From IMG/VR virus record IMGVR_UViG_3300028275_000006, positions 1 to 64,000 of that record: a DNA stretch of 64,000 bases. One strand, written 5' to 3'. The notes beneath the pieces were generated by a model that was not told where the DNA came from, did no database searches, and worked only from the letters and a program-made list of their open reading frames with translations. Positions 1 to 64,000 of the stretch are shown in pieces. The position numbers and the translations under genes were made by a program. Every line of letters starts with the position of its first letter. Position 1 is the first letter of the stretch.

Positions 1-27
1 TATTATAGCAAAAATACAACAGCCGTG

Positions 28-855
28 TCAATCTTCTGCCGGTGTATTCTCTCGTTTCATTGCGTTATCGTATTCTTGATTAATCATACGGGTGTAACTT
101 GGGTTCATACCATTTTCTTGCAAGATATCGTCTCGGATGTTTTGCATTTTCTTTTCGATATTAATGACACGGACAAACGAATTCGTGACTGCCGCGGTAA
201 AATATGCGAAAGGGTTATCACTTTTGCTTTCATCAAATTGTAATCCTATTTGTGTAAGTTGAAGGATTGCTTGACCCTTCATTTCGTCATTGTAAGTATA
301 ACCTCTAACGTTACCTCTGGTAGCATATCGTTCGCAGAGTTTGATATACATACGGGCTAGTGTGTCTGTAATTTGACCATGATCTTTACTGAACTTGCCC
401 TTAATCATTCCGCCCTTCCAGTGGCTTTTACCTACACATATTAGTTCGTCATTGTCGTCAAATTTCCAGTGCTGGAACGCTGGAAAATTTACTTTCTCTC
501 TATGATCCGCCTGACTTTTTGGTGTACGTTTACGCCCAGGTTCTAGCGGAATGTGATCGTAAGTCATAATTCTAAAAACTAAATCAGTTTTTTCAATTTT
601 CTTATAATCTACTTCAAACTCGGCTACTTTAACTTTGGGGTTTACGGCTTTAGCCGCTTCAAATGCTTGTTGTTGCTGTCGTTTAGCCTTAACTCTTTTG
701 GCTTCTGCGATGGTTCTAATGTTAATTTTTTCTAAACTTGGTAGTATTAAGTCGTATTGATGGTACTCTGGCTTAACAAAACTACAGTAAGAGTTCTTAC
801 TTTTGTGTATCTCGGATAACAAATCTTTGTTATTCAGGTAGTTAACTTTTTTCAT
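28..855 (-). CDS. gp55: T4 gp55-like late-transcription sigma factor
   Basis: N-terminal YLNNKDLL and C-terminal FDESKSDNPFAYFTAAVTNSFVRVINIEKK match the gp55 pattern (YVNNK... FDPEKS.NPFAYFT); strong SD GAGGAG upstream. Confidence 0.8.
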   Translation of the reverse strand: MKKVNYLNNKDLLSEIHKSKNSYCSFVKPEYHQYDLILPSLEKINIRTIAEAKRVKAKRQQQQAFEAAKAVNPKVKVAEFEVDYKKIEKTDLVFRIMTYDHIPLEPGRKRTPKSQADHREKVNFPAFQHWKFDDNDELICVGKSHWKGGMIKGKFSKDHGQITDTLARMYIKLCERYATRGNVRGYTYNDEMKGQAILQLTQIGLQFDESKSDNPFAYFTAAVTNSFVRVINIEKKMQNIRDDILQENGMNPSYTRMINQEYDNAMKRENTPAED

Positions 856-879
856 TATAATTATGACTCCTCACTATAA

Positions 880-908
880 ATTATAAACTATGCACTTAAT
901 AAAGTCAA
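880..908 (-). promoter_or_regulatory. sigma70-type promoter for the late sigma gene
   Basis: Minus strand reads TTGACT-N17-TATAAT. Confidence 0.8.
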
Positions 909-914
909 TAAATA
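907..914 (+). promoter_or_regulatory. late promoter (AATAAATA) for the baseplate operon
   Basis: T4-like TATAAATA variant 22 nt upstream of the ATG at 937; the same core precedes other structural genes. Confidence 0.65.
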
Positions 915-936
915 TGTTTAACAAGGATAACCAAAA

Positions 937-1824
937 ATGCCATTAGACTTAAACAATTTTGTTAGCGGTGCTAGATCTATTGCTGGCTCTGTAGCCGGTA
1001 CATTGGGTACTATCGGGAATACGGTAAACACATTAAAAACGGAAGGGTTTGGCGCGGCATTACGTAGCGTTAATTTACTCCCGGGCGGAGAAACAGGCGC
1101 AAAAAGTAATCCAGCATCTGCAATTTTTAGTTCATCTGCAAGTAGAGATTGGAGAGTGCGTTTAAGCCTCCCAACTAACCCAGCATATAAATCTAGTTCT
1201 ATTATGCGTCCGTTGATAGAAACCAATGGTATGGTGTTTCCTTTTACGCCCTCAATACAGATGCAACATACGGCAAACTACCAGCCAATGACACCTGTAC
1301 ACAATAATTATCCTTTCTTGTCTTATGAAAACAGCAAAGTTGATGCAATGACAATTACAGGACAGTTTTTCTGCGAAGATGCTGTGGAAGCCGCATACTG
1401 GATTGCCGCAGTACATTATCTAAAATCAGTAACAAAGATGGCATTCGGTTCTGACACAAATGCAGGAGCACCTCCTCCAGTATTAAAACTTAACGGATAC
1501 GGAGATTATGTATTCAAAGATGTGCCTGTGGTAGTTACAAACTTTTCAATAGAATTACCTAATGATTGTGATTATATTTCTACAGGACTATCTGCCGGCG
1601 CACCTAGTGCAGGTGTAGTATCAAAGGCAGCATCTTTAGTTGGAATTAACATTCCAGGATCCAGCGTAGGACAAGGTGTCGCGTGGGCACCAGTTAAAAG
1701 TACAATTACAGTTACAGTACAGCCATTGTACAGTAGAGAACAAGTTAGAAACTTTAGCCTTGATAAGTTTATCAAAGGAGACTATGTACTTGGTTCAGGT
1801 AACAATAAATCAGGATTCATTTAA
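937..1824 (+). CDS. baseplate tail-tube initiator (gp48/gp54-like, CIS tube-like)
   Basis: FPFTPSIQ...ITITGQF...PPPVLKLNGYG...VPVVVTNFSIELP pattern of tube-fold baseplate proteins; first gene before gp53-like. Confidence 0.55.
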   Translation: MPLDLNNFVSGARSIAGSVAGTLGTIGNTVNTLKTEGFGAALRSVNLLPGGETGAKSNPASAIFSSSASRDWRVRLSLPTNPAYKSSSIMRPLIETNGMVFPFTPSIQMQHTANYQPMTPVHNNYPFLSYENSKVDAMTITGQFFCEDAVEAAYWIAAVHYLKSVTKMAFGSDTNAGAPPPVLKLNGYGDYVFKDVPVVVTNFSIELPNDCDYISTGLSAGAPSAGVVSKAASLVGINIPGSSVGQGVAWAPVKSTITVTVQPLYSREQVRNFSLDKFIKGDYVLGSGNNKSGFI

Positions 1825-2123
1825 TGGTAACGTATAACAATAAAAGCCCGTGGTTTAAAACACAAGAACTTCCAGGATTTCTTGCACCTATCAATGTGCG
1901 CCCAGTTAGTGCAGAGCCAGACGATTGGGTTTATACAATTGAACCGCAGTACAATCACAGACCTGATTTATTAGCATATGACTTGTATGGCTCTACTAAA
2001 TTATGGTGGGTGTTCATGCAACGTAATATGGACACTATAAAAGATCCAATTTTTGATTTTAGATCTGGAGTAAAAATTTACATTCCTAAAAAATCTAGTT
2101 TATTCGATGTGTTAGGATTATAA
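1824..2123 (+). CDS. baseplate wedge protein, gp53/LysM-like
   Basis: RPDLLAYDLYGSTKLWWVF motif, 99 aa. Confidence 0.75.
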   Translation: MVTYNNKSPWFKTQELPGFLAPINVRPVSAEPDDWVYTIEPQYNHRPDLLAYDLYGSTKLWWVFMQRNMDTIKDPIFDFRSGVKIYIPKKSSLFDVLGL

Positions 2124-2124
2124 T

Positions 2125-4560
2125 ATGCCTTTAACAGACAGTATCGGTATTAAACGAAATGTACTGGAAAAATTTTCTTCCTATAACAGCATTTTTACAA
2201 TTAGTGCTTTAACTAGTGAACAAATAAATTTTCCAGAATCATCTACAAGTTATAAAAATAATCAACTAGGACAGATTATTTTACGTAGCGGTGCAGGCAG
2301 ACCCGACAACAGAGTTATGACTGCATATACTTCAGCGGCAAACCCAACAGGAAAATACGACTTTTATATTGACAACATTGAAATAGGTAGTTTAATAACC
2401 TACGATAAAAGAACTAAAGGAACAAACTCTACAAATATAAGTTTTGAAATATTTGAACCTTATAGTTTAGGAATGTTTTTACAGACATTACAATTAGCCG
2501 CCGCCGCACAATCGGATCAAGGTATGATGGTTAACTATACAGAAATGCCTTTTTTGTTAACCATAGAATTTATTGGCTATGACAGCGCAGGAAATATTAT
2601 TCCTGTAGACGACGTTTTAAATCGACACATTCCTTTTACTTGGGGACAGATAGAAATGGATATTTCTGCCTCTGGTTGTCGATATAAATGCACAGCCATT
2701 CCTTACAACGAATCTGCACTGTCAGACGAAGTAAACACATTAAAATCAGATATAAAAATCAGCGGCACAACAGTTCAGGAAATATTACAGTCGGGTACTA
2801 ATAGTCTGCAAAGATGGGCCAATGAGCGTACAAAAGAAATGGCCAAACAAGGAAGTGAAACAGGCAAAGAAGAATATGTTCCAGACGAAATTGTTATAAT
2901 CTTTCCTAAAGACGGCGCACAGATATCATCTACAGAAATTCAAGATGATGCTGGACAATCAGCAACAGTTAATCCATCGTCGGAATCAAAAGATAAAAAA
3001 GTTCAAGAAAAATTAACATTAAACAAAAGTAGTAACTCTGTGGGCGGCACAGCAGGATCTGTAAAAATGCTCGTGCAGAATTCAGAATCTTTAAACGATA
3101 TAGGTAAATCAAAAATGGGATTTGACCTAGACACTGGCGGAGACAGTCAATTAAAACCTAAAGATCAAATACAAAAAGACCCAGACAAGCCTAACTCTAG
3201 AAAAGACAACGTCTACGATCCTAAGGATAAAGTTTTTAAATTTGGCCAAGGCACAACAATAGTTAATGCTATTACAGAAGTATTGTTGATGAGCGAATTT
3301 TGTAAAACAAACACAACGGCGCCTTCAGACAAAATGGGATTTAAAAAATGGTTTAGAATTGAAACACAGGTATTCAATTTAAAGCCACAGCCTGGAAACA
3401 ATAACAGGGCAAAGATTCCTAAACTTTATGTTTTTAAAATTGTTGAATATCTTGTACACGAGCACAGATTTAAACCTCCAGGCGCACAGCCACAGGGTTA
3501 CGATGAATTAAAAAAGAATGCAGTTAAAGAATACAATTACATTTACACTGGCAAAAACGTAGATATTCTTACTTTTAATATTCAATTAAAAGCAGGATTG
3601 TTTACAACGGCTTATGCAGATAAAAACGCACTATCCGGCGCGGTGTACCCGCAAATTAATGGCCAAGGCGTAGGTTCCGCAGGACAACCGACCAACGACG
3701 AAGCAAACAAAAATGCTGTTGAAAAAGGTGCTCCAGTTGTTCCTGTAGGCGAAACATTTAGAAGATATAAAAATGCTGGTGGCGGTCCAAACGATGACTA
3801 TCGTAGTTTAGTTGCTAAAAACTTTTACGAAGCATTACTAAACAGTCAAGCAGATTTAATGACAGCAGACATAGAAATACTAGGAGACCCTTACTATATT
3901 GCCGATAGTGGTATGGGAAATTTCAGTGACATTCCTGCAAACTTTAATGAAACATCCAGTGGCGCAATGAATTATCAAAGTGGCGAAGTCGATGTTATCG
4001 TTAATTTTAGAACACCATCGGATTATAATTCTATCACCGGAAACATGGACTTTATGTCTGGTGTTCAAAATGCAGGATTTAGTGGGTTGTATAATGTTCA
4101 AGAAGTTACAAACGTCTTTAAAGGCGGAAAATTTACACAAACATTAAAAGCAATACGCAGACCAATACAAGAACCAGTTAAAGAAGCACCGGCTGAAACT
4201 AAACAAGATGTTAAAAAACAAGAAGTTCCTGTAGCAGAACAAGCAACAAACAAACCTGAACCTCCAAAACAACAAACGTTTGCACAGGCATTTGCATCTG
4301 CAAGAAAGAGTGCAGGAAATAGCGGCGGCAGATTTACTTGGACAGATCCTAAGACAGGTAATACTGGAGTTTATCATACTGGATATAAAGGTGAAAATGT
4401 ATTACCGCCTAACACAGACGAAGGTAAATCATTAACACAACGTCCAGGAGAAACTGCTAAGAAGTCAATCGATTCTGTTTCTAAAGGATCGAGAGAAAGT
4501 CAAGTTGAATACACTAATACAGGAATACCAATTCCAGGAAGACCAAGAGGCGGCGCATAA
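2125..4560 (+). CDS. baseplate hub protein (gp27-like) with a C-terminal extension
   Basis: Position between gp53-like and spike; IEILGDPY and FSGLYNVQEVTNVFKGGKFTQTLKAIR hub-like motifs. Confidence 0.55.
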   Translation: MPLTDSIGIKRNVLEKFSSYNSIFTISALTSEQINFPESSTSYKNNQLGQIILRSGAGRPDNRVMTAYTSAANPTGKYDFYIDNIEIGSLITYDKRTKGTNSTNISFEIFEPYSLGMFLQTLQLAAAAQSDQGMMVNYTEMPFLLTIEFIGYDSAGNIIPVDDVLNRHIPFTWGQIEMDISASGCRYKCTAIPYNESALSDEVNTLKSDIKISGTTVQEILQSGTNSLQRWANERTKEMAKQGSETGKEEYVPDEIVIIFPKDGAQISSTEIQDDAGQSATVNPSSESKDKKVQEKLTLNKSSNSVGGTAGSVKMLVQNSESLNDIGKSKMGFDLDTGGDSQLKPKDQIQKDPDKPNSRKDNVYDPKDKVFKFGQGTTIVNAITEVLLMSEFCKTNTTAPSDKMGFKKWFRIETQVFNLKPQPGNNNRAKIPKLYVFKIVEYLVHEHRFKPPGAQPQGYDELKKNAVKEYNYIYTGKNVDILTFNIQLKAGLFTTAYADKNALSGAVYPQINGQGVGSAGQPTNDEANKNAVEKGAPVVPVGETFRRYKNAGGGPNDDYRSLVAKNFYEALLNSQADLMTADIEILGDPYYIADSGMGNFSDIPANFNETSSGAMNYQSGEVDVIVNFRTPSDYNSITGNMDFMSGVQNAGFSGLYNVQEVTNVFKGGKFTQTLKAIRRPIQEPVKEAPAETKQDVKKQEVPVAEQATNKPEPPKQQTFAQAFASARKSAGNSGGRFTWTDPKTGNTGVYHTGYKGENVLPPNTDEGKSLTQRPGETAKKSIDSVSKGSRESQVEYTNTGIPIPGRPRGGA

Positions 4561-5954
4561 TGTCTAATGAAAATAATAGAAGTAATGAAGTAAGCGGTGG
4601 AAGAGTTGATCCAGGCCCTCACTTGGCAAGAGTAGTTAGAAATGAAGATAACAAATATATGGGCACACTCCATGTACAGTTATTGCGTGATGTTGGTAAT
4701 ATACCAAACAGTGAAGGTAGCACATATCCTGTACAGTATCTAAGTCCATTTTATGGTGTTACTAGTTTAGAGCATGTGGGAAAAAATAATACCTATGACG
4801 ACACACAAAAAAGTTACGGTATGTGGATGGTGCCGCCAACTGAAGGAGGAATAGTTGTTGTTATTTTTATTGAAGGCGATACTAGCAAAGGTTTCTGGCT
4901 AGGCTGTGTTCAGGATGAATACATGAATTTTATGATTCCTGGAATTGCCGCAACGGAATTGAATACAAAAATTCCTCCAGCAAAAGAACCTGTAGCAGAA
5001 TACAATAAAAAACTTAATACAGGAAATCAACCTGATGCTACACAAATTAAAAAACCTGTACATCCGTTTACAGGAGTATTAAGCACACAAGGTTTACTAA
5101 CAGATGAAATTAGAGGCATAACAACTAGCTCTGCTCGCAGAGAAAGCCCAAGTAATGTATTTGGTATTAGTACCCCAGGGCCTGTAGATAGATTATCTGG
5201 ACAGGCACGCGGTACAGTTGGAACAAAAGAAAATCCTGTTAAAGGAGCCTTTGTTAGTCGTTTAGGCGGCACAACTTTAGTAATGGATGACGGCGATGAA
5301 AATTATCTACGAACAGGACATGCTTCAGAAACTGCTTCTAATTATGTGTCTGTAGATGACAAAGGCGGCAGCAAAGATATACCTCACAATGAATTATTTC
5401 GTATTAGGACAAGAACTGGACATCAGATTCTTTTACACAATAGTGAAGATTTAATTTACATAGGTAATGCTCGAGGTACTACTTGGATCGAATTGACTAG
5501 CAACGGAAAGATAGATATTTTTGCCGAAGACAGCATTAGTATCCATACTAAAAACGACCTAAATATTACAGCAGACAGAGATATTAATATGAAAGCCGGT
5601 AGAAATATAAATTTAATTGCCGGAGAAAAAATGCACACGGAAACGGGTGCAGACTGGTTAGTGTCTGTAGGTGCAGACAGCAAATTAACAGTTAGCGGAC
5701 AGAGCAATATCAGTGCCGGCGGCAACCATGTTGAAACAGCCAGCCAAATTCATATGAACGGCCCTGCGGCATCGACCTGCGGATCGGCTAGTGCGCCCAA
5801 GCGAATTCCACAGCACGAACCGTGGTCAGGACATGAAAATTTAAATCCAGCAGGCCATACTCCTGCTAAAACAGACTCTAGTTCTAGTGCAAGTGTAACA
5901 GATGGAACACAGTCTAAAATCGTTGATACCTTCAAAAAGATATCAAAAAAATAA
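4560..5954 (+). CDS. baseplate central spike (gp5/VgrG-like), no lysozyme domain seen
   Basis: OB-fold N-terminus (GMWMVPP..G..VVVIFIEGD...FWLG), RTRTGHQILL, beta-helix repeats SISIHTKNDLNITADRDINMKAG. Confidence 0.75.
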   Translation: MSNENNRSNEVSGGRVDPGPHLARVVRNEDNKYMGTLHVQLLRDVGNIPNSEGSTYPVQYLSPFYGVTSLEHVGKNNTYDDTQKSYGMWMVPPTEGGIVVVIFIEGDTSKGFWLGCVQDEYMNFMIPGIAATELNTKIPPAKEPVAEYNKKLNTGNQPDATQIKKPVHPFTGVLSTQGLLTDEIRGITTSSARRESPSNVFGISTPGPVDRLSGQARGTVGTKENPVKGAFVSRLGGTTLVMDDGDENYLRTGHASETASNYVSVDDKGGSKDIPHNELFRIRTRTGHQILLHNSEDLIYIGNARGTTWIELTSNGKIDIFAEDSISIHTKNDLNITADRDINMKAGRNINLIAGEKMHTETGADWLVSVGADSKLTVSGQSNISAGGNHVETASQIHMNGPAASTCGSASAPKRIPQHEPWSGHENLNPAGHTPAKTDSSSSASVTDGTQSKIVDTFKKISKK

Positions 5955-5957
5955 GAA

Positions 5958-5964
5958 ATAAATA
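5958..5964 (+). promoter_or_regulatory. late promoter core ATAAATA
   Basis: Directly upstream of the gp25-like ATG. Confidence 0.55.
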
Positions 5965-5971
5965 TTAAACT

Positions 5972-6415
5972 ATGGCAACTTATAACTCAGTCTCAGGTAG
6001 AAGTGTAATCCCTCAAAACGGAATACCAGATGCCGTTCCAACGGGCCGAGCGTACCGCGGACTAAGCACAATTAGCAACCCAACAGGTAGTTTTACACTA
6101 TATGATTTAAGTCTAATCAAGCAGGATATTGTGAATCATCTACATATTAGACAGGGTGAAAAATTAGAAAATCCTGAGTTTGGTTGTATTATTTGGGACC
6201 TTTTATTCGATCCTTTAACAGAAGAATTAAAAGATATTATTGCAGAAAACGTTACACAGATAATGAACTACGACCCTAGAGTTAAAGTAGATAGCCTTAT
6301 AGTAAGCCAATATGAAAGCGGCATTCAAGTAGAATGTAACTTAACTTATTTGCCTTATAATATTTCTGAACAACTACGCTTCAGATTTGACGAAGAAAAT
6401 AACATCCTCAGTTAA
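5972..6415 (+). CDS. gp25: baseplate wedge protein gp25-like
   Basis: LIKQDIVNHLHIRQGEKLENPEFGCIIWDLLFDP...YDPRV pattern. Confidence 0.85.
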   Translation: MATYNSVSGRSVIPQNGIPDAVPTGRAYRGLSTISNPTGSFTLYDLSLIKQDIVNHLHIRQGEKLENPEFGCIIWDLLFDPLTEELKDIIAENVTQIMNYDPRVKVDSLIVSQYESGIQVECNLTYLPYNISEQLRFRFDEENNILS

Positions 6416-6438
6416 TAATCTACCCACTTTTTAGACTT

Positions 6439-6446
6439 GATAAATA
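6439..6446 (+). promoter_or_regulatory. late promoter GATAAATA
   Basis: In the intergenic gap before the gp6-like gene. Confidence 0.65.
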
Positions 6447-6464
6447 TAATATCGAGGGCTGATT

Positions 6465-9400
6465 ATGGCAAGTGTAGATAGACAAAATAAACTAATAGCG
6501 GCAGAAGACTGGAAACGAGTATACCAGAGCTTTAAAAACGCAGACTTTAAATCGTACGACTTTGACAACCTTCGTCGTACTATGATCACGTATCTACGTG
6601 AAAATTATCCAGAAGATTTTAACGATTATATTGAGTCAAGTGAATACTTGGCCCTTATTGACCTTATTGCTTTCTTGGGACAAAACCTAGCATTTAGATT
6701 TGATTTAAACGCTCGTGATAACTTCCTTGAACTAGCAGAACGTCGTGAAAGTGTGCTACGTCTAGCACGTTTACTATCCTACAACCCTAAGCGCAATCAG
6801 CCAGCCAACGGACTTTTAAAGTTCACTTCTATATCTACAACAGAATCTGTTATTGACAGCAACGGCAGAGATTTATCCAATCAGACTATTGTATGGAATG
6901 ACAGTGCTAACAGCAATTGGTACGAGCAGTTTATTAAAGTAATCAATGCTTCGTTGCCAGAAACCAGCCAATTTGGAAAACCAACAGACAGCGCAACAAT
7001 TAGTGGTGTTCCTTGCGAACAATATCGATTCAACGCATCAAATACTGAAGTGCCTATCTACGGATTTAGCAAAAATATTGATGGTAGAAATATTGATTTC
7101 GAAGTAGTATCTACATCATTTTCTGGAGCAAACTTTATCTATGAAGAACCTCCGTTTCCAACAAACAGTCTAGCATTCTTATACAGAGATGATGGCGGCG
7201 GTCCTCCTAGTAGTAACACAGGTTTCTTTGTACATTTCCGTCAAGGTACATTACAAGAAAGTACATTTACAATTGAACGACCAAGCACTAGTGAAACATT
7301 AGACATTGACAGTCCTAACGTAAACAACACAGACGTGTGGTTATACGGACTTGACAGTATTGGTTTTGAATCCACACTATGGACTAAAGTTGATTCTGTT
7401 GAAGGCAACAACATCATTTACAATAGTCTTTCTAAGAATATTAGAGATGTTTACTCTGTGCTTACACGTTCATTGGATCGTATTAGATTAATCTTTTCTG
7501 ATGGAACTTTTGGAAATTTACCACAAGGTAATTTTAAAGTTTATTACAGAACAAGTAATGGACAGTCTTATTCTATTAATCCAGCAGATATTAAAAACGT
7601 TACCATTGATATTCCTTACATCAGTCGCTCAGGAAAGAAGGAAGTTGTAACCGTTGCATTAGGATTAAAATATACAGTTACTAATGCGACTATTGCAGAA
7701 ACATCTGACGAAATTAAAAACAATGCTCCTGCAACTTATTATACACAGAGTCGAATGATCACCGGTGAAGATTATAATATTCTTCCACTAAGTGTTAATC
7801 AAGAAGTTGTTAAAATTAAATCTGTTAACAGAGTTAGCAGTGGTATTAGCCGTTATTTTGACCTAAAAGATTCTACAGGAAAATACAGCACGACTAATTT
7901 GTTTGGTACAGATGGAGTTATCTATAAAGAACCGATAGTAGATATTTTTACCTTTAGCGTAAGCACACGTTCTGATATCGAAAATGTAGTATTAAATCAA
8001 ATAGAGCCTATACTTGCTCTTAGAAAAACTATTGATTTTTATCTTGACAGATATCCAACAGTTACACTAGCACCTAATTATAGTGCATTTTATCAAAAGA
8101 CTAATGCAGTTAATTTGTCTACAGGTTATGTAGGCGACATTGAAAATGCAGCCACAAAGAAGTTAGGATCTTTTACCAGTTCTAATTTGAGATACTTAAT
8201 TCCAGGTGCCCTTGCAAAATTTATTCCACCGACAGGAAAAGTATTTGATGCAGATAATAATATTATAGATGCAACAGCGGCAGATGAAAATTCAAAAACA
8301 TACATTTGGAGCAAAGTAATTAATGTTATTTCTGATGGTACTGCTTCAAATACAGGACAATTAACTGACGGAACCGGACCGGTTATCCTTAACGATGTTA
8401 TTGCTACCGGATCATACATAGATTCTATATTACCTAAATTTGTAACAGGTTTAGAATCTAGCGTAATTACCAGAATGGTTGATTTAATATTTGCTAATAA
8501 AGAATTTGGTTTACGTTACGATGCTAATCTTACTACATGGAAAATTGTTACAGACACCAACGTCGATAAGAAAAACGATTTTAGTTTAGGTAAAGCAGGA
8601 GATGTAAGTAACCAACAATTAGACGCCAGTTGGATTATTTTATTTGAAACTAACGGTGAAACTTATACTGTTACAAGTCGCGGCACTCGCTACGTTTTTG
8701 AAAGCGAAAAAGAAATTAGATTTTTCTTTGATAGTTCAGACAAAGTATACGACACTAGTACAGGAAAAATTGTTAGAGACAAAATTTCTGTATTAGGAAT
8801 CAACCCAGAACCAGATGCCACAACACCGATTAATCAAGATGTTAATTGGGAAATTGTTGACGAATATAAAGGATCTGACGGCTACATCGATAGTAAAAAG
8901 ATTTCAATTAGTTTTTACGATCAGGACGAAGACGGTGTAGTTGACAACCCAGAAATTTTTGATGTTATTGTTGCACCAGATGTTAACCCAGAACAAAAAT
9001 TTATTTTTCAAAAGAGCAGAGTTAGTATCGATGGTATAACAGATTACTATTATATTAAGAATGAAAATAATCTAATTAAAATTTTTACGACACAGGGTGT
9101 AGTAGACAGCAATCTGTTAGACAACCAACAATTAATCTATATTATGGATGAAAACGTTGTTAAAGTTTTCTATAAAGAAAGTGTAAGTTTTGTAATCACT
9201 ACAGAGTACAGAGCATTTGTGGGCAGAGACATGTTAAAATTCCAATACGTACACGCCGCAGATGAAAGTGCAAGAATAGATCCGGCAGCAACAAATATTA
9301 TTGATGTATTCATGTTAACAAAAAACTATGACACGCAATATCGCTTGTGGCTAAACGGTGACATAACAACCAAGCCACTGCCTCCAAGCAGTGATGCACT

Positions 9401-9896
9401 ATTCATTAATTTTGGTGCAGAGTTAGGAAAAATTAAAGCAATTAGCGACGAAGTAATCTATCATCCTGTAAAATATAAAAATTTATTTGGATCTAAAGCA
9501 GATATTAGTCTACAGGCAACATTTAAAGTTGTTAAAAATAGTTCATTAGTAGTCAGCGACAATGATATTAAGACTGGAGTTGTTAGCGCAATTAAGGAAT
9601 TCTTTTCTATAGATAACTGGGACTTTGGAGATACATTCTACTTTGGAGAATTAGCAACCTATATCATGAACAGAATGAGTCCAAGAATTGCAAATATTGT
9701 TTTAGTTCCTAAAAATCAAAACTTGTCATTTGGCAGTCTTTATGAAATTAAAGCAAATCCGGATGAAATATTTGCCAGTTCTGTGTCTGTAGATAATGTT
9801 GAAATTATTTCAGAAATTACAGCGGCAAGATTAAACACAACAGGAGTTGTGCTAACATCTAGCACCACTTCAGCAAACGGCATAGTAAGTAACTAA
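6465..9896 (+). CDS. gp6: baseplate wedge protein gp6-like (baseplate J family)
   Basis: DFDNLRRTMITYLR...DFNDYIESSEYLALIDLIAF, AERRESVLRLARLLSYNPKR, RMITGEDY. Confidence 0.8.
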   Translation: MASVDRQNKLIAAEDWKRVYQSFKNADFKSYDFDNLRRTMITYLRENYPEDFNDYIESSEYLALIDLIAFLGQNLAFRFDLNARDNFLELAERRESVLRLARLLSYNPKRNQPANGLLKFTSISTTESVIDSNGRDLSNQTIVWNDSANSNWYEQFIKVINASLPETSQFGKPTDSATISGVPCEQYRFNASNTEVPIYGFSKNIDGRNIDFEVVSTSFSGANFIYEEPPFPTNSLAFLYRDDGGGPPSSNTGFFVHFRQGTLQESTFTIERPSTSETLDIDSPNVNNTDVWLYGLDSIGFESTLWTKVDSVEGNNIIYNSLSKNIRDVYSVLTRSLDRIRLIFSDGTFGNLPQGNFKVYYRTSNGQSYSINPADIKNVTIDIPYISRSGKKEVVTVALGLKYTVTNATIAETSDEIKNNAPATYYTQSRMITGEDYNILPLSVNQEVVKIKSVNRVSSGISRYFDLKDSTGKYSTTNLFGTDGVIYKEPIVDIFTFSVSTRSDIENVVLNQIEPILALRKTIDFYLDRYPTVTLAPNYSAFYQKTNAVNLSTGYVGDIENAATKKLGSFTSSNLRYLIPGALAKFIPPTGKVFDADNNIIDATAADENSKTYIWSKVINVISDGTASNTGQLTDGTGPVILNDVIATGSYIDSILPKFVTGLESSVITRMVDLIFANKEFGLRYDANLTTWKIVTDTNVDKKNDFSLGKAGDVSNQQLDASWIILFETNGETYTVTSRGTRYVFESEKEIRFFFDSSDKVYDTSTGKIVRDKISVLGINPEPDATTPINQDVNWEIVDEYKGSDGYIDSKKISISFYDQDEDGVVDNPEIFDVIVAPDVNPEQKFIFQKSRVSIDGITDYYYIKNENNLIKIFTTQGVVDSNLLDNQQLIYIMDENVVKVFYKESVSFVITTEYRAFVGRDMLKFQYVHAADESARIDPAATNIIDVFMLTKNYDTQYRLWLNGDITTKPLPPSSDALFINFGAELGKIKAISDEVIYHPVKYKNLFGSKADISLQATFKVVKNSSLVVSDNDIKTGVVSAIKEFFSIDNWDFGDTFYFGELATYIMNRMSPRIANIVLVPKNQNLSFGSLYEIKANPDEIFASSVSVDNVEIISEITAARLNTTGVVLTSSTTSANGIVSN

Positions 9897-9906
9897 AGGA
9901 CAGTAA

Positions 9907-12900
9907 ATGGCATTTACTAAAGATCAAAAAGAACCAAGTCTGCCAATCGGTACAGATACAACTAGAAGCGCGGTTAATTTTTTACCTAGATATTTTAGAA
10001 CTAGTACCAATCAGAAATTTTTAAACGGAACATTAGATCAGTTAATTTCTGTTGGCAATGTTGATAAAATTAATGCGTATATTGGTAGAAAAAATAGCAA
10101 AGCCTATGTGCCTTCGGACAACTATGTTGATGAAATATCTGTAGAACGTTCTGCCTACCAACTTGAGCCAGCAATTATTGTCAAAGATAGTTTAGAGAAT
10201 GTAACATTCTTCAGTGATTATAACGACTATATCAACCAACTTGTATATTTTAATTCTTCTGCGGTAGACCATAGCAAGATTAACAGTCAAGAGTTTTATA
10301 GTTGGAATCCTAATATAGATTGGGACAAATTTGTTAACTATAGAGAATATTACTGGCTACCAAAAGGTCCGCAGTCTATTGCAGTTAAAGGACAATCTCG
10401 TAGTATTATTAGCACATATACTGTGACTACTGTCAGCGATGTTGACAATATTGCCTATGTTTTCAGTCCAGACGGATTAACTCGCAACCCAAGTCTAAAA
10501 TTGTATAGAGGTCAAACTTATAAGTTTGATATTAATTGTCCAGGTAATGCAATCGCATTTAAGACAATCAGAGATATGGCCGATTCTTATATCTACACTG
10601 ATGGGGTTATCAGCGATACTCCTTATGTAGAAGTGGGAACTATTACTTTTACAGTTCCAGACGATGCACCAGATTTATTATATTACGTTAGTGCTAACAA
10701 TATTAATACATCTGGATTCTTTAAAATTTATGATATTGCCGAGAATACATTTATCGATGTCGAAAAAGAAATACTAGGAAAGAAAACATATAATATTGAC
10801 GGTACAACAGAGTTGTCCAACGGTATGAAAGTTTATTTTATAGGTAATGTTACTCCGGCGAAGTATGCTACAGACAACTGGTATGTTGAAGGTGTAGGTG
10901 ATAAAATTAGATTAATTGCAGAGTTTGATTTACAAACTCCATCATCTTTTGCCTTAGACAGCGACATCGAATTTGATACAGAAAACTTTGATACACAAGG
11001 TTTTGATGTTAATAGTAACTATCCTGCGGAAAAAGATTATATCACTATCAGCAGAGCAAGCAGAGATAGAAATCACTGGTCGAGATATAACCGCTGGTTC
11101 CATCGTTCAGTCATAGAAGCCAGTGCAACATATAATAATCAACCTGTTGAAATAGATCAGACTGCTAGAGCTAAACGACCTATTATTGAATTTAAACCAG
11201 ACTTACAATTATGGAATTTTGGACGTCAGGCAAAGCGTAGCGTTGATTTAGTTGACTTGTATACTAAAGATGCGTTTTCGACTGTTGAAGGTAGTATAGG
11301 TTATAATATTGACGGTGTATTATTACTAGAAGGCATGCGTGTTCTGTTTGCCGCTGATACTGATGCCATTGTAAATGGTCGTATTTTTAAAATTGGATTT
11401 ATTACACACCTTGGTGTTAAGAGAATTACACTATTAGAAGAAACAGATACTACTCCTATTGACGGTGAAACTGTACTAGTTACAGACGGCGACAATTTTA
11501 AAGGAAAAATGTTCCACTATTCTAGTGGTGCGTGGGTAGAGAGTCAGGACAAAACAGCAGTTAATGTTGCACCATTGTTTGATGTAGTTGATGTAAACGC
11601 CACAAGTTTTGGAGATAGAACAACTTATATTGGTTCTTCATTTATCGGATCTAAAGTTTTTAGTTACCAGCCAGGCGACACATATGATAATATTTTAACA
11701 CAAAATATTTCTTATAGAAACATTGGTAATATTGGAGATATTGTTTTTGACTTCAATTTACAAAAAGATTCATTTACCTATCAAGGCGAAGTTGAACTTA
11801 TCACACGAGTGCTTGACCGAGGGTATCTTCGAATTAATGATAGTCTTTCAGACTATAGACTTGTTAATGGATGGGTCAAATCTGAGTTTCAAACAAAACA
11901 ACCGGTTATACGACAAATCAATGTCCAGGCAGATTTGTTAAATTTATTCCCTATTGACGTCTATGCAAAGAGCGGAATGTTAGACGACTTAGATGTTAAG
12001 GTTTTTGTTAACAATAAGAAACGTACAGATTATGAAATTTACAGACAAAATAGTATTGCTTACATTCAGTTTACCGCAGATTTAACTGTAGACGATGTTG
12101 TAGTTATAGAAACAATGTCTTCTGCTACTAAATTAGATAACATCGGATATTATAAATTCCCAAGTAATCTTGAAAGCAACCCGCAAAATTTAAGTTTAGA
12201 AGATTTGACCTTAGGTCAAATTTCTAATCATTTAAAAACTATTTCAGAAAATTTTGTTAAGTTTGAAGGTAACATTCCAGGCATTAGTAATCTGCGCGAC
12301 CTAGGAAACATATCAGGATATGGTACACAGATAGTTCAGCATTCTGGACCTTTAGCACCAATCATGTATAGTTTTACAAATAAAAACGTTAACATTATTA
12401 AGAGTTTGCGTTATGCCAGAGACGAATATTCTAAATTCAAACGTAATTTAATTAGAACTGCAACTACATATGGTTACGATGGTATAACTCGTACACATTT
12501 AGATTTGGTGCTTAAAGAAGTAACCAAAGATAAAACAGTCGAGTCTCCATTTTATCTAAGCGACATGGTTCCGTTTGGAGTTAATTTTGTCTATGAACAA
12601 GAAGTTATTGATAATTCCTTCACTGATTATCCACTGACATTCGATTTTAATTTAGACGAAGCAAGTTCTAAAGCAGTAATGGTATATGTCAACGATGATC
12701 TTTTACTGCACGGCAGAGATTACATTTTCGTCAATACAAGTTTTGTTAGAATATTATCTGCAATACAAACTGGCGATATATTAAAAATTTATCAATACGA
12801 TCAAACTGCGGGCTGTTGTGTTCCACCGACTCCTACTAAGTTAGGATTGTATCCATTGTTTGAACCAAAGATTTTTGTCGATAACACTTATGTTACTCCT

Positions 12901-15900
12901 ACAAAAGTTATACAAGGTCACGACGGTAGTATTACTGTTGCATTTTCAAAACCAGATGAGCCAAATGAATTTAGAGACGAGTTATTACTAGAATTAGAAA
13001 CACGTATCTATAATAATATTAAAATTCGTTACAATCCAGAATTGTTTAATCTTGATACATTAATGACTGGATATTTTAGAAATGCCGATATTACTGTTGA
13101 CGAATTGAATTCTACACTAAGACAAGAGTTCTTAAACTGGACTAGTTTAATCAACGACGATTATACTAAACACAGTTTCTTTGATAGAAACGAGCCGTTT
13201 ACTTATAACTATAAGTCATTTGCTGACCCGCAAGGAAATCCGTTGCCAGGTTTCTGGAGAGGAATATACAAATATTTCTACGATACAGATCGTCCGCACA
13301 CACATCCATGGGAGATGTTAGGATTCAGTATTAAACCAAAATGGTGGGAGACTACCTACGGTCCAGCACCTTATACTAAAGATAATTTATTACTATGGAA
13401 TGACCTAGCAGAAGGCCTTGTAAGAGCTCCGGGTCAGTTACCAACACGAAACAGTTTATATGCTAGACCTGAATTGTTAAAATATGTACCTGTTAATGCG
13501 TCAGGAGAATTAATTGACCCACTAACTGTTGGACTAGTTTCAGATTTTGTTTCAGTCTTTACAGAAAAAGAATTCACTTTTGGCGATCAAACACCTATTG
13601 AAACAGCGTGGAGACGTAGCAGTCATTACGCATTTTCTTTAATTACTGCACTTACTCTATTACGTCCTGCAAAAATGTTTGCTTTAGGATTTGATAGAAT
13701 TCGCCAGTACAGAGATCAAACAGGACAAATTGTTTATAAACTTCCTACAGGTAACTTGAGATTTAATACCACAAATATGGTATTCCCAAGTACTGTTAAA
13801 GACAGCACAAGAGTGTTTACCAGCGGACTAGTAAACTATTTGTCAGACTATGGTATTAGCAAATCGTTTGCAATACTTGACAATTTTAAATCAGACTTAA
13901 CTTCTTTACAAGTAAAAATTTCCAGCAAATTAGCCGGCTTTACTACTAAAGAAAAATTTAAATTAATTTTAGATAGTCGTAGTCCTTTGAATGAAGGCAA
14001 TGTATTCATTCCTCAGGAAAACTATAACATTATTTTAAACTCTAGCACACCAGTTACTACTATTAACTATAGCGGTGTAATTATTGAAAAAACAACCAGC
14101 GGCTTTGTTATTAAAGGTTACGATAAATCTATACCAGAATTTAAGTATAAAAAAGCTCTGGATACAGTATCGGACCCGATAATCAATGTGGGCGGAATCT
14201 CTGAAACTTATATTGACTGGAATTCAAATAAATTCTACAGCAAAGGTCAAATTGTTAAGACAGATCAAAACTATTTTAGAGTTACTGTAGCGCATACAAG
14301 TACTACGGCATTTGAATCAAAGTATTTTGTTAAACTGCCATATCTACCAATTGTTGGCGGACGTCAGATTGTAATAAGAAGAAATTTTGAAAAATCTGTA
14401 AGCACATTACACTACGGCGCAGAATTAAGAACAGTACAAGAAGTCGTTGATTTCTTATTAGGTTACGGAAAATATCTAACAGATGCAGGTTTCACATTTG
14501 AATATTTTAATCCTAATTTAAAAACAGTCACAGACTGGCAAACCAGTGCCAAAGAGTTTGCGTTTTGGACTACACAAAACTGGGCCGAAGGTTCGATTAT
14601 TACTGTAAGTCCTGCCGCAGAAGAATTGATTTACAGACAAGATTATGCTGTAGTTGACAGCATTTACGATCCTTTCTATGAATATAGCCTATTCAAACAA
14701 GACGGCGTAGAATTAGAACCAAGTTTTACTAATAGCATTCGTGAAAATAATAGTTTTAGTCTGCGACCAAAAAATACAGCAGACGGTTTATATCATGCTA
14801 CATTGAATCTTGTACAAAAAGAACACGTTTTAATTTTAGATGACACTACAATTTTTAATGACATTATCTACGATCAAGTACAGGGCTATAGACAAGAACG
14901 TATTAAAGTAGTTGGATATAAAATTAGCGACTGGACAGGCGACTTTAGTATTCCAGGGTTTGTCTACGACCGTGCAGTTGTTTCAGAATGGACAGCATGG
15001 AAAGACTATGCCTTAGGTGAAACTGTAAAATACAAAGAATTTTATTATAGTGCCAGAACAAATGTTCCAGGTACAGAATTGTTTGACGACAATAATTGGT
15101 ACAGACTAGATGGAAGACCACAAAGTAAATTAATTCCTAACTGGGATTATCGTGCTACACAGTTTGAAGATTTTTATGATTTAGATACAGATAGTTTTGA
15201 TGTTGACCAACAAAAGTTTGCTCAACATTTAATCGGCTATCAAAAGCGCCAATACCTTGAGAATATTATTAATGATGATGTAAGTCAGTACAAGTTCTAT
15301 CAAGGTATGATTCAAGAAAAGGGTACACAAAACAGTTTATCTAAATTGTTTGACGCACTAAACTATGCAAACACAGATAGTTTAGAATTCTTTGAAGAGT
15401 GGGCAATTCGCTTAGGACAATACGGTGCCAGCGGTGGCTACGAGGAAGTAGAATATATTCTTAATGAAGAAAAATTCTTAATTAACCCACAGCCAATTGA
15501 ATTAGTAAATGCAGTTCCGTTTGGAGTGAACGATTTTGTTTATAGAATTACTCAGGATCAAGTTTACTTAAAACCTGACGACTATACACACGAGCCGTTC
15601 CCAGTACTAGCATCTCAGAAAGAATATATTAGAACTGCGGGCTATGTTAACTATGAAGACGTTGACTACATTATTTCTTCTAAAGATGAATTCGCCAACT
15701 ACAATATTAAAAATCTTGTAGAAGGTACATATTTCTGGTTAGGATTTGATAACAGTTCTTGGAATGTTTATAGATTTACTAATTTCGCTAAGTCTGTTAA
15801 GAGTGTATCAGAAGGTACTAACTTAAGAATTACTCTTAATACTAAACTACCTGTAGATATAGAAGTTGGATCTTATATTGGAATTAATAATACTAATGCT

Positions 15901-18900
15901 TCGTTAGAAGGCATTAAACAAGTATTAGATACAGGCTTAAACTGGTTTGAAATAACCATGCCTGCTAATTTAGATACTGCGGCAATTGCAGAAATTAATT
16001 TATTTTTAAACATTAATTTGTTTAAATTTACTCCACAACGACTATCGTCAATTAACGATTTAAATTCCTTGCCTGTTTCTGCTAAGAAAAATAATGAAAT
16101 AGTATGGACAGACGGAGTCAACAATGCTTGGAGTGTCTGGAAGTTTGCTAAAACATACACTAGCACAAAAATCACTAGTGAAGAAAATTATTTTGGAAAA
16201 GTTATTGCGGTTGATAACACAGAAACAGTATTGGCAGCAACATCAACAAATGCAGTTTTGTTCTACAGCAGACCTACATCGACATTTGGATGGGCGTTCC
16301 AGGATTCTATTTTCCCATTATCGACAGAAACATTTACCGACACTAACGGAAGTTTCGGTGATAGTTTATGCTTTAATGCCGACGGATCTTACTTATTTGT
16401 AGGCGCACCGCGTTACGGTATTACATCTGAACCAGGTGCTCTACCAACAGATCCTCCAATCATTACAGAAGTGGATATTGGTTATGTGGCACAGTACACA
16501 AAAAATATCTACGGCAGTTACGAATTTACAAGAGTAATTCAAAGTGCTACACCAACACAGTTCCAATATTTTGGACAGAAGATACAGGTAAATGGAAATG
16601 TATTATACATTGTTTCTAAAGGCAATGGATCTTCAGTTCCAGCAGCCGTGTCTGCGTATAACTTAACAACAAACACTTTCCTAGCAACACTAACTCTACC
16701 AACAGGTATTAGTATAACTGACATAGATATTAGTTCGAGCAATATTGTAGCAATATCTAAAAATGACGAATCTGTTTTAGTTGTTCGTTTAGCAGGAACA
16801 GCCTTTACAACAGTACAAGAAATCAATGTTAGCGATTTTACATCACTAGAAGTTTTAGAAACAGGTAGTAATTTTGGCACATCTGTAGCAATTACAAAAG
16901 ATTCAACTTTTGTTGCTGTTGGTGTACCAGGGTATTCAGGCGTAGCATCTAATCAAGGAGCAGTTGCACTATTCAAATTAAATGCTTCAACATACGTTGC
17001 TGATGATTTTATTACAAGTCCGCTAAACCAAGACAGTGAAAAATTTGGATATAGAGTAAGATTTAATCTAGACAATGATAGATTAGTAATTTATAGTTAC
17101 GGTGGTAGTCAAACAATTGAAACAATAATTGACTCCGGCGAAACAACATTTGATTTAAATGTAACTACATTTATCGAAGAACAAGAATTTACTGGCAGTG
17201 TTCGTGTTTATGAAAAATACGACGCCAAGTTCTTAATCGGCGACGAATTAGAACCAACAGCAGTTTCTGGAATTAACTACGGCGATGCGTTTGTTGTAGC
17301 AAGAAAAATTTATATTAACGATCAAACATCGATTAACGGATCATTCCATGAGTTTTCTGGAAGCACTAAATCTTGGACTAAGTTCCGCGAACCGGAACCT
17401 AGTGTTAACTTATCTAAGATTAAATCATTGTTCTTATATAATACAAGAACAAACAGCGTAGTTGCCAACTTAGATTTTATCGATCCAATTACAGGAAAGA
17501 TTTTAGGAATCGCTGAACAAGAATTAACATTCAAAACATACTACGATCCAGCAATATATACAGTTGGTGTAGAATCTGTAGTAGTAGATTTACTAATGGG
17601 ATGGACAACACCTCATGTTGGTAAATTATGGTGGGATCTCAGCACTATTAAATTTGCTAATCCCCTACAAGGATCTATTGTATATAAAGCCAACACTTGG
17701 AATAATGTCTACAATGATTCCACTGTGGATATCTACGAATGGGTAGAATCTGAATACACACCGAGCGAATGGGATTCGTTAGCAGATACTGAAACTGGAC
17801 TAGCATTAGGTATTAGCGGAACATCTAAGTACGGCGACCTTGCATACAGTATTAAACAAAAATATGATACTATAAGCAAAACATTTACCAACACTTATTA
17901 TTTCTGGGTTAAAAATAAAACTACAGTACCTGACGTTACCTTTAGAAAAACGTCTGCCAGCGATGTTGCAAATTTAATATCCAATCCTAAAGGTCAGGGC
18001 ATTCAGTATGCTACTTTATTAGGTAAAAATCAATTTGCATTAGTGAACTGCAAAGGATTAATCACAGGCAAAGATGTTGCACTAAATGTTCGTTACTGGA
18101 CAGTGAATAATACTGAAAACAATATTCATGCACATTATCAGTTATTAGCAGAAGGAAACACTAATAAAAAACTTAACAAGTATGTTGAACAGAAATGGTT
18201 TGACAGTTTAATCGGTTACGATATCAACGGCGCAGAAGTGCCAGATCCTAGATTGCCTGCTAAATTGAAATACGGTATTCTAAACAAACCTCGTCAAGGT
18301 ATGTTTGTTAACAGACTTGAAGCTCTAAAACAATTTATAGAGCGTGTTAACTCTGTATTAATACAACGTGCAATTATTGACGACTTTGATTTTACAGCAT
18401 TAAACTCTAAAGAAGAACCTCCGACTGAATTATCAGGAAAGTACGATATTGCAATCGACAGTCAAAGTCAAATACGTTTTGTTGGCTCTACAGGATTTAT
18501 TCAAGCCACTGCTGTTCCGGTAGTAGAAGCAGGAAAGATTGTACGTGTTGTAGTTACAAATCCAGGCCGTGGATATAAAATTGCTCCAGAAATTATAGTT
18601 AATGGTGCAGGCACTGGCGTAAAATTAACAGCAAAGATTAACACTATTGGCGAAGTTACTGGTGTAACAGTTGATAACTTTGGCCGAGATTATTTAGATT
18701 CTACTACATTGTATATTAGACCATTTACAATTTTAGTCAACAATGATGAAACAGCGGCTAATAAATGGAGTTTATACATTTGGGATAGTGTCAAAGGCGA
18801 CTGGTTCAGATCAAAAACTCAAATTTATGATGTAACCAAGCATTGGGATTATGCCGACTGGTATGCCGATGGCTACAGCGCATTTACTAAAGTTGACCAT

Positions 18901-21900
18901 TTAGTTGACTTCTCATATGAAATGAGTTTCATAGATATTGCTGTAGGCGATTTAGTAAAAATTAAAAATGAAAAATCTGGTGGTTGGATTCTTTTAGAAA
19001 GAATTAATACACTAGTTACAGATAACATTTCTTTAAATTACACAACAGTAGGTCGTCAAAACGGAACAATCCAATTCAATAGTAATTTGTACAAGTTTAC
19101 AAATAGTAATATTGGATTTGATAGTTTTACCTATGATGGCGATGTATACGACGACGAACCAAAAGAAGAATTAAGAATTATTCTCGATGTCATTAAAAAT
19201 AATTTATTAATAGACGATTTAGAAGTAGAGTATAATAAGTTATTCTTTGCAAGTCTGCGTTACGTATTCTCAGAACAAACATTTGTTGATTGGGCATTTA
19301 AGACTTCGTTCGTTAAGAGTCAACACAACCTTGGCGAATTAAAACAAAAAGTTAATTATAAAAATGACAATCTTGCTAGTTACGAAGAATACATTAATGA
19401 AGTAAAACCTTACAGAACTAAAGTTAGAGAATTTATCAGCAATTACACAGCAACTGATAATACATATACAGGAACTACAGACTTTGACCTTCCAGCACGT
19501 TATGATACTGAAGAAGGAAAAATTCTTCCGTTTGATGTAAAAGTCAATAATTCTGTAATTACATATAACTCATCTGCAATATTAAATGCACCATACAGTG
19601 ATTGGTTAGATCATGCTGGATATCGTGTTACAGAAATTGTTGTTGTTGACGGTGGCTCAGGATACCAAGCCGCACCTGCTGTTGAAGTAGTTGGTGTGTG
19701 CAAAACTAAAGCCACTGCTAAAGCGTATATTTCACAAGGATCAGTAACAAAGATTGCAGTAGAAACTAAAGGAGAAGGTTACCTAACTACACCTACTATA
19801 GTTATTAGCGGATCAGTTGGCGCAAGCGGAGTAACAGCCAAGGCTACAGCAATTCTTGGAGAAGGCGTTACAAGAACAAACACCATTGGTGTTAAATTTG
19901 ACAGAATTATTCCGGAGTATCAAGTAAGTTCTATTACAATGTCGCAGACATTCGATGGTACAGGATCTAGAACATTGTTCCAGTTAAACTGGCCTATTGA
20001 TATTAGAACAAACAAGACTGCGGTAACAGTATCTAACGAAGAATTATTGTCTAGTGATTTTACAGTTTATAATAAGAAAGATACTTCGTTAGGATATACA
20101 CGTTATATTGGTATATTAGAGTTATCTACTGCGGCAGAAGTTGGCAGTTCTAATATTACTGTAACTTATACTAAAGATATAAGACTTCTTACAGCCGCAG
20201 ATAGAATTCAATATTACTATAGTCCAATAACAGGACAGATTGGTAAAGACCTAGGACAGTTAATGTCTGGAGTTGACTACGGCGGCGTTGAAATTACAGG
20301 GCTAGGATTTGAAATAAGTTCTGGTTGGGACGGACTTCCATGGTTTACTGCTGGCTGGGACGACTTCGATGAAGATTATACAGACTTTTTAGTTGTATCA
20401 GATGGTACAACACGTTCTTATAATCTGCCATATATTCCTGCAGATGGAGAACAGATTAACGTTTATATTAATGGTGTAAGAATTGATGACATTAATTATG
20501 ACGTTTACACCAGTGCCGAAACTGCATATAATACCGCAGCCGCATTATTAGAAGTTTATACTGCTGAAGAGATTGCTCTACAAGCAGATAAAGACGCTAA
20601 AGAAATAACAGTTAATTCTCTAACACAAGAGCTTATTGATACACAGGCAGTTATTGCTGACTTACAAGCACAGTTAGAAATTACCTCCCCAAGCGATCCT
20701 TTATACTTTGCTTTACAAACTACATTGGCAGAAAATCAAGCACAGGAAACACAGTTAATTTCAGACTTGACCATTGCCCAAGGCGAACTAGACGATGCAG
20801 AAGCATTACTAACAGCCAAACAAGTACAAGTGGCTAACAAAACTCTTGATGTTGCCGCAAAGTTAGCAACATTAAATGCAACCGATGAAATTACAAATCC
20901 AGATGCACAGATGCAGACATTTGTAGGAGACGGAAGCACTGATACTCCTATAGTCATTCCTGCATACGTAGATGTAAACAGCGGAGATACTATTATCTTC
21001 CGTAAGAGTACCAGCGATGGTAGTTTTAGACCAAACCAGCAATATTTAGACTCTGAAATCAGCGGCGGAGATTTTACATATACTACTGCCCGAGGCATTC
21101 GTGCAGAAGACATCAATCTTGACGGCGACAATTTTGTAACACCAACTAACAGCCATGCACCGGAAGAAGTAGTTACGGGACAGGTTGTAGACTCTGTAGC
21201 AATTACAGTCTACCATACTGTAGAAGACGGTACACCTATTATTGTCACAAGACATTATATAACAACAGAGCCAGAAAACGAGTTCTTAATTGGACAGCGT
21301 CCAAACAGCACTCAAGCGGCAGTTGTTAAATTAAACGGATTAATTAAAAAGCAAGATGTAGATTATACACTAAATTACGCTATGCAAAAAGTTGTGTTCC
21401 CAACTAACTTGCCTGTGGGCAGTGAAGTTGTGATTACTTCTATGAGCAAAAACGGTACAAGCATTCTTGATTCCGATTCATTTACTGGCGATGGTGTTTC
21501 TGTAGATTTTGTAACAGTAGCACGTTGGGATGGAGATTATTCTGCACTAGTTACTGTTAACGGTGTACCAGCCACAGTAACAACATTTGTAACAGATAAT
21601 ACTTACAGCGAAGTTGGAAACATTGGAATTAGATTTGCTACAGCACCAGTCAATACGGCAATTATCGACTACACGATTATTGGTACAGCATTAAACACAG
21701 TAAGTCGTGTTTCAACAGAAACTGTTGTTTATGACGGCACAAGTCAGGTGTATAGTTTAACAAATACACCGGCCAACTTACGTCCGTTTGATAATAACGT
21801 ATTAGTTGAATATGCTGGAAGAATTTTACGTCCGGCAGATACTGTTTATTTTGATGTCGTAGGAACAGTTCGTACTTACACAGTAAGCACAGTTGACTAT

Positions 21901-23991
21901 GCTATTAATACCATTGATGCAAACAAGGTTAGAGTTTTCTTAAACGGCACCGAACTAGCAATTTCAAGACAATTTACTTGGAAGTCATCTAGCAATCAGT
22001 TAACAATTAAGCGTGGAGTTGCTAAAGTTGGCGATAAAATTGCATTGGTAATTTTAGAAAATGCAGAATACTACATTGACGAAGACTCAACAGGTGCTCA
22101 ATTGCGCTTAGTAGATAGTTACTCGGTTAACGATAAATTTGCAGTTACTACATTTACTAATCACGATATTTTAGATATCGAACGTAATAGTGATTATATT
22201 ACATCTGCAAGTATTGTGACTGTAGGAACTACCGACTACTATAGATTAAATCAATTATTAGCAGGACGCATCCAACTTAGAAACCCTGCGTTGGGCGCAC
22301 AGTATATTTGGTTAGCATTGAACGGAGAATTGTTAACTCCTGAAATCGATTATATCTTAGAAGATAATTTAACTTATATTCAAATTGATAGAAACAGAGT
22401 GTTAACATCTACAGATGTAATAGACCTTATTGTATTCAGTAGCGATGTAACTACTGGTAGACCTTTTGGTTATAGAATATTCAAAGATATGTTAAACAGA
22501 ACAATCTATAAGAGATTAGATTCTGAAGCATCGGCAGTATTAGCACAGCCATTAAATTATTATGATACAACTATTGTGTTAGAAGATGCCAGCGGCTTAG
22601 TTGAACCATTGCGTAGTCAGAATCAAGCAGGTATTGTTCTAATTGATAAAGAGCGTATAGAATATCTTGAAAAAGATGGAAATACATTAAAATATCTACG
22701 CAGAGGTACACTAGGAACTGGAGTTCCTGAAGTGCATCCAGTAGGAACAGCAGTACTTGATGCAAGTACAAACCAAACTGTTCCTTATAAAGATGAAACA
22801 GAAACTGTTGTTTTAGTTGCTGGCGGATACTCACAGGCATCTGAAATATATGAAAACAGTTTTGGTATCAATGTTACTTCAGTCAAGTATAATTTTAACA
22901 ATACTACAGCGTTCCCATTAGGCGGACAAGTTGTGACTGTAAAAGGAACTGGATTCAAGGAAAACGTTGAAGTTGTTATCGGTGACCCTACACTAAAAAC
23001 AACATTTGTAGCCACAGAAGTTAATTCTGCCAATGAAATAATTGTTAGCAACATCGATAGATTATTTGTAGGCAAGGAAGTTGTATTCAGCGGCGCAGTT
23101 TTTGGCGGTATTGATTCTTCTATTTCTTATTATATTTTAACTTATGGACAGGATGTAGTTACAGAAGAATATTATATTACAGTTAGCGAAACAGTAAACG
23201 GCAGTCCGGTGTCATTATCAGTAAGTACTGGCGAAATGACCGGTTCTCATATGAGAGCTAAGTGCAACACTACTTATGTAAGTAGTACTGAATTGACATT
23301 TATCAGTCAAGCAGAAGTAGTTGGTGCGTACGATTTAGTAATAGTAAATCCGTCGTTTAGTGTTGGACCAGTTACAGTGGCACAAACTAGTTACGTAGCA
23401 CCAGCGGCTATAAAATATGTACAAATCTTGTTACCGTTTAGCCCAATAGTTAATACTATTACCACAAGAAACCCAGCAGAAACTGGTGAGTGGTATAAGG
23501 AAACTGCCGAAATTAGTGTGGCAAATATTCAAGTAGGAAGAGGTTATAAGATTAAAACCATTGGTACAACAGATTACATGAGTATCGGCGCAAGTTCTAA
23601 CACAATTGGTACAGAATTTATAGCAACAGCAGTGGGTTCAGGCACAGGTACAGTATTAGACTATACAAGTATTCCTTTAGAATACTGGGAAGGTTTGGAT
23701 ATTGAAGTGTTTGTAGCAGGCCGCCGCTTGCGTAAAAATCCAACATCAGTATGGGACGAAAGTTTAGGCCCAGATAGCCCAAGTGGTGACAAACAATTAC
23801 AAGCAGAATTTGCAGTAAACAAGAATGTGGGTGCTTATGTACGTTTAACAGAGCCTCCAACAAATGGCGCAAAAGTTATTGTACAGAAGAAAGTGGGTCA
23901 AGCGTGGGTAGCACAAGGTCAGAGCCTTGTTGATGCACAAACTGACCAAGCAAAATTCGTTCGTGCAAAGACTGCGAATTTGCCTCGATAA
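9907..23991 (+). CDS. giant 4694-aa virion baseplate/wedge protein (gp7-like position)
   Basis: Uninterrupted 14 kb ORF after gp6-like; beta-propeller-like repeats (FG..V.I/FG..L), Ig/IPT-like segments, repeated F.GDG motifs, coiled-coil insert. Confidence 0.7.
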   Translation: MAFTKDQKEPSLPIGTDTTRSAVNFLPRYFRTSTNQKFLNGTLDQLISVGNVDKINAYIGRKNSKAYVPSDNYVDEISVERSAYQLEPAIIVKDSLENVTFFSDYNDYINQLVYFNSSAVDHSKINSQEFYSWNPNIDWDKFVNYREYYWLPKGPQSIAVKGQSRSIISTYTVTTVSDVDNIAYVFSPDGLTRNPSLKLYRGQTYKFDINCPGNAIAFKTIRDMADSYIYTDGVISDTPYVEVGTITFTVPDDAPDLLYYVSANNINTSGFFKIYDIAENTFIDVEKEILGKKTYNIDGTTELSNGMKVYFIGNVTPAKYATDNWYVEGVGDKIRLIAEFDLQTPSSFALDSDIEFDTENFDTQGFDVNSNYPAEKDYITISRASRDRNHWSRYNRWFHRSVIEASATYNNQPVEIDQTARAKRPIIEFKPDLQLWNFGRQAKRSVDLVDLYTKDAFSTVEGSIGYNIDGVLLLEGMRVLFAADTDAIVNGRIFKIGFITHLGVKRITLLEETDTTPIDGETVLVTDGDNFKGKMFHYSSGAWVESQDKTAVNVAPLFDVVDVNATSFGDRTTYIGSSFIGSKVFSYQPGDTYDNILTQNISYRNIGNIGDIVFDFNLQKDSFTYQGEVELITRVLDRGYLRINDSLSDYRLVNGWVKSEFQTKQPVIRQINVQADLLNLFPIDVYAKSGMLDDLDVKVFVNNKKRTDYEIYRQNSIAYIQFTADLTVDDVVVIETMSSATKLDNIGYYKFPSNLESNPQNLSLEDLTLGQISNHLKTISENFVKFEGNIPGISNLRDLGNISGYGTQIVQHSGPLAPIMYSFTNKNVNIIKSLRYARDEYSKFKRNLIRTATTYGYDGITRTHLDLVLKEVTKDKTVESPFYLSDMVPFGVNFVYEQEVIDNSFTDYPLTFDFNLDEASSKAVMVYVNDDLLLHGRDYIFVNTSFVRILSAIQTGDILKIYQYDQTAGCCVPPTPTKLGLYPLFEPKIFVDNTYVTPTKVIQGHDGSITVAFSKPDEPNEFRDELLLELETRIYNNIKIRYNPELFNLDTLMTGYFRNADITVDELNSTLRQEFLNWTSLINDDYTKHSFFDRNEPFTYNYKSFADPQGNPLPGFWRGIYKYFYDTDRPHTHPWEMLGFSIKPKWWETTYGPAPYTKDNLLLWNDLAEGLVRAPGQLPTRNSLYARPELLKYVPVNASGELIDPLTVGLVSDFVSVFTEKEFTFGDQTPIETAWRRSSHYAFSLITALTLLRPAKMFALGFDRIRQYRDQTGQIVYKLPTGNLRFNTTNMVFPSTVKDSTRVFTSGLVNYLSDYGISKSFAILDNFKSDLTSLQVKISSKLAGFTTKEKFKLILDSRSPLNEGNVFIPQENYNIILNSSTPVTTINYSGVIIEKTTSGFVIKGYDKSIPEFKYKKALDTVSDPIINVGGISETYIDWNSNKFYSKGQIVKTDQNYFRVTVAHTSTTAFESKYFVKLPYLPIVGGRQIVIRRNFEKSVSTLHYGAELRTVQEVVDFLLGYGKYLTDAGFTFEYFNPNLKTVTDWQTSAKEFAFWTTQNWAEGSIITVSPAAEELIYRQDYAVVDSIYDPFYEYSLFKQDGVELEPSFTNSIRENNSFSLRPKNTADGLYHATLNLVQKEHVLILDDTTIFNDIIYDQVQGYRQERIKVVGYKISDWTGDFSIPGFVYDRAVVSEWTAWKDYALGETVKYKEFYYSARTNVPGTELFDDNNWYRLDGRPQSKLIPNWDYRATQFEDFYDLDTDSFDVDQQKFAQHLIGYQKRQYLENIINDDVSQYKFYQGMIQEKGTQNSLSKLFDALNYANTDSLEFFEEWAIRLGQYGASGGYEEVEYILNEEKFLINPQPIELVNAVPFGVNDFVYRITQDQVYLKPDDYTHEPFPVLASQKEYIRTAGYVNYEDVDYIISSKDEFANYNIKNLVEGTYFWLGFDNSSWNVYRFTNFAKSVKSVSEGTNLRITLNTKLPVDIEVGSYIGINNTNASLEGIKQVLDTGLNWFEITMPANLDTAAIAEINLFLNINLFKFTPQRLSSINDLNSLPVSAKKNNEIVWTDGVNNAWSVWKFAKTYTSTKITSEENYFGKVIAVDNTETVLAATSTNAVLFYSRPTSTFGWAFQDSIFPLSTETFTDTNGSFGDSLCFNADGSYLFVGAPRYGITSEPGALPTDPPIITEVDIGYVAQYTKNIYGSYEFTRVIQSATPTQFQYFGQKIQVNGNVLYIVSKGNGSSVPAAVSAYNLTTNTFLATLTLPTGISITDIDISSSNIVAISKNDESVLVVRLAGTAFTTVQEINVSDFTSLEVLETGSNFGTSVAITKDSTFVAVGVPGYSGVASNQGAVALFKLNASTYVADDFITSPLNQDSEKFGYRVRFNLDNDRLVIYSYGGSQTIETIIDSGETTFDLNVTTFIEEQEFTGSVRVYEKYDAKFLIGDELEPTAVSGINYGDAFVVARKIYINDQTSINGSFHEFSGSTKSWTKFREPEPSVNLSKIKSLFLYNTRTNSVVANLDFIDPITGKILGIAEQELTFKTYYDPAIYTVGVESVVVDLLMGWTTPHVGKLWWDLSTIKFANPLQGSIVYKANTWNNVYNDSTVDIYEWVESEYTPSEWDSLADTETGLALGISGTSKYGDLAYSIKQKYDTISKTFTNTYYFWVKNKTTVPDVTFRKTSASDVANLISNPKGQGIQYATLLGKNQFALVNCKGLITGKDVALNVRYWTVNNTENNIHAHYQLLAEGNTNKKLNKYVEQKWFDSLIGYDINGAEVPDPRLPAKLKYGILNKPRQGMFVNRLEALKQFIERVNSVLIQRAIIDDFDFTALNSKEEPPTELSGKYDIAIDSQSQIRFVGSTGFIQATAVPVVEAGKIVRVVVTNPGRGYKIAPEIIVNGAGTGVKLTAKINTIGEVTGVTVDNFGRDYLDSTTLYIRPFTILVNNDETAANKWSLYIWDSVKGDWFRSKTQIYDVTKHWDYADWYADGYSAFTKVDHLVDFSYEMSFIDIAVGDLVKIKNEKSGGWILLERINTLVTDNISLNYTTVGRQNGTIQFNSNLYKFTNSNIGFDSFTYDGDVYDDEPKEELRIILDVIKNNLLIDDLEVEYNKLFFASLRYVFSEQTFVDWAFKTSFVKSQHNLGELKQKVNYKNDNLASYEEYINEVKPYRTKVREFISNYTATDNTYTGTTDFDLPARYDTEEGKILPFDVKVNNSVITYNSSAILNAPYSDWLDHAGYRVTEIVVVDGGSGYQAAPAVEVVGVCKTKATAKAYISQGSVTKIAVETKGEGYLTTPTIVISGSVGASGVTAKATAILGEGVTRTNTIGVKFDRIIPEYQVSSITMSQTFDGTGSRTLFQLNWPIDIRTNKTAVTVSNEELLSSDFTVYNKKDTSLGYTRYIGILELSTAAEVGSSNITVTYTKDIRLLTAADRIQYYYSPITGQIGKDLGQLMSGVDYGGVEITGLGFEISSGWDGLPWFTAGWDDFDEDYTDFLVVSDGTTRSYNLPYIPADGEQINVYINGVRIDDINYDVYTSAETAYNTAAALLEVYTAEEIALQADKDAKEITVNSLTQELIDTQAVIADLQAQLEITSPSDPLYFALQTTLAENQAQETQLISDLTIAQGELDDAEALLTAKQVQVANKTLDVAAKLATLNATDEITNPDAQMQTFVGDGSTDTPIVIPAYVDVNSGDTIIFRKSTSDGSFRPNQQYLDSEISGGDFTYTTARGIRAEDINLDGDNFVTPTNSHAPEEVVTGQVVDSVAITVYHTVEDGTPIIVTRHYITTEPENEFLIGQRPNSTQAAVVKLNGLIKKQDVDYTLNYAMQKVVFPTNLPVGSEVVITSMSKNGTSILDSDSFTGDGVSVDFVTVARWDGDYSALVTVNGVPATVTTFVTDNTYSEVGNIGIRFATAPVNTAIIDYTIIGTALNTVSRVSTETVVYDGTSQVYSLTNTPANLRPFDNNVLVEYAGRILRPADTVYFDVVGTVRTYTVSTVDYAINTIDANKVRVFLNGTELAISRQFTWKSSSNQLTIKRGVAKVGDKIALVILENAEYYIDEDSTGAQLRLVDSYSVNDKFAVTTFTNHDILDIERNSDYITSASIVTVGTTDYYRLNQLLAGRIQLRNPALGAQYIWLALNGELLTPEIDYILEDNLTYIQIDRNRVLTSTDVIDLIVFSSDVTTGRPFGYRIFKDMLNRTIYKRLDSEASAVLAQPLNYYDTTIVLEDASGLVEPLRSQNQAGIVLIDKERIEYLEKDGNTLKYLRRGTLGTGVPEVHPVGTAVLDASTNQTVPYKDETETVVLVAGGYSQASEIYENSFGINVTSVKYNFNNTTAFPLGGQVVTVKGTGFKENVEVVIGDPTLKTTFVATEVNSANEIIVSNIDRLFVGKEVVFSGAVFGGIDSSISYYILTYGQDVVTEEYYITVSETVNGSPVSLSVSTGEMTGSHMRAKCNTTYVSSTELTFISQAEVVGAYDLVIVNPSFSVGPVTVAQTSYVAPAAIKYVQILLPFSPIVNTITTRNPAETGEWYKETAEISVANIQVGRGYKIKTIGTTDYMSIGASSNTIGTEFIATAVGSGTGTVLDYTSIPLEYWEGLDIEVFVAGRRLRKNPTSVWDESLGPDSPSGDKQLQAEFAVNKNVGAYVRLTEPPTNGAKVIVQKKVGQAWVAQGQSLVDAQTDQAKFVRAKTANLPR

Positions 23992-23994
23992 ATA
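23987..23994 (+). promoter_or_regulatory. late promoter GATAAATA
   Basis: Overlaps the giant gene's stop codon, 21 nt before the next ATG. Confidence 0.65.
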
Positions 23995-24015
23995 TAGAAT
24001 ACAGGTGATTTTAAC

Positions 24016-24630
24016 ATGACAACAAAACCAAACGAAAATTCAGGAATCCGAGTACAAGGACATATAAAAATATTTGATCCAACTACTAAGGAAGTCTTTA
24101 TTGATAAGAAAAACGCTATTCACTACGAAAATATGAGTATAGCCCTGGCAGAAAGTCTTGCAAACGCAGGCAAAGGGTTTATATATGAGATGGTGTTTGG
24201 CAATGGCGGCACTTCGGTGGACCCAACAGGAGTTATTACATACCTTACTCCTAACAGCACAGGGTCTAATGCCAGTTTATACAACGAAACATACACTAAA
24301 GTAGTTGATGATAGAAGCACAAATAATTTAGATCCAACTAGAAATAAGATAGAAACACGTCATGTTACTGGTACAAACTACACAGACATCTTAATCACTT
24401 GTTTATTAGACTACGGCGAGCCTAGCAATCAAGACGCATTTGACAACGCCACGTACACAGACGGCGAATATGTGTTTGATGAACTAGGTTTAAGAGGTTA
24501 CGATCCTGCTGGAACAGGTCGTTTACTAACACACGTTATCTTCCACCCTGTACAAAAGAGTTTAAACCGTTTAATTCAAATAGACTACACAGTTAGAGTA
24601 CAGAGCTTAACCGGTTTTAATGAGGCTTAA
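24016..24630 (+). CDS. virion structural protein, probable fibre-attachment/baseplate component
   Basis: Between wedge and fibres; FDELGL...LLTHVIFHPVQKS beta-rich pattern. Confidence 0.5.
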   Translation: MTTKPNENSGIRVQGHIKIFDPTTKEVFIDKKNAIHYENMSIALAESLANAGKGFIYEMVFGNGGTSVDPTGVITYLTPNSTGSNASLYNETYTKVVDDRSTNNLDPTRNKIETRHVTGTNYTDILITCLLDYGEPSNQDAFDNATYTDGEYVFDELGLRGYDPAGTGRLLTHVIFHPVQKSLNRLIQIDYTVRVQSLTGFNEA

Positions 24631-24632
24631 TT

Positions 24633-26945
24633 ATGTCATACCAAGTTAGATATACAGATTCAACAAATTTAGACAAACCAGCATTAACGGTAGAAGATAA
24701 TACCATTAATGATTCAACATCGTTACAATTTCCAGGTCGTAATGTTACTGGTTATGGCACAATTATTGCAGAAAACTTTTTACACTTATTAGAAAATTTT
24801 GCTAACGACAGCGCACCAACAAATCCAATAGAAGGACAATTATGGTACGATAATACTGCTGGTGTTAACCAACTAAAAGTGTGGGACGGTACTAGTTGGT
24901 CTAGTGCTGGCGGTTTAAAGAAAGGCAACGTTGAGCCAGAATTGGCAACTAGTTTACCAGGAGACCTATGGGTAAACACCGATACACAACAATTATACCT
25001 ATACACAGGTTCAGGTTGGATCTTAGTTGGTCCAAGATTTAGTGAAGGTGCTCGTACTGGTGCTGAACCAGAGTTTATCGAAGACACATTAAGCAACGCT
25101 CAGCCAGTGGTTTCTAACTATATTAATGGTGAGCGTGTTTGTATTATTAGTAAAACAGCGTTTACACCAAAAACTTTAATCACAGGCTTTCAAACAATCA
25201 AAGCAGGTGTTAATTTAAACTCTAACTACAATACATATTGGGGTACTGCTGAAAAGGCAGCGGCGCTGTTAGTAGGTACCACTACAGTTTCTGCATCAAA
25301 CTTCCTAAGAGGCGATGCAACTAGTAATACAACATTTCCAATCAACGTTAGAAATGCAGGCGGTATTGCAATCGGTGAAGATACTCAGTTAAATTTAGGT
25401 ATTGACGGTGCCGCAGGTGTAATTTTTCACAAAACATCTGGTAGTAACTTAGATATTCGTATGAACAACAACGGTGCTATCCGTACAGTTGTTCGTGTTG
25501 ACAGTTCAGAGCGTGTTGGTATTAATAATATTAACCCACAGACTGACTTAGATGTAGGCGGAGACTTTAACGCATCCGGTAACATTACCGCAGACGGTAG
25601 TGCTACATTTGGCGGCGGACTTACAGTAACAGGCGCATTAGATATTGCAGGTGATGTATCGTTTGGTACAGACAATACAAATACAGTAACAGTATCTGGT
25701 GTTATTTTACCAGACGTAAACTTAGGTGCAGATATTGGTACTGTAGATAAAAAGTTTCAAAGAATTTGGAGTTCACGCTTTGACGGTGAATTTTATGGAA
25801 ACGTGTTTGGTTCGTTAACTGGTAATGCCAGCGGATCGTCTACTAAACTAGCATCTCCAACAATCTTTGACTTAGACGGTGACATTACATCTAACGAAGT
25901 TGAATTTGATGGACAAACAGGTACTCCGACACTTAATACTCTAACAGCATCAGGTACAGGCACAGAAGCAACATTGACATTTGTGGCACAGACAGTTGCT
26001 CCGTATCCAACAGGATCTACTATTGTAGTATCTGGTGTTGCTCCAACAGGATATCGCGGAACTTACACAGTTACAGACGGTGGACTAGACTATGTTAAGT
26101 ATGCTAGTACACAAACTGGCCCACAAACATCGGCAGGTGCTGTTTCAAGATTTGGGTTATCAGGAAATAGAAAACGTTTTTACACACAATTAAGCGAAAC
26201 CTTTATTGCAGATAAACCAGAAGTTACAAGTATTCAAGAAGGTGATGAATTTGTTGTACAGCGTGGAGCAGAAGGTCTTAAAAAGATTACAAAACAAAGT
26301 CTGTGGACAGCAATACCTGTAACACCTTGCGGAGTAGTGCTACCATTTGCTGGTTTAGTTGCACCTACAGGATGGCTATTCTGCGACGGTTCAGAAGTAT
26401 TAATATCGAGCTACCCAGAATTGTTTGATATCATAGGATATCAGTTCGGCGACATTACTACATTATTAGGACTTGGTACTTTCAAACTTCCAGATATGCG
26501 AGGCAGAATGGCTCTTGCTATGGATAGTATGAATAATGGTATTACAGTTCCAAGCAAATTAGATCCAACACAGCAAATTAGCACAGGCGGCGGCGCCGCA
26601 AATAGAGTAACAGATGCAACTGCTGATATTGTTGGCCAAGGCGGCGGCGTTGAGAAGAAGTTAATTGACACTTCTGAAATACCAGATCACGTACACGATT
26701 TAATCGGCGACGATGAAAACAAATACTATGCGTTTAGAAACGTTCCAGGAGATCCAACTGATACTAATGCTATTAGCGGAGAAGGTTCTACTACTACAGC
26801 CCGAGGACAATACATGTCAGACTCTGGTGGCATTTTAGGATATCCAAAAACTGCTGGCGGCGAATCTATACAATCACAATTCAATGTTATGAATCCATAC
26901 TTAACATTGAACTACATTATTAATACTGGACGAAACGTACTATGA
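24633..26945 (+). CDS. tail fibre/pin protein with a C-terminal tail-collar domain
   Basis: PCGVVLPFAG..APTGWLFCDGS...YPELFDIIG...FKLPDMRGR collar motif; N-terminal module shared with the next two genes. Confidence 0.8.
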   Translation: MSYQVRYTDSTNLDKPALTVEDNTINDSTSLQFPGRNVTGYGTIIAENFLHLLENFANDSAPTNPIEGQLWYDNTAGVNQLKVWDGTSWSSAGGLKKGNVEPELATSLPGDLWVNTDTQQLYLYTGSGWILVGPRFSEGARTGAEPEFIEDTLSNAQPVVSNYINGERVCIISKTAFTPKTLITGFQTIKAGVNLNSNYNTYWGTAEKAAALLVGTTTVSASNFLRGDATSNTTFPINVRNAGGIAIGEDTQLNLGIDGAAGVIFHKTSGSNLDIRMNNNGAIRTVVRVDSSERVGINNINPQTDLDVGGDFNASGNITADGSATFGGGLTVTGALDIAGDVSFGTDNTNTVTVSGVILPDVNLGADIGTVDKKFQRIWSSRFDGEFYGNVFGSLTGNASGSSTKLASPTIFDLDGDITSNEVEFDGQTGTPTLNTLTASGTGTEATLTFVAQTVAPYPTGSTIVVSGVAPTGYRGTYTVTDGGLDYVKYASTQTGPQTSAGAVSRFGLSGNRKRFYTQLSETFIADKPEVTSIQEGDEFVVQRGAEGLKKITKQSLWTAIPVTPCGVVLPFAGLVAPTGWLFCDGSEVLISSYPELFDIIGYQFGDITTLLGLGTFKLPDMRGRMALAMDSMNNGITVPSKLDPTQQISTGGGAANRVTDATADIVGQGGGVEKKLIDTSEIPDHVHDLIGDDENKYYAFRNVPGDPTDTNAISGEGSTTTARGQYMSDSGGILGYPKTAGGESIQSQFNVMNPYLTLNYIINTGRNVL

Positions 26946-28789
26946 CATATAGAATTAACAAAACTGACGGCAATCAATTAACAGATATCCCAGACGGTAC
27001 GTTTGATACCAGCACAACATCACTAACGTTAATTGGTAAAAACGTTACAGCATTTGGAGAAGCATACAATGAGAACTTGGTAAAGTTGCTAGAAAACTTT
27101 GCTAGTTCTAGCGCACCAGAATCGGCATTAAAAGGGCAGTTGTGGTACGATACTGGTAGTGGAAGATTAAATGTATATGACGGCAGCGACTTTAGAGCAG
27201 CCGGTGGTCCTATTGTTAGTAACAGAGAACCAACTAATTTAGTTGCAGGAGATTTGTGGATCAACAATGAAACTAATCAGTTATGGTTTTATGATGGCAC
27301 TGACTTAACACTTGCTGGTCCTATATACAACAATATTCAAGGTACTACAGGATTTGTAGTAGAAACAGTACTGGACAACTTTAATAGAGGCCATACAGTT
27401 GCAAAATTATATGTGGCCAGCACTTTACTAGGGTTGTTTAGTAAAGATGCATTTACACCTGCACAGCCAATTGTTGGATATGCAGAAGGAATCAAAGATA
27501 TTCAAGTTGGATTTAATGCTGGTTCGTTAACAGACATGAAATTTGATGCTATTGTGACTCGTGCTGAAAATATTTTAACAGCAGTAGGTGATTTAAAATC
27601 AGCAGAACAAATTGTCTATAACGACGAAGATCAGGTTATTGTTGGTAGTTTAACACTACAATCAGATGCAGGGTTAATCATAGGTTCTTCAGAAGACGTT
27701 GATTTAAAAGTTGATGGCGGAAAATTTACCATTGAGCACAAACTTACAGGACAAGATATTGGTATTAAAATTAAATCACCAACAGGTACTATTGAAGCCA
27801 TTACTATAGATTCAGTGAATTCAAGAGTTGGTATTTTCCAAGAAATTCCAACATCGACTATGGACATCAACGGCAATTTAAAAGTTGCAGGGGACTTATT
27901 TGTTGGAGGAGATACTGTAACATTAAACACTACAGTACTTGAAGTTGAAGATAAAAACATAGTTTTAGGTAAAACACTTAGCACACCTACAGATTCGTCA
28001 GCCGATGGCGGTGGTATTATATTACAAGGAACTACTGATAAAAGTATCTTGTATGATTTAGCAACTGTAAGTTGGAGTTCTAATCTTAATTGGAATTTAA
28101 CAACAGGAAACTCTTATAGAGTTAACAATGTTTCTGTACTGTCTAACAATACCCTGGGCGCAGGTGTGTTATATTCTAGTTTACAAACATTAGGAGCACT
28201 ACAAACTCTTAACGTTGATGATGCTACCTATATCAATAATACAACTATTAGTACCTCTGCAAATAATTTAATTTTAAATCCTGCAGATAACGTTGCAATT
28301 AGCAGTAAAAGAATTGTTGACCTAGCAGATCCTGTAGATGAACAGGATGCGGCTACTAAAAATTATACAGATGCTCGTGTGTTTGACCGCGGTCTTTCTA
28401 TGAGCATGGACGTAACTGGATTATCAAACAACCAAATTGCTACAATTTTAGATACTATTGCTCCGTATTATGATCCAATAACAGCGCCAGAAGGTGTAGC
28501 CAAAGACGGTACTAGACTTCGTTTACATGCAACTACACTATCAGCGTCTTCAGGAAATATTACATACAGTCCTACAGTGGGCGTAGAGTTCCAGACTATT
28601 TTAGTTGATAAAGCAGGCGGTTCAGAAAATCAAGCAGTTGTAAGCGACCTAGCAGTAGGACAAACTATTACTGGTCCTAGCGTGTCAATTAGCGTAGTTA
28701 GACAGGATAAATTATTTGTTATGGGCGGTGGTTTAACACCTACTCCAGGACAATGGGGATTTGAGAGCGATATCAATGCACCTTATTAA
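26942..28789 (+). CDS. tail fibre protein (paralogue 2)
   Basis: Shared N-module (GKN...GE..NEN...LLENFA...GQLWYD); fibre repeat LADPVDEQDAATKNY. Confidence 0.7.
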   Translation: MTYRINKTDGNQLTDIPDGTFDTSTTSLTLIGKNVTAFGEAYNENLVKLLENFASSSAPESALKGQLWYDTGSGRLNVYDGSDFRAAGGPIVSNREPTNLVAGDLWINNETNQLWFYDGTDLTLAGPIYNNIQGTTGFVVETVLDNFNRGHTVAKLYVASTLLGLFSKDAFTPAQPIVGYAEGIKDIQVGFNAGSLTDMKFDAIVTRAENILTAVGDLKSAEQIVYNDEDQVIVGSLTLQSDAGLIIGSSEDVDLKVDGGKFTIEHKLTGQDIGIKIKSPTGTIEAITIDSVNSRVGIFQEIPTSTMDINGNLKVAGDLFVGGDTVTLNTTVLEVEDKNIVLGKTLSTPTDSSADGGGIILQGTTDKSILYDLATVSWSSNLNWNLTTGNSYRVNNVSVLSNNTLGAGVLYSSLQTLGALQTLNVDDATYINNTTISTSANNLILNPADNVAISSKRIVDLADPVDEQDAATKNYTDARVFDRGLSMSMDVTGLSNNQIATILDTIAPYYDPITAPEGVAKDGTRLRLHATTLSASSGNITYSPTVGVEFQTILVDKAGGSENQAVVSDLAVGQTITGPSVSISVVRQDKLFVMGGGLTPTPGQWGFESDINAPY

Positions 28790-28815
28790 GCACAGACTTC
28801 AAATAAGCAGGCAGC

Positions 28816-28823
28816 GATAAATA
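28816..28823 (+). promoter_or_regulatory. late promoter GATAAATA
   Basis: In the intergenic gap before fibre 3. Confidence 0.65.
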
Positions 28824-28845
28824 ACATATATTAGGGGTTATAAGA

Positions 28846-30789
28846 ATGGCGTACACAATAAACCGATGGGACGGAACAGCGATTGCAGTAATCGAAGACG
28901 GTACCGTCAATCAAAGTTTAGACATTAAGTTAATCGGTAAAAATTATGCCGGCTACGGTGAAATTCAGAACGAAAACACAGTATTCATGTTGGAGAATTT
29001 CGCAAGCGGAACAAGTCCAGCAAACGCAGTACGTGGACAGTTATGGTACGATAGCGGTAATAAAAAGTTAAAGATTTATACAGGCGATATAGTCGGTGCT
29101 GTAAAGCAATGGAAGCAAATTGGCGGAGCAGAATACGGCAGCACAGAACCAAGTTATCCTAACAACGGTGATTTTTGGTTTGATGTAAATCGAGATCAAC
29201 TTAAAGTAAGAAACGGAGATAGTTGGCTAGCAATCGGACCTCAAAGTGCTGGTGCTGGCGTAACGCAAATGGTTTCTAAGCAAGTTCGTGGATTCCCTGT
29301 AGGCAGTACAACTCCTCAAACTTATTCTATCATTATTGCTAATATTAATGATATTCCTGTTTATATTACTTCTAGAGAAGAATTTACACTAGATACTAGC
29401 GACCCTGATTCTATTATTGTTGGTTTTAATCTAATTAAGAAAGGTTTAACACTACAAGAAGTAGACGATACAACCGGTGTCAGCGGAACTCCAACATACT
29501 TATATTGGGGTACATCTAGTAACGCATTACGACTAGGCGGATTCCTAGCATCAGATTATGTACGTTCAGGTAGTTCAAACTTTACAGCCACAGTTCGTTT
29601 TAGCGATTTAGGCTATACCGTAGGCGACAGTAACGACCTGGCAGTATTCATTGAAACAGGTACAGAGCCAGTAATTCAAAATACTACAGGTCCCAGAGTT
29701 TATTTTAGAGTTAGAGACGGTTCAGATGTTAAGAACCCATTAACAATTAATGCAACTAAACTTGAACCAGGTGTTGATAACACATTTAGTATCGGTACTA
29801 GTCTTAAAAAATGGAAAGAAGTTTATGCTACAAACTTCTACGGTATTGCAGATAATGCAAATGCACTTCAAGTAGAAGCAGGAGTTTATCGTGTAGCCAG
29901 CACAAGTGCAGGTGTTAATACTATTGCCGCTCGCGACAGCAGTGGTAATTTAACAGCAAATACATTTAATGGTAACGCTACTAGTGCTACTAAATTAGCA
30001 ACTATTAGAACTATTAACGGTGTAAACTTTGATGGTACTACAAATATTATTATCGAAGACGATACAAAAGTTAGAATAGACGGTAGTACAATGACTGGCT
30101 ATTTGACTTTAAATGGCGATCCAACATCATTAAATCATGCCGCTACAAAAAACTATGTTGATGCACAGTTTGGTGTAGGCGGTGTATTAAGTATTGCAAG
30201 AGGTGGTTCTGGTGCAAGCACAGCCGCTAATGCTAGATCTAACTTAGACGTTCCAACACGCACAGGTGGAGACGCCAGTGGTACATGGAACATTAACATT
30301 TCTGGATCAGCCGCACAATTAAACGGATATGCAAGTTCAACATCTGCGACAGGCGATACTATTGCTAGACGAGATAGTAGTGGTAATTTAACTGCTAACG
30401 TGTTTAGCGGTACTGCTACTTCAGCACGTTACGCTGACTTGGCAGAAAAGTATATTCCAGATAACAATTACGAAGTTGGAACAGTTGTAATGGTAGGCGG
30501 CGAAAAAGAAGTCACTGCGTGTACATTTGGCTCACGTGCAATCGGCGCAATATCTGGTAACCCTGCTTATATGATGAACAGCGGCTTAGAAGGCGGCGTA
30601 TATGTTGCACTAAAAGGTCGTGTTCCAGTTAAAGTAACTGGCCGTGTTAAGAAAGGTGATCGCATGATTGCTAGTGAAGGCGGTGTTGCTATAGCAGGTC
30701 AATTCCACTCAAACGCAGATGTATTTGCCATTGCGTTAGAATCAAACGATAATATAGATATTAAAATAGTGGAGTGTTTAATTCTTTAA
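28846..30789 (+). CDS. tail fibre protein (paralogue 3) with a C-terminal autocleaving-chaperone-like domain
   Basis: Shared N-module; two RDSSGNLTAN repeats; C-terminal RYADLAEKY...VALKGRVPVKV..VKKGD pattern. Confidence 0.7.
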   Translation: MAYTINRWDGTAIAVIEDGTVNQSLDIKLIGKNYAGYGEIQNENTVFMLENFASGTSPANAVRGQLWYDSGNKKLKIYTGDIVGAVKQWKQIGGAEYGSTEPSYPNNGDFWFDVNRDQLKVRNGDSWLAIGPQSAGAGVTQMVSKQVRGFPVGSTTPQTYSIIIANINDIPVYITSREEFTLDTSDPDSIIVGFNLIKKGLTLQEVDDTTGVSGTPTYLYWGTSSNALRLGGFLASDYVRSGSSNFTATVRFSDLGYTVGDSNDLAVFIETGTEPVIQNTTGPRVYFRVRDGSDVKNPLTINATKLEPGVDNTFSIGTSLKKWKEVYATNFYGIADNANALQVEAGVYRVASTSAGVNTIAARDSSGNLTANTFNGNATSATKLATIRTINGVNFDGTTNIIIEDDTKVRIDGSTMTGYLTLNGDPTSLNHAATKNYVDAQFGVGGVLSIARGGSGASTAANARSNLDVPTRTGGDASGTWNINISGSAAQLNGYASSTSATGDTIARRDSSGNLTANVFSGTATSARYADLAEKYIPDNNYEVGTVVMVGGEKEVTACTFGSRAIGAISGNPAYMMNSGLEGGVYVALKGRVPVKVTGRVKKGDRMIASEGGVAIAGQFHSNADVFAIALESNDNIDIKIVECLIL

Positions 30790-31631
30790 ACAGCCATATC
30801 TGCTTTAATAGCAGGATCTGGATTATAGTTTTCCAACATAAAATCGTCGACTACATAGTCGGCGATTTTTTTTCCTACTGTAATAAACAATGTTGGTAAT
30901 TGCTTTGGGGTGCGGGCTAGTTGTTCATTGACTGCGTCAATATGATTATTGTAGATGTGACAGTCTCCCCCAGTCCATACAAAATCGCCTACTTTTAAAT
31001 TACACTCTCTAGCAATAATATGTGTAAGTAAACTGTAACTGGCAATGTTAAATGGTACACCTAAGAACATATCGCAACTACGTTGATATAGTTGACAACT
31101 TAGATACCCGTCAGTAACATTAAATTGACTTAATATATGACATGGCGGTAATGCCATTTGATCGAGCTCTCCGGGATTCCATGCAGTCATAATATGTCTA
31201 CGACTACCTGGATCTTTCTTAATCCCTTCGATTAAATTCTCAAGTTGATCGATGTCGGAGTTTAGAAAAGGTCGTTGCCAATGACGCCATTGTACTCCGT
31301 AAACCCGACCTAGATCGCCTTCGAACTTTGCTTTTGGTTTCCAGTAATCTGCTTCTGCATTAGCAGTCCAAATAGTATTTTTACTGGAGTCTCTTGTGCC
31401 ATGTAGGATTTCTGCAAGACGGCGTTCGTCGCCGCTACCTTCTAAAAACCAAAGAAGTTCCGAAACTACTGCTCGCCAAGCGAGCTTCTTAGTAGTAACT
31501 GCGGGAAAACCTTCTTGCAGATTAAAACGCATTTGATAACCAAACACGCTACGAGTACCTACACCCGTCCTATCAGTCTTGTTCTTTCCGTTTTCTAGTA
31601 TTTGTTTTAGTGCTTCGTGATATTGTTTCAT
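30786..31631 (-). CDS. thyA: thymidylate synthase
   Basis: DRTGVGT, MALPPCH, YQRSCDMFLGVPFNIASY. Confidence 0.97.
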   Translation of the reverse strand: MKQYHEALKQILENGKNKTDRTGVGTRSVFGYQMRFNLQEGFPAVTTKKLAWRAVVSELLWFLEGSGDERRLAEILHGTRDSSKNTIWTANAEADYWKPKAKFEGDLGRVYGVQWRHWQRPFLNSDIDQLENLIEGIKKDPGSRRHIMTAWNPGELDQMALPPCHILSQFNVTDGYLSCQLYQRSCDMFLGVPFNIASYSLLTHIIARECNLKVGDFVWTGGDCHIYNNHIDAVNEQLARTPKQLPTLFITVGKKIADYVVDDFMLENYNPDPAIKADMAV

Positions 31632-32106
31632 TGTGATATTCTTCTACTATACAGGTTCCTAAGTTAACAGTTTGATGTAATTTCATACCATCTAAGAACT
31701 CTGTTAAATCTATACTAGTATCGTTTAAGTATTCGCCTTGTATTCTAGTTAAGTAAACTTTATCTAAAACTGGTTTGCTTTGTAATAGTAAATTTGGTCC
31801 ACCGATTACAAATATGTTTTTGCGTCTATTTGTCTGTTTTAAACTTTTTAATGCTTCGCAGGCATCGCCGCGAATTTGTTCTATATCTTCACGTTCTAAA
31901 AACTTGTTAGTAAAAAGAACATTTAATCGTCCAGGTAATGGGCTAGGCATATCGGGACTTTCCCAAGTCTTACGACCCATAACAACGACTTGATTTTGTG
32001 TAACGGATTTAAACCATTTCATATCGTCCTTGTTACTAGGCCACGGTAACGACCCTTTCCACCCCATACCACCTATATCATCTACTGCAAATAAAGCCGC
32101 TATCAT
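31573..32106 (-). CDS. folA: dihydrofolate reductase
   Basis: GGMGWKGSLPWP, VVMGRKTWES, FVIGG; adjacent to thyA. Confidence 0.92.
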   Translation of the reverse strand: MIAALFAVDDIGGMGWKGSLPWPSNKDDMKWFKSVTQNQVVVMGRKTWESPDMPSPLPGRLNVLFTNKFLEREDIEQIRGDACEALKSLKQTNRRKNIFVIGGPNLLLQSKPVLDKVYLTRIQGEYLNDTSIDLTEFLDGMKLHQTVNLGTCIVEEYHNETISRSTKTNTRKRKEQD

Positions 32107-32109
32107 AAT

Positions 32110-32424
32110 TTATTTTTTTGGTTTTTTAAGAAAACTCTTTGTTTGTTTCATTACATCTTTCTTCACACGCTCAACGTCTAACCTGAAGTCTATATGTTCA
32201 ATAGAATCCTCATAGGTTGTGATTAGTTCAGAAAGATGTGCTTCAAGATCGTCTATGCTGTTTTTTCTAGCGTGATCGTCGATGTTAATATCCCATACCT
32301 TCCCATCTTTGAAGATGATTCTCATCGAATACAAATATGGGATAGGTATTGCTTTTACATCTACATCGCTAAAAACCTCTGGCCATTGATCTACAACATC
32401 TTTTGGCAGAGATTTTTTCTTCAC
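32110..32424 (-). CDS. hypothetical protein
   Basis: 104-aa ORF tightly packed in the operon. Confidence 0.65.
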   Translation of the reverse strand: MKKKSLPKDVVDQWPEVFSDVDVKAIPIPYLYSMRIIFKDGKVWDINIDDHARKNSIDDLEAHLSELITTYEDSIEHIDFRLDVERVKKDVMKQTKSFLKKPKK

Positions 32425-33038
32425 GCTTCAGCAGTAGCCTTCTTCTTAGTCGGTACCAGTGCTTCTGCTTGACGACGAAGTTCAGCGGCTTCTTTGCTCA
32501 AACGATCTGCTTGGCTTCGATAAGACTTTGCTAGGTCCTCGTCAGATAAAGGTTGCTCATTAATTTTTGCAACTTGGCTTTCGGCTACAACATCTGTCTT
32601 AGTAGTTTCTGTAATGTCTTTTACAGTAGCAACTTCAGTGGCTTGGGATCCATTGCCCAGTGCTAAGTCATTAACACTAATGCCTCTTTGCTCTGCAATG
32701 ATTTGATTAAGTTGATCTAAACTAATAGTCGACTGCATCGTTGGAATCATTTCAATTTCAGATGTTTTAACTTTAAGCAATTTGCTATTAAAATGCAAAT
32801 TGGCAAGCATGATACTACCGTCTGGGAAATTTGTACGAGCCATTGCTTCTGCAAATTCGTATGCACTTTGTCCTGCTGGGCTTTCGACTAATTTAATAAG
32901 AGAATCATGTTGATCATCAGATAAACTAGCAGTATCGATAACTAGTGCGGCATCACTTTCACCGGGTAGTGTTCTATAAGCAACGATAACTTTACGTCCG
33001 TTTGCTTTAATGCGTCCTACGTGTTTTAAATTAACCAT
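32421..33038 (-). CDS. hypothetical protein with a C-terminal coiled segment
   Basis: Long ORF; start moved to MVNLKH, which has an AAGGA SD. Confidence 0.7.
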   Translation of the reverse strand: MVNLKHVGRIKANGRKVIVAYRTLPGESDAALVIDTASLSDDQHDSLIKLVESPAGQSAYEFAEAMARTNFPDGSIMLANLHFNSKLLKVKTSEIEMIPTMQSTISLDQLNQIIAEQRGISVNDLALGNGSQATEVATVKDITETTKTDVVAESQVAKINEQPLSDEDLAKSYRSQADRLSKEAAELRRQAEALVPTKKKATAEA

Positions 33039-33264
33039 TTTGTTGTTGTCCTTGTTTAGCAACGCCCTCTAAAAATCCATTGAGTTTGTTATAAACTCCG
33101 CCCACGGCCGCCATTTCGCCAGGTTTAAATGCACCACGCTGTGCCGCAAGGTCGATGATGCTTCTTAGTAGGTTTAAATCTTGAACATTTAAGTCTACTG
33201 ATTGTTGCGCTTCTGCTGGCGCAGGTTGTTGTGCTACTTCTTGAGTTTCGGTTTTTTCGGTCAT
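33031..33264 (-). CDS. hypothetical protein
   Basis: 77 aa, AAGGAG SD. Confidence 0.7.
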   Translation of the reverse strand: MTEKTETQEVAQQPAPAEAQQSVDLNVQDLNLLRSIIDLAAQRGAFKPGEMAAVGGVYNKLNGFLEGVAKQGQQQNG

Positions 33265-33296
33265 AATTATACTCCTTTGTATTATTATATATGCAG

Positions 33297-33581
33297 TTAA
33301 TTATTTAGATACTTTAAATGTGAACACGCCAGTAAAAAGAAACTGGCTTCTTTTGGCTCTTCAAAACCAACTTTAATTTTGGTTTGATATTGATTATTTT
33401 CTAACACTAAACACTCGCCAATATAAAATCGGTGTTTAAGATTTTCGTAAATCCAATCCTTAACGGATGCTACAATATTATATTTTAGATCCAAATAGTA
33501 GTAATGGAAATAGGGAGGCGGATCCTGCACCTCCCTACAGCCTAACACATTAAGTGGATTTATTTTAGCATTATTTGCCAT
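33297..33581 (-). CDS. hypothetical protein
   Basis: 94 aa, start overlaps the upstream stop codon. Confidence 0.6.
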   Translation of the reverse strand: MANNAKINPLNVLGCREVQDPPPYFHYYYLDLKYNIVASVKDWIYENLKHRFYIGECLVLENNQYQTKIKVGFEEPKEASFFLLACSHLKYLNN

Positions 33582-34759
33582 TATTTCTTATCAGGAAACT
33601 CGTAGTATGCGTATGTACCAAATGGCGGAACAATAGTGTCGTTACCGTGAATAATAAAAATTGTATCACAGTAATCTTCATCACCCCAACTGTCCCAAGG
33701 ATAACCGTCTGTGAACATGATAAACTTCTTAGGGTTAATGTCATGTTCTTTCATGTATTCCCAGTTACAATCAAAGTCAGTGCCGCCACCGCCCATTAAT
33801 TCATACTCGCCAATTTCTTCAGAAGTATATCCGTTAAAGTCTTGTTCATTATATACCTTAGTGTCAAAGCACCAGATTTTAATGTTGAAGTCTTTAAACT
33901 CTTCCATAATGCCTTTAATTTCGCCTAGGAAGTCTGAACCCATAGCATCAGTAATACTACCAGACATATCCAAAGATACACAAATATCGATGCTAGTATC
34001 AAAATTACAACCAGGCAAAATTGCGCCAGTCATTTGACCTTTGCGACTTGGACGAGCCCAACTAAAGTCGTTTTTAATTGTGCTCTGGATTTGCTGACGT
34101 AACAGTTCACGCCAGTTCATCTTTGGTTCAGTCATTTCCTTAATCATACGAGCAATATCACCAGGCACATTACCTGCGCCTGCGGCCTGTGCGGCTTGAA
34201 TCATTGCTTCTTTGATTTCGTCGCGAATCTTTTTCAATTCTTCTTTACTATATTTTGGACCTTTGCCGTCGCCGTCTTTATCCGGATCCAAATGTTCGTC
34301 CAACAGTTCGCCAAGTGCGGCTAATTGTTCATCGTCGTATTTGCTATAGATTTCGTCATACACTTGTTCCGCACTCCAACCGTCATACTTGCGGTCATAG
34401 AAAAATTTAACTGGAGGATCGTCTCCGATACGTTCGCGTTTTAGCAAACCGTTTACGCAATAGTCAGCGGCAATATTCCAAACTTTCTTATCGCGACTTT
34501 CTACACGCATCATATGGTCATAAACACAATGCAAAATTTCGTGTGCTACAACGAATTCAACTTGTCTAGGAGTCATCTTTTCGAAGAACTCTCTGTTAAA
34601 GTAAAAATTACGGAAGTCTGTTGCGGCAGTGGGCAACCAATCGCTTGCATCGACAAGTTTCATGCGAGTAGCCATATTGCCAAAAAATGGATGACGTAAT
34701 AGCAAACCAACTCGTGCTACAACAATCTTGTCGATAATTGGATCTAGTGAATGTGACAT
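33581..34759 (-). CDS. vWA-domain protein with an N-terminal HEXXH metallopeptidase-like domain (DUF2201-like)
   Basis: TAATD...FVVAHEILH; MIDAS-like LDMSGS; GGGGTDF; FTDGY. Confidence 0.85.
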   Translation of the reverse strand: MSHSLDPIIDKIVVARVGLLLRHPFFGNMATRMKLVDASDWLPTAATDFRNFYFNREFFEKMTPRQVEFVVAHEILHCVYDHMMRVESRDKKVWNIAADYCVNGLLKRERIGDDPPVKFFYDRKYDGWSAEQVYDEIYSKYDDEQLAALGELLDEHLDPDKDGDGKGPKYSKEELKKIRDEIKEAMIQAAQAAGAGNVPGDIARMIKEMTEPKMNWRELLRQQIQSTIKNDFSWARPSRKGQMTGAILPGCNFDTSIDICVSLDMSGSITDAMGSDFLGEIKGIMEEFKDFNIKIWCFDTKVYNEQDFNGYTSEEIGEYELMGGGGTDFDCNWEYMKEHDINPKKFIMFTDGYPWDSWGDEDYCDTIFIIHGNDTIVPPFGTYAYYEFPDKK

Positions 34760-34789
34760 TTATGCTCCGTTTCTTTACTGTATGTTTAT

Positions 34790-34818
34790 ATTATACAGTC
34801 ACTTCTATACTTTGTCAA
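34790..34818 (-). promoter_or_regulatory. sigma70-type promoter
   Basis: TTGACA-N17-TATAAT, perfect consensus. Confidence 0.85.
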
Positions 34819-34821
34819 GGT

Positions 34822-34845
34822 TAGAGGTGCATCTCTGCACCTCTA
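34822..34845. terminator. 10-bp hairpin downstream of the AAA ATPase gene
   Basis: TAGAGGTGCA/TGCACCTCTA stem; loop reads GAGA (GNRA) on minus; the T-tract follows only on the plus strand. Confidence 0.45.
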
Positions 34846-34851
34846 TTTTGG

Positions 34852-35952
34852 TTATCGCTTGTCCTGAGCGGCCGCGATGTACTTACCAAACTTTTCGTGG
34901 AACTCATCGAAACACTCGATTTCGTCTGGATCTAACGGAAGTTGATATTGGGTAAGTGCAAGTTTGGTGCCCATAACAACCAATTCAGTTTCAAAATTAT
35001 CCATCATAAAACGGAAGAAGTTATTAACCTTCTCGTCAAATTTCTTGTCTTGCTTTTCGGTTGCATCTTTCAACTCGTAGCACATAGACACAGTCAAAGA
35101 ATACATAGCAGAAATTTCAATTTTGGAATCTAATTTCTTAACTTTACCGGCCAAAATATCTTCTGGCTTAGGCAGTTTGCTAGACACTTTTCGGTGTGCC
35201 ATAAACTTAAGAGCAAGACCTTCACCCACTGCACCGGAAATCAAATCCATCAGCGTTTCATCGTTTGTGTCATCTTCCTCTAAAAGCTCAGAAACGAAAC
35301 TCCAAGAACGGGGTGTTGCAAATGCACGGCTTGAAGACTTAGGATCGAAGTCGTACAAGTCTTTCTTGGCAAAAGTAACGTAGCCGACAACATCTTTGTG
35401 TACACGGTTGTTAGTAGCCCACAAAGACCAGTCATCAAAGTCTACACGCATTTCCAAGTGAACGAAACGATTAGCCAACGGTGCTGGCATACGATATGTA
35501 ACACCTTTGTCTGCTTCGCGGTTACCAGCCGCAACAATCAAAACGTTATCTGGCAGTTTGTACTGTCCCACACGACGGTTCAAAATAAGTTGATAAGCGG
35601 CGGCTTGTACGCTAGGAGCCGCAGAGTTCATTTCGTCCAAGAACAAAATTACATTAGGGAATTTAGATGCAAGTTCTTCGGTGGGTAGTTCGCTTGGGCT
35701 ACCCCAAACCATAGTGCCTGAATTGGTATCAAAATATGGAATACCTTTGATATCTGTAGGTTCCCAAAGGCTTAGGCGAATGTCAATGACATGGGCACCC
35801 ATCTCTGCACCAATTTGGTGAATAATATCGGATTTACCAATGCCCGGAGGACCCCAAAGGAACAACGGACGCTGTTTCTTAAATGCCTTACGAATAGCGT
35901 TCTTTGCACCGTTCGGGCTAACTTGACGATTGACTACTTCTGCTTTTGCCAT
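34852..35952 (-). CDS. MoxR-like AAA+ ATPase
   Basis: Walker A GPPGIGKS, Walker B LFLDEMN, AAGNR, PLANRF; start moved to MAKAE after AGGAG. Confidence 0.88.
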   Translation of the reverse strand: MAKAEVVNRQVSPNGAKNAIRKAFKKQRPLFLWGPPGIGKSDIIHQIGAEMGAHVIDIRLSLWEPTDIKGIPYFDTNSGTMVWGSPSELPTEELASKFPNVILFLDEMNSAAPSVQAAAYQLILNRRVGQYKLPDNVLIVAAGNREADKGVTYRMPAPLANRFVHLEMRVDFDDWSLWATNNRVHKDVVGYVTFAKKDLYDFDPKSSSRAFATPRSWSFVSELLEEDDTNDETLMDLISGAVGEGLALKFMAHRKVSSKLPKPEDILAGKVKKLDSKIEISAMYSLTVSMCYELKDATEKQDKKFDEKVNNFFRFMMDNFETELVVMGTKLALTQYQLPLDPDEIECFDEFHEKFGKYIAAAQDKR

Positions 35953-36001
35953 TACATGCTCCTGTGTTAAAAATGATTGCAATTAATTTCGCAGTATCAT
36001 T

Positions 36002-36030
36002 AGTATAACGCCACTCCGCAGGAATGTCAA
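36002..36030 (-). promoter_or_regulatory. sigma70-type promoter
   Basis: TTGACA-N17-TATACT. Confidence 0.8.
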
Positions 36031-36038
36031 CGTGATTT

Positions 36039-36440
36039 TTAAAAAGTTTTGTGGGTTTTTGGTAATTCGCGCTTCATAGCCTTAATCAAACCATATTTTC
36101 GAACATCGCCCGAAAATAAGTGTAGTTCTATGGCTTTACGCTCGCTCAAAACTGTAATTGAGTCTTCTGTAAGATGATATGGACAGTCCAAAAATTTGTC
36201 CAAATATAATAGTACCTGTGGTTTTAAATCCAAATCAGGTGGAAACGGAACTTCGTAAACTTTGATATCCAAAACTTCAGTTATGTAACGCAGGCCTTCG
36301 TCTGTTAGTCTGAGACTTTCACGCTCTTTGGCTCTGTTGTTTTTCCACCACAATCTTGTTTTAATTTTAAGATTTTCTTCGCTCAAAGCCTCTCCAGATT
36401 CTTTAATAAAAATCTTAGTATAGGCCTGCTTGGTGTTCAT
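36039..36440 (-). CDS. hypothetical protein
   Basis: 133-aa ORF, ATGA-type coupling with the upstream gene. Confidence 0.7.
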   Translation of the reverse strand: MNTKQAYTKIFIKESGEALSEENLKIKTRLWWKNNRAKERESLRLTDEGLRYITEVLDIKVYEVPFPPDLDLKPQVLLYLDKFLDCPYHLTEDSITVLSERKAIELHLFSGDVRKYGLIKAMKRELPKTHKTF

Positions 36441-36721
36441 TTAAGTTCTTCGCCAGTGGTTAGTTTGTAAACAGCAAAGTCGGTTGAATTGAAAAGTGTA
36501 TTAAGTTTCTTTGCCAAATTGTGTGCATGGCCAGGATTGCTAAAACTAACTTTTTTATATTTGCTTCCTGGATAACCGCTAAGACTATTTTGACTTTTTA
36601 AGTTAAAAGGTTTACCCTGATAGAATACCGCCCAAATTGCCTCGGCTTCTAAAATTTGGTCACTTTTAAATGTCTTCTTGTTAATTTTTTCCAATACAAC
36701 TGTTGGCTTTGGGCGACTCAT
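36437..36721 (-). CDS. hypothetical basic protein
   Basis: Likely start MSRPKP after GAGGA; preceded by a late-promoter motif. Confidence 0.7.
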   Translation of the reverse strand: MSRPKPTVVLEKINKKTFKSDQILEAEAIWAVFYQGKPFNLKSQNSLSGYPGSKYKKVSFSNPGHAHNLAKKLNTLFNSTDFAVYKLTTGEELK

Positions 36722-36749
36722 ATATACGTTCCTCAATAATATACGTATA

Positions 36750-36757
36750 TATTTATC
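36750..36757 (-). promoter_or_regulatory. late promoter GATAAATA
   Basis: Minus strand GATAAATA 28 nt upstream of MSRPKP. Confidence 0.5.
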
Positions 36758-36763
36758 CAAAAA

Positions 36764-37009
36764 TTACATCTTTTGGTCCCAACTTCCTCCGTCCATTTCG
36801 ACCTTAACTACAGTATCGTCCTTGCGAGATTCTTGTATTAGACCTTCATAGTTACCTGCTAGTCTAGTCATAACCATACCTAATGTATAGGCAAGATTTT
36901 TAGCAGTAGCCATGTCGAATCTAACTTCTCTTTGATTGCCTAAATCGGCACCCTTAATGGTTTGAAGCACCTGTTGTATTACCGCGGTATTGATTTTATT
37001 TTCTTGCAT
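36764..37009 (-). CDS. hypothetical protein
   Basis: 81-aa ORF in the operon. Confidence 0.65.
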   Translation of the reverse strand: MQENKINTAVIQQVLQTIKGADLGNQREVRFDMATAKNLAYTLGMVMTRLAGNYEGLIQESRKDDTVVKVEMDGGSWDQKM

Positions 37010-37538
37010 TTGATAACCTGTGTTTCATTTCTATTTCTGTTTTAAACGGTCCTTCATACGGATAACGTTCGATAGTAATTAGTTTAGGACAGAAACTACG
37101 CACCCAACCTTTATCAAATTTAATAATATAATATCCGGCGCAGTAAACACTTTTAGATTTATTACTCTTTGTAAACAACGGTAAATGACGTTTAACATCG
37201 AATAACGGATTGTATGGAAGTGTGCTAGTTGGATAACCGTGTACTTCTAAATCTTCTTCGGACTTAACTTTCTTTTCTAAAGTTTTCTTTATAAAAAATT
37301 CAGGACCAAATCGTTCTACAATTTTCTTTTTTGTATCGAATGTAGTAATAGCATTTTTAGAACTAAAGATATATTTCTTTTGTTCGGTGATTTTTAATAC
37401 ACCTACTTTATTGCCATTTTCTTCTACTATCCAAAACTTACCATCGACTACGGGTTTGGCGTGTATCTCTGTCATATTAGGACTCCAACAATTTTCTGTT
37501 TTGTTTTCACAAGTATCTTCGTACTGGCAAATTTTCAT
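36996..37538 (-). CDS. hypothetical protein
   Basis: 180-aa ORF; the start may be at 37475 (MTEIH). Confidence 0.65.
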   Translation of the reverse strand: MKICQYEDTCENKTENCWSPNMTEIHAKPVVDGKFWIVEENGNKVGVLKITEQKKYIFSSKNAITTFDTKKKIVERFGPEFFIKKTLEKKVKSEEDLEVHGYPTSTLPYNPLFDVKRHLPLFTKSNKSKSVYCAGYYIIKFDKGWVRSFCPKLITIERYPYEGPFKTEIEMKHRLSNARK

Positions 37539-38503
37539 TTATGATATCTCGCATTGAGTGGTTCGGCATACTGCTGTGCTTGATCTGAAATCTTTTTAAG
37601 ATCATATAATTGACAAAACTTAAGAAGACGTATACCGACCTGGCTTACATTCTTTTCTTTGTCGATATTATCTTTAATGGTACCGAAGATTTTTTCTTTA
37701 ATATCGCTAGGTTGTGCCGCTAAATCTATTAACTGTCTATTACGTTCGTAGTCATCTTTAACACGATGTTCGACTCCGTTATGGTCTACCCAACGTTGCA
37801 ACATGAGATTGTTCCAAGCGAATCCCTGTGCTTCTCTGTCTTTAAATGCTTCTTGTAGTTTGTTTACACGCACCTTAGGATATGCACTAAACACGTTATC
37901 GCTACTATCTCCACGAATACATTTTTCAAACAATAACCACTTTGGATCAGGAATTGCCTTAGGTTCTTTAGTTTTGTTATCTATAACAAGTTTACCTTTC
38001 TTGTCAAAGATACCTTCGTGTGTAATATGATGTTCTTGAACACCGTTATACTGACTCACGTTGGGCGCAATTAACTGTACAAAATCGCTGTCTGTTGAGA
38101 TAATCACGTGCTTGTCTTCTGGATGACTCTGAATCCACCCAGCAATTAAGTCATCTGCTTCTAGTTCGCCGTGCTGTAGTACAGTACAGTTAGTTTTTTC
38201 AATAATAAATTCTTTGAACTTATCAAAACTTTCCCAGAATAGTTGATCCTCTTCTTGTTCTTTGACAGTTAATGCCGCACGAGCATCGCTACGATTGCGT
38301 TTGTACGGTTCGTAGTAATCTTTGCGCCATGAGCGACCTTCGAGGCAGAATACTACATGGCTACCGCCAAAGTCTTGCCAGGCCTTTTTGATACTGTTTA
38401 AAGTGATGTGAAACGCCATGCCAAGTTTAATGTCAGCATCGCCCTTAATTACGTGTCTAGCACGAAAGAATGTGTTAGCAGTATCTACTAAAATATATGT
38501 CAT
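37535..38503 (-). CDS. rnh: RNase H / 5'-3' exonuclease (T4 rnh, FEN family)
   Basis: ILVDTAN, EADDLIA, STDSDFVQL, RGDSSDNV. Confidence 0.9.
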   Translation of the reverse strand: MTYILVDTANTFFRARHVIKGDADIKLGMAFHITLNSIKKAWQDFGGSHVVFCLEGRSWRKDYYEPYKRNRSDARAALTVKEQEEDQLFWESFDKFKEFIIEKTNCTVLQHGELEADDLIAGWIQSHPEDKHVIISTDSDFVQLIAPNVSQYNGVQEHHITHEGIFDKKGKLVIDNKTKEPKAIPDPKWLLFEKCIRGDSSDNVFSAYPKVRVNKLQEAFKDREAQGFAWNNLMLQRWVDHNGVEHRVKDDYERNRQLIDLAAQPSDIKEKIFGTIKDNIDKEKNVSQVGIRLLKFCQLYDLKKISDQAQQYAEPLNARYHK

Positions 38504-38952
38504 GAAACCTCAGACTTGCCTTCGGCAATCTTTTTAACATTAATAAATCCAGCACCTCTATCTGACATATCGATGCCCTCTTCGCTGGCTACATTTTTGC
38601 ATAGTTCTCTAAACCAACGATCCACAATTTCTTCATCAGGATCGCCATCAAATCCATAACCCGCTTGTTTTAATTGTACTACAAATTCATCGTTCCAGTC
38701 AATCTCGAAGAAACCATTCTTTAAGTTATCTTTATTGACATGTGTCTCCAAAACAGCGACCCAAGGTTCTCCTTTGGCTGTAGCACGGTCTTTTGGAGTC
38801 ATTTTAGCCAATTCTTCTTCGCGTTTGGCTACTGCTTCTTTGGCTGTTGCTTCTTCAGCACGGGCAAGTGCTTCTGCACGTTCTTTTTCTAGACGTTCTT
38901 TTTCTGCTTCTAATTTGTCTATGCCAAATAATTTTTTAATAATTGCTTTCAT
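38500..38952 (-). CDS. hypothetical protein with an N-terminal coiled coil
   Basis: Start moved to MKAIIKK after GGGGGA; acidic C-terminal domain. Confidence 0.65.
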   Translation of the reverse strand: MKAIIKKLFGIDKLEAEKERLEKERAEALARAEEATAKEAVAKREEELAKMTPKDRATAKGEPWVAVLETHVNKDNLKNGFFEIDWNDEFVVQLKQAGYGFDGDPDEEIVDRWFRELCKNVASEEGIDMSDRGAGFINVKKIAEGKSEVS

Positions 38953-39619
38953 GTTTCCCCCATACCCGCGATTGCGGATAAAAAAATGCGTTTTCGTTTT
39001 GCCCCATATCCCAAATAATACTGCCCATTGTATTTCTTTCATTTAGTGGCAACGATTGAATAAAAGTATTTGTACTATAACGAACACCTTTAGTTATTGG
39101 TTTAACTTCGTGTACCCAAAGAGGATCTGCTGGAAAAATCATAGCATCTCCTTTATTCAATTTAACTTCGTATCTGCCATTCCAAAAAGTAAATTCGCCA
39201 CCTTCATAGTCGTCATTTAATGAAATAGTACAACTGGCGTGAATCATTTCCTCCCAATCCACATGAGGATGTATCCATTCGCCGACTTCGTATTTCATAA
39301 GTCGGTGCATGTGGGAAAATCTTAAAGATTTTTTTAATGCTGTAGTGTGAAACGCTTTAAACTCTTCTAGATATGTTATCCAATCTTCGATAATTTTATT
39401 TGTATGATTATGTACTACTAAAAAGTTTTCTGTATCAGGAATTAACTCTACTCTTTTAAAAGTAGAAGTAGTCATTTTATTAGTTACGGCGTGTATGCAA
39501 CTTTCTTGAACCGCACTGGCAGAACGCAATTCGTATTCGTCAATTAACGAATTGCATTGGTCTTCTGTTAATGCGTTTCTAACAACAAAAATTAAATCGG
39601 ATAACTTTATATCTTCCAT
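38936..39619 (-). CDS. 2OG-Fe(II) oxygenase (prolyl-4-hydroxylase-like)
   Basis: HxD (HPHVD), LNDDYEGGEF, distal H (WVHEVKP) and R (GVRYS). Confidence 0.88.
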   Translation of the reverse strand: MEDIKLSDLIFVVRNALTEDQCNSLIDEYELRSASAVQESCIHAVTNKMTTSTFKRVELIPDTENFLVVHNHTNKIIEDWITYLEEFKAFHTTALKKSLRFSHMHRLMKYEVGEWIHPHVDWEEMIHASCTISLNDDYEGGEFTFWNGRYEVKLNKGDAMIFPADPLWVHEVKPITKGVRYSTNTFIQSLPLNERNTMGSIIWDMGQNENAFFYPQSRVWGKHESNY

Positions 39620-40483
39620 TTATGTTCCCCACTCATTTTTAAAGAGTGGAACTTGTAATCTATCGCTGTAGCGTAAACCGTTTTTCATTGCTAGTTCCGC
39701 TACACGCCTGTTGTTAAGAGTATAGACACTTTCAACGCCACCCACGGGCATAAGATATATAGGACCGGTAAAACCATTTTCTCTATAAATGTCAGCAGTT
39801 TCAATTGCTTCCTCCGCATCTTCTTCTGTGGCCACTACAAATTTAAGATATGTATGACCGTATTCTTCGTATTCACAAACTACGTCTGGACGAATTGCTT
39901 CGTGACGTTCTTCACCGGAGCAACTTAATTTAGCACTAACACTAAATGTAACTTCTCGCCAAAAATCTTTATCGCTGTGATATTTCCATGTGTGCAGATA
40001 TTGCTTGAACTCGTCGGTGAGTTTTTGAGTACCATTCGTTTCAAATGTAATCTCTTTTAAGTTTGTCATTTTTGGATGGTCGAGCAAGTCTGGATACGCT
40101 CGTTGCCATCCAAGCAAAGGTTCCCCTCCGGTAATGACCAAGTGTTCGTCTCGCCATTCGTTGAAGGGTAGAATCTCTGCGATCCTGTCTGCGATGGCGT
40201 CTGAAGTGAGCATTGGACTAAGATCCTTAAAGCGAGGATCCCAACTAGCATAACTATCACAGCCCGTAGATACCAAAGGAAGTTCTTCATATTTTTTATA
40301 TGGGGTTCGTTCATGTTGGATTGCAATATCTTCAACTTCTGTACTTAGTTCACCTTTTGGTAATCCAAAGCCAGCACATTTAAAGTTACAACCAAATGTT
40401 CTCAAGAAAACAGACGGTACACCCATGTAACGTCCTTCGCCTTGAATACTATAAAATAATTCTGCAATTTTTAATTTGCTCAT
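39620..40483 (-). CDS. queE: 7-carboxy-7-deazaguanine synthase (radical SAM)
   Basis: ELFYSIQGEG, VFLRTFGCN, VITGGEP, ETNGT, RLQVPL; the Cys motif is split by an insertion. Confidence 0.9.
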   Translation of the reverse strand: MSKLKIAELFYSIQGEGRYMGVPSVFLRTFGCNFKCAGFGLPKGELSTEVEDIAIQHERTPYKKYEELPLVSTGCDSYASWDPRFKDLSPMLTSDAIADRIAEILPFNEWRDEHLVITGGEPLLGWQRAYPDLLDHPKMTNLKEITFETNGTQKLTDEFKQYLHTWKYHSDKDFWREVTFSVSAKLSCSGEERHEAIRPDVVCEYEEYGHTYLKFVVATEEDAEEAIETADIYRENGFTGPIYLMPVGGVESVYTLNNRRVAELAMKNGLRYSDRLQVPLFKNEWGT

Positions 40484-40944
40484 ATACAGTCACCTTGTTC
40501 TGCCAGTTTACTGGCGCTTGATTTTTCTTTACCTGCTTGTCTAAACAGTTTAACATCTTTAATTGCAGATTTCAATGTTTCGGCATAATTCAGTGCCTGT
40601 TGTTCAGTCATAGAAATAGTTGTTTCAACGGTCACTGCACCAGTTGTCCAAAGTTGCCAAGTTACTTTCAAACGAGTCCATAGCCCATTAATTAAATCTT
40701 TAACAAACCAATCAATCTCTTGTAGATACGGACTATCAATATCGTATCTTTTTTCAACTAGTTCAGACCAATAATCAGTTTTAGCAGTTGCGTAAATGTT
40801 TACATTAATACCAGTCTCACTAGATTCAACTTCTACATTGTGATCGTGATACTCTTGCCCGCAACCGCAGACAATTTGATAAAACTTAGTGTCGCCAAAG
40901 TCACTGCGTTTTAGAATTCCTTCTGCTGGTTGCTCTAATTTCAT
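40480..40944 (-). CDS. hypothetical protein
   Basis: 154 aa; CGC..H near the N-terminus. Confidence 0.65.
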   Translation of the reverse strand: MKLEQPAEGILKRSDFGDTKFYQIVCGCGQEYHDHNVEVESSETGINVNIYATAKTDYWSELVEKRYDIDSPYLQEIDWFVKDLINGLWTRLKVTWQLWTTGAVTVETTISMTEQQALNYAETLKSAIKDVKLFRQAGKEKSSASKLAEQGDCI

Positions 40945-41261
40945 TGTTTGAACATCTCTAAGTTAATAATTTTAGCAACACGCTCGCCAATATCTTCTCC
41001 GTTAGGAATCACATAAGTTTGACTTTCGTGTCTATCTTTACGGTCATCGTAGTGTCTTACATTTAAAATTTTACCACCGACGGCGGTGCTTAATTCGAAA
41101 GTGATTCGTCCTTCACCTTCTGCACGACCGCGTTCTATTGCTTGTGCTGTTCCGATTGCCAATTTATACTCTCTTTCTTTCATAGTTGCTTCTTCGTACT
41201 TGTGTCGATTATCCCACATATCGCGGACTTTTCCATACAACCATTTATCGACAAAATTCAT
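40941..41261 (-). CDS. hypothetical protein
   Basis: Start at MNFVDK gives an ATGA overlap with the upstream gene. Confidence 0.6.
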   Translation of the reverse strand: MNFVDKWLYGKVRDMWDNRHKYEEATMKEREYKLAIGTAQAIERGRAEGEGRITFELSTAVGGKILNVRHYDDRKDRHESQTYVIPNGEDIGERVAKIINLEMFKQ

Positions 41262-41473
41262 TTGCATGTCTCCAACCATTTATCAAGAATATTTACAGCA
41301 TCATTGAAATCGATACCATATACTTCTGCACTGATAACATTGTCTTTGATTTGTATATCAAACGGAACAGTTCCGTTAAATCGAAAATCTTCGGGAACAT
41401 CTGTCTCTACAATATACTTGTGTAGATTTTTTGCTCTATTAATTAAATTAGTCGCCATGTCTACTGAATTCAT
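41258..41473 (-). CDS. hypothetical protein
   Basis: 71 aa, overlaps the folE stop codon. Confidence 0.55.
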   Translation of the reverse strand: MNSVDMATNLINRAKNLHKYIVETDVPEDFRFNGTVPFDIQIKDNVISAEVYGIDFNDAVNILDKWLETCK

Positions 41474-42168
41474 CTTGGTGCAAACTCCTGTTGTAGTTTA
41501 ATGTTATCAAAGAACTCTTTCTTTGTACCAGCATCGTCTTTGAACGCACCTTTAAGTACAGTAGTTTGAGTTAATGAACTATGTGCCATAATGCCACGAT
41601 TCTCACAGCATCCATGAACTGCCTGAATATAAACGCCAATATCACTTGCGCCAGTGGCCTTTTCAATTTCTCTGGCTATGTCGTTACACAATTCTTCCTG
41701 TAAGGTACCACGACGAGCGCACCATTGCGCGATTCGTGTGTATTTTGACAGCCCAATGAGTTTTTGGGCGGCGATGATTCCGATGTAGGCAACACCAGAA
41801 ACAGGCTGATGATGATGACTACACATACTACGAAGCTCACTCCTAACCACCAACATACCCTCATAACGATCTTCGCTATCGTTAGGAAACGCTGTTGCAT
41901 CTGGTGCTGGTTCATATCTTCCTGCCATTATTTCGTTAAAGTACATTTTTGCTAATCGTTTCGCTGTACCGTGCGAGTTAGGATCTGTCTCTCTGTCAAT
42001 AAGAAGTTTGTCTAAAACACTTTCAAATGCCTCAGTTGCTTCTTTGATTAGTTGTTCTTTGACTAGATCAGATTCGATGTATTCGCTGATGTTATCTCCT
42101 GCCCAGAATCTTTTTCCGTCTAGGACCATCTTTTCGCGAATCGCTTGTGCTAAATTTTTTTCTGACAT
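41470..42168 (-). CDS. folE: GTP cyclohydrolase I
   Basis: SMCSHH, GLSKYTRI, QEELC, HGCCENRGI. Confidence 0.95.
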   Translation of the reverse strand: MSEKNLAQAIREKMVLDGKRFWAGDNISEYIESDLVKEQLIKEATEAFESVLDKLLIDRETDPNSHGTAKRLAKMYFNEIMAGRYEPAPDATAFPNDSEDRYEGMLVVRSELRSMCSHHHQPVSGVAYIGIIAAQKLIGLSKYTRIAQWCARRGTLQEELCNDIAREIEKATGASDIGVYIQAVHGCCENRGIMAHSSLTQTTVLKGAFKDDAGTKKEFFDNIKLQQEFAPR

Positions 42169-42182
42169 TATTTCTCCGAGTT

Positions 42183-42200
42183 ATAGACGAGGATGTCTAT
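42183..42200 (-). promoter_or_regulatory. leader hairpin upstream of the folE SD
   Basis: ATAGAC-ATCCTC-GTCTAT between the -10 box and GGAG. Confidence 0.45.
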
Positions 42201-42205
42201 GTAAT

Positions 42206-42234
42206 ATAATATAGTTTATTTAGGTTTTTGTCAA
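42206..42234 (-). promoter_or_regulatory. sigma70-type promoter for the folE-queE operon
   Basis: TTGACA-N17-TATTAT. Confidence 0.75.
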
Positions 42235-42447
42235 CTAAGTGCGTATACTTTTCTTATCAATATGTTGTTGTTCATATCGTAATCTACGGCATTCTTCCCT
42301 GACTGTATTAGGGATATCAGGATGCCATTCTGCCATCCCGCAATCATAGATGCGAGTTTGACTACCGTAATCGGTAAAAATAAGAATAAGCACAGCCGCT
42401 ATTAAAGCGACTGCGGCTGTAATCTTTCCGATAATAGTATCCGACAT
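42235..42447 (-). CDS. small membrane-anchored protein
   Basis: N-terminal hydrophobic helix; two Cys (DCG...ECR). Confidence 0.6.
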   Translation of the reverse strand: MSDTIIGKITAAVALIAAVLILIFTDYGSQTRIYDCGMAEWHPDIPNTVREECRRLRYEQQHIDKKSIRT

Positions 42448-42635
42448 AAGTCAGCATCCTTTTTTGATTTGAATGTAAATTTCATGTAGTCGTGTTGTGG
42501 ATGACTTTCGTATCTTCCGCCAGGTAGGCCAAATACTTCGAGCACCATGGCGCAAGTTTCATTCCACCAAAAACCTGATTGCCCGTCCCAATGGACGTAG
42601 ATATTATTCTGATCTTCCACTGGTGCAACTATCAT
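42402..42635 (-). CDS. hypothetical protein
   Basis: 77-aa ORF. Confidence 0.55.
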   Translation of the reverse strand: MIVAPVEDQNNIYVHWDGQSGFWWNETCAMVLEVFGLPGGRYESHPQHDYMKFTFKSKKDADLCRILLSERLQPQSL

Positions 42636-42804
42636 TCCAAAGTTCTTGTGCTCTGCGCTTATAGTCTTCTAATTCCCACACGGCTAATTTTTCACGAAAT
42701 ACTTCTTCGCTTAATCCGTGCCAGCCGATACAGTCTCCTGTAGGACTACGACCACAACCGCAAGTTCCAATTTTCTTTCCTTCTTCAGGTACTCTTACTT
42801 GCAT
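42604..42804 (-). CDS. CDGSH-like Fe-S/zinc-finger protein
   Basis: CGCGRSPTGDCIGWH resembles C-x-C-x2-S-x5-C-D-G-S-H; likely start MQVRV. Confidence 0.55.
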   Translation of the reverse strand: MQVRVPEEGKKIGTCGCGRSPTGDCIGWHGLSEEVFREKLAVWELEDYKRRAQELWNDSCTSGRSE

Positions 42805-43168
42805 TTTTATAATTTCCTTTACTTGGTATAACGTGACGAACCCCGCCACGAGGGTCTTCCATATCACCCTTGCGTCTAGGGATCATGTGTATATGAGGAT
42901 ACATTACTGTTTGGCCAGCAGTCTCGCCACAGTTTTGTCCGACATTAAAAGCGTCCCAACGTTCAGATTGGACACCATCGAACCCGAACTTGTATGCTCC
43001 TTTGAAACATTCGACGATGTTGGTAAAACGTTCATAGGTTGGCACAAAAAGCAAATGTCCTTCCGTAACTGGGTAGGCATCGTTGAAGACCCAATAGTCT
43101 TTTGTTCTGTACTCGATACTAGTCCATGGTGCTCTGCGTTCATCTAGTGCCCTTTCTAAATCAGTCAT
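42785..43168 (-). CDS. HIT-family nucleotide hydrolase
   Basis: DAYPVTEGHLLFVP; GETAGQTVMYPHIHMIPRR.GD. Confidence 0.88.
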   Translation of the reverse strand: MTDLERALDERRAPWTSIEYRTKDYWVFNDAYPVTEGHLLFVPTYERFTNIVECFKGAYKFGFDGVQSERWDAFNVGQNCGETAGQTVMYPHIHMIPRRKGDMEDPRGGVRHVIPSKGNYKNASKST

Positions 43169-43716
43169 AACCAAAATTCTTCCCAAGGATAAACAAGCCA
43201 ACAATCTTCTTGTCGCTTGTCTACGGTCCAAACATGATAGTCTGGATCTTTAAACTCACTGCCGTAATTATGTGTTAATACAGCAAAACGAACATTGTCT
43301 CCCCATACTTGATTCCATGCTTCATCGTTAGGAAAACAACCACTGGGCCAATCTTTCTTAATCCAATTAAGAGTAGATCCTTGATCGTTAATATCGTCTA
43401 CAATTAAGATTTTCTTTTTAAGACGTTCTAAATGTTTGTGATCGCCCCAAATGTGCCTTTCGTCATTGGGAACAACTCCCAAGGCATCTTCGGCCATCCA
43501 AAGATTACTTTCGCAATCGTTTTTATTATCGCGAAGGCTGACATTAAGTGTGTGCATCTTAATGCCAGTATATTGACTTAGTAAGTTAGCCGGAACAAGA
43601 CCACCGCGTGTAATACCTACAATATAGTCAGGCCTCCAATTATGTTCAGACATTTGGCGAGCAATTTCTAAACATGCGCCTTCAACTTGTGACCAACTGT
43701 AGTATACTTTCTTCAT
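43165..43716 (-). CDS. type I phosphoribosyltransferase (purine/Gpt-like)
   Basis: IVGITRGGLVPA, PRPP-binding ILIVDDINDQGST, WLVYPWE. Confidence 0.88.
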   Translation of the reverse strand: MKKVYYSWSQVEGACLEIARQMSEHNWRPDYIVGITRGGLVPANLLSQYTGIKMHTLNVSLRDNKNDCESNLWMAEDALGVVPNDERHIWGDHKHLERLKKKILIVDDINDQGSTLNWIKKDWPSGCFPNDEAWNQVWGDNVRFAVLTHNYGSEFKDPDYHVWTVDKRQEDCWLVYPWEEFWL

Positions 43717-43949
43717 GCAGTTAACCCATAGGCCAATGATTGACATTCTTCTTTAGTCATAAAGAAATTATAAGTTTGTGTACCAACAACTTCACCGTCT
43801 TTAAGACTTTCTTGAACCATATCGATACTAAACAAACCTTTAGGGCTTAGTACTTCGTGTTTCTTTAATGTTAGCCTAAAACCGGCGTGTTCTTTGACAA
43901 CCATTTCTTTATAAGTATCTCTAACTGATTCATGTAGTTCCATCATCAT
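43713..43949 (-). CDS. hypothetical protein
   Basis: 78 aa, coupled to the PRTase start. Confidence 0.55.
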   Translation of the reverse strand: MMMELHESVRDTYKEMVVKEHAGFRLTLKKHEVLSPKGLFSIDMVQESLKDGEVVGTQTYNFFMTKEECQSLAYGLTA

Positions 43950-44382
43950 CTCCTTTAATTGCGTCCCACGTTCTATATTTGGCTAATGCCTTAATATAGT
44001 CATCATACATCTTTTTTAACTTTGGATGCTTCTTTTCTAGTTTAACATCTCGCTCGGGAATTTGCAAGACTTTTTCAATTGTGTTTAACCTTTCTTCTAG
44101 GTCAACACCATTTAATACCATTCGACCTTTAACTTCTAACTCCGGTGGATCGTTTTTGGCAACCATCACCGGATTGGTAGTAGGATTAGCCCAAGTTACA
44201 TTTGTACCTGTAGTATAAGTTAACGGCACAGATGTAGTGCCGGCTCCGGTTGAAATCGTATATCCACTGCCAGAGCCGCCTGTGCCGTTCGATACTAAAA
44301 CACTACCTGAACCGGCACCGGAACCTGCTATGCCGCCGGCTGTATTAAGTATTACGCTTCCGTGATTGTAAGTATAGCTCAT
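43930..44382 (-). CDS. hypothetical protein with a Gly/Thr-rich N-terminus and a helical C-terminus
   Basis: 150-aa ORF. Confidence 0.6.
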   Translation of the reverse strand: MSYTYNHGSVILNTAGGIAGSGAGSGSVLVSNGTGGSGSGYTISTGAGTTSVPLTYTTGTNVTWANPTTNPVMVAKNDPPELEVKGRMVLNGVDLEERLNTIEKVLQIPERDVKLEKKHPKLKKMYDDYIKALAKYRTWDAIKGDDDGTT

Positions 44383-44800
44383 TTGGTATCCATTTATTAT
44401 TAACGAGAAATCCCCATTCTCTCTTTTGCGGACCTGGCATAAAAAGTGTCCAACACTCTACGTTGGGATCAATTTCAATTCTATGAAAACTGTTGGCACT
44501 ACAAATTCTAAAGTGTCCAGGCTTTCTCCATTTGGCAATTTCACAGACCTTTACTCCCTGGCTGTTAAATTGAGGAATCCATTCCCAATAGCCACCTTTT
44601 AGAATAAGTGTGGCATAAGGCCATGGGTGATCATGCACATCATCTGGATCACCTTTATGAAACTTGTGTAAGAATACATTAAATGGAAACCATTTACGAT
44701 CCTTTAAAAATAGATAATAACGTGTAAGTAACGGCTCGTCACAGGTACGATCCATAATAATACGCTTGCGACCGAGACGTTCTAACAGTTTTAATATCAT
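44345..44800 (-). CDS. cupin-fold protein
   Basis: HDHPWP...LKGGYWE and distal FHRIE: the H-x-H...E...H metal site. Confidence 0.75.
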   Translation of the reverse strand: MILKLLERLGRKRIIMDRTCDEPLLTRYYLFLKDRKWFPFNVFLHKFHKGDPDDVHDHPWPYATLILKGGYWEWIPQFNSQGVKVCEIAKWRKPGHFRICSANSFHRIEIDPNVECWTLFMPGPQKREWGFLVNNKWIPNELYLQSRKRNT

Positions 44801-45870
44801 ACAAGTCTTTCTAAGAGTCCATTTGCAGAAAAGAAATTTTCAGTTAAGTCTTGAGTTTGTTTTCTAAGTTGTGGTAAAAACTTTTCATAGTTATCCATAT
44901 ACTGGATAATCTTTGCACATATTTCTGGACGGTGTGCTTTATATGCTTCGAAACTTTCAGTCCATTCACTAGGATACTTAAAAGTATCATAGCCCATTTC
45001 ACTGTAACTAAGTCTATCTGGCACCATAGGAATAGCATCTACAACAGCGCCTTCATACCAACTAATCCCTAATGTCTCTTGTAAGTTTGCAGAGAACACT
45101 AATTTCGATTCGCCTAACAAGTTATGATATTCATTTTTTGTTAGTTGTTGATCCTGACAGACTACGAACTCGTACTGTGGCAAGTGTTCTTTTAAATCTC
45201 TAAAAATTTCAACTTGCTTCTCGGGTGCGATGCGATGAGGGAAAAGAATTAAATCACGTTTTTTCATCCCTTTATATGGAGTTAATGTATCTTCCATATA
45301 CTCCATTGGCCAACCTGTGCGTACAATTTTTCCTTTATCGATATATGATGCTTTTGCAGTATCGTAATCTATGTTTAAAAGATTATGACAAAACATTTCA
45401 ATATGGAATGTTGTAGCAAAGTAGTTATGATCTATAGCATGAAAGAAACTCTTTTCAGCATTTCTGACCCAAGGAGCATCGCCAATTAGACGACCTAAAA
45501 AGTCCTGTGGATCGTAACTACCGGCATGCCATAGTGCGTGAATAGTTACAGGAATCTGTAACAGTTCACTCATATACTTTAGGTTGATGATACCAGGGTG
45601 CCAAGCATCAGTAAAGATGAAGTGATCATTAGGAGCCACTGATCCGGCGCAAAACAACCTACCCATTTGCTCAACTTGAGCAGACTTGTATATATTGGTG
45701 CCACCAAAATTAAGAAAAGCACCAGGAGTAGTGGCTGAAGGAATATCCGTAGGCCCAGATAAAACTTGAACATCGTGTCCTCTCTTTCTCAGGATAGCCG
45801 GTAGGTGGGTCTTCCACTGCGCTGTATAGCGTGTTTCTACCGGCTCAAGGTCTACTAAGTAGACGGTCAT
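44797..45870 (-). CDS. GT-B glycosyltransferase (GT4-like)
   Basis: LFPHRIAPEK; EX7E motif ETLGISWYE; IPMVPDRLSYSE. Confidence 0.82.
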   Translation of the reverse strand: MTVYLVDLEPVETRYTAQWKTHLPAILRKRGHDVQVLSGPTDIPSATTPGAFLNFGGTNIYKSAQVEQMGRLFCAGSVAPNDHFIFTDAWHPGIINLKYMSELLQIPVTIHALWHAGSYDPQDFLGRLIGDAPWVRNAEKSFFHAIDHNYFATTFHIEMFCHNLLNIDYDTAKASYIDKGKIVRTGWPMEYMEDTLTPYKGMKKRDLILFPHRIAPEKQVEIFRDLKEHLPQYEFVVCQDQQLTKNEYHNLLGESKLVFSANLQETLGISWYEGAVVDAIPMVPDRLSYSEMGYDTFKYPSEWTESFEAYKAHRPEICAKIIQYMDNYEKFLPQLRKQTQDLTENFFSANGLLERLV

Positions 45871-46100
45871 TGGCGACCATTCCTGTAGTTGTTATTGTAC
45901 CCGTTGTTATTACGGGGACGATTTTCAAATCGTCTGTCGTTGTTATAACGACGAGGACGCTTAGACGCCTCGTAAGCCTGCCAAGTTTTACTTTGGCGGT
46001 TATACAAGTCTGCCTCATTGTAAGGCAGAAGGTTGAATCTGCAAAAATCTAGCAGATTGTCAAGATCGTCAAAAATTTGAACGACTTCTTTTTTCATCAT
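45867..46100 (-). CDS. small protein with an Arg/Asn-rich tail
   Basis: C-terminal RPRRYNNDRRFENRPRNNNGYNNNYRNGRQ. Confidence 0.6.
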   Translation of the reverse strand: MMKKEVVQIFDDLDNLLDFCRFNLLPYNEADLYNRQSKTWQAYEASKRPRRYNNDRRFENRPRNNNGYNNNYRNGRQ

Positions 46101-46108
46101 TGTTTCCT

Positions 46109-46504
46109 TTAGTATTTGATGAATGAACCATTTTCTCCGTCTTCGGAGACCTCAATCCAAATCTCGCGATTTGGATACTTCTTGCTAATGATGTCATGTA
46201 ATTCGTCAGACATCATTTCACAACTCTTGTAGTCAAGGCTTATAGTGGCACCTTGACCATTATACAACGACTCGAGCCATCGTTTGAATTGGATGAATTC
46301 GATGTCCCTGTCATTGTGTTGCACACTGATCCACACCCTGAAATGAAAGATGTGGCGATGAGGGTGACCCAAAAACGATACGTCATATTCGTCTCCTGTT
46401 GCTAGATTAGGATCTGTTAGTGCCGCAGGATACTTATGGATACCTTCTTTGCGGAAAGTTACCCAGATCATTTTGTTTGGTCTAATGTCTTGTTTGATAA
46501 TCAT
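46109..46504 (-). CDS. dpdL: QueD-paralogous T-fold protein, DpdL-like
   Basis: LGHPHRHIF (LxxxHRHxF in place of QueD CxxxHGH), SCEMMS, VSEDGENG; start at MIIKQ (ATGA overlap). Confidence 0.65.
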   Translation of the reverse strand: MIIKQDIRPNKMIWVTFRKEGIHKYPAALTDPNLATGDEYDVSFLGHPHRHIFHFRVWISVQHNDRDIEFIQFKRWLESLYNGQGATISLDYKSCEMMSDELHDIISKKYPNREIWIEVSEDGENGSFIKY

Positions 46505-47040
46505 GTTGGTGTATCTTGAGTGTACAAATCCCAATGAGTATACTTGTCTTTAGTCATTAGGCTTTGTAAATGATGTGTCCACACACCTGGATTTGTAGCA
46601 CCCCAAGTTCGGTCATCCAGTTTGAGTGTGGCATTGTAGTTGAGTTGATTAATGTAGGGTAACTTGACACTAATCATAGGTACAAACTTGGGATATTCGT
46701 TATAAGCAGACTCTAGTACGCCTTCGATGTGTTCAACACCAAAGTCTAGAGCTACCCAATAGCCTGCTTTTAGACAGCCTATAATAACTTCGTCCCATGC
46801 TTTGTATTCTTCGTGTGAAATACTTTTAGGATTAAAACTTTGACTAGTGCCAAAGTAAATTTGTTTAATGCGTTTGTTTTCGTCTAAGTATGCTTGTGTG
46901 TCACCAGCAATACGTAGTATTTCTTCTAGCGGAGGAGTGCCTACTACAAATAGTGTATACATACCATAGCAAATAGTATGTTCGACTTCGTAGCCTGTAA
47001 AGTAGACAATGTCTTGTCTTTCTTCAGTGTTTAATCCCAT
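46501..47040 (-). CDS. uncharacterised alpha/beta protein inside the deazaguanine cluster
   Basis: 179 aa; TLFVVG, IYFG, LKLDD...ATNPGVW; no family recognised. Confidence 0.7.
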   Translation of the reverse strand: MGLNTEERQDIVYFTGYEVEHTICYGMYTLFVVGTPPLEEILRIAGDTQAYLDENKRIKQIYFGTSQSFNPKSISHEEYKAWDEVIIGCLKAGYWVALDFGVEHIEGVLESAYNEYPKFVPMISVKLPYINQLNYNATLKLDDRTWGATNPGVWTHHLQSLMTKDKYTHWDLYTQDTPT

Positions 47041-47921
47041 TTAATATAACCTCTGCTATAACCATTTGGACGATCCACACCATCCGCAAATGCTTGTTGC
47101 CATTCTGTGTTACGATTATAACCTTTTGTCCAGAAAGAATCAACCTCTAGTTTACCGTTTTCAATCATCCAACGTGCTTCAAACATAGCACCAATAAATT
47201 CTTCTGTTCTTGGACTTGGTTTAACTGTAGTAACAGCCTTCCAAAGTTGTTGTTGTGCTTCTTCTTTACTTACTGCTTTACCAACAGCATCAATGATTAC
47301 TGCATTGTTATTTAGATTAATGTCGGTACCTAGTTGATATTTTCCAGATAAATCTACTATCAAATCGTAACTGTCGGTAGTACCTAACAGTAACGCATCT
47401 CCCCAAAGTTCCTGATTACTAGAACCTAGTACATCTACTTCAAGTTCTGGAAAATGATGTGCCAGGTTATTAAAAACTACCCATGCAAGGAAACCACTAC
47501 CTAGGATTAAGCATTTACCATTTTGTCTACGTTCAAAAAGAGTATACGCTTGTCTAATACAGTTAACACCACAGGCCACTGGTTCTAAAATGTAACGTGG
47601 ATGTAGTTCTAAAACTGTTACAAACTCACCGTCACGACAGTTGTAATAATCTGCGTATGCTGGTTCGCCGCGGGTAGCAACATAATCGCCTACTTTAACA
47701 CCTAATACACTGGCACCGACTTTAGTTACGATTCCTAGACCTTCGTGACCTTGCATGTGTAGTGGTAAAGGTCCAAAGTTGCCCTGCATCATATCTATGT
47801 CACTGCGACATACACCAGTCATAACTGCTTTAACTTCAATTTCAGTTGACGTAGGTTCTGGCTTTGCATATTCTACTTCTTCAAAGTAACCTTGTCCAGT
47901 TGTTTGTAGACAGCGTGTCAT
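47031..47921 (-). CDS. zinc-dependent medium-chain dehydrogenase (MDR)
   Basis: GVCRSD, GHEGLG, EPVACG, LILGSG; structural-zinc Cys lobe absent. Confidence 0.88.
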   Translation of the reverse strand: MTRCLQTTGQGYFEEVEYAKPEPTSTEIEVKAVMTGVCRSDIDMMQGNFGPLPLHMQGHEGLGIVTKVGASVLGVKVGDYVATRGEPAYADYYNCRDGEFVTVLELHPRYILEPVACGVNCIRQAYTLFERRQNGKCLILGSGFLAWVVFNNLAHHFPELEVDVLGSSNQELWGDALLLGTTDSYDLIVDLSGKYQLGTDINLNNNAVIIDAVGKAVSKEEAQQQLWKAVTTVKPSPRTEEFIGAMFEARWMIENGKLEVDSFWTKGYNRNTEWQQAFADGVDRPNGYSRGYIKWD

Positions 47922-48796
47922 AGTTTTTCTATTCTTTCGTGTATCCAAAGGTCAATTTCTAACTGTACTTTCCAGTACTCGTCATTATTTAGGTTTTCTA
48001 CAGCATCTTTAATCATATTTAGGTACGCTTCTTCTGGACACCAGCCTAACTCAAATACATCTTTGGTATTATCTTGATTAATAAATGTAATAGCACTACG
48101 TTCAACAGTCATACTGCGCCAGTTAGCACGGCAGTTCCATTTAGAACCAAATCCAATGTGACACTGGTCGTCTACATCATAAGTTCCATTTGGGTTTACA
48201 GTACCATACTCTGTGCTTTCGATATCTTTTAACAGCCATGATTGTATAGATGATTCGCCGTTAACTTTTTCTATGCGCCAGTCTGGATGTAGTGCAATAT
48301 ACAAACTTAATAAGTGTGGCATTAAGTCCCTACTAACTCCGCCAAATGCTAGTTTGCGTGTAGTAAACCAACTACCTGGGCTAGGAATACAGTTCTTTCT
48401 AATCCATTCGATGTCTACATTCTTTGCTACTTTAGCCTTTTCCTGTAATTCTGCAATATTGTCACGCCACATATTATTTTTAACCATCATAAATCGTGTG
48501 CGTGGAAATCTTTTACATAATTTAGCCCATTCGTTTCTATTAATCAGTCCAGGCTTTTCAATAAAGACAATTTTACTGATAGGAGCCAGTTTAACGGCTA
48601 ATTCTAAATGCGTAAAATTTGGTGTGCAAATATGTACGGTGTCAAAAGACCCGTGAAGTAATATGGCTGGTTCTATACTAGGGAAGTCGGCATTTTTATT
48701 AATGTCTGTATCGACAGTACAAACTTCATAACCTAATTGAGTTAGGACAGATTTATATAACTGTCCTATTCCCATTCCTACAACTAAACTTTTCAT
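47918..48796 (-). CDS. Gfo/Idh/MocA-family oxidoreductase
   Basis: VVGMGIG, ICTPNFTH, FIEKPG, GGVSRDLMPH. Confidence 0.85.
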   Translation of the reverse strand: MKSLVVGMGIGQLYKSVLTQLGYEVCTVDTDINKNADFPSIEPAILLHGSFDTVHICTPNFTHLELAVKLAPISKIVFIEKPGLINRNEWAKLCKRFPRTRFMMVKNNMWRDNIAELQEKAKVAKNVDIEWIRKNCIPSPGSWFTTRKLAFGGVSRDLMPHLLSLYIALHPDWRIEKVNGESSIQSWLLKDIESTEYGTVNPNGTYDVDDQCHIGFGSKWNCRANWRSMTVERSAITFINQDNTKDVFELGWCPEEAYLNMIKDAVENLNNDEYWKVQLEIDLWIHERIEKL

Positions 48797-49050
48797 CTAT
48801 ATGTTGGTAGTTCGTTAACACATTTAATAAGAGATCCGGATTGTTTGCCCGCTAATTGATGTAGCGCATAATCCGGAGAGGATACACAGGCTTCGTGCCC
48901 ATTGAATTTATCTGCTAGGGCAATGGTGTTGCCAGTTTCTGCAAATTTAATTACAAGATAGTAGTCGTTTGGACCCACGGCATCTGCCGTTTTATAAAAC
49001 AAACCAAAACTTAATACTGCTAAAACACCAATGCCTAGTAGTTTTTTCAT
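48793..49050 (-). CDS. small exported protein
   Basis: Signal peptide MKKLLGIGVLAVLSFG..ADA; two Cys. Confidence 0.6.
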   Translation of the reverse strand: MKKLLGIGVLAVLSFGLFYKTADAVGPNDYYLVIKFAETGNTIALADKFNGHEACVSSPDYALHQLAGKQSGSLIKCVNELPTYR

Positions 49051-50594
49051 TTTACGCCTTCTTCGAGTTCGTCAAGTTTAGCAATTTCATCATCGGTAAA
49101 TTCTTCACCGTGCTCTAATTGTACACTCTCTTCCTCTACTTCGTCAAACAGTTTGGCAAATTGTGTACTTGCGTTTACAGTCTTCTTACCTACTGCTCCG
49201 CGAGTTCCAATAATACTTTGCCAAAATTTATTATACTCTTCAACGACTTTGTCTGCTTCTGCACGACTACTAGTAGCAAAAATGGCTTCTACTACATCTT
49301 TAAAGAATAGTCTATCAAACCGTTCTTCTACTAACATAGCAGGAACAATGCCCAAATCGTATTGACGATTGGCTTCTTGTACAGCATTAATGTGCATCCA
49401 AACATTATGGCCCATTAAGATAGCGTAACTAAAACTATCCCACGAAGTTTTACCTTCCTTGCCAATCTTGTTTAGATCCCCGGGCCCGTAAATACAAACA
49501 TCTTTAATTTGAACCCCGTCAATAATTGGACTATTGTCAAAGTTTTTAAAATGTCCGTCCTGTACTACTGCATCGCGGAATAGTCTAGTATCTTTACTAT
49601 ATTTTTTATTATCGATACTAGGTAACATTCTATATACCCACTTAGTTCTGTCTTGTGTTTCTGTTTGAACGTATACTTGTCCGTTTGCAGTTGCTAAGAA
49701 TGGACTAGCACAGTCGAAACTAATTGTAAAGTTAGGATTGTGATACTTGCGTACAGCACGTTGAATGTCTGTTAATAAACAAGCCCACTCTAATTTACTA
49801 GTACCTAAGAAGTGCATCCAGTCTTGTTTGCCCTGTTCAAGTAATCCGTCAAATCGTAATGCTACTAGGCGTTTTAATACCAAGTGTACATCACACATAT
49901 TCTGACCACCCATGGCCCAACCGTTAAATGCACGGTCACCGTAGACAGTAGGATCGCAGTACTTCTTCATTCGGTCATACCAATCGTCTGCATCGGTATG
50001 ATTTTCACCTTGGAGAACGTTTAAGAATTTACAATTACCATTGCGATTGTTTACAAACCAATCGTTGTTAATGTAAGTACCTTGAACTGCTTCTGCGTAT
50101 GTAGTAATGCCTGTGGCTTTTTGTCCAGCAGGGCTACGAGCTACCCAAGCAGGGATATCAAGACACATACCATAGTCCATTAGACTATCCATCCACTTAA
50201 GAACCTGTTCACGTTTCTTTTGTGCTTTAGGACAGTTGGGATTCTTCCAATCGCCTTCCCATACACCTTTACCAATTTGGAAACCACCGGAGTCGCCTAG
50301 TACCCAACTAGTACTGCGATCTCTATTACGAAACATATCTTCGCTGTGATCAACTTTGTTAAGGTCTAGATTAGCATGACCTGCACTATACAAGCAGTGG
50401 TCATAGTAGAACGCACCTTTTTCCGGTTCTAAGTAGTTTAGACTTTCTACTCCGTTTTTAAAACTAGCAGGAACTCTTGCCGGATCAACATAGTTTCCAT
50501 ATCTTTGTTTACCTATAAAGGTACTATAGAAACCGCTAGTTGCCGGCAAAAAGTATGCGTAGTCGTTTTGTGTTGCGGTTAAATTTTTATTCAT
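49047..50594 (-). CDS. dpdA: TGT-fold guanine transglycosylase, DpdA-like (7-deazaguanine insertion)
   Basis: TGT barrel motifs in order: LGDSGGFQ, CLDIP, NVLQG, WAMGG, MHFLG, SFDCASP; no CxCxxC zinc site of tRNA TGTs. Confidence 0.82.
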   Translation of the reverse strand: MNKNLTATQNDYAYFLPATSGFYSTFIGKQRYGNYVDPARVPASFKNGVESLNYLEPEKGAFYYDHCLYSAGHANLDLNKVDHSEDMFRNRDRSTSWVLGDSGGFQIGKGVWEGDWKNPNCPKAQKKREQVLKWMDSLMDYGMCLDIPAWVARSPAGQKATGITTYAEAVQGTYINNDWFVNNRNGNCKFLNVLQGENHTDADDWYDRMKKYCDPTVYGDRAFNGWAMGGQNMCDVHLVLKRLVALRFDGLLEQGKQDWMHFLGTSKLEWACLLTDIQRAVRKYHNPNFTISFDCASPFLATANGQVYVQTETQDRTKWVYRMLPSIDNKKYSKDTRLFRDAVVQDGHFKNFDNSPIIDGVQIKDVCIYGPGDLNKIGKEGKTSWDSFSYAILMGHNVWMHINAVQEANRQYDLGIVPAMLVEERFDRLFFKDVVEAIFATSSRAEADKVVEEYNKFWQSIIGTRGAVGKKTVNASTQFAKLFDEVEEESVQLEHGEEFTDDEIAKLDELEEGVK

Positions 50595-50811
50595 TAAGTT
50601 GTATCCAAATTTCGTAGTAAGGGTCGTAAGCCCAGCCTAACGGAGGATCCAACGGATCATAATGCTCTGGATGCGTCAGGGGAGTTACTGAAATTTTATA
50701 ACGCTTATTATAAGCCTCGTATATTTCTTTTCTAACAGACGCATTAGTATAATCGTGAGCCATTGGACCTTCAGTTATTGTTTCGTAACGATTCCAATTA
50801 AATAGTTTCAT
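50587..50811 (-). CDS. hypothetical protein
   Basis: Start MKLFNW by ATGA overlap. Confidence 0.55.
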   Translation of the reverse strand: MKLFNWNRYETITEGPMAHDYTNASVRKEIYEAYNKRYKISVTPLTHPEHYDPLDPPLGWAYDPYYEIWIQLNE

Positions 50812-51161
50812 TTTATTAAATGCTGTGCCAATACCATACAACTAATCCAAGTCCATACAGTATTAAACCCTACTAAAGTTGGCAAAAACTTTTTATTACT
50901 GGCCCAAATTAATGCTAGACTAGTAGCCAAAGTCAAAAAGTACAACCACCAAAGGCTAATGCCAAAGATTAATCCTGGCACAATAATCAATGCCTTAGCA
51001 AACCAACTTACAAATTCTACAGTATTATAATTAGTCCAATACTCTTTTGTAAACCACATGCCGTAGCATTCTTTAACTTTTTGCCAACCTGTTCTATGAT
51101 AAACGATAACCAATAAAACTACGGCGGCAATGTTAGCGTATAGTAATTGTTCAATAGTCAT
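50808..51161 (-). CDS. small polytopic membrane protein
   Basis: About four hydrophobic segments in 117 aa. Confidence 0.7.
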   Translation of the reverse strand: MTIEQLLYANIAAVVLLVIVYHRTGWQKVKECYGMWFTKEYWTNYNTVEFVSWFAKALIIVPGLIFGISLWWLYFLTLATSLALIWASNKKFLPTLVGFNTVWTWISCMVLAQHLIK

Positions 51162-51163
51162 GA

Positions 51164-51898
51164 TTATTTGCTCTGTGCTGGCAAGATGTAATCATATACA
51201 GCAACACCGCTGTCAACAGTAATCTGCATAGCACCTGCATCTGCAATCTTCATAGTAATATTACCATCGAGATTTAAAATGCTTTGTACTTGTGCAACAG
51301 GCCATGACCATGTGTGCTTTAACTTGCCGCCAACATCGTGTTGGAATACAAAAGAACCTGCGTGTGTACTTGCATCACCGAAGAAGAATACAAGATTGTT
51401 ATCTTCTGTACGAACTTGGAAAACAGTTTCTTCACTGTGTGCCGCACTTTGTAACTTCAAACGACCAATTGCCGCCATGCTTGGTTCAAACTCAACTTCC
51501 CATGTTGCACCTTTGAACTTAACAGATTTTAGTTTTTCGTTAATAAGTTCTGATGCCATGAAACGATAATCGTTTTGGAAGTCACCTGCTTGGTTTTCAA
51601 AGTGCAAACCTACTGGAACTGTGTTGCCGTTACGTTCCGCAGTAACTACATCGATCTTTGCGTTTTCTTTATACTCTGGATTCTTCAAGTGAAGATTTAA
51701 CTTGTCCAAGTTTGGCATACCAAATGTGCCATCAAACTCTGATACTGGCTTGTGTGCAGTAGCAGTAACAATAACGCTACGATCCTCTGCCATTGATTCG
51801 ATAGTTGTGCTATCTTTAGCACCTGTAATTTTTACCAAAGGCAAAAAGCCTAGGCTATGTGTATGTGCTACGATGTCGGTTAGAATATCTTTAATCAT
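51164..51898 (-). CDS. DNA polymerase sliding clamp (gp45-like)
   Basis: 244 aa with a two-domain beta pattern; FGMPNLDKL resembles gp45 FAIYDL; lies just downstream of the polymerase. Confidence 0.6.
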   Translation of the reverse strand: MIKDILTDIVAHTHSLGFLPLVKITGAKDSTTIESMAEDRSVIVTATAHKPVSEFDGTFGMPNLDKLNLHLKNPEYKENAKIDVVTAERNGNTVPVGLHFENQAGDFQNDYRFMASELINEKLKSVKFKGATWEVEFEPSMAAIGRLKLQSAAHSEETVFQVRTEDNNLVFFFGDASTHAGSFVFQHDVGGKLKHTWSWPVAQVQSILNLDGNITMKIADAGAMQITVDSGVAVYDYILPAQSK

Positions 51899-51919
51899 TT
51901 ATAGTTCTCCTTAATGTTG

Positions 51920-51948
51920 ATTATATTTAGGTTTTTGGTCAAAGTCAA
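51920..51948 (-). promoter_or_regulatory. sigma70-type promoter heading the clamp-dpdA-GT operon
   Basis: TTGACT-N17-TATAAT followed by an AAGGAG SD. Confidence 0.85.
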
Positions 51949-51952
51949 GTCT

Positions 51953-54622
51953 TTAAAACTCAAACAGTTGATTAAATGTGTTCTTTTCTTCTGTGGATTT
52001 AATATCCCAGTTAAGAACTCCAATTAAGTTTTCTAGTTTGTTATCTATAATAGTTTGTTCCATTTCTGCATCGTCGAATGGAAGTTCCATAAACCATTTA
52101 GGCAAACGTAGTTCGTCTACAGGATATGCTACCGATGTGTACCCTAGCGGATTTGCTTTGAGTTTACATACAATAACTTTTTGGCCGTCTGTGACCTGCA
52201 TACTATACTTGTCCGAATTCATTCGACGCAGAGTATTCCAATTAATACTTGCACGAACGTGTCCAGGCATATTAGCCTTGCCCTGTTTCTTTTCTTTGGC
52301 TTCGTACTCAGTAATGTTGTTGGCTCGCTTAGGAGAACCTTTCTCCCAACCAGGACGGGCCTTAAACTCTGTACGGAATTGAGTAATGTGATCTAATACT
52401 TGTTCTTCTGTAGCACCAGTTAGAACTTTCTCAAGTACATCACTTAAAAAGTCTTGAATAAATGCAGGAGTATCACTGCGCTTCAAGTCTAAGCCCATGG
52501 CCTTGATCTTGCCTGGTTTACCATCTACGTCTGCACGTTTGCCTTCTTTATCATAGTAAAGTACAGCATAACGTTTCTTAGTAATAAACAATCCTTTACT
52601 AGCAACAATTTCTCGACCTGCTCGAATAACATCACCACGACTTGGCGGGCAATGAAATGCCTGCTCCATAAACTTAACGAATGTACTGTTTACTTCCTCG
52701 CCAATTTGGTCATAGAGTGCAGTAACGTTTTCCTTAGTCCAAGGAATAACTCCAGATTCGATGTCTTTCTTTAATGTAGTATATGCACTGAAATAACAAG
52801 AGTCTGTATCACCATAGATAACTGCCTTACCTACGTGATTGTATTCACCTGTGATAATTTCATTTACTTTACTAGCCATGTGTTTGGCAATTTGTCTACC
52901 GACTAGAGTAGTTGACTGTCCAATACGTTTATCGAAGAATCTACAACCTGGGTTAAGAATAGCACCATACAAACTGTTCAAGTTAATCTTTTTAACTAAC
53001 TGACGTTTATCCCAATACTCTTCTTCGACCTTGTTACCTGCCTGAATACATTCTTTTAATTTGGCCTGCATTTCTTTACGTTCAGCATACCAACGCTTTA
53101 ACAGTCCAGGAATAATACCTTCCTTTTCGTAGGTAAAGATTGTACCATTTGCCGAAAGCATCCAAGGCTGATGACTATCAAAAATAACTTTATATACTTC
53201 TGCACCACTGTGTACAGTACTGTTGCCATCTTCCCAGTCTATGGTAATTTCCACATCTTTACGTTGTGCCATAACTGCTTCGTATTCGTCAGTTCCAAAC
53301 TTGCCTTCCCAACTGCCTGCAAACGATTTCTTTTTAAGAGTCATTTGTTCATGGATAAATGCTTCTGTCATTGTAGGACGTAATTGACCTACAATAGTTT
53401 CCGGACCCATGTTAAGCGCACGAATGGCGCTTGGATAAAGACTGTTAATATCCAGCGATCCAATCCAATCTTGCAGACCTTCTTTCGGATGTGCTACATA
53501 AGCACCAGCAGCCGCAGTATTTTCATCGTCATCTCGTTTAGGACGATTAGGAACTTGGAAACCTCTACGATGCGCTTCGTTAATAATAGCCTGTTCGGTA
53601 ACAGCCACAGCACCCATTGTAGTCTGTAATAATACAGTATTTTCATGTGCAATTTTATTAGCAAGGTCAATGAATTTAAGTTTTTCATCTAGTTTGTTTA
53701 ATAGTGCAACGTCTTGTCTGTTATACACAATAAATCTTTTAAAGTCATTGTTGTATAGTTGATCAAGTGTGCCTTCGTAAACAGTTTTGTTCTCGCCAAT
53801 TTCCATTTCACCGATGGCATCTAATCGATAGGTGTGTCGTTCTTCGTAGGTAAACTTGCGATAAAGTTCTAGACTGTCTAAGTGTACACGACCAATTAAG
53901 TCATATGTTTGTGCAGTCTTGCCATACTTTTCATATTCTCTACGTTTAGGAAATTGATTCCATAGACAGAAACGTCTTGTATCTTCTTTACTTAACACCT
54001 GTGTCACACGGTTAACAGTATAAGGAATATCATAGCCTTCGCTGTTCCAACCTGTGATAATGTCTGCATCTTGAATTAAATCTAAGAATGTTTCCAACAT
54101 ATCTGCTTCATTAGTAAACAGATGTGTATCTGGAATATCGGCTACTAACGCTTCGGCTTCAGCAAAGGTTAATGTCTTTGGAGGAAGAGCCAGTGTAATT
54201 AATTTGTCTAACCATTTTAGGTGAACTGTGATAGCAGTAATTGGCATAAACGCATCTTCAGGAGTGCTATAGCCGCGTTCTGGATCGAAGTCCACCTCAA
54301 TGTCGAAGAAGCAAATATTTAGATTAGGTGCATCTTGATTTAGATAGTTTTCGCTTAGATGTACAAAAATTGGATTGATGTCGCTTTCGTATAAGTCCTT
54401 ACCACTGTTAATGGCTAATTCTTTTCGAAAGTCTTTGGTGTTTTTACAAACTACCCTAGTCAGCGGATCGCCGTAAATGCTAGTAAACTTGCCTTTTTGA
54501 TCCGGATAGTAAAACGTGTAGCGTACAGGATGTTCTTTGAAAACCCGTTCGCCTTGGTCGTTTCGCTCTACGACCTTAATAATATCATTCTCTCTGTCAA
54601 AGAGAGCGTCAACGTAACTCAT
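51953..54622 (-). CDS. gp43: family B DNA polymerase (gp43-like)
   Basis: ExoI FFDIE, ExoII WNSEGYD, ExoIII YNRQD; DINSLYPS, KINLNSLYG, YGDTDS. Confidence 0.97.
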   Translation of the reverse strand: MSYVDALFDRENDIIKVVERNDQGERVFKEHPVRYTFYYPDQKGKFTSIYGDPLTRVVCKNTKDFRKELAINSGKDLYESDINPIFVHLSENYLNQDAPNLNICFFDIEVDFDPERGYSTPEDAFMPITAITVHLKWLDKLITLALPPKTLTFAEAEALVADIPDTHLFTNEADMLETFLDLIQDADIITGWNSEGYDIPYTVNRVTQVLSKEDTRRFCLWNQFPKRREYEKYGKTAQTYDLIGRVHLDSLELYRKFTYEERHTYRLDAIGEMEIGENKTVYEGTLDQLYNNDFKRFIVYNRQDVALLNKLDEKLKFIDLANKIAHENTVLLQTTMGAVAVTEQAIINEAHRRGFQVPNRPKRDDDENTAAAGAYVAHPKEGLQDWIGSLDINSLYPSAIRALNMGPETIVGQLRPTMTEAFIHEQMTLKKKSFAGSWEGKFGTDEYEAVMAQRKDVEITIDWEDGNSTVHSGAEVYKVIFDSHQPWMLSANGTIFTYEKEGIIPGLLKRWYAERKEMQAKLKECIQAGNKVEEEYWDKRQLVKKINLNSLYGAILNPGCRFFDKRIGQSTTLVGRQIAKHMASKVNEIITGEYNHVGKAVIYGDTDSCYFSAYTTLKKDIESGVIPWTKENVTALYDQIGEEVNSTFVKFMEQAFHCPPSRGDVIRAGREIVASKGLFITKKRYAVLYYDKEGKRADVDGKPGKIKAMGLDLKRSDTPAFIQDFLSDVLEKVLTGATEEQVLDHITQFRTEFKARPGWEKGSPKRANNITEYEAKEKKQGKANMPGHVRASINWNTLRRMNSDKYSMQVTDGQKVIVCKLKANPLGYTSVAYPVDELRLPKWFMELPFDDAEMEQTIIDNKLENLIGVLNWDIKSTEEKNTFNQLFEF

Positions 54623-54634
54623 ATTTTAATTTTT

Positions 54635-54687
54635 CTCCTATGCCATTTAGGGCTGGCAAATACCAAACAAGTCATTTGTGGCTGACT
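54635..54687 (-). promoter_or_regulatory. tandem hairpins before the polymerase SD, putative translational operator
   Basis: AGTCA-GCCACAAA-TGACT and TGCCA-GCCCTAAA-TGGCA, followed one base later by AGGAG. Confidence 0.6.
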
Positions 54688-54702
54688 AAACCTTTCTTTA
54701 TA

Positions 54703-54996
54703 TTAGTTAATTAGCATTCTGATCAAGCCAACTGTGTCGATAGTGGTTAGCAAGATATAGTTGGCTAGCATACCAAATGATTTTCTAGTATAAGCGGCCC
54801 ACGCATACATCGCACAGCCGCTAATCCATACAGGATACAGAGCAAGCAATGGCGGATTAGGTACAGTAACGGCCATAGTAATACTACAGCCAATACTAAC
54901 AGCCCAGGCAAGTAACTCAACAATAAATCGAAATGGATGACTATTCCAGTCATCCTTGATCCATTGTATAGTTGGCCCAAAAATAGCGTCTATCAT
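54703..54996 (-). CDS. small membrane protein
   Basis: About three hydrophobic helices. Confidence 0.65.
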   Translation of the reverse strand: MIDAIFGPTIQWIKDDWNSHPFRFIVELLAWAVSIGCSITMAVTVPNPPLLALYPVWISGCAMYAWAAYTRKSFGMLANYILLTTIDTVGLIRMLIN

Positions 54997-55253
54997 TTGT
55001 CTTTGCCAACAGTAACGATAATTGTTTCTAAATCATCGAAATCACTGAATACATCGTTCCAGTTGCCTTTGTGTGCAATACTGATTGCTTTGTTAATTAG
55101 TGCAGGTTTGATTTCTAATTCTTCTGCTACTGCCTTAACTGTTTCTTTTAAGCCTTCTGTCAGACTTTCAATTTCATATTTGACTTGAACGCCTTCGTTA
55201 ATTAGTCGCTCTAGTTTGGCCTTTTCTTCTGGTCCATAGGTTCTATTGCCCAT
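54993..55253 (-). CDS. T4 DsbA-like dsDNA-binding protein
   Basis: 86 aa; helical pattern LINEG...LKETVKAVAEELEIKPALINKAISIAHK like T4 DsbA. Confidence 0.6.
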   Translation of the reverse strand: MGNRTYGPEEKAKLERLINEGVQVKYEIESLTEGLKETVKAVAEELEIKPALINKAISIAHKGNWNDVFSDFDDLETIIVTVGKDK

Positions 55254-55277
55254 GATATCTCCTTAGTAATAAGTTTA

Positions 55278-55306
55278 ATTATATATGTTTATTTGATCAG
55301 AGTCAA
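55278..55306 (-). promoter_or_regulatory. sigma70-type promoter for the dsbA-polymerase operon
   Basis: TTGACT-N17-TATAAT. Confidence 0.85.
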
Positions 55307-55326
55307 CGAATATTTTGTCAAAAGAC

Positions 55327-55352
55327 AAAAAAAGCGGCCGAAGCCGCTTTTT
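55327..55352 (-). terminator. rho-independent terminator, probably bidirectional
   Basis: GCGGC-TTCG-GCCGC followed by T7 on minus and T5 on plus. Confidence 0.9.
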
Positions 55353-55365
55353 AAGTGTTAGTATT

Positions 55366-57144
55366 TTACTTTGCTGGAGCCGCAGGTGCTGCCGCAGGAG
55401 CCGCAGGTTGTTGTCCGCCTGCTGCCTTAGCCTTTTTAAGTTTGTCTAACTTGGAAATTACAACATCTAGACGTTTTTGGACATCTGCTGGTAAGCCTGC
55501 TTTGATTGCAGGATCTTGTCCATATTGATCTAGAACTTTCAAATGCTTCTGTAGTTCTGCTAGATCTTTTGGATCCATTTCAATGTCACCGCCGCTAAAT
55601 GCTTTCCATAGTGCGCCTAGTGCCAATGCCCCACCAACAGCGGCAGTTGCAATAGCCGCTTTTGGATTCTTTAGTACACCAAGTGCCTTTGATCCTGCGC
55701 CTTTGACAAAGTCCATGGCACGTTGTCCCCAACTTGGTTTTGGAGTAATGTCTCTGAATGGAACATCGATGACGTTTGGATTAGCACCACCTGGTGTAGA
55801 TAGTGCCGGTAGTTTGCCGCCAGGACCAGGTAGTGCTGGCACAGGTGCTTCACTTAGATAATCTCTTGTAATAGCAATTTGTTCTGCTTCGCTAAAGTAT
55901 TTGATATTTTTCATAACAAACGCTCTTGCTTCGTTTTCAGTCATTGCTAATACATCTTCTTCAGTTACACTTTCAGAAATTTTGTACTTAGTAACGATTG
56001 CTTCGATAGCAGTTAATGATTGTGTTAACTGACTACGTGCAACGATATTTTTACCGTCTGCCAATAGTGTAGATAGTTCAGGAGTAACTTTACCAGTTTC
56101 TGGTTTGCCTGCCATCTTTTCAAATGCTTTAATACCAGCAACAGTTTTAGGACCCATCTTACCATCGATTGGACCAGGGTCAACACCTAATGCTTTTAGT
56201 TGTTCTTGAATTTTCTGAATTGCAGGATCTGCACCAGCAGTCTTCTTATCTTGTGCAGTCTTATCTTGTGCAGTCTTGTCTTGAGATGCTTTAGTATCAG
56301 CGGCAACTTTATCTGCTTCTGCACTTGCGGCATCTAAGTCTTTATCCATCTTTGCATCGTATTTTGCTTTTTCGGCTGCTTCAACATCTGCAACAGTTTT
56401 CTTAGCATCATCGATTGCTTTACGTACTTCTGGATCATCTCCTAAAGTTTCTAATTCGTCAATTAACGCATTAATTTGATCTGCCACTGCCTTGGCTTCT
56501 GGACTTAGTTGCTCTTGCATTGGTACATCACCAACTACGTCTTGGAATTCTCTCATCAATGATTCAAAGATACTTCCTTCACCAACTTTTAATCCACCAA
56601 GTTTTGGAGCATTAGCAGTCATGCCTGGCATCTTAAGTCCAGTTCCGCTACTTGCTGTTCCGGTATCTGATCCACCAGTAATAGATTGTAACTTTTTAAC
56701 CAAGTCCGCTAATTGCGGAAGTTTTTCTGCTTTAATTTCGGCAGTCTGGCGATCTTTATTAACTTTGTCACTAGTACCTTTAACTGCGGTATCGTGTTCG
56801 CCTTTGTCGTCGCCACGGAACATACGTCCTAGTGCTGTAGATGTTTTTGCGTTTTGTGGAACTAAACCTAGATCTGCAAGTGTTTTATCTGCGCTTGATG
56901 TTGCAGTTGCGGCAATACTGTATTTGCCACCCATGCTGTTTGGCTGTCCTTGCTTGCCAACAAAGTAACCGCTAACAGGATCATACAAACCTGGTAGTTT
57001 GTGTTTCCATGCTAGGTCATTAAGGATCTCTGCACGTTCTTGCTCGTCTGATTTACCAGCAACTGCGGCTTCAACGTCTTTGATTGTGATAGCCTCTGCA
57101 AGTACTACAGTATCCAATTTGTTTAGAATTGATCTAATATCCAT
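55366..57144 (-). CDS. putative head-internal/ejection protein with a peptidoglycan-binding domain
   Basis: IQEQLKALG..PGPIDGKMGPKTVAGIKAF (PG_binding_1 pattern); leader MDIRSILNKLD..LAE; late promoter upstream. Confidence 0.65.
   Translation of the reverse strand: MDIRSILNKLDTVVLAEAITIKDVEAAVAGKSDEQERAEILNDLAWKHKLPGLYDPVSGYFVGKQGQPNSMGGKYSIAATATSSADKTLADLGLVPQNAKTSTALGRMFRGDDKGEHDTAVKGTSDKVNKDRQTAEIKAEKLPQLADLVKKLQSITGGSDTGTASSGTGLKMPGMTANAPKLGGLKVGEGSIFESLMREFQDVVGDVPMQEQLSPEAKAVADQINALIDELETLGDDPEVRKAIDDAKKTVADVEAAEKAKYDAKMDKDLDAASAEADKVAADTKASQDKTAQDKTAQDKKTAGADPAIQKIQEQLKALGVDPGPIDGKMGPKTVAGIKAFEKMAGKPETGKVTPELSTLLADGKNIVARSQLTQSLTAIEAIVTKYKISESVTEEDVLAMTENEARAFVMKNIKYFSEAEQIAITRDYLSEAPVPALPGPGGKLPALSTPGGANPNVIDVPFRDITPKPSWGQRAMDFVKGAGSKALGVLKNPKAAIATAAVGGALALGALWKAFSGGDIEMDPKDLAELQKHLKVLDQYGQDPAIKAGLPADVQKRLDVVISKLDKLKKAKAAGGQQPAAPAAAPAAPAK
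56245..56289. repeat. 15-bp tandem repeat encoding QDKTA
   Basis: CTTATCTTGTGCAGT twice plus one degenerate copy. Confidence 0.8.
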
Positions 57145-57170
57145 TTGTTTGTCCCCAAAATCTTATTAAG

Positions 57171-57178
57171 TATTTATC
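57171..57178 (-). promoter_or_regulatory. late promoter GATAAATA
   Basis: 26 nt upstream of the start at 57144. Confidence 0.65.
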
Positions 57179-57180
57179 AG

Positions 57181-57266
57181 TGCTCACTTTAAATCGTCAG
57201 GGTAGCGAATCCGTTGATTAGCCCAGCAGCCGGGCACATAACCCCAAACGGTCCTAGGGTATGTTC
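57181..57266 (-). ncRNA. candidate pseudoknotted structured RNA
   Basis: GC-rich non-coding island; three stems plus a loop CCGUU/AACGG pseudoknot. Confidence 0.5.
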
Positions 57267-57365
57267 TTACAATTCATAAGGAATTCCGGCTAATCCGCAT
57301 CCAAAGCGAGCTAACCCTTCTACAATGTCATTAAACAGGGCTGTAAGGGTTTCTCGGACGGTCAT
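57267..57365 (-). CDS. small ORF, 32 aa (MTVRETLTALFNDIVEGLARFGCGLAGIPYEL)
   Basis: GAGGA SD 8 nt upstream; below the ORF-track cutoff. Confidence 0.45.
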   Translation of the reverse strand: MTVRETLTALFNDIVEGLARFGCGLAGIPYEL

Positions 57366-57405
57366 AGCCATCTTCCTCTGGGTAAACTGGATATTCGTTT
57401 TCCAT
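57331..57405 (-). CDS. small ORF, 24 aa (MENEYPVYPEEDGYDRPRNPYSPV)
   Basis: Start overlaps the dps stop codon (TAATG). Confidence 0.4.
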   Translation of the reverse strand: MENEYPVYPEEDGYDRPRNPYSPV

Positions 57406-57839
57406 TATTTTAGAGTTGCTCGCAACATCCATGAATGTTTGCGATGAGCATCTTGACGATCTGCTAGGAAATTAGCAAGACCAAATTCATTGTTTGTTTC
57501 TGCAATTTTGTACACTAGGCCAAATAAGTTAGCCATTTTATCAGAGTCTTCTAATAAAATTTGTGTCATAGATAGTGCATCTGGAATCTCTGTTTCATCA
57601 TCAATTTTAGTAAGCATAGTGAAACGTTCAAAACTACCAGGAGTGTAACTACCACTCTTGCGAATATTTTCTGCAAAAGTATCTATACTTCCATATACTT
57701 CTTCGTAGATGTTACCAAATAGTTCATGAAATTCTGCAAAATCAGGTCCTTCTACGTTCCAGTGAAAGTAGTGTGCCTTTAGATAAAAACTAAATTCTGA
57801 TGCGAATACTATTTTAAGTGCTTTTGCTAATTCTTCCAT
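57405..57839 (-). CDS. dps: Dps / ferritin-like protein
   Basis: AHYFHWNVEGPDFAEFHELF...DTFAENIR; HRKHSWML. Confidence 0.93.
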   Translation of the reverse strand: MEELAKALKIVFASEFSFYLKAHYFHWNVEGPDFAEFHELFGNIYEEVYGSIDTFAENIRKSGSYTPGSFERFTMLTKIDDETEIPDALSMTQILLEDSDKMANLFGLVYKIAETNNEFGLANFLADRQDAHRKHSWMLRATLK

Positions 57840-58073
57840 TTATGCCACCTGTGCTACTGCGTATACGGCTGTGACTAACATAGTTTTTAAATTTATGTCG
57901 TCTGCCTCTTCTTCTAATTTATCTGTTCTGACTAGGTCTAGCATTAATTCTCTAAACTCGTCTTCGCCTATTTGTCCTTGCTGACGTGCTTCACATATCT
58001 GCAATGCCACTGCGGCACGTTCAGCCGCCCATGGGCGACCACATTGTGTTAACATCTGCAACTGTTCTATCAT
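57840..58073 (-). CDS. hypothetical protein
   Basis: 77 aa, coupled to the lipoprotein gene. Confidence 0.6.
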   Translation of the reverse strand: MIEQLQMLTQCGRPWAAERAAVALQICEARQQGQIGEDEFRELMLDLVRTDKLEEEADDINLKTMLVTAVYAVAQVA

Positions 58074-58459
58074 TAGAATCTCCCAAGAACTGCACTAGCG
58101 GCTTTATCCGCTTGTGTAGCCATTAATTTCTTTTTAATTTCGCAGTAAGTTTCGCTACCCTGCTTTTCTGTACTGCGTTTATAAAAGTCATCTACAGTTT
58201 CCTGCATAGGTTTAACTAACTTAAGAACGTCCTGTTGACGCCAACCTTTGCTTTCACTATAAAGTTGAAACCATTCTAAATTATCTTTGATAATTTTAAC
58301 CTGTGGTGCGTGTGCTTGTTTACAATCTAATTGTGCTACACTTTGACGCACGTCTATAATACGTGCTGATTGATTAGGATCGCTGAAACTAGGAATCCAA
58401 CTCTTAACAGTAGCGCAACCTGTTAATGATATTGCTAATGCTAAGACAAGGGCTCTCAT
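58073..58459 (-). CDS. putative lipoprotein
   Basis: Lipobox LTGC after the hydrophobic leader MRALVLALAIS. Confidence 0.7.
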   Translation of the reverse strand: MRALVLALAISLTGCATVKSWIPSFSDPNQSARIIDVRQSVAQLDCKQAHAPQVKIIKDNLEWFQLYSESKGWRQQDVLKLVKPMQETVDDFYKRSTEKQGSETYCEIKKKLMATQADKAASAVLGRF

Positions 58460-59331
58460 TTTCCATCCTTGACACAGTTATCAACAGTCTTACCGCCTTT
58501 CTGTTTGGTACCCATACGTTTGTAACCATCCCAGCAAGCCTTACCATCGACACCTTTTTGCTTTTCTTCTGCTAATGTAAGGTAGTCTAAGAAAGATTTT
58601 TTAGTTTCCATAGTTGCTGGTTGTTGCTGTTGTACTACGTGTGTGGCAGCACCGTCAGGAACAGATGCTGTATTAGTTACATTCTTGTTAGCATCTTGTT
58701 GACGTCTAACTTTTGCAACACCTAAATCGTATTCGGCATCACTGGCACCTGTTTCCTTGCCAGTTTTGTCATAGGTCTTAACAACATTTAATGGACCGTT
58801 CATATACTTTACAGTAATATTGCCAGTGACTAAATCGTGTTCCTGACTATAGCCGTTAAACATTGGACTAGAATATTTGATTGCTTTACCTGCTTTGTCG
58901 TAGGTAAATGAACCAAACCCGCTATCGTGTACTCTAGTACCGTCTTGCTTTACTGTAAGTTTCTCACCGCCTTCTAAATCGTAACGACCTGGTTTAGAAA
59001 AATCGCCCTGTGGAAATGCAGGAGCATTTGGAATTTGTAGATTGGGTTTAAAACCCGGCTCCCCAGGTCTGCCTGCTTCTTCTAGATCGCTGTCTTCTTT
59101 TTTATTTGCAGTTTTAATATTATACATCTTAGCCACTGCTTTTTCATCATACGGTCTAAAGTCGCTGAGTTTTTCTTTTGCGGCATCAGCGGCAGACGCA
59201 ACTTTGTCAGCAACTGTTTTTAATGTATTGTTTTCCTGCACAATAGACACGAAACGGCGCATGTCATTTGCGCCTTCTACTCTACGACTAGATGCTTTAT
59301 CTAGTGCTTGTAAAATTTGTTTCATGTCCAT
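58456..59331 (-). CDS. putative head-internal protein
   Basis: Leader MDMKQILQALD; Glu-delimited segments; C-terminal CWDGYKRMGT..GGKTVDNCVK module. Confidence 0.55.
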   Translation of the reverse strand: MDMKQILQALDKASSRRVEGANDMRRFVSIVQENNTLKTVADKVASAADAAKEKLSDFRPYDEKAVAKMYNIKTANKKEDSDLEEAGRPGEPGFKPNLQIPNAPAFPQGDFSKPGRYDLEGGEKLTVKQDGTRVHDSGFGSFTYDKAGKAIKYSSPMFNGYSQEHDLVTGNITVKYMNGPLNVVKTYDKTGKETGASDAEYDLGVAKVRRQQDANKNVTNTASVPDGAATHVVQQQQPATMETKKSFLDYLTLAEEKQKGVDGKACWDGYKRMGTKQKGGKTVDNCVKDGK

Positions 59332-59335
59332 GATA

Positions 59336-60751
59336 TTATAGGCCTGATAAGAATTTCAAACGAGATAAGTCAGTAGATTCTTTAACTGTTTCTTTTTTCT
59401 TATCTGCTTTGCCGCCCATTTCGTCTTTGCCTAAACGACCAGCAACTACATCACCTTTGGTTACTTTGTCATATGGTTTAGCATTGTTGGCTAAGTTACC
59501 ATCGCCCTTTTTCTTTTCAGCAACAACTTTTCTAACAATAGACTTAACTAGGTTAGATTCTTGTACTGCTGGCGTAGGAGCAGTTGTACCACCTTCGGCT
59601 TCTAATTTCTTTCTAAGAGCACTAATAGTTCTTGCTAAGTTTGTCTTATCGGCACCTGTAGCAGTTTTGTATTGTTCTTCGTATTTTGCGAGTGCTTTTG
59701 CAGTTGGGCTATCTGCTTCAGCACCTTCTTTAAATGCTGGATTTGTAGGACCAGGAGTCTTTTCGCTCCACTCTTTACCCTTGTTTGGACCAGAAGTTAC
59801 TTTTGGATACTTGCCAGTCTTTGGATCTTTCTTAGGAGCGGCTGTAGCACCATCTGGTGGGCTCATTACTTGACCTTCGTCAGTTTTCTTTTTCTTTTCT
59901 GGAAGACCTTTATGCTTTGTACTAGCAAAGTCTTTGGCATCTTTGTCTTTCATGCCTTTAGCAACTTTAGCAACTTCCTTACTGGCTGGCTTTTCGCCTT
60001 TCTTTGCGGCGTGTACCATGCCCATAAATTTTTGTTGTGCTTTGCTTACAGCCTTTTCGACTACTTGTGTAAGGGCTTCCTTAATCATCTTGTCTTTTTC
60101 TTTCTTGTTCTTGGCGTCTTTTTCAGCCTTGGCAATTTTTTCTGCGGCTTCGTCGATTTCATCCTTAACACGGATGCTGGCCACAGTCCAACCTGGATTG
60201 TCGCGTTTCATACGATCACGTACTTCGCCTTGGCTTTCGCCTTCGTCGGCAACAGTAGTAACACCACGAGTTTTGTTATCTTTTTCAAGTTTAACAAAGT
60301 ATTGTTTCTTTTCTGATTTATCAACTTGACCTTTCTTTTTGTCAGTTGCACGTACACCAGACGCTTCTTTAACAGCACCTTCTAACAAGGATGCTAATTT
60401 TTGTTCATATGTAGTCATTTCGTCAATTTTCCTTTCTTCGTCATCCATGTCAGACACTGGCTCTTCGCTTGGTAGCTCTTGTTCAGCATCACCTGTAATG
60501 TCGTCGATGTTGGATGCGTTGCTGCCATCGCCGAACTTAACTTGGTACTCCATATAGTGATATACACTATCTAAGTAATCTGCAGATTTAGTAATTTTAG
60601 CCTGTACCCAACCTTCTAAATCTTGTCCGTCTTGAATCATTTGGAACAATTTCATAGAGTACTTTGCGGCTCTATATAGTTCTGAACGTGCCATAGCCCC
60701 TTCGTGGTCGTCCACTGGTCCTGGCATAACTGGTCTCATCTGGTCGTGCAT
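59336..60751 (-). CDS. putative head-internal polyprotein
   Basis: Late promoter upstream; many Lys-rich modules each starting after a Glu. Confidence 0.55.
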   Translation of the reverse strand: MHDQMRPVMPGPVDDHEGAMARSELYRAAKYSMKLFQMIQDGQDLEGWVQAKITKSADYLDSVYHYMEYQVKFGDGSNASNIDDITGDAEQELPSEEPVSDMDDEERKIDEMTTYEQKLASLLEGAVKEASGVRATDKKKGQVDKSEKKQYFVKLEKDNKTRGVTTVADEGESQGEVRDRMKRDNPGWTVASIRVKDEIDEAAEKIAKAEKDAKNKKEKDKMIKEALTQVVEKAVSKAQQKFMGMVHAAKKGEKPASKEVAKVAKGMKDKDAKDFASTKHKGLPEKKKKTDEGQVMSPPDGATAAPKKDPKTGKYPKVTSGPNKGKEWSEKTPGPTNPAFKEGAEADSPTAKALAKYEEQYKTATGADKTNLARTISALRKKLEAEGGTTAPTPAVQESNLVKSIVRKVVAEKKKGDGNLANNAKPYDKVTKGDVVAGRLGKDEMGGKADKKKETVKESTDLSRLKFLSGL

Positions 60752-60772
60752 GGTTAAAATCTCCTGGTGTTG

Positions 60773-60780
60773 TATTTATC
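60773..60780 (-). promoter_or_regulatory. late promoter GATAAATA
   Basis: 21 nt upstream of the start at 60751. Confidence 0.65.
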
Positions 60781-61435
60781 GTTTTGCTATACTGCCGCCT
60801 GTTAACAGATTAGCCTTCATATCTAGGGCATTTTTAGCAGTACCGTCTTTATTTTTAGGTGTTTTTCCGGCTTTATTTTTGTATACAGGACCCACACTAA
60901 CCATACCTGCACTAGTGCCTCCCGGTGTTGCAGTTTCGTCAAACTTATCGATTCCACGACTCTGCATTCCGCCCTTCTTACGTTTAGCGGCTAATTCTTC
61001 TAAACCGTGACGTACTTGCTCTAAATTCTGTTCTAAACCCATGAACATGCCGCCTTTGGCTAACTTAGTAATTTGATGCCAAGTTGCTAGGTCATCGCTT
61101 TCTGCCATACGTGCTAATTCTTGTAACTGTTTACGTGTTTGCAAAATGCGTCCTTTTAACGTCATAGGATTTGCTTTATTGTGACTGTGAATCATAGGAT
61201 CCATAGGATCATCTGTAGCGGCAATAGGTGCTTCTAAGGTAAGTTGATCTGCAACAGTTTCGCTCATCTGTGCCATTTGTACAGCCTGCGCGGCCAATCT
61301 TGCAGGAATACCTTCTTTAACAAGTTTATCCTGTGCTTGTTGTTCGCTTAGTCCTTGTGCTAATAATGCCTTGGCACGTTTAGCCAAAGCCATCATATCA
61401 ATAACACCTTCGTTTATAATGTCTATCAATCTCAT
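60776..61435 (-). CDS. putative head-internal protein
   Basis: Leader MRLIDIINE; C-terminal ETATPGGTSAG module. Confidence 0.55.
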   Translation of the reverse strand: MRLIDIINEGVIDMMALAKRAKALLAQGLSEQQAQDKLVKEGIPARLAAQAVQMAQMSETVADQLTLEAPIAATDDPMDPMIHSHNKANPMTLKGRILQTRKQLQELARMAESDDLATWHQITKLAKGGMFMGLEQNLEQVRHGLEELAAKRKKGGMQSRGIDKFDETATPGGTSAGMVSVGPVYKNKAGKTPKNKDGTAKNALDMKANLLTGGSIAKR

Positions 61436-63177
61436 TTCTTTTTTCCTTGACGCATATTAATTTGCCAGTGTGCTAATTGTTTTTTACGTGGACTAGCAGA
61501 ATCGCTACTGCGTATCTTTTTTAACTGTGCTATGCTCATGCCTTTAGTGATGCCGTGACGTTTACTATCACCTTTATCTTGTGGATTTTTTCCATCGGCA
61601 AAGTTTTCATCTACATTAAATGTCGGATCAACTTTTTGACGCGGCATATTCTTAGGCCGCTTTGGATCAACCGGGTCAATGTCTGTGGTATCAAGGCCCA
61701 ACTTTTTCAAAGCCGCAATATATTTGTGCTCTTCTTCTTCACTGCCAAAAGATACAATAGTACTAGGAGGCCCTTTACCAAAATCTTTATTTGATAAATT
61801 TTTTAAGTTGGCAATATTCTTACCTAACTTGTACCAATCATACACATCACTTACATCAACTCTAACAGTGCCTCTAGGCATTGTAGGTTTAATTTCAGGA
61901 CCTCTTGGTTTTTCATTAGGGTGCTGGTCTTCTTCTGCGTGTTTAAAATATTGTACTTGACGTTCACGTTTCTCTGCACCGGCGCGAGTTGGATACTTAC
62001 CTAAGTTCTTATTACCATGTTTGCTTTTTAATTCGTAACCGCCTTTAACTTTAACAATATGTTCGTTAAACTGTTCTGGATTCATTTTACCCCAGTAACG
62101 TAGCAATACTCCAGCAAGAGCATTGGCTTCGTTTTCGTCTGGACTGCCAGTTGCACCATCTAATTCTCTTGCTTCGTTTTGTTTGCGATGCACTAATTCG
62201 TGTGCTAGTGTTCGCATAATATCCATTTGATGTCTATCTTTAACAGATACAACTATGTCTTGTGTTTCAGGATCAAAGTATCCAAGTGCAGTAGTCTTTG
62301 TATCACCTACTAATTTAATACGTGGTGCTTGTTCTATTTCTAAAAGTTTGATAGCCCATAATGCAAAGTCTTTGATACGTTGCTTTTTATCTGGAGTCCA
62401 TGCTTCCATCAATCCGCCGCCGTCACCGCCGTCTCCCGCAGGCACACTACCTACACCACTGTAGCCTGCATCGGTACCATATAGTCCGTAAGGACCTGGT
62501 CCATATAACGCACCGTATTTGTTTCTGCGTTTTTTCTTACGACCTTCGTCTACATCTTTGTCACCACTAGTGGCAATTAATTTTCCTTGACTTCTATCTA
62601 GACTTTTTAACTGCTGTGGTTCGTGTTCTTCTTCACCTTGTCCCACACGTTTAGCACGTTTAAGTCCATCTAATATTACTTGTAAACTATCTTCGTCTGC
62701 TTGATATTTGATACCAATACCGCCAGCGGCTTCCCAAGCACTGATATTACTACCTCTGTCGTCAATTAATACGTTAGGCATTCCGCTAGGATTTCTAGCG
62801 TACTTGGCTTTGTTTGAAACAATGTAAATGTTGTCTGGCAGTTGATTTAAGTGTTCATCGATCCAAATACGTTTGTATTTTTCACTGCCTTCGTGGTCGC
62901 CGCGTAATGGGCTAGAACAAATATTGTAGCCACCGGCCACATCAACTACAATATCAATTAGTTTGTCTGCTGTAGGAAACTTTGGTAGACGTGCAAAAAA
63001 GTCTGTTCCTACCATTTTGTTTAATGTAGGATCAGTCTTCGCTGGTGGAATGTCTCTGTAGTTTCCGCTTTTAATGCCAGCAAGTTTAGCATACTCTGTG
63101 AAAAAGTCTGCAAGAACTCCGTCCATGTCTACATAGACTTCCATGCCTTGGGGTAATTCTAAATCGCTTGCTCTCAT
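61432..63177 (-). CDS. multidomain protein: HAD 5'(3')-deoxyribonucleotidase, HEXXH (ImmA/IrrE-like) domain and basic modules
   Basis: YVDMDGVLADF...LIDDR; RTLAHELVHRKQ...ENEANALAG. Confidence 0.8.
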   Translation of the reverse strand: MRASDLELPQGMEVYVDMDGVLADFFTEYAKLAGIKSGNYRDIPPAKTDPTLNKMVGTDFFARLPKFPTADKLIDIVVDVAGGYNICSSPLRGDHEGSEKYKRIWIDEHLNQLPDNIYIVSNKAKYARNPSGMPNVLIDDRGSNISAWEAAGGIGIKYQADEDSLQVILDGLKRAKRVGQGEEEHEPQQLKSLDRSQGKLIATSGDKDVDEGRKKKRRNKYGALYGPGPYGLYGTDAGYSGVGSVPAGDGGDGGGLMEAWTPDKKQRIKDFALWAIKLLEIEQAPRIKLVGDTKTTALGYFDPETQDIVVSVKDRHQMDIMRTLAHELVHRKQNEARELDGATGSPDENEANALAGVLLRYWGKMNPEQFNEHIVKVKGGYELKSKHGNKNLGKYPTRAGAEKRERQVQYFKHAEEDQHPNEKPRGPEIKPTMPRGTVRVDVSDVYDWYKLGKNIANLKNLSNKDFGKGPPSTIVSFGSEEEEHKYIAALKKLGLDTTDIDPVDPKRPKNMPRQKVDPTFNVDENFADGKNPQDKGDSKRHGITKGMSIAQLKKIRSSDSASPRKKQLAHWQINMRQGKKK

Positions 63178-63461
63178 TTTTTATTTACCGGTTTTTCGCC
63201 TGTCATGTAAGGTAAACTAAACCATAACTGAAACCACTCAGGTGTTCCAGGTTTAATGTTTTGTTCTCTCTGTATTCTGCCTTTATCACTGCCAGTAACA
63301 CTGATGTTACTGCCCTGATACTCGTGTAGTCTTGCGGCATGACCTAAGCCTGCAAGATACTGCATAGATTTAATTTCGTATATAGGATCAGAAGGATCAA
63401 GTAAGCAGTCGTCTGGACTGTCTTGATTTAAATTTTCTGTACTGATTCTATATTGTTTCAT
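63174..63461 (-). CDS. hypothetical protein
   Basis: 95 aa, IKPGTPEWFQLWF. Confidence 0.6.
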   Translation of the reverse strand: MKQYRISTENLNQDSPDDCLLDPSDPIYEIKSMQYLAGLGHAARLHEYQGSNISVTGSDKGRIQREQNIKPGTPEWFQLWFSLPYMTGEKPVNKK

Positions 63462-63464
63462 TTA

Positions 63465-64000
63465 TTATGAAACCTTAACAACAGTAAATCCTGCTTTTAC
63501 GTAGTGATCGTGAGCATAATTCTTTGCGTGTTCGCGACCTTTAGTAGTAGTTACACGGGGTGTTCTTTCAACTTCATTTCCGTCCTTGTCAATAAGAGTA
63601 AAACGGAATGAATACTCTTCTGGATCCGGTCCATTAACATATTCATCATCTTCGCGTTCACGACGTCCAAAGCCTGTGCGACTAGAATCGTAATCGCGTT
63701 GATACGCATCGTAACTACCGTAACGGCCTTCTTCTAATTCTGACATTTTCATAGCATCTTTTTCCTTCTTAGGTTCTTTTTCTTTTTTAGGCTCTTCTTT
63801 TTTCTTAGGTTCTTCTTTTTTCTTAGAATCTTTTTTCTTTGCTTTTTCCTTCGCCTTTTCTTCATAGGGCATCAAGTACTCGGCAACTAAGTCAAAGAAT
63901 GGTTTACCCATAACAGGTGTTTCTGAACTTACGCCAGCGGCATCGCTAAATGCTTGTCTGTCGCCTTTGGCTACTGCTTCACGTAAACTTGTAGCAGAGC
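63465..64000 (-). CDS. 3' part of a cytidyltransferase-like protein, truncated by the window end
   Basis: Frame stays open beyond 63911 and reads SATSLREAVAKGDRQAF (SAT.xR signature); K/E-rich linker follows. Confidence 0.55.
   Translation of the reverse strand, partial: SATSLREAVAKGDRQAFSDAAGVSSETPVMGKPFFDLVAEYLMPYEEKAKEKAKKKDSKKKEEPKKKEEPKKEKEPKKEKDAMKMSELEEGRYGSYDAYQRDYDSSRTGFGRREREDDEYVNGPDPEEYSFRFTLIDKDGNEVERTPRVTTTKGREHAKNYAHDHYVKAGFTVVKVS

What the first reader, a model, noticed from the sequence alone, without database searches (positions are those of the whole stretch)
57181..57266. Candidate multi-pseudoknot RNA between dps and a late gene
Seen on the minus strand: P1 ACAUACCCU/GGGGUUAUGU (one bulge) with loop AGGACCGUUU; P2 GCCCGG/CUGGGC; downstream AACGG pairs with loop CCGUU (pseudoknot); P3 UUCGCU/AGUGAG, whose loop ACCCU could pair with the AGG of the P1 loop. 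It is a GC-rich non-coding island ending exactly at the late promoter (57178). I cannot assign it to a known family. It could be a ribozyme, a riboswitch-like element or an mRNA-processing signal.
Basis: partly seen in the sequence, partly recalled or inferred. Interest (0 to 1): 0.68.

Follow-up and report, generated by a model that had tools for sequence, protein, structure and literature searches.

The report
Phage pseudoknot RNA antisense to rRNA
A small folded RNA, present about once per genome in many uncultured giant freshwater phages, carries loops that are exact reverse complements of some of the most conserved stretches of bacterial ribosomal RNA, which points to a so far undescribed way for a virus to address the host ribosome.

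Summary
Window 57266-57181 (minus strand) belongs to an RNA family of at least 157 distinct sequences in IMG/VR phage contigs. It has no Rfam match and was not found in the bacterial loci or cultured phages I tested. There is about one copy per 200-350 kb genome.

Covariation supports hairpins P1, P2 and P3/P3b, an optional P1a, and an H-type pseudoknot between the P2 loop and the invariant 3' tail AAAGUGAGC.

The new finding is that the conserved loops are antisense to ribosomal RNA:
- The P1 loop is the exact reverse complement of E. coli 23S 1920-1930 (window copy: 1918-1927), the 3' strand of helix 69 plus linker.
- The P3 loop complements 23S 1929-1937. Alternative loop types complement 1964-1979.
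- The P2 loop complements 16S 519-527.

The 23S target was invariant in nearly all bacteria sampled.

Best explanation (inferred, confidence about 0.5): a pseudoknot scaffold presents antisense loops that base-pair with host rRNA. What that pairing achieves is unknown. A ribozyme, a riboswitch or a transcript-end role is not excluded.

The parts
57178..57269 (-). Full extent of the covariance-model match (the RNA element with short flanks)
   Evidence: R1: 54.5 bits, E 1.5e-12. R2: 74.4 bits, E 8e-17. It is the only hit in the 212-kb record.
57267..57269 (-). UAA stop codon of the conserved 34-aa upstream ORF (57371-57270), directly abutting the element
   Evidence: In 119 of 124 homologues the upstream ORF stops 6-17 nt before the P1-loop motif or at the UAG inside that loop.
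57256..57264 (-). P1, 5' strand (ACAUACCCU)
   Evidence: All pairs checked. The P1 pairs have changes on both sides in homologues.
57246..57255 (-). P1 loop L1 (AGGACCGUUU). Family consensus CCUUAGGACC, more than 86-97% conserved per position.
   Evidence: consensus; variants.
57247..57256 (-). Antisense block 1: UAGGACCGUU is the exact reverse complement of E. coli 23S rRNA 1918-1927 (helix 69 loop end and 3' strand, plus linker)
57236..57245 (-). P1, 3' strand (GGGGUUAUGU, U26 bulged)
57232..57235 (-). P2, 5' strand (GCCC)
   Evidence: Compensatory GC/CG/AU changes in homologues.
57225..57231 (-). P2 loop L2 (GGCUGCU). Positions 2-7 form the 5' strand of the pseudoknot.
   Evidence: L2 variants change together with the 3' tail.
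57223..57232 (-). Antisense block 2: CGGCUGCUGG is the exact reverse complement of E. coli 16S rRNA 518-527 (530 loop)
   Evidence: This is weaker evidence than for the 23S blocks: 19 of 157 variants break the match while keeping the pseudoknot.
57221..57224 (-). P2, 3' strand (GGGC)
57192..57219 (-). P3 domain: outer helix AAUC/GAUU, internal loop, inner helix GG/CC, loop AUUCGCUA
   Evidence: All six P3/P3b pairs have changes on both sides.
57201..57209 (-). Antisense block 3: UUCGCUACC is the exact reverse complement of E. coli 23S rRNA 1929-1937
57182..57190 (-). Invariant 3' tail AAAGUGAGC. AGU(G)AGC (57188-57182) is the 3' strand of the pseudoknot, with G82 (57185) bulged.
57171..57178 (-). 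T4-type late-promoter-like GATAAATA of the downstream 592-aa gene. It is not part of the RNA.
   Evidence: Metatranscriptome contigs over the late gene end at 57175, 57150 and 57151.

Best explanation
The element is one member of a previously undescribed, phage-specific family of structured RNAs, 67-117 nt long, present about once per genome.

Shown:
- The fold is three consecutive hairpins (P1, P2, P3/P3b, with an optional extra hairpin P1a inside the P1 loop).
- These are locked by an H-type pseudoknot in which the 7-nt P2 loop pairs with the invariant 3' tail.
- P3 sits in the third loop of that pseudoknot, and an AAA run precedes its 3' strand.

Also shown:
- The nearly invariant hairpin loops are Watson-Crick antisense to universally conserved rRNA.
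- The P1 loop complements 23S 1917-1933, the 3' strand of helix 69 plus the linker.
- The P3 loop complements 23S 1929-1937. In alternative loop types it complements 1964-1969 or 1966-1979, the other side of the same local rRNA fold.
- The P2 loop complements 16S 519-527.

Inferred:
- The pseudoknot scaffold holds P1 and P3 side by side, so that their loops can pair with adjacent stretches of host 23S rRNA.
- This most plausibly happens while domain IV is unfolded or undocked, as in nascent rRNA, late pre-50S particles or free 50S.
- The RNA is therefore ribosome-directed. It could be a trap for rRNA folding or subunit joining, a tether of ribosomal particles to the phage transcript, or a guide for an unknown enzyme.
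- It is made as the 3' end of an operon, directly after a stop codon. In this phage that operon starts at a late-type promoter.
For: Family and structure:
- 157 distinct homologues.
- 93.8-95.2% of cells paired against 64-68% in shuffles (0/500 shuffles as high) and 29-49% with slid partners.

Pseudoknot:
- C3-G8 swaps to G3-C8.
- G5.U5 changes to A5-U5.
- An A5 loop comes with tails GUAGC, GUGGC or GGUAGC.
- A U5 loop comes with tails in which G4 and U5 are free to vary.

Copy number and range:
- One strong copy in each of 6 records of 212-353 kb.
- None of 80 pattern-matching bacterial loci passes the model, against 93 of 100 viral loci.
- Absent from four cultured relatives.

rRNA antisense:
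- Exact matches to a real E. coli 23S sequence at 1921-1930, 1929-1937 and 1968-1976.
- The longest antisense match of the 5' domain is 10-17 nt in 143 of 157 instances. It lies only in 23S 1905-1935 in 142 of 157, against 0 of 157 after shuffling.
- The longest match of the P3 domain lies only in 1920-1980 in 86 of 157, against 5 of 157 after shuffling.
- Different P3-loop types, and different windows within one type (1966-1976 against 1971-1979), are each complementary to the rRNA. This argues for selection on pairing rather than shared ancestry.
- The commonest L1 variant, GGGCC, keeps pairing through a G.U wobble.
- The 22-27-nt target is identical in all sampled Pseudomonadota and in Bacillota, Bacteroidota, Cyanobacteriota, Chloroflexota, Rhodothermales and Acidimicrobiales.
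- Hybridisation with a 23S 1900-1985 fragment gains -15 to -26 kcal/mol after unfolding both partners, against -6 to -7 +/- 3 for shuffled elements.
- G.U pairs fix the strand as the gene-sense one.
Against: - No experiment or read-level data shows an RNA-rRNA duplex.
- The target bases are paired or buried in mature 70S ribosomes, so pairing needs unfolded rRNA or strand invasion.
- Duplex energies of the loops alone are no better than those of shuffled loops somewhere on a 2.9-kb 23S.
- A 9-nt hairpin loop cannot pair along its whole length without opening P1.
- The two loops bind in 'crossed' order, so they are not a simple interrupted antisense.
- The targets of the P1 and P3 loops overlap by 2-5 nt in many instances.
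- The B-type P3 loop matches only 6 nt.
- 19 of 157 instances have P2-loop variants that break the 16S match.
- One copy at an operon end seems too little RNA to titrate all ribosomes.
- In this phage the RNA appears to be made late, when blocking ribosome assembly would gain little.
- Homologues are related, so the counts are not independent events.
Confidence: 0.5

Rival explanations
1. It is a small-molecule-binding or self-cleaving RNA (a new riboswitch or ribozyme class). The rRNA complementarity is incidental, or a relic of an ancestral capture of antisense rDNA.
For: - A compact H-type pseudoknot with an embedded hairpin and an A-rich strand has the same topology as the preQ1-II aptamer.
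- Invariant bases sit in loops and junctions while the stems covary, as in ribozymes and aptamers.
- In some lineages the P1 loop plus P1a are collinear with antisense helix 69 (22 of 25 nt in one homologue), which would fit an origin by capture.
- One metatranscriptome contig ends inside the P1 loop, at 57254.
Against: - No Rfam ribozyme or riboswitch model matches, even at E<=10.
- The element follows a stop codon, and in half the cases precedes a recognisable promoter. That is not a 5'-UTR position.
- Independent P3-loop types complementary to different nearby rRNA segments are hard to explain by ancestry alone.
- The contig end is seen in one run only, and contigs cannot show RNA ends.
Confidence: 0.17
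2. It is a cis-acting transcript-end element. The pseudoknotted structure would stabilise the 3' end of the upstream operon, insulate it from the next promoter, or mark an RNase processing site.
For: - It always has the same orientation as the flanking genes.
- It directly follows a stop codon.
- A late- or sigma70-type promoter motif follows within about 40-70 nt in 78 of 156 cases.
- Contig depth drops across the element in 3 of 4 metatranscriptomes.
Against: - There are only one or two copies per 200-350 kb genome, although such genomes have many operon ends.
- There is no U-tract, and the terminator scan reports no terminator-like site here. The phage uses a classical terminator 1.8 kb downstream.
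- A stabiliser would not need about 28 invariant loop and tail bases, nor rRNA complementarity.
Confidence: 0.15
3. It is a guide or trans-acting catalytic RNA. The two loops would clamp 23S rRNA on either side of G1929/G1930, so that a phage enzyme, or the RNA core itself, modifies or cuts the rRNA with turnover.
For: - It has bipartite antisense elements of 8-12 nt to adjacent target stretches, as in snoRNA-type guides and the EBS1/EBS2 loops of group II introns.
- It has a strongly conserved pseudoknot core.
- A catalytic mode would solve the stoichiometry problem of a single-copy gene.
Against: - C-box UGAUGA occurs in 0 of 157 instances, and there is no conserved ACA near the 3' end.
- No protein gene is consistently linked: there are 36 upstream and 38 downstream gene clusters.
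- The alternative P3-loop types bind about 35-45 nt away from the P1-loop site, so no single nucleotide is framed in all members.
Confidence: 0.1
4. It is a DNA-level element, for example a single-strand initiation or primase site, or a mimic of a mobile-element target. The 23S 1917-1951 region is a known hot spot for intron and retroelement insertion.
For: - It is single-copy and lies 2.5 kb from the DNA polymerase gene.
- The invariant GGCTGCTG contains primase-like GCT/CTG triplets (recalled from memory, not tested).
Against: - Frequent G.U pairs, a covarying pseudoknot and strict co-orientation with transcription fit an RNA.
- No endonuclease, reverse transcriptase or recombinase gene is consistently adjacent.
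Confidence: 0.03

Closest known systems
preQ1-II riboswitch aptamer (Rfam RF01054)
   Same: The topology is the same: a dispensable 5' hairpin, then an H-type pseudoknot whose third loop carries an embedded hairpin, with an A-rich strand before the 3' pseudoknot strand.
   Different: There is no model match. The position is not a 5' UTR, and the pseudoknot does not hold a Shine-Dalgarno sequence. The hairpin loops here are rRNA-antisense, which the aptamer's are not.
Box C/D and H/ACA guide RNAs of archaea and eukaryotes
   Same: A structured scaffold presents two antisense elements of about 9-12 nt to highly conserved rRNA. Helix 69 and its surroundings are a classic target region (from memory).
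   Different: There are no C/D boxes (0 of 157 with UGAUGA) and no H/ACA box. No partner protein genes are linked. No such guides are known in bacteria or phages (from memory). The loops bind in crossed order, not collinear order.
EBS1/EBS2 loops of group II introns
   Same: Two loops of one folded RNA pair with adjacent target segments in the same 5'-to-3' order as the loops.
   Different: There are no intron domains, no domain V, no reverse transcriptase and no exon context. The element is only 67-117 nt.
Ribosome-binding 3' elements of eukaryotic RNA viruses (the tRNA-shaped 3' element of Turnip crinkle virus, and the calicivirus TURBS motif that pairs with 18S rRNA)
   Same: These are a 3'-UTR or intercistronic element made of hairpins and pseudoknots that contacts a ribosomal subunit, and an mRNA motif near a stop codon that base-pairs with rRNA.
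   Different: They are eukaryotic systems. TURBS targets the small subunit, and the tRNA-shaped element binds by shape. No prokaryotic or phage counterpart targeting 23S rRNA turned up in my literature searches.
Bacterial antisense RNAs that use two kissing loops (for example OxyS with fhlA)
   Same: Exposed hairpin loops act as independent antisense seeds on one target.
   Different: Those targets are mRNAs. There is no pseudoknot scaffold and no such extreme conservation across distant genomes.

Membership tests
Any Rfam 15 family | Covariance-model match at the gathering score, or at least at E<=10 | tested here: not met
   No match in the 64-kb window, in 701 nt around the element at E<=10, or in six homologous loci at E<=1.
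preQ1-II riboswitch | H-type pseudoknot with a hairpin embedded in loop 3 | tested here: met
   The P2-loop/tail pseudoknot with P3 in between is supported by covariation.
preQ1-II riboswitch | Sequence/structure model RF01054; 5'-UTR position with the ribosome-binding site inside the pseudoknot | tested here: not met
   No Rfam hit. The element follows a stop codon, and in this window is followed by a promoter-like motif.
Intrinsic terminator | G+C-rich hairpin immediately followed by a U-tract | tested here: not met
   The terminator scan reports none at 57181-57266. The 3' flank in this window is ACUGAUAAAUAC.
tRNA / tmRNA | Cloverleaf or tRNA-like domain detectable by ARAGORN | tested here: not met
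   No genes in the window. None at the element in 34 homologous loci.
Small self-cleaving ribozymes (hammerhead, twister, twister-sister, pistol, hatchet, HDV-like, hairpin) | Match to the family's conserved core and fold | tested here: not met
   These families are in Rfam, and there are no hits even at permissive thresholds.
Small self-cleaving ribozymes (a new class) | Site-specific self-cleavage | not testable with these tools
   This needs an in vitro transcription and cleavage assay. The only hint is one contig end at 57254, which is not evidence.
Box C/D guide RNA | C box RUGAUGA and D box CUGA forming a kink-turn | tested here: not met
   UGAUGA is in 0 of 157 instances. CUGA is in 40 of 157 and not at a fixed place.
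Box C/D or H/ACA guide RNA | Antisense element(s) of about 9-12 nt to conserved rRNA | tested here: met
   There are exact antisense matches of 10-17 nt (P1 loop) and 8-11 nt (P3 loop) to 23S 1917-1937 and 1964-1979.
Trans-acting base-pairing RNA (kissing-loop antisense) | Complementary bases exposed in loops of a stable fold | tested here: met
   The antisense blocks coincide with the loops of P1, P2 and P3 in the covariation-supported structure.
Trans-acting base-pairing RNA (kissing-loop antisense) | Demonstrated duplex with the target in vivo or in vitro | not testable with these tools
   Only thermodynamic estimates are available: a gain of -15 to -26 kcal/mol with a 23S fragment, against -6 to -7 for shuffles.

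The most novel reading that the evidence does not exclude
The RNA is a phage-encoded, rRNA-targeting guide or trans-acting ribozyme. The P1 and P3 loops would clamp host 23S rRNA at the helix 69/helix 70 junction, and the P2 loop the 16S 530 loop. The conserved pseudoknot core, alone or with a phage protein, would then cut, modify or remodel the ribosome catalytically. This would be the first RNA-guided attack on, or reprogramming of, ribosomes by a bacterial virus.
Probability: 0.12. Interest if true: 0.97.

Novelty: categorically new. Interest (0 to 1): 0.86.

Why it matters
- **A new RNA family.** If the loops really pair with rRNA, this would be the first family of viral RNAs in the prokaryotic world that addresses the ribosome through its RNA rather than through proteins or mRNA signals. 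It does so at helix 69/70 of 23S and the 530 loop of 16S, functional centres that are almost invariant in bacteria.
- **A possible explanation for the conservation.** The loops stay identical in phages whose proteins are only 45-65% identical. An invariant target would account for that.
- **Directly testable.** The 80-nt RNA can be tested in E. coli, because the target sequence is the same there.
- **Useful even if the rRNA reading is wrong.** The family is a new, widespread, single-copy pseudoknotted RNA of uncultured jumbo phages. Its structural model is well supported, and it is a good candidate for ribozyme or ligand screens.
- **A caution for annotation.** Antisense matches to rRNA in phage contigs should not be dismissed as contamination.

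Tried and rejected
- **Single-sequence folding.** It gave no signal (z = -0.57).
- **DNA and protein searches in cultured phages.** They found no homologous locus. The covariance model found nothing in Phosso, Atu_ph07, S-SRM01 or PBECO4.
- **MAFFT alignments.** They mis-registered P1. I therefore seeded the model from one length class with a hand-set structure and let Infernal realign the rest.
- **RNAalifold on the seed.** It preferred a long-range CAC/GUG closure. I rejected it because local P1 covaries in lineages without CAC.
Rejected for lack of covariation.
- **tRNA/tmRNA.** Rejected.
- **Intrinsic terminator.** Rejected.
- **C/D guide.** Rejected.
- **Link to a flanking gene family.** Rejected because the neighbours are diverse.
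- **Bacterial genome scan.** It gave only chance pattern hits.
- **A target inside the phage genome.** Not found.
- **7-mer antisense histograms.** Uninformative because of chance hits, so I replaced them with longest-match and shuffle tests.
- **Duplex energy of the isolated loops.** Not better than shuffles.
- **Host-specific covariation of P1-loop variants with helix 69.** This failed because the target is invariant in all phyla sampled except Mycobacterium.
- **Metatranscriptome contigs.** They show that the region is present in RNA libraries but cannot give RNA ends.
- **Literature searches.** Searches for the sequence strings and for phage RNAs complementary to 23S rRNA found nothing relevant.

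Full report
**What is at the site**

On the minus strand the dps-like ferritin gene (57839-57405; Pfam Ferritin, E 3e-20) is followed by two mini-ORFs. The second is a 34-aa ORF (57371-57270) that is conserved in nine related loci. It ends with UAA at 57269-57267.

The 86 nt from 57266 to 57181 are non-coding and 51% G+C, against about 40% around them. They are followed after 3 nt by GATAAATA (57178-57171). This is one of only three such T4-type late-promoter motifs on that strand in the whole 64-kb window. Another sits at 60780, in front of the operon that ends with the element.

The next gene (57144-55366, 592 aa) carries a peptidoglycan-binding domain. It is followed by a classical terminator and a sigma70-type promoter.

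The record is a 212-kb fragment of an uncultured phage with a T4-type family-B polymerase. Its nearest cultured relatives are the jumbo phages Phosso, at 50% polymerase identity, and Atu_ph07, at 47%.

The sequence alone does not fold better than shuffled versions (z = -0.57), and Rfam finds nothing even at E<=10. The picture changes with homologues.

- Loci fetched only through the neighbouring Dps protein contained a conserved core of about 58 nt at about 80% identity, in phages whose Dps is only 60-70% identical.
- A covariance model accepted 93 of 100 such viral loci, 49 of the 90 loci searched in the Dps/late-gene set and 13 further variants.
- None of 80 bacterial loci that matched the same pattern by chance was accepted.
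- In total I collected 157 distinct sequences of 67-117 nt.

**Structure**

On the unbiased alignment 95.2% of cells form standard pairs, against 64.2% in shuffles (0/500 as high) and 31-43% with slid partners. Of 22 pairs, 17 show changes on both sides.

- The helices are P1, an optional P1a inserted in the P1 loop, P2, and P3 with an inner helix P3b.
Cells paired are 74.3% against 74.5%, and the covariation score is 0.067 against 0.065.

**The pseudoknot**

The 7-nt P2 loop (G1 G2 C3 U4 G5 C6 U7) and the invariant tail (A1 A2 A3 G4 U5 G6 A7 G8 C9) change together in rare variants.

- GGGUGCU comes with GUGACC, so C3-G8 becomes G3-C8.
- GGCUACU comes with the standard tail, so G5.U5 becomes A5-U5.
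- GGCUACU also comes with GUAGC, GUGGC or GUGUAGC.
- GGCUACCU comes with GGUAGC.
- GGCUUCU comes with tails in which G4 and U5 are replaced by A, C or U, while GAGC stays.

The model is G2-C9, C3-G8, U4-A7, G6 bulged, G5.U5, C6-G4 and U7-A3. With this pseudoknot included, 93.8% of cells pair, against 67.8% in shuffles. This is a classical H-type pseudoknot. P3 is inserted in its third loop, and an AAA run lies where such knots usually make minor-groove triples. That last point is an inference from the known architecture of H-type pseudoknots.

**Genomic behaviour**

- There is one strong copy in the 212-kb record and in each of five other records of 278-353 kb. A complete 353-kb genome has a second, P1-less copy.
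- All 49 copies found in the Dps/late-gene loci lie on the strand to which those loci were oriented, the strand of the gene used to fetch them.
- Flanking genes are diverse, with 36 upstream and 38 downstream clusters. A T4 DsbA-like 86-aa gene is the most frequent downstream neighbour.
- In 119 of 124 cases the upstream ORF stops 6-17 nt before the P1-loop motif, or at the UAG inside that loop.
- About half the copies are followed within 40-70 nt by a recognisable late or sigma70-type promoter motif.
- No tRNA genes are associated.
- River metatranscriptomes contain the region. Contigs over the late gene end at 57175, 57150 and 57151, which fits the late promoter. The element itself is a gap or at low depth in three of four runs. 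These are contigs, not reads, so nothing can be said about RNA ends.

**The unexpected property**

The invariant loops reminded me of 23S rRNA, so I fetched a real one, E. coli rrlH.

- The P1-loop consensus CCUUAGGACC is the exact reverse complement of 23S 1921-1930. This is the 3' strand of the helix 69 stem plus the linker.
- The commonest P3 loop, UUCGCUACC, is the reverse complement of 1929-1937.
- A second loop type, ACGCCAUUC, is the reverse complement of 1968-1976.
- A third loop type contains UCGUGC, the reverse complement of 1964-1969.
- The helix names come from the established E. coli secondary structure. The 1906-1924 hairpin can be read directly from the sequence.

Across the 157 instances:

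- The longest exact antisense match of the 5' domain to the whole 23S is 10-17 nt in 143.
- That match lies only in 1905-1935 in 142, against 0 after shuffling.
- The longest match of the P3 domain lies only in 1920-1980 in 86, against 5 after shuffling.
- 117 instances have two or more separate matches of at least 7 nt inside 1900-1985.
- Reversed-sequence controls reach only 8-10 nt, at scattered places.

The boundaries slide from lineage to lineage (1917-1930, 1918-1927 in this window, 1919-1933, 1966-1976, 1971-1979), yet they stay complementary. The commonest P1-loop variant replaces an A-U pair by G.U. In some lineages P1a is nearly collinear with antisense helix 69.

The 22-27-nt target is identical in every sampled genome of seven phyla or orders. 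Mycobacterium differs at two bases. This would explain why the loops do not vary, and it means the host cannot be inferred from them.

Cofolding with a 23S 1900-1985 fragment is favourable after unfolding both partners: -15 to -26 kcal/mol, against -6 to -7 +/- 3 for shuffled elements. The isolated loops, however, bind no better than shuffled loops do somewhere on a 2.9-kb rRNA.

A later check showed that the P2 loop with its closing pair (CGGCUGCUG) is the exact reverse complement of 16S 519-527, in the 530 loop. The tail that pairs with this loop resembles 16S 520-525. That match is less secure: 19 of 157 instances carry loop variants that keep the pseudoknot and break the 16S match.

Taking the three loop matches together, chance is very unlikely. 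By my estimate the probability is of the order of 1e-6, taking 9- and 10-mers against 4.6 kb of rRNA.

**How it probably works**

Shown:
- the family;
- its fold;
- its single-copy, phage-restricted distribution in the collections I searched;
- the strand;
- the exact complementarity of its loops to rRNA.

Inferred:
- P1, P2 and the pseudoknot helix can stack, with P3 leaving sideways, so the P1 and P3 loops lie near each other. The scaffold would thus present them to adjacent rRNA stretches. The 5' loop binds the 5' target part, as EBS2/EBS1 do in group II introns.
- The target bases are paired or buried in mature 70S ribosomes. The likely partner is therefore unfolded or undocked domain IV, as in nascent 23S, late pre-50S or free 50S.
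- The outcome could be a trap for folding or subunit joining, a tether of ribosomal particles to the phage transcript, or guidance of an enzyme. I cannot choose among these.
- Two facts argue against simple titration of ribosomes: the single-copy gene and its apparently late expression in this phage.

I put about 0.5 on 'acts by pairing with rRNA'. The rest is divided among a new ribozyme or riboswitch, a transcript-end element, a guide or catalytic variant, and a DNA-level element.

**Comparison with known systems**

In topology it resembles the preQ1-II aptamer. In logic it resembles snoRNA-type guides, group II EBS loops, two-loop antisense RNAs, and the ribosome-binding 3' elements of some eukaryotic RNA viruses. 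It fails the defining tests for membership in each of these. The membership table gives the details.

Full-text searches found no description of such an RNA, and Rfam 15 has no model for it.

**Verdict**

It is a new family and, to the extent I could check, a new kind of phage RNA. Its function remains to be shown experimentally.

Noticed in passing
window 57223-57232 (-): The P2 loop with its closing pair is the exact reverse complement of 16S rRNA 518-527 (530 loop). The pseudoknot tail that masks it resembles the 16S target itself, which would allow a self-masked antisense switch. However, 19 of 157 homologues break this match while keeping the pseudoknot.
   Followed up: partly
window 60773-60780 and 57171-57178 (-): Only three NATAAATA late-promoter-like motifs lie on the minus strand of the 64-kb window. 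Two of them bracket the unit that ends with the RNA. This unit is a putative late operon: a 471-aa DUF3008 protein, ORFs of 291, 128 and 77 aa, Dps, and two mini-ORFs.
   Followed up: partly
window 55329-55352 and 55278-55306 (-): A strong intrinsic terminator (10-bp stem plus T-run) lies directly after the 592-aa gene. It is followed by a near-consensus sigma70 promoter (TTGACT-17-TATAAT), upstream of the small ORFs that precede the DNA polymerase.
   Followed up: no
window 55366-57144 (-) and related loci: The 592-aa late protein (PG_binding_1 domain) and many neighbours in related phages begin with similar N-termini (MDIRSILNKLD, MDLRKLLDKLE, MRAKEFITE). These recall the capsid-targeting sequence of T4 internal proteins (from memory). 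They may be packaged and ejected proteins.
   Followed up: no
window 57405-57839 (-): A Dps/ferritin-like gene is widespread in this uncultured phage group: at least 595 IMG/VR stretches at 60-100% identity. Among cultured phages, the nearest match by far is Synechococcus phage S-SRM01, at 35% identity.
   Followed up: partly
window 57270-57371 and 57334-57405 (-): Two mini-ORFs lie between dps and the RNA. The 34-aa one is conserved in nine loci. The 24-aa one starts in the TAATG overlap with the dps stop codon. Neither has a family match.
   Followed up: partly
L049:3878-4135 and 26 other related loci: An 86-aa T4 DsbA-like transcription-regulator gene, with its own sigma70 or MotA-box-like promoter, is the most frequent gene directly downstream of the RNA in relatives.
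   Followed up: partly
G001:C1:76953-77019 (locus L470): A complete 353-kb relative carries a second, divergent copy of the RNA. It lacks P1 and its loop but keeps P2, the pseudoknot tail and a P3 loop of the common type.
   Followed up: partly
window 56000-58500: The phage region is present in 24 riverine metatranscriptome runs. Depth over the late gene is about twice that over the dps operon in three of the four runs laid.
   Followed up: partly
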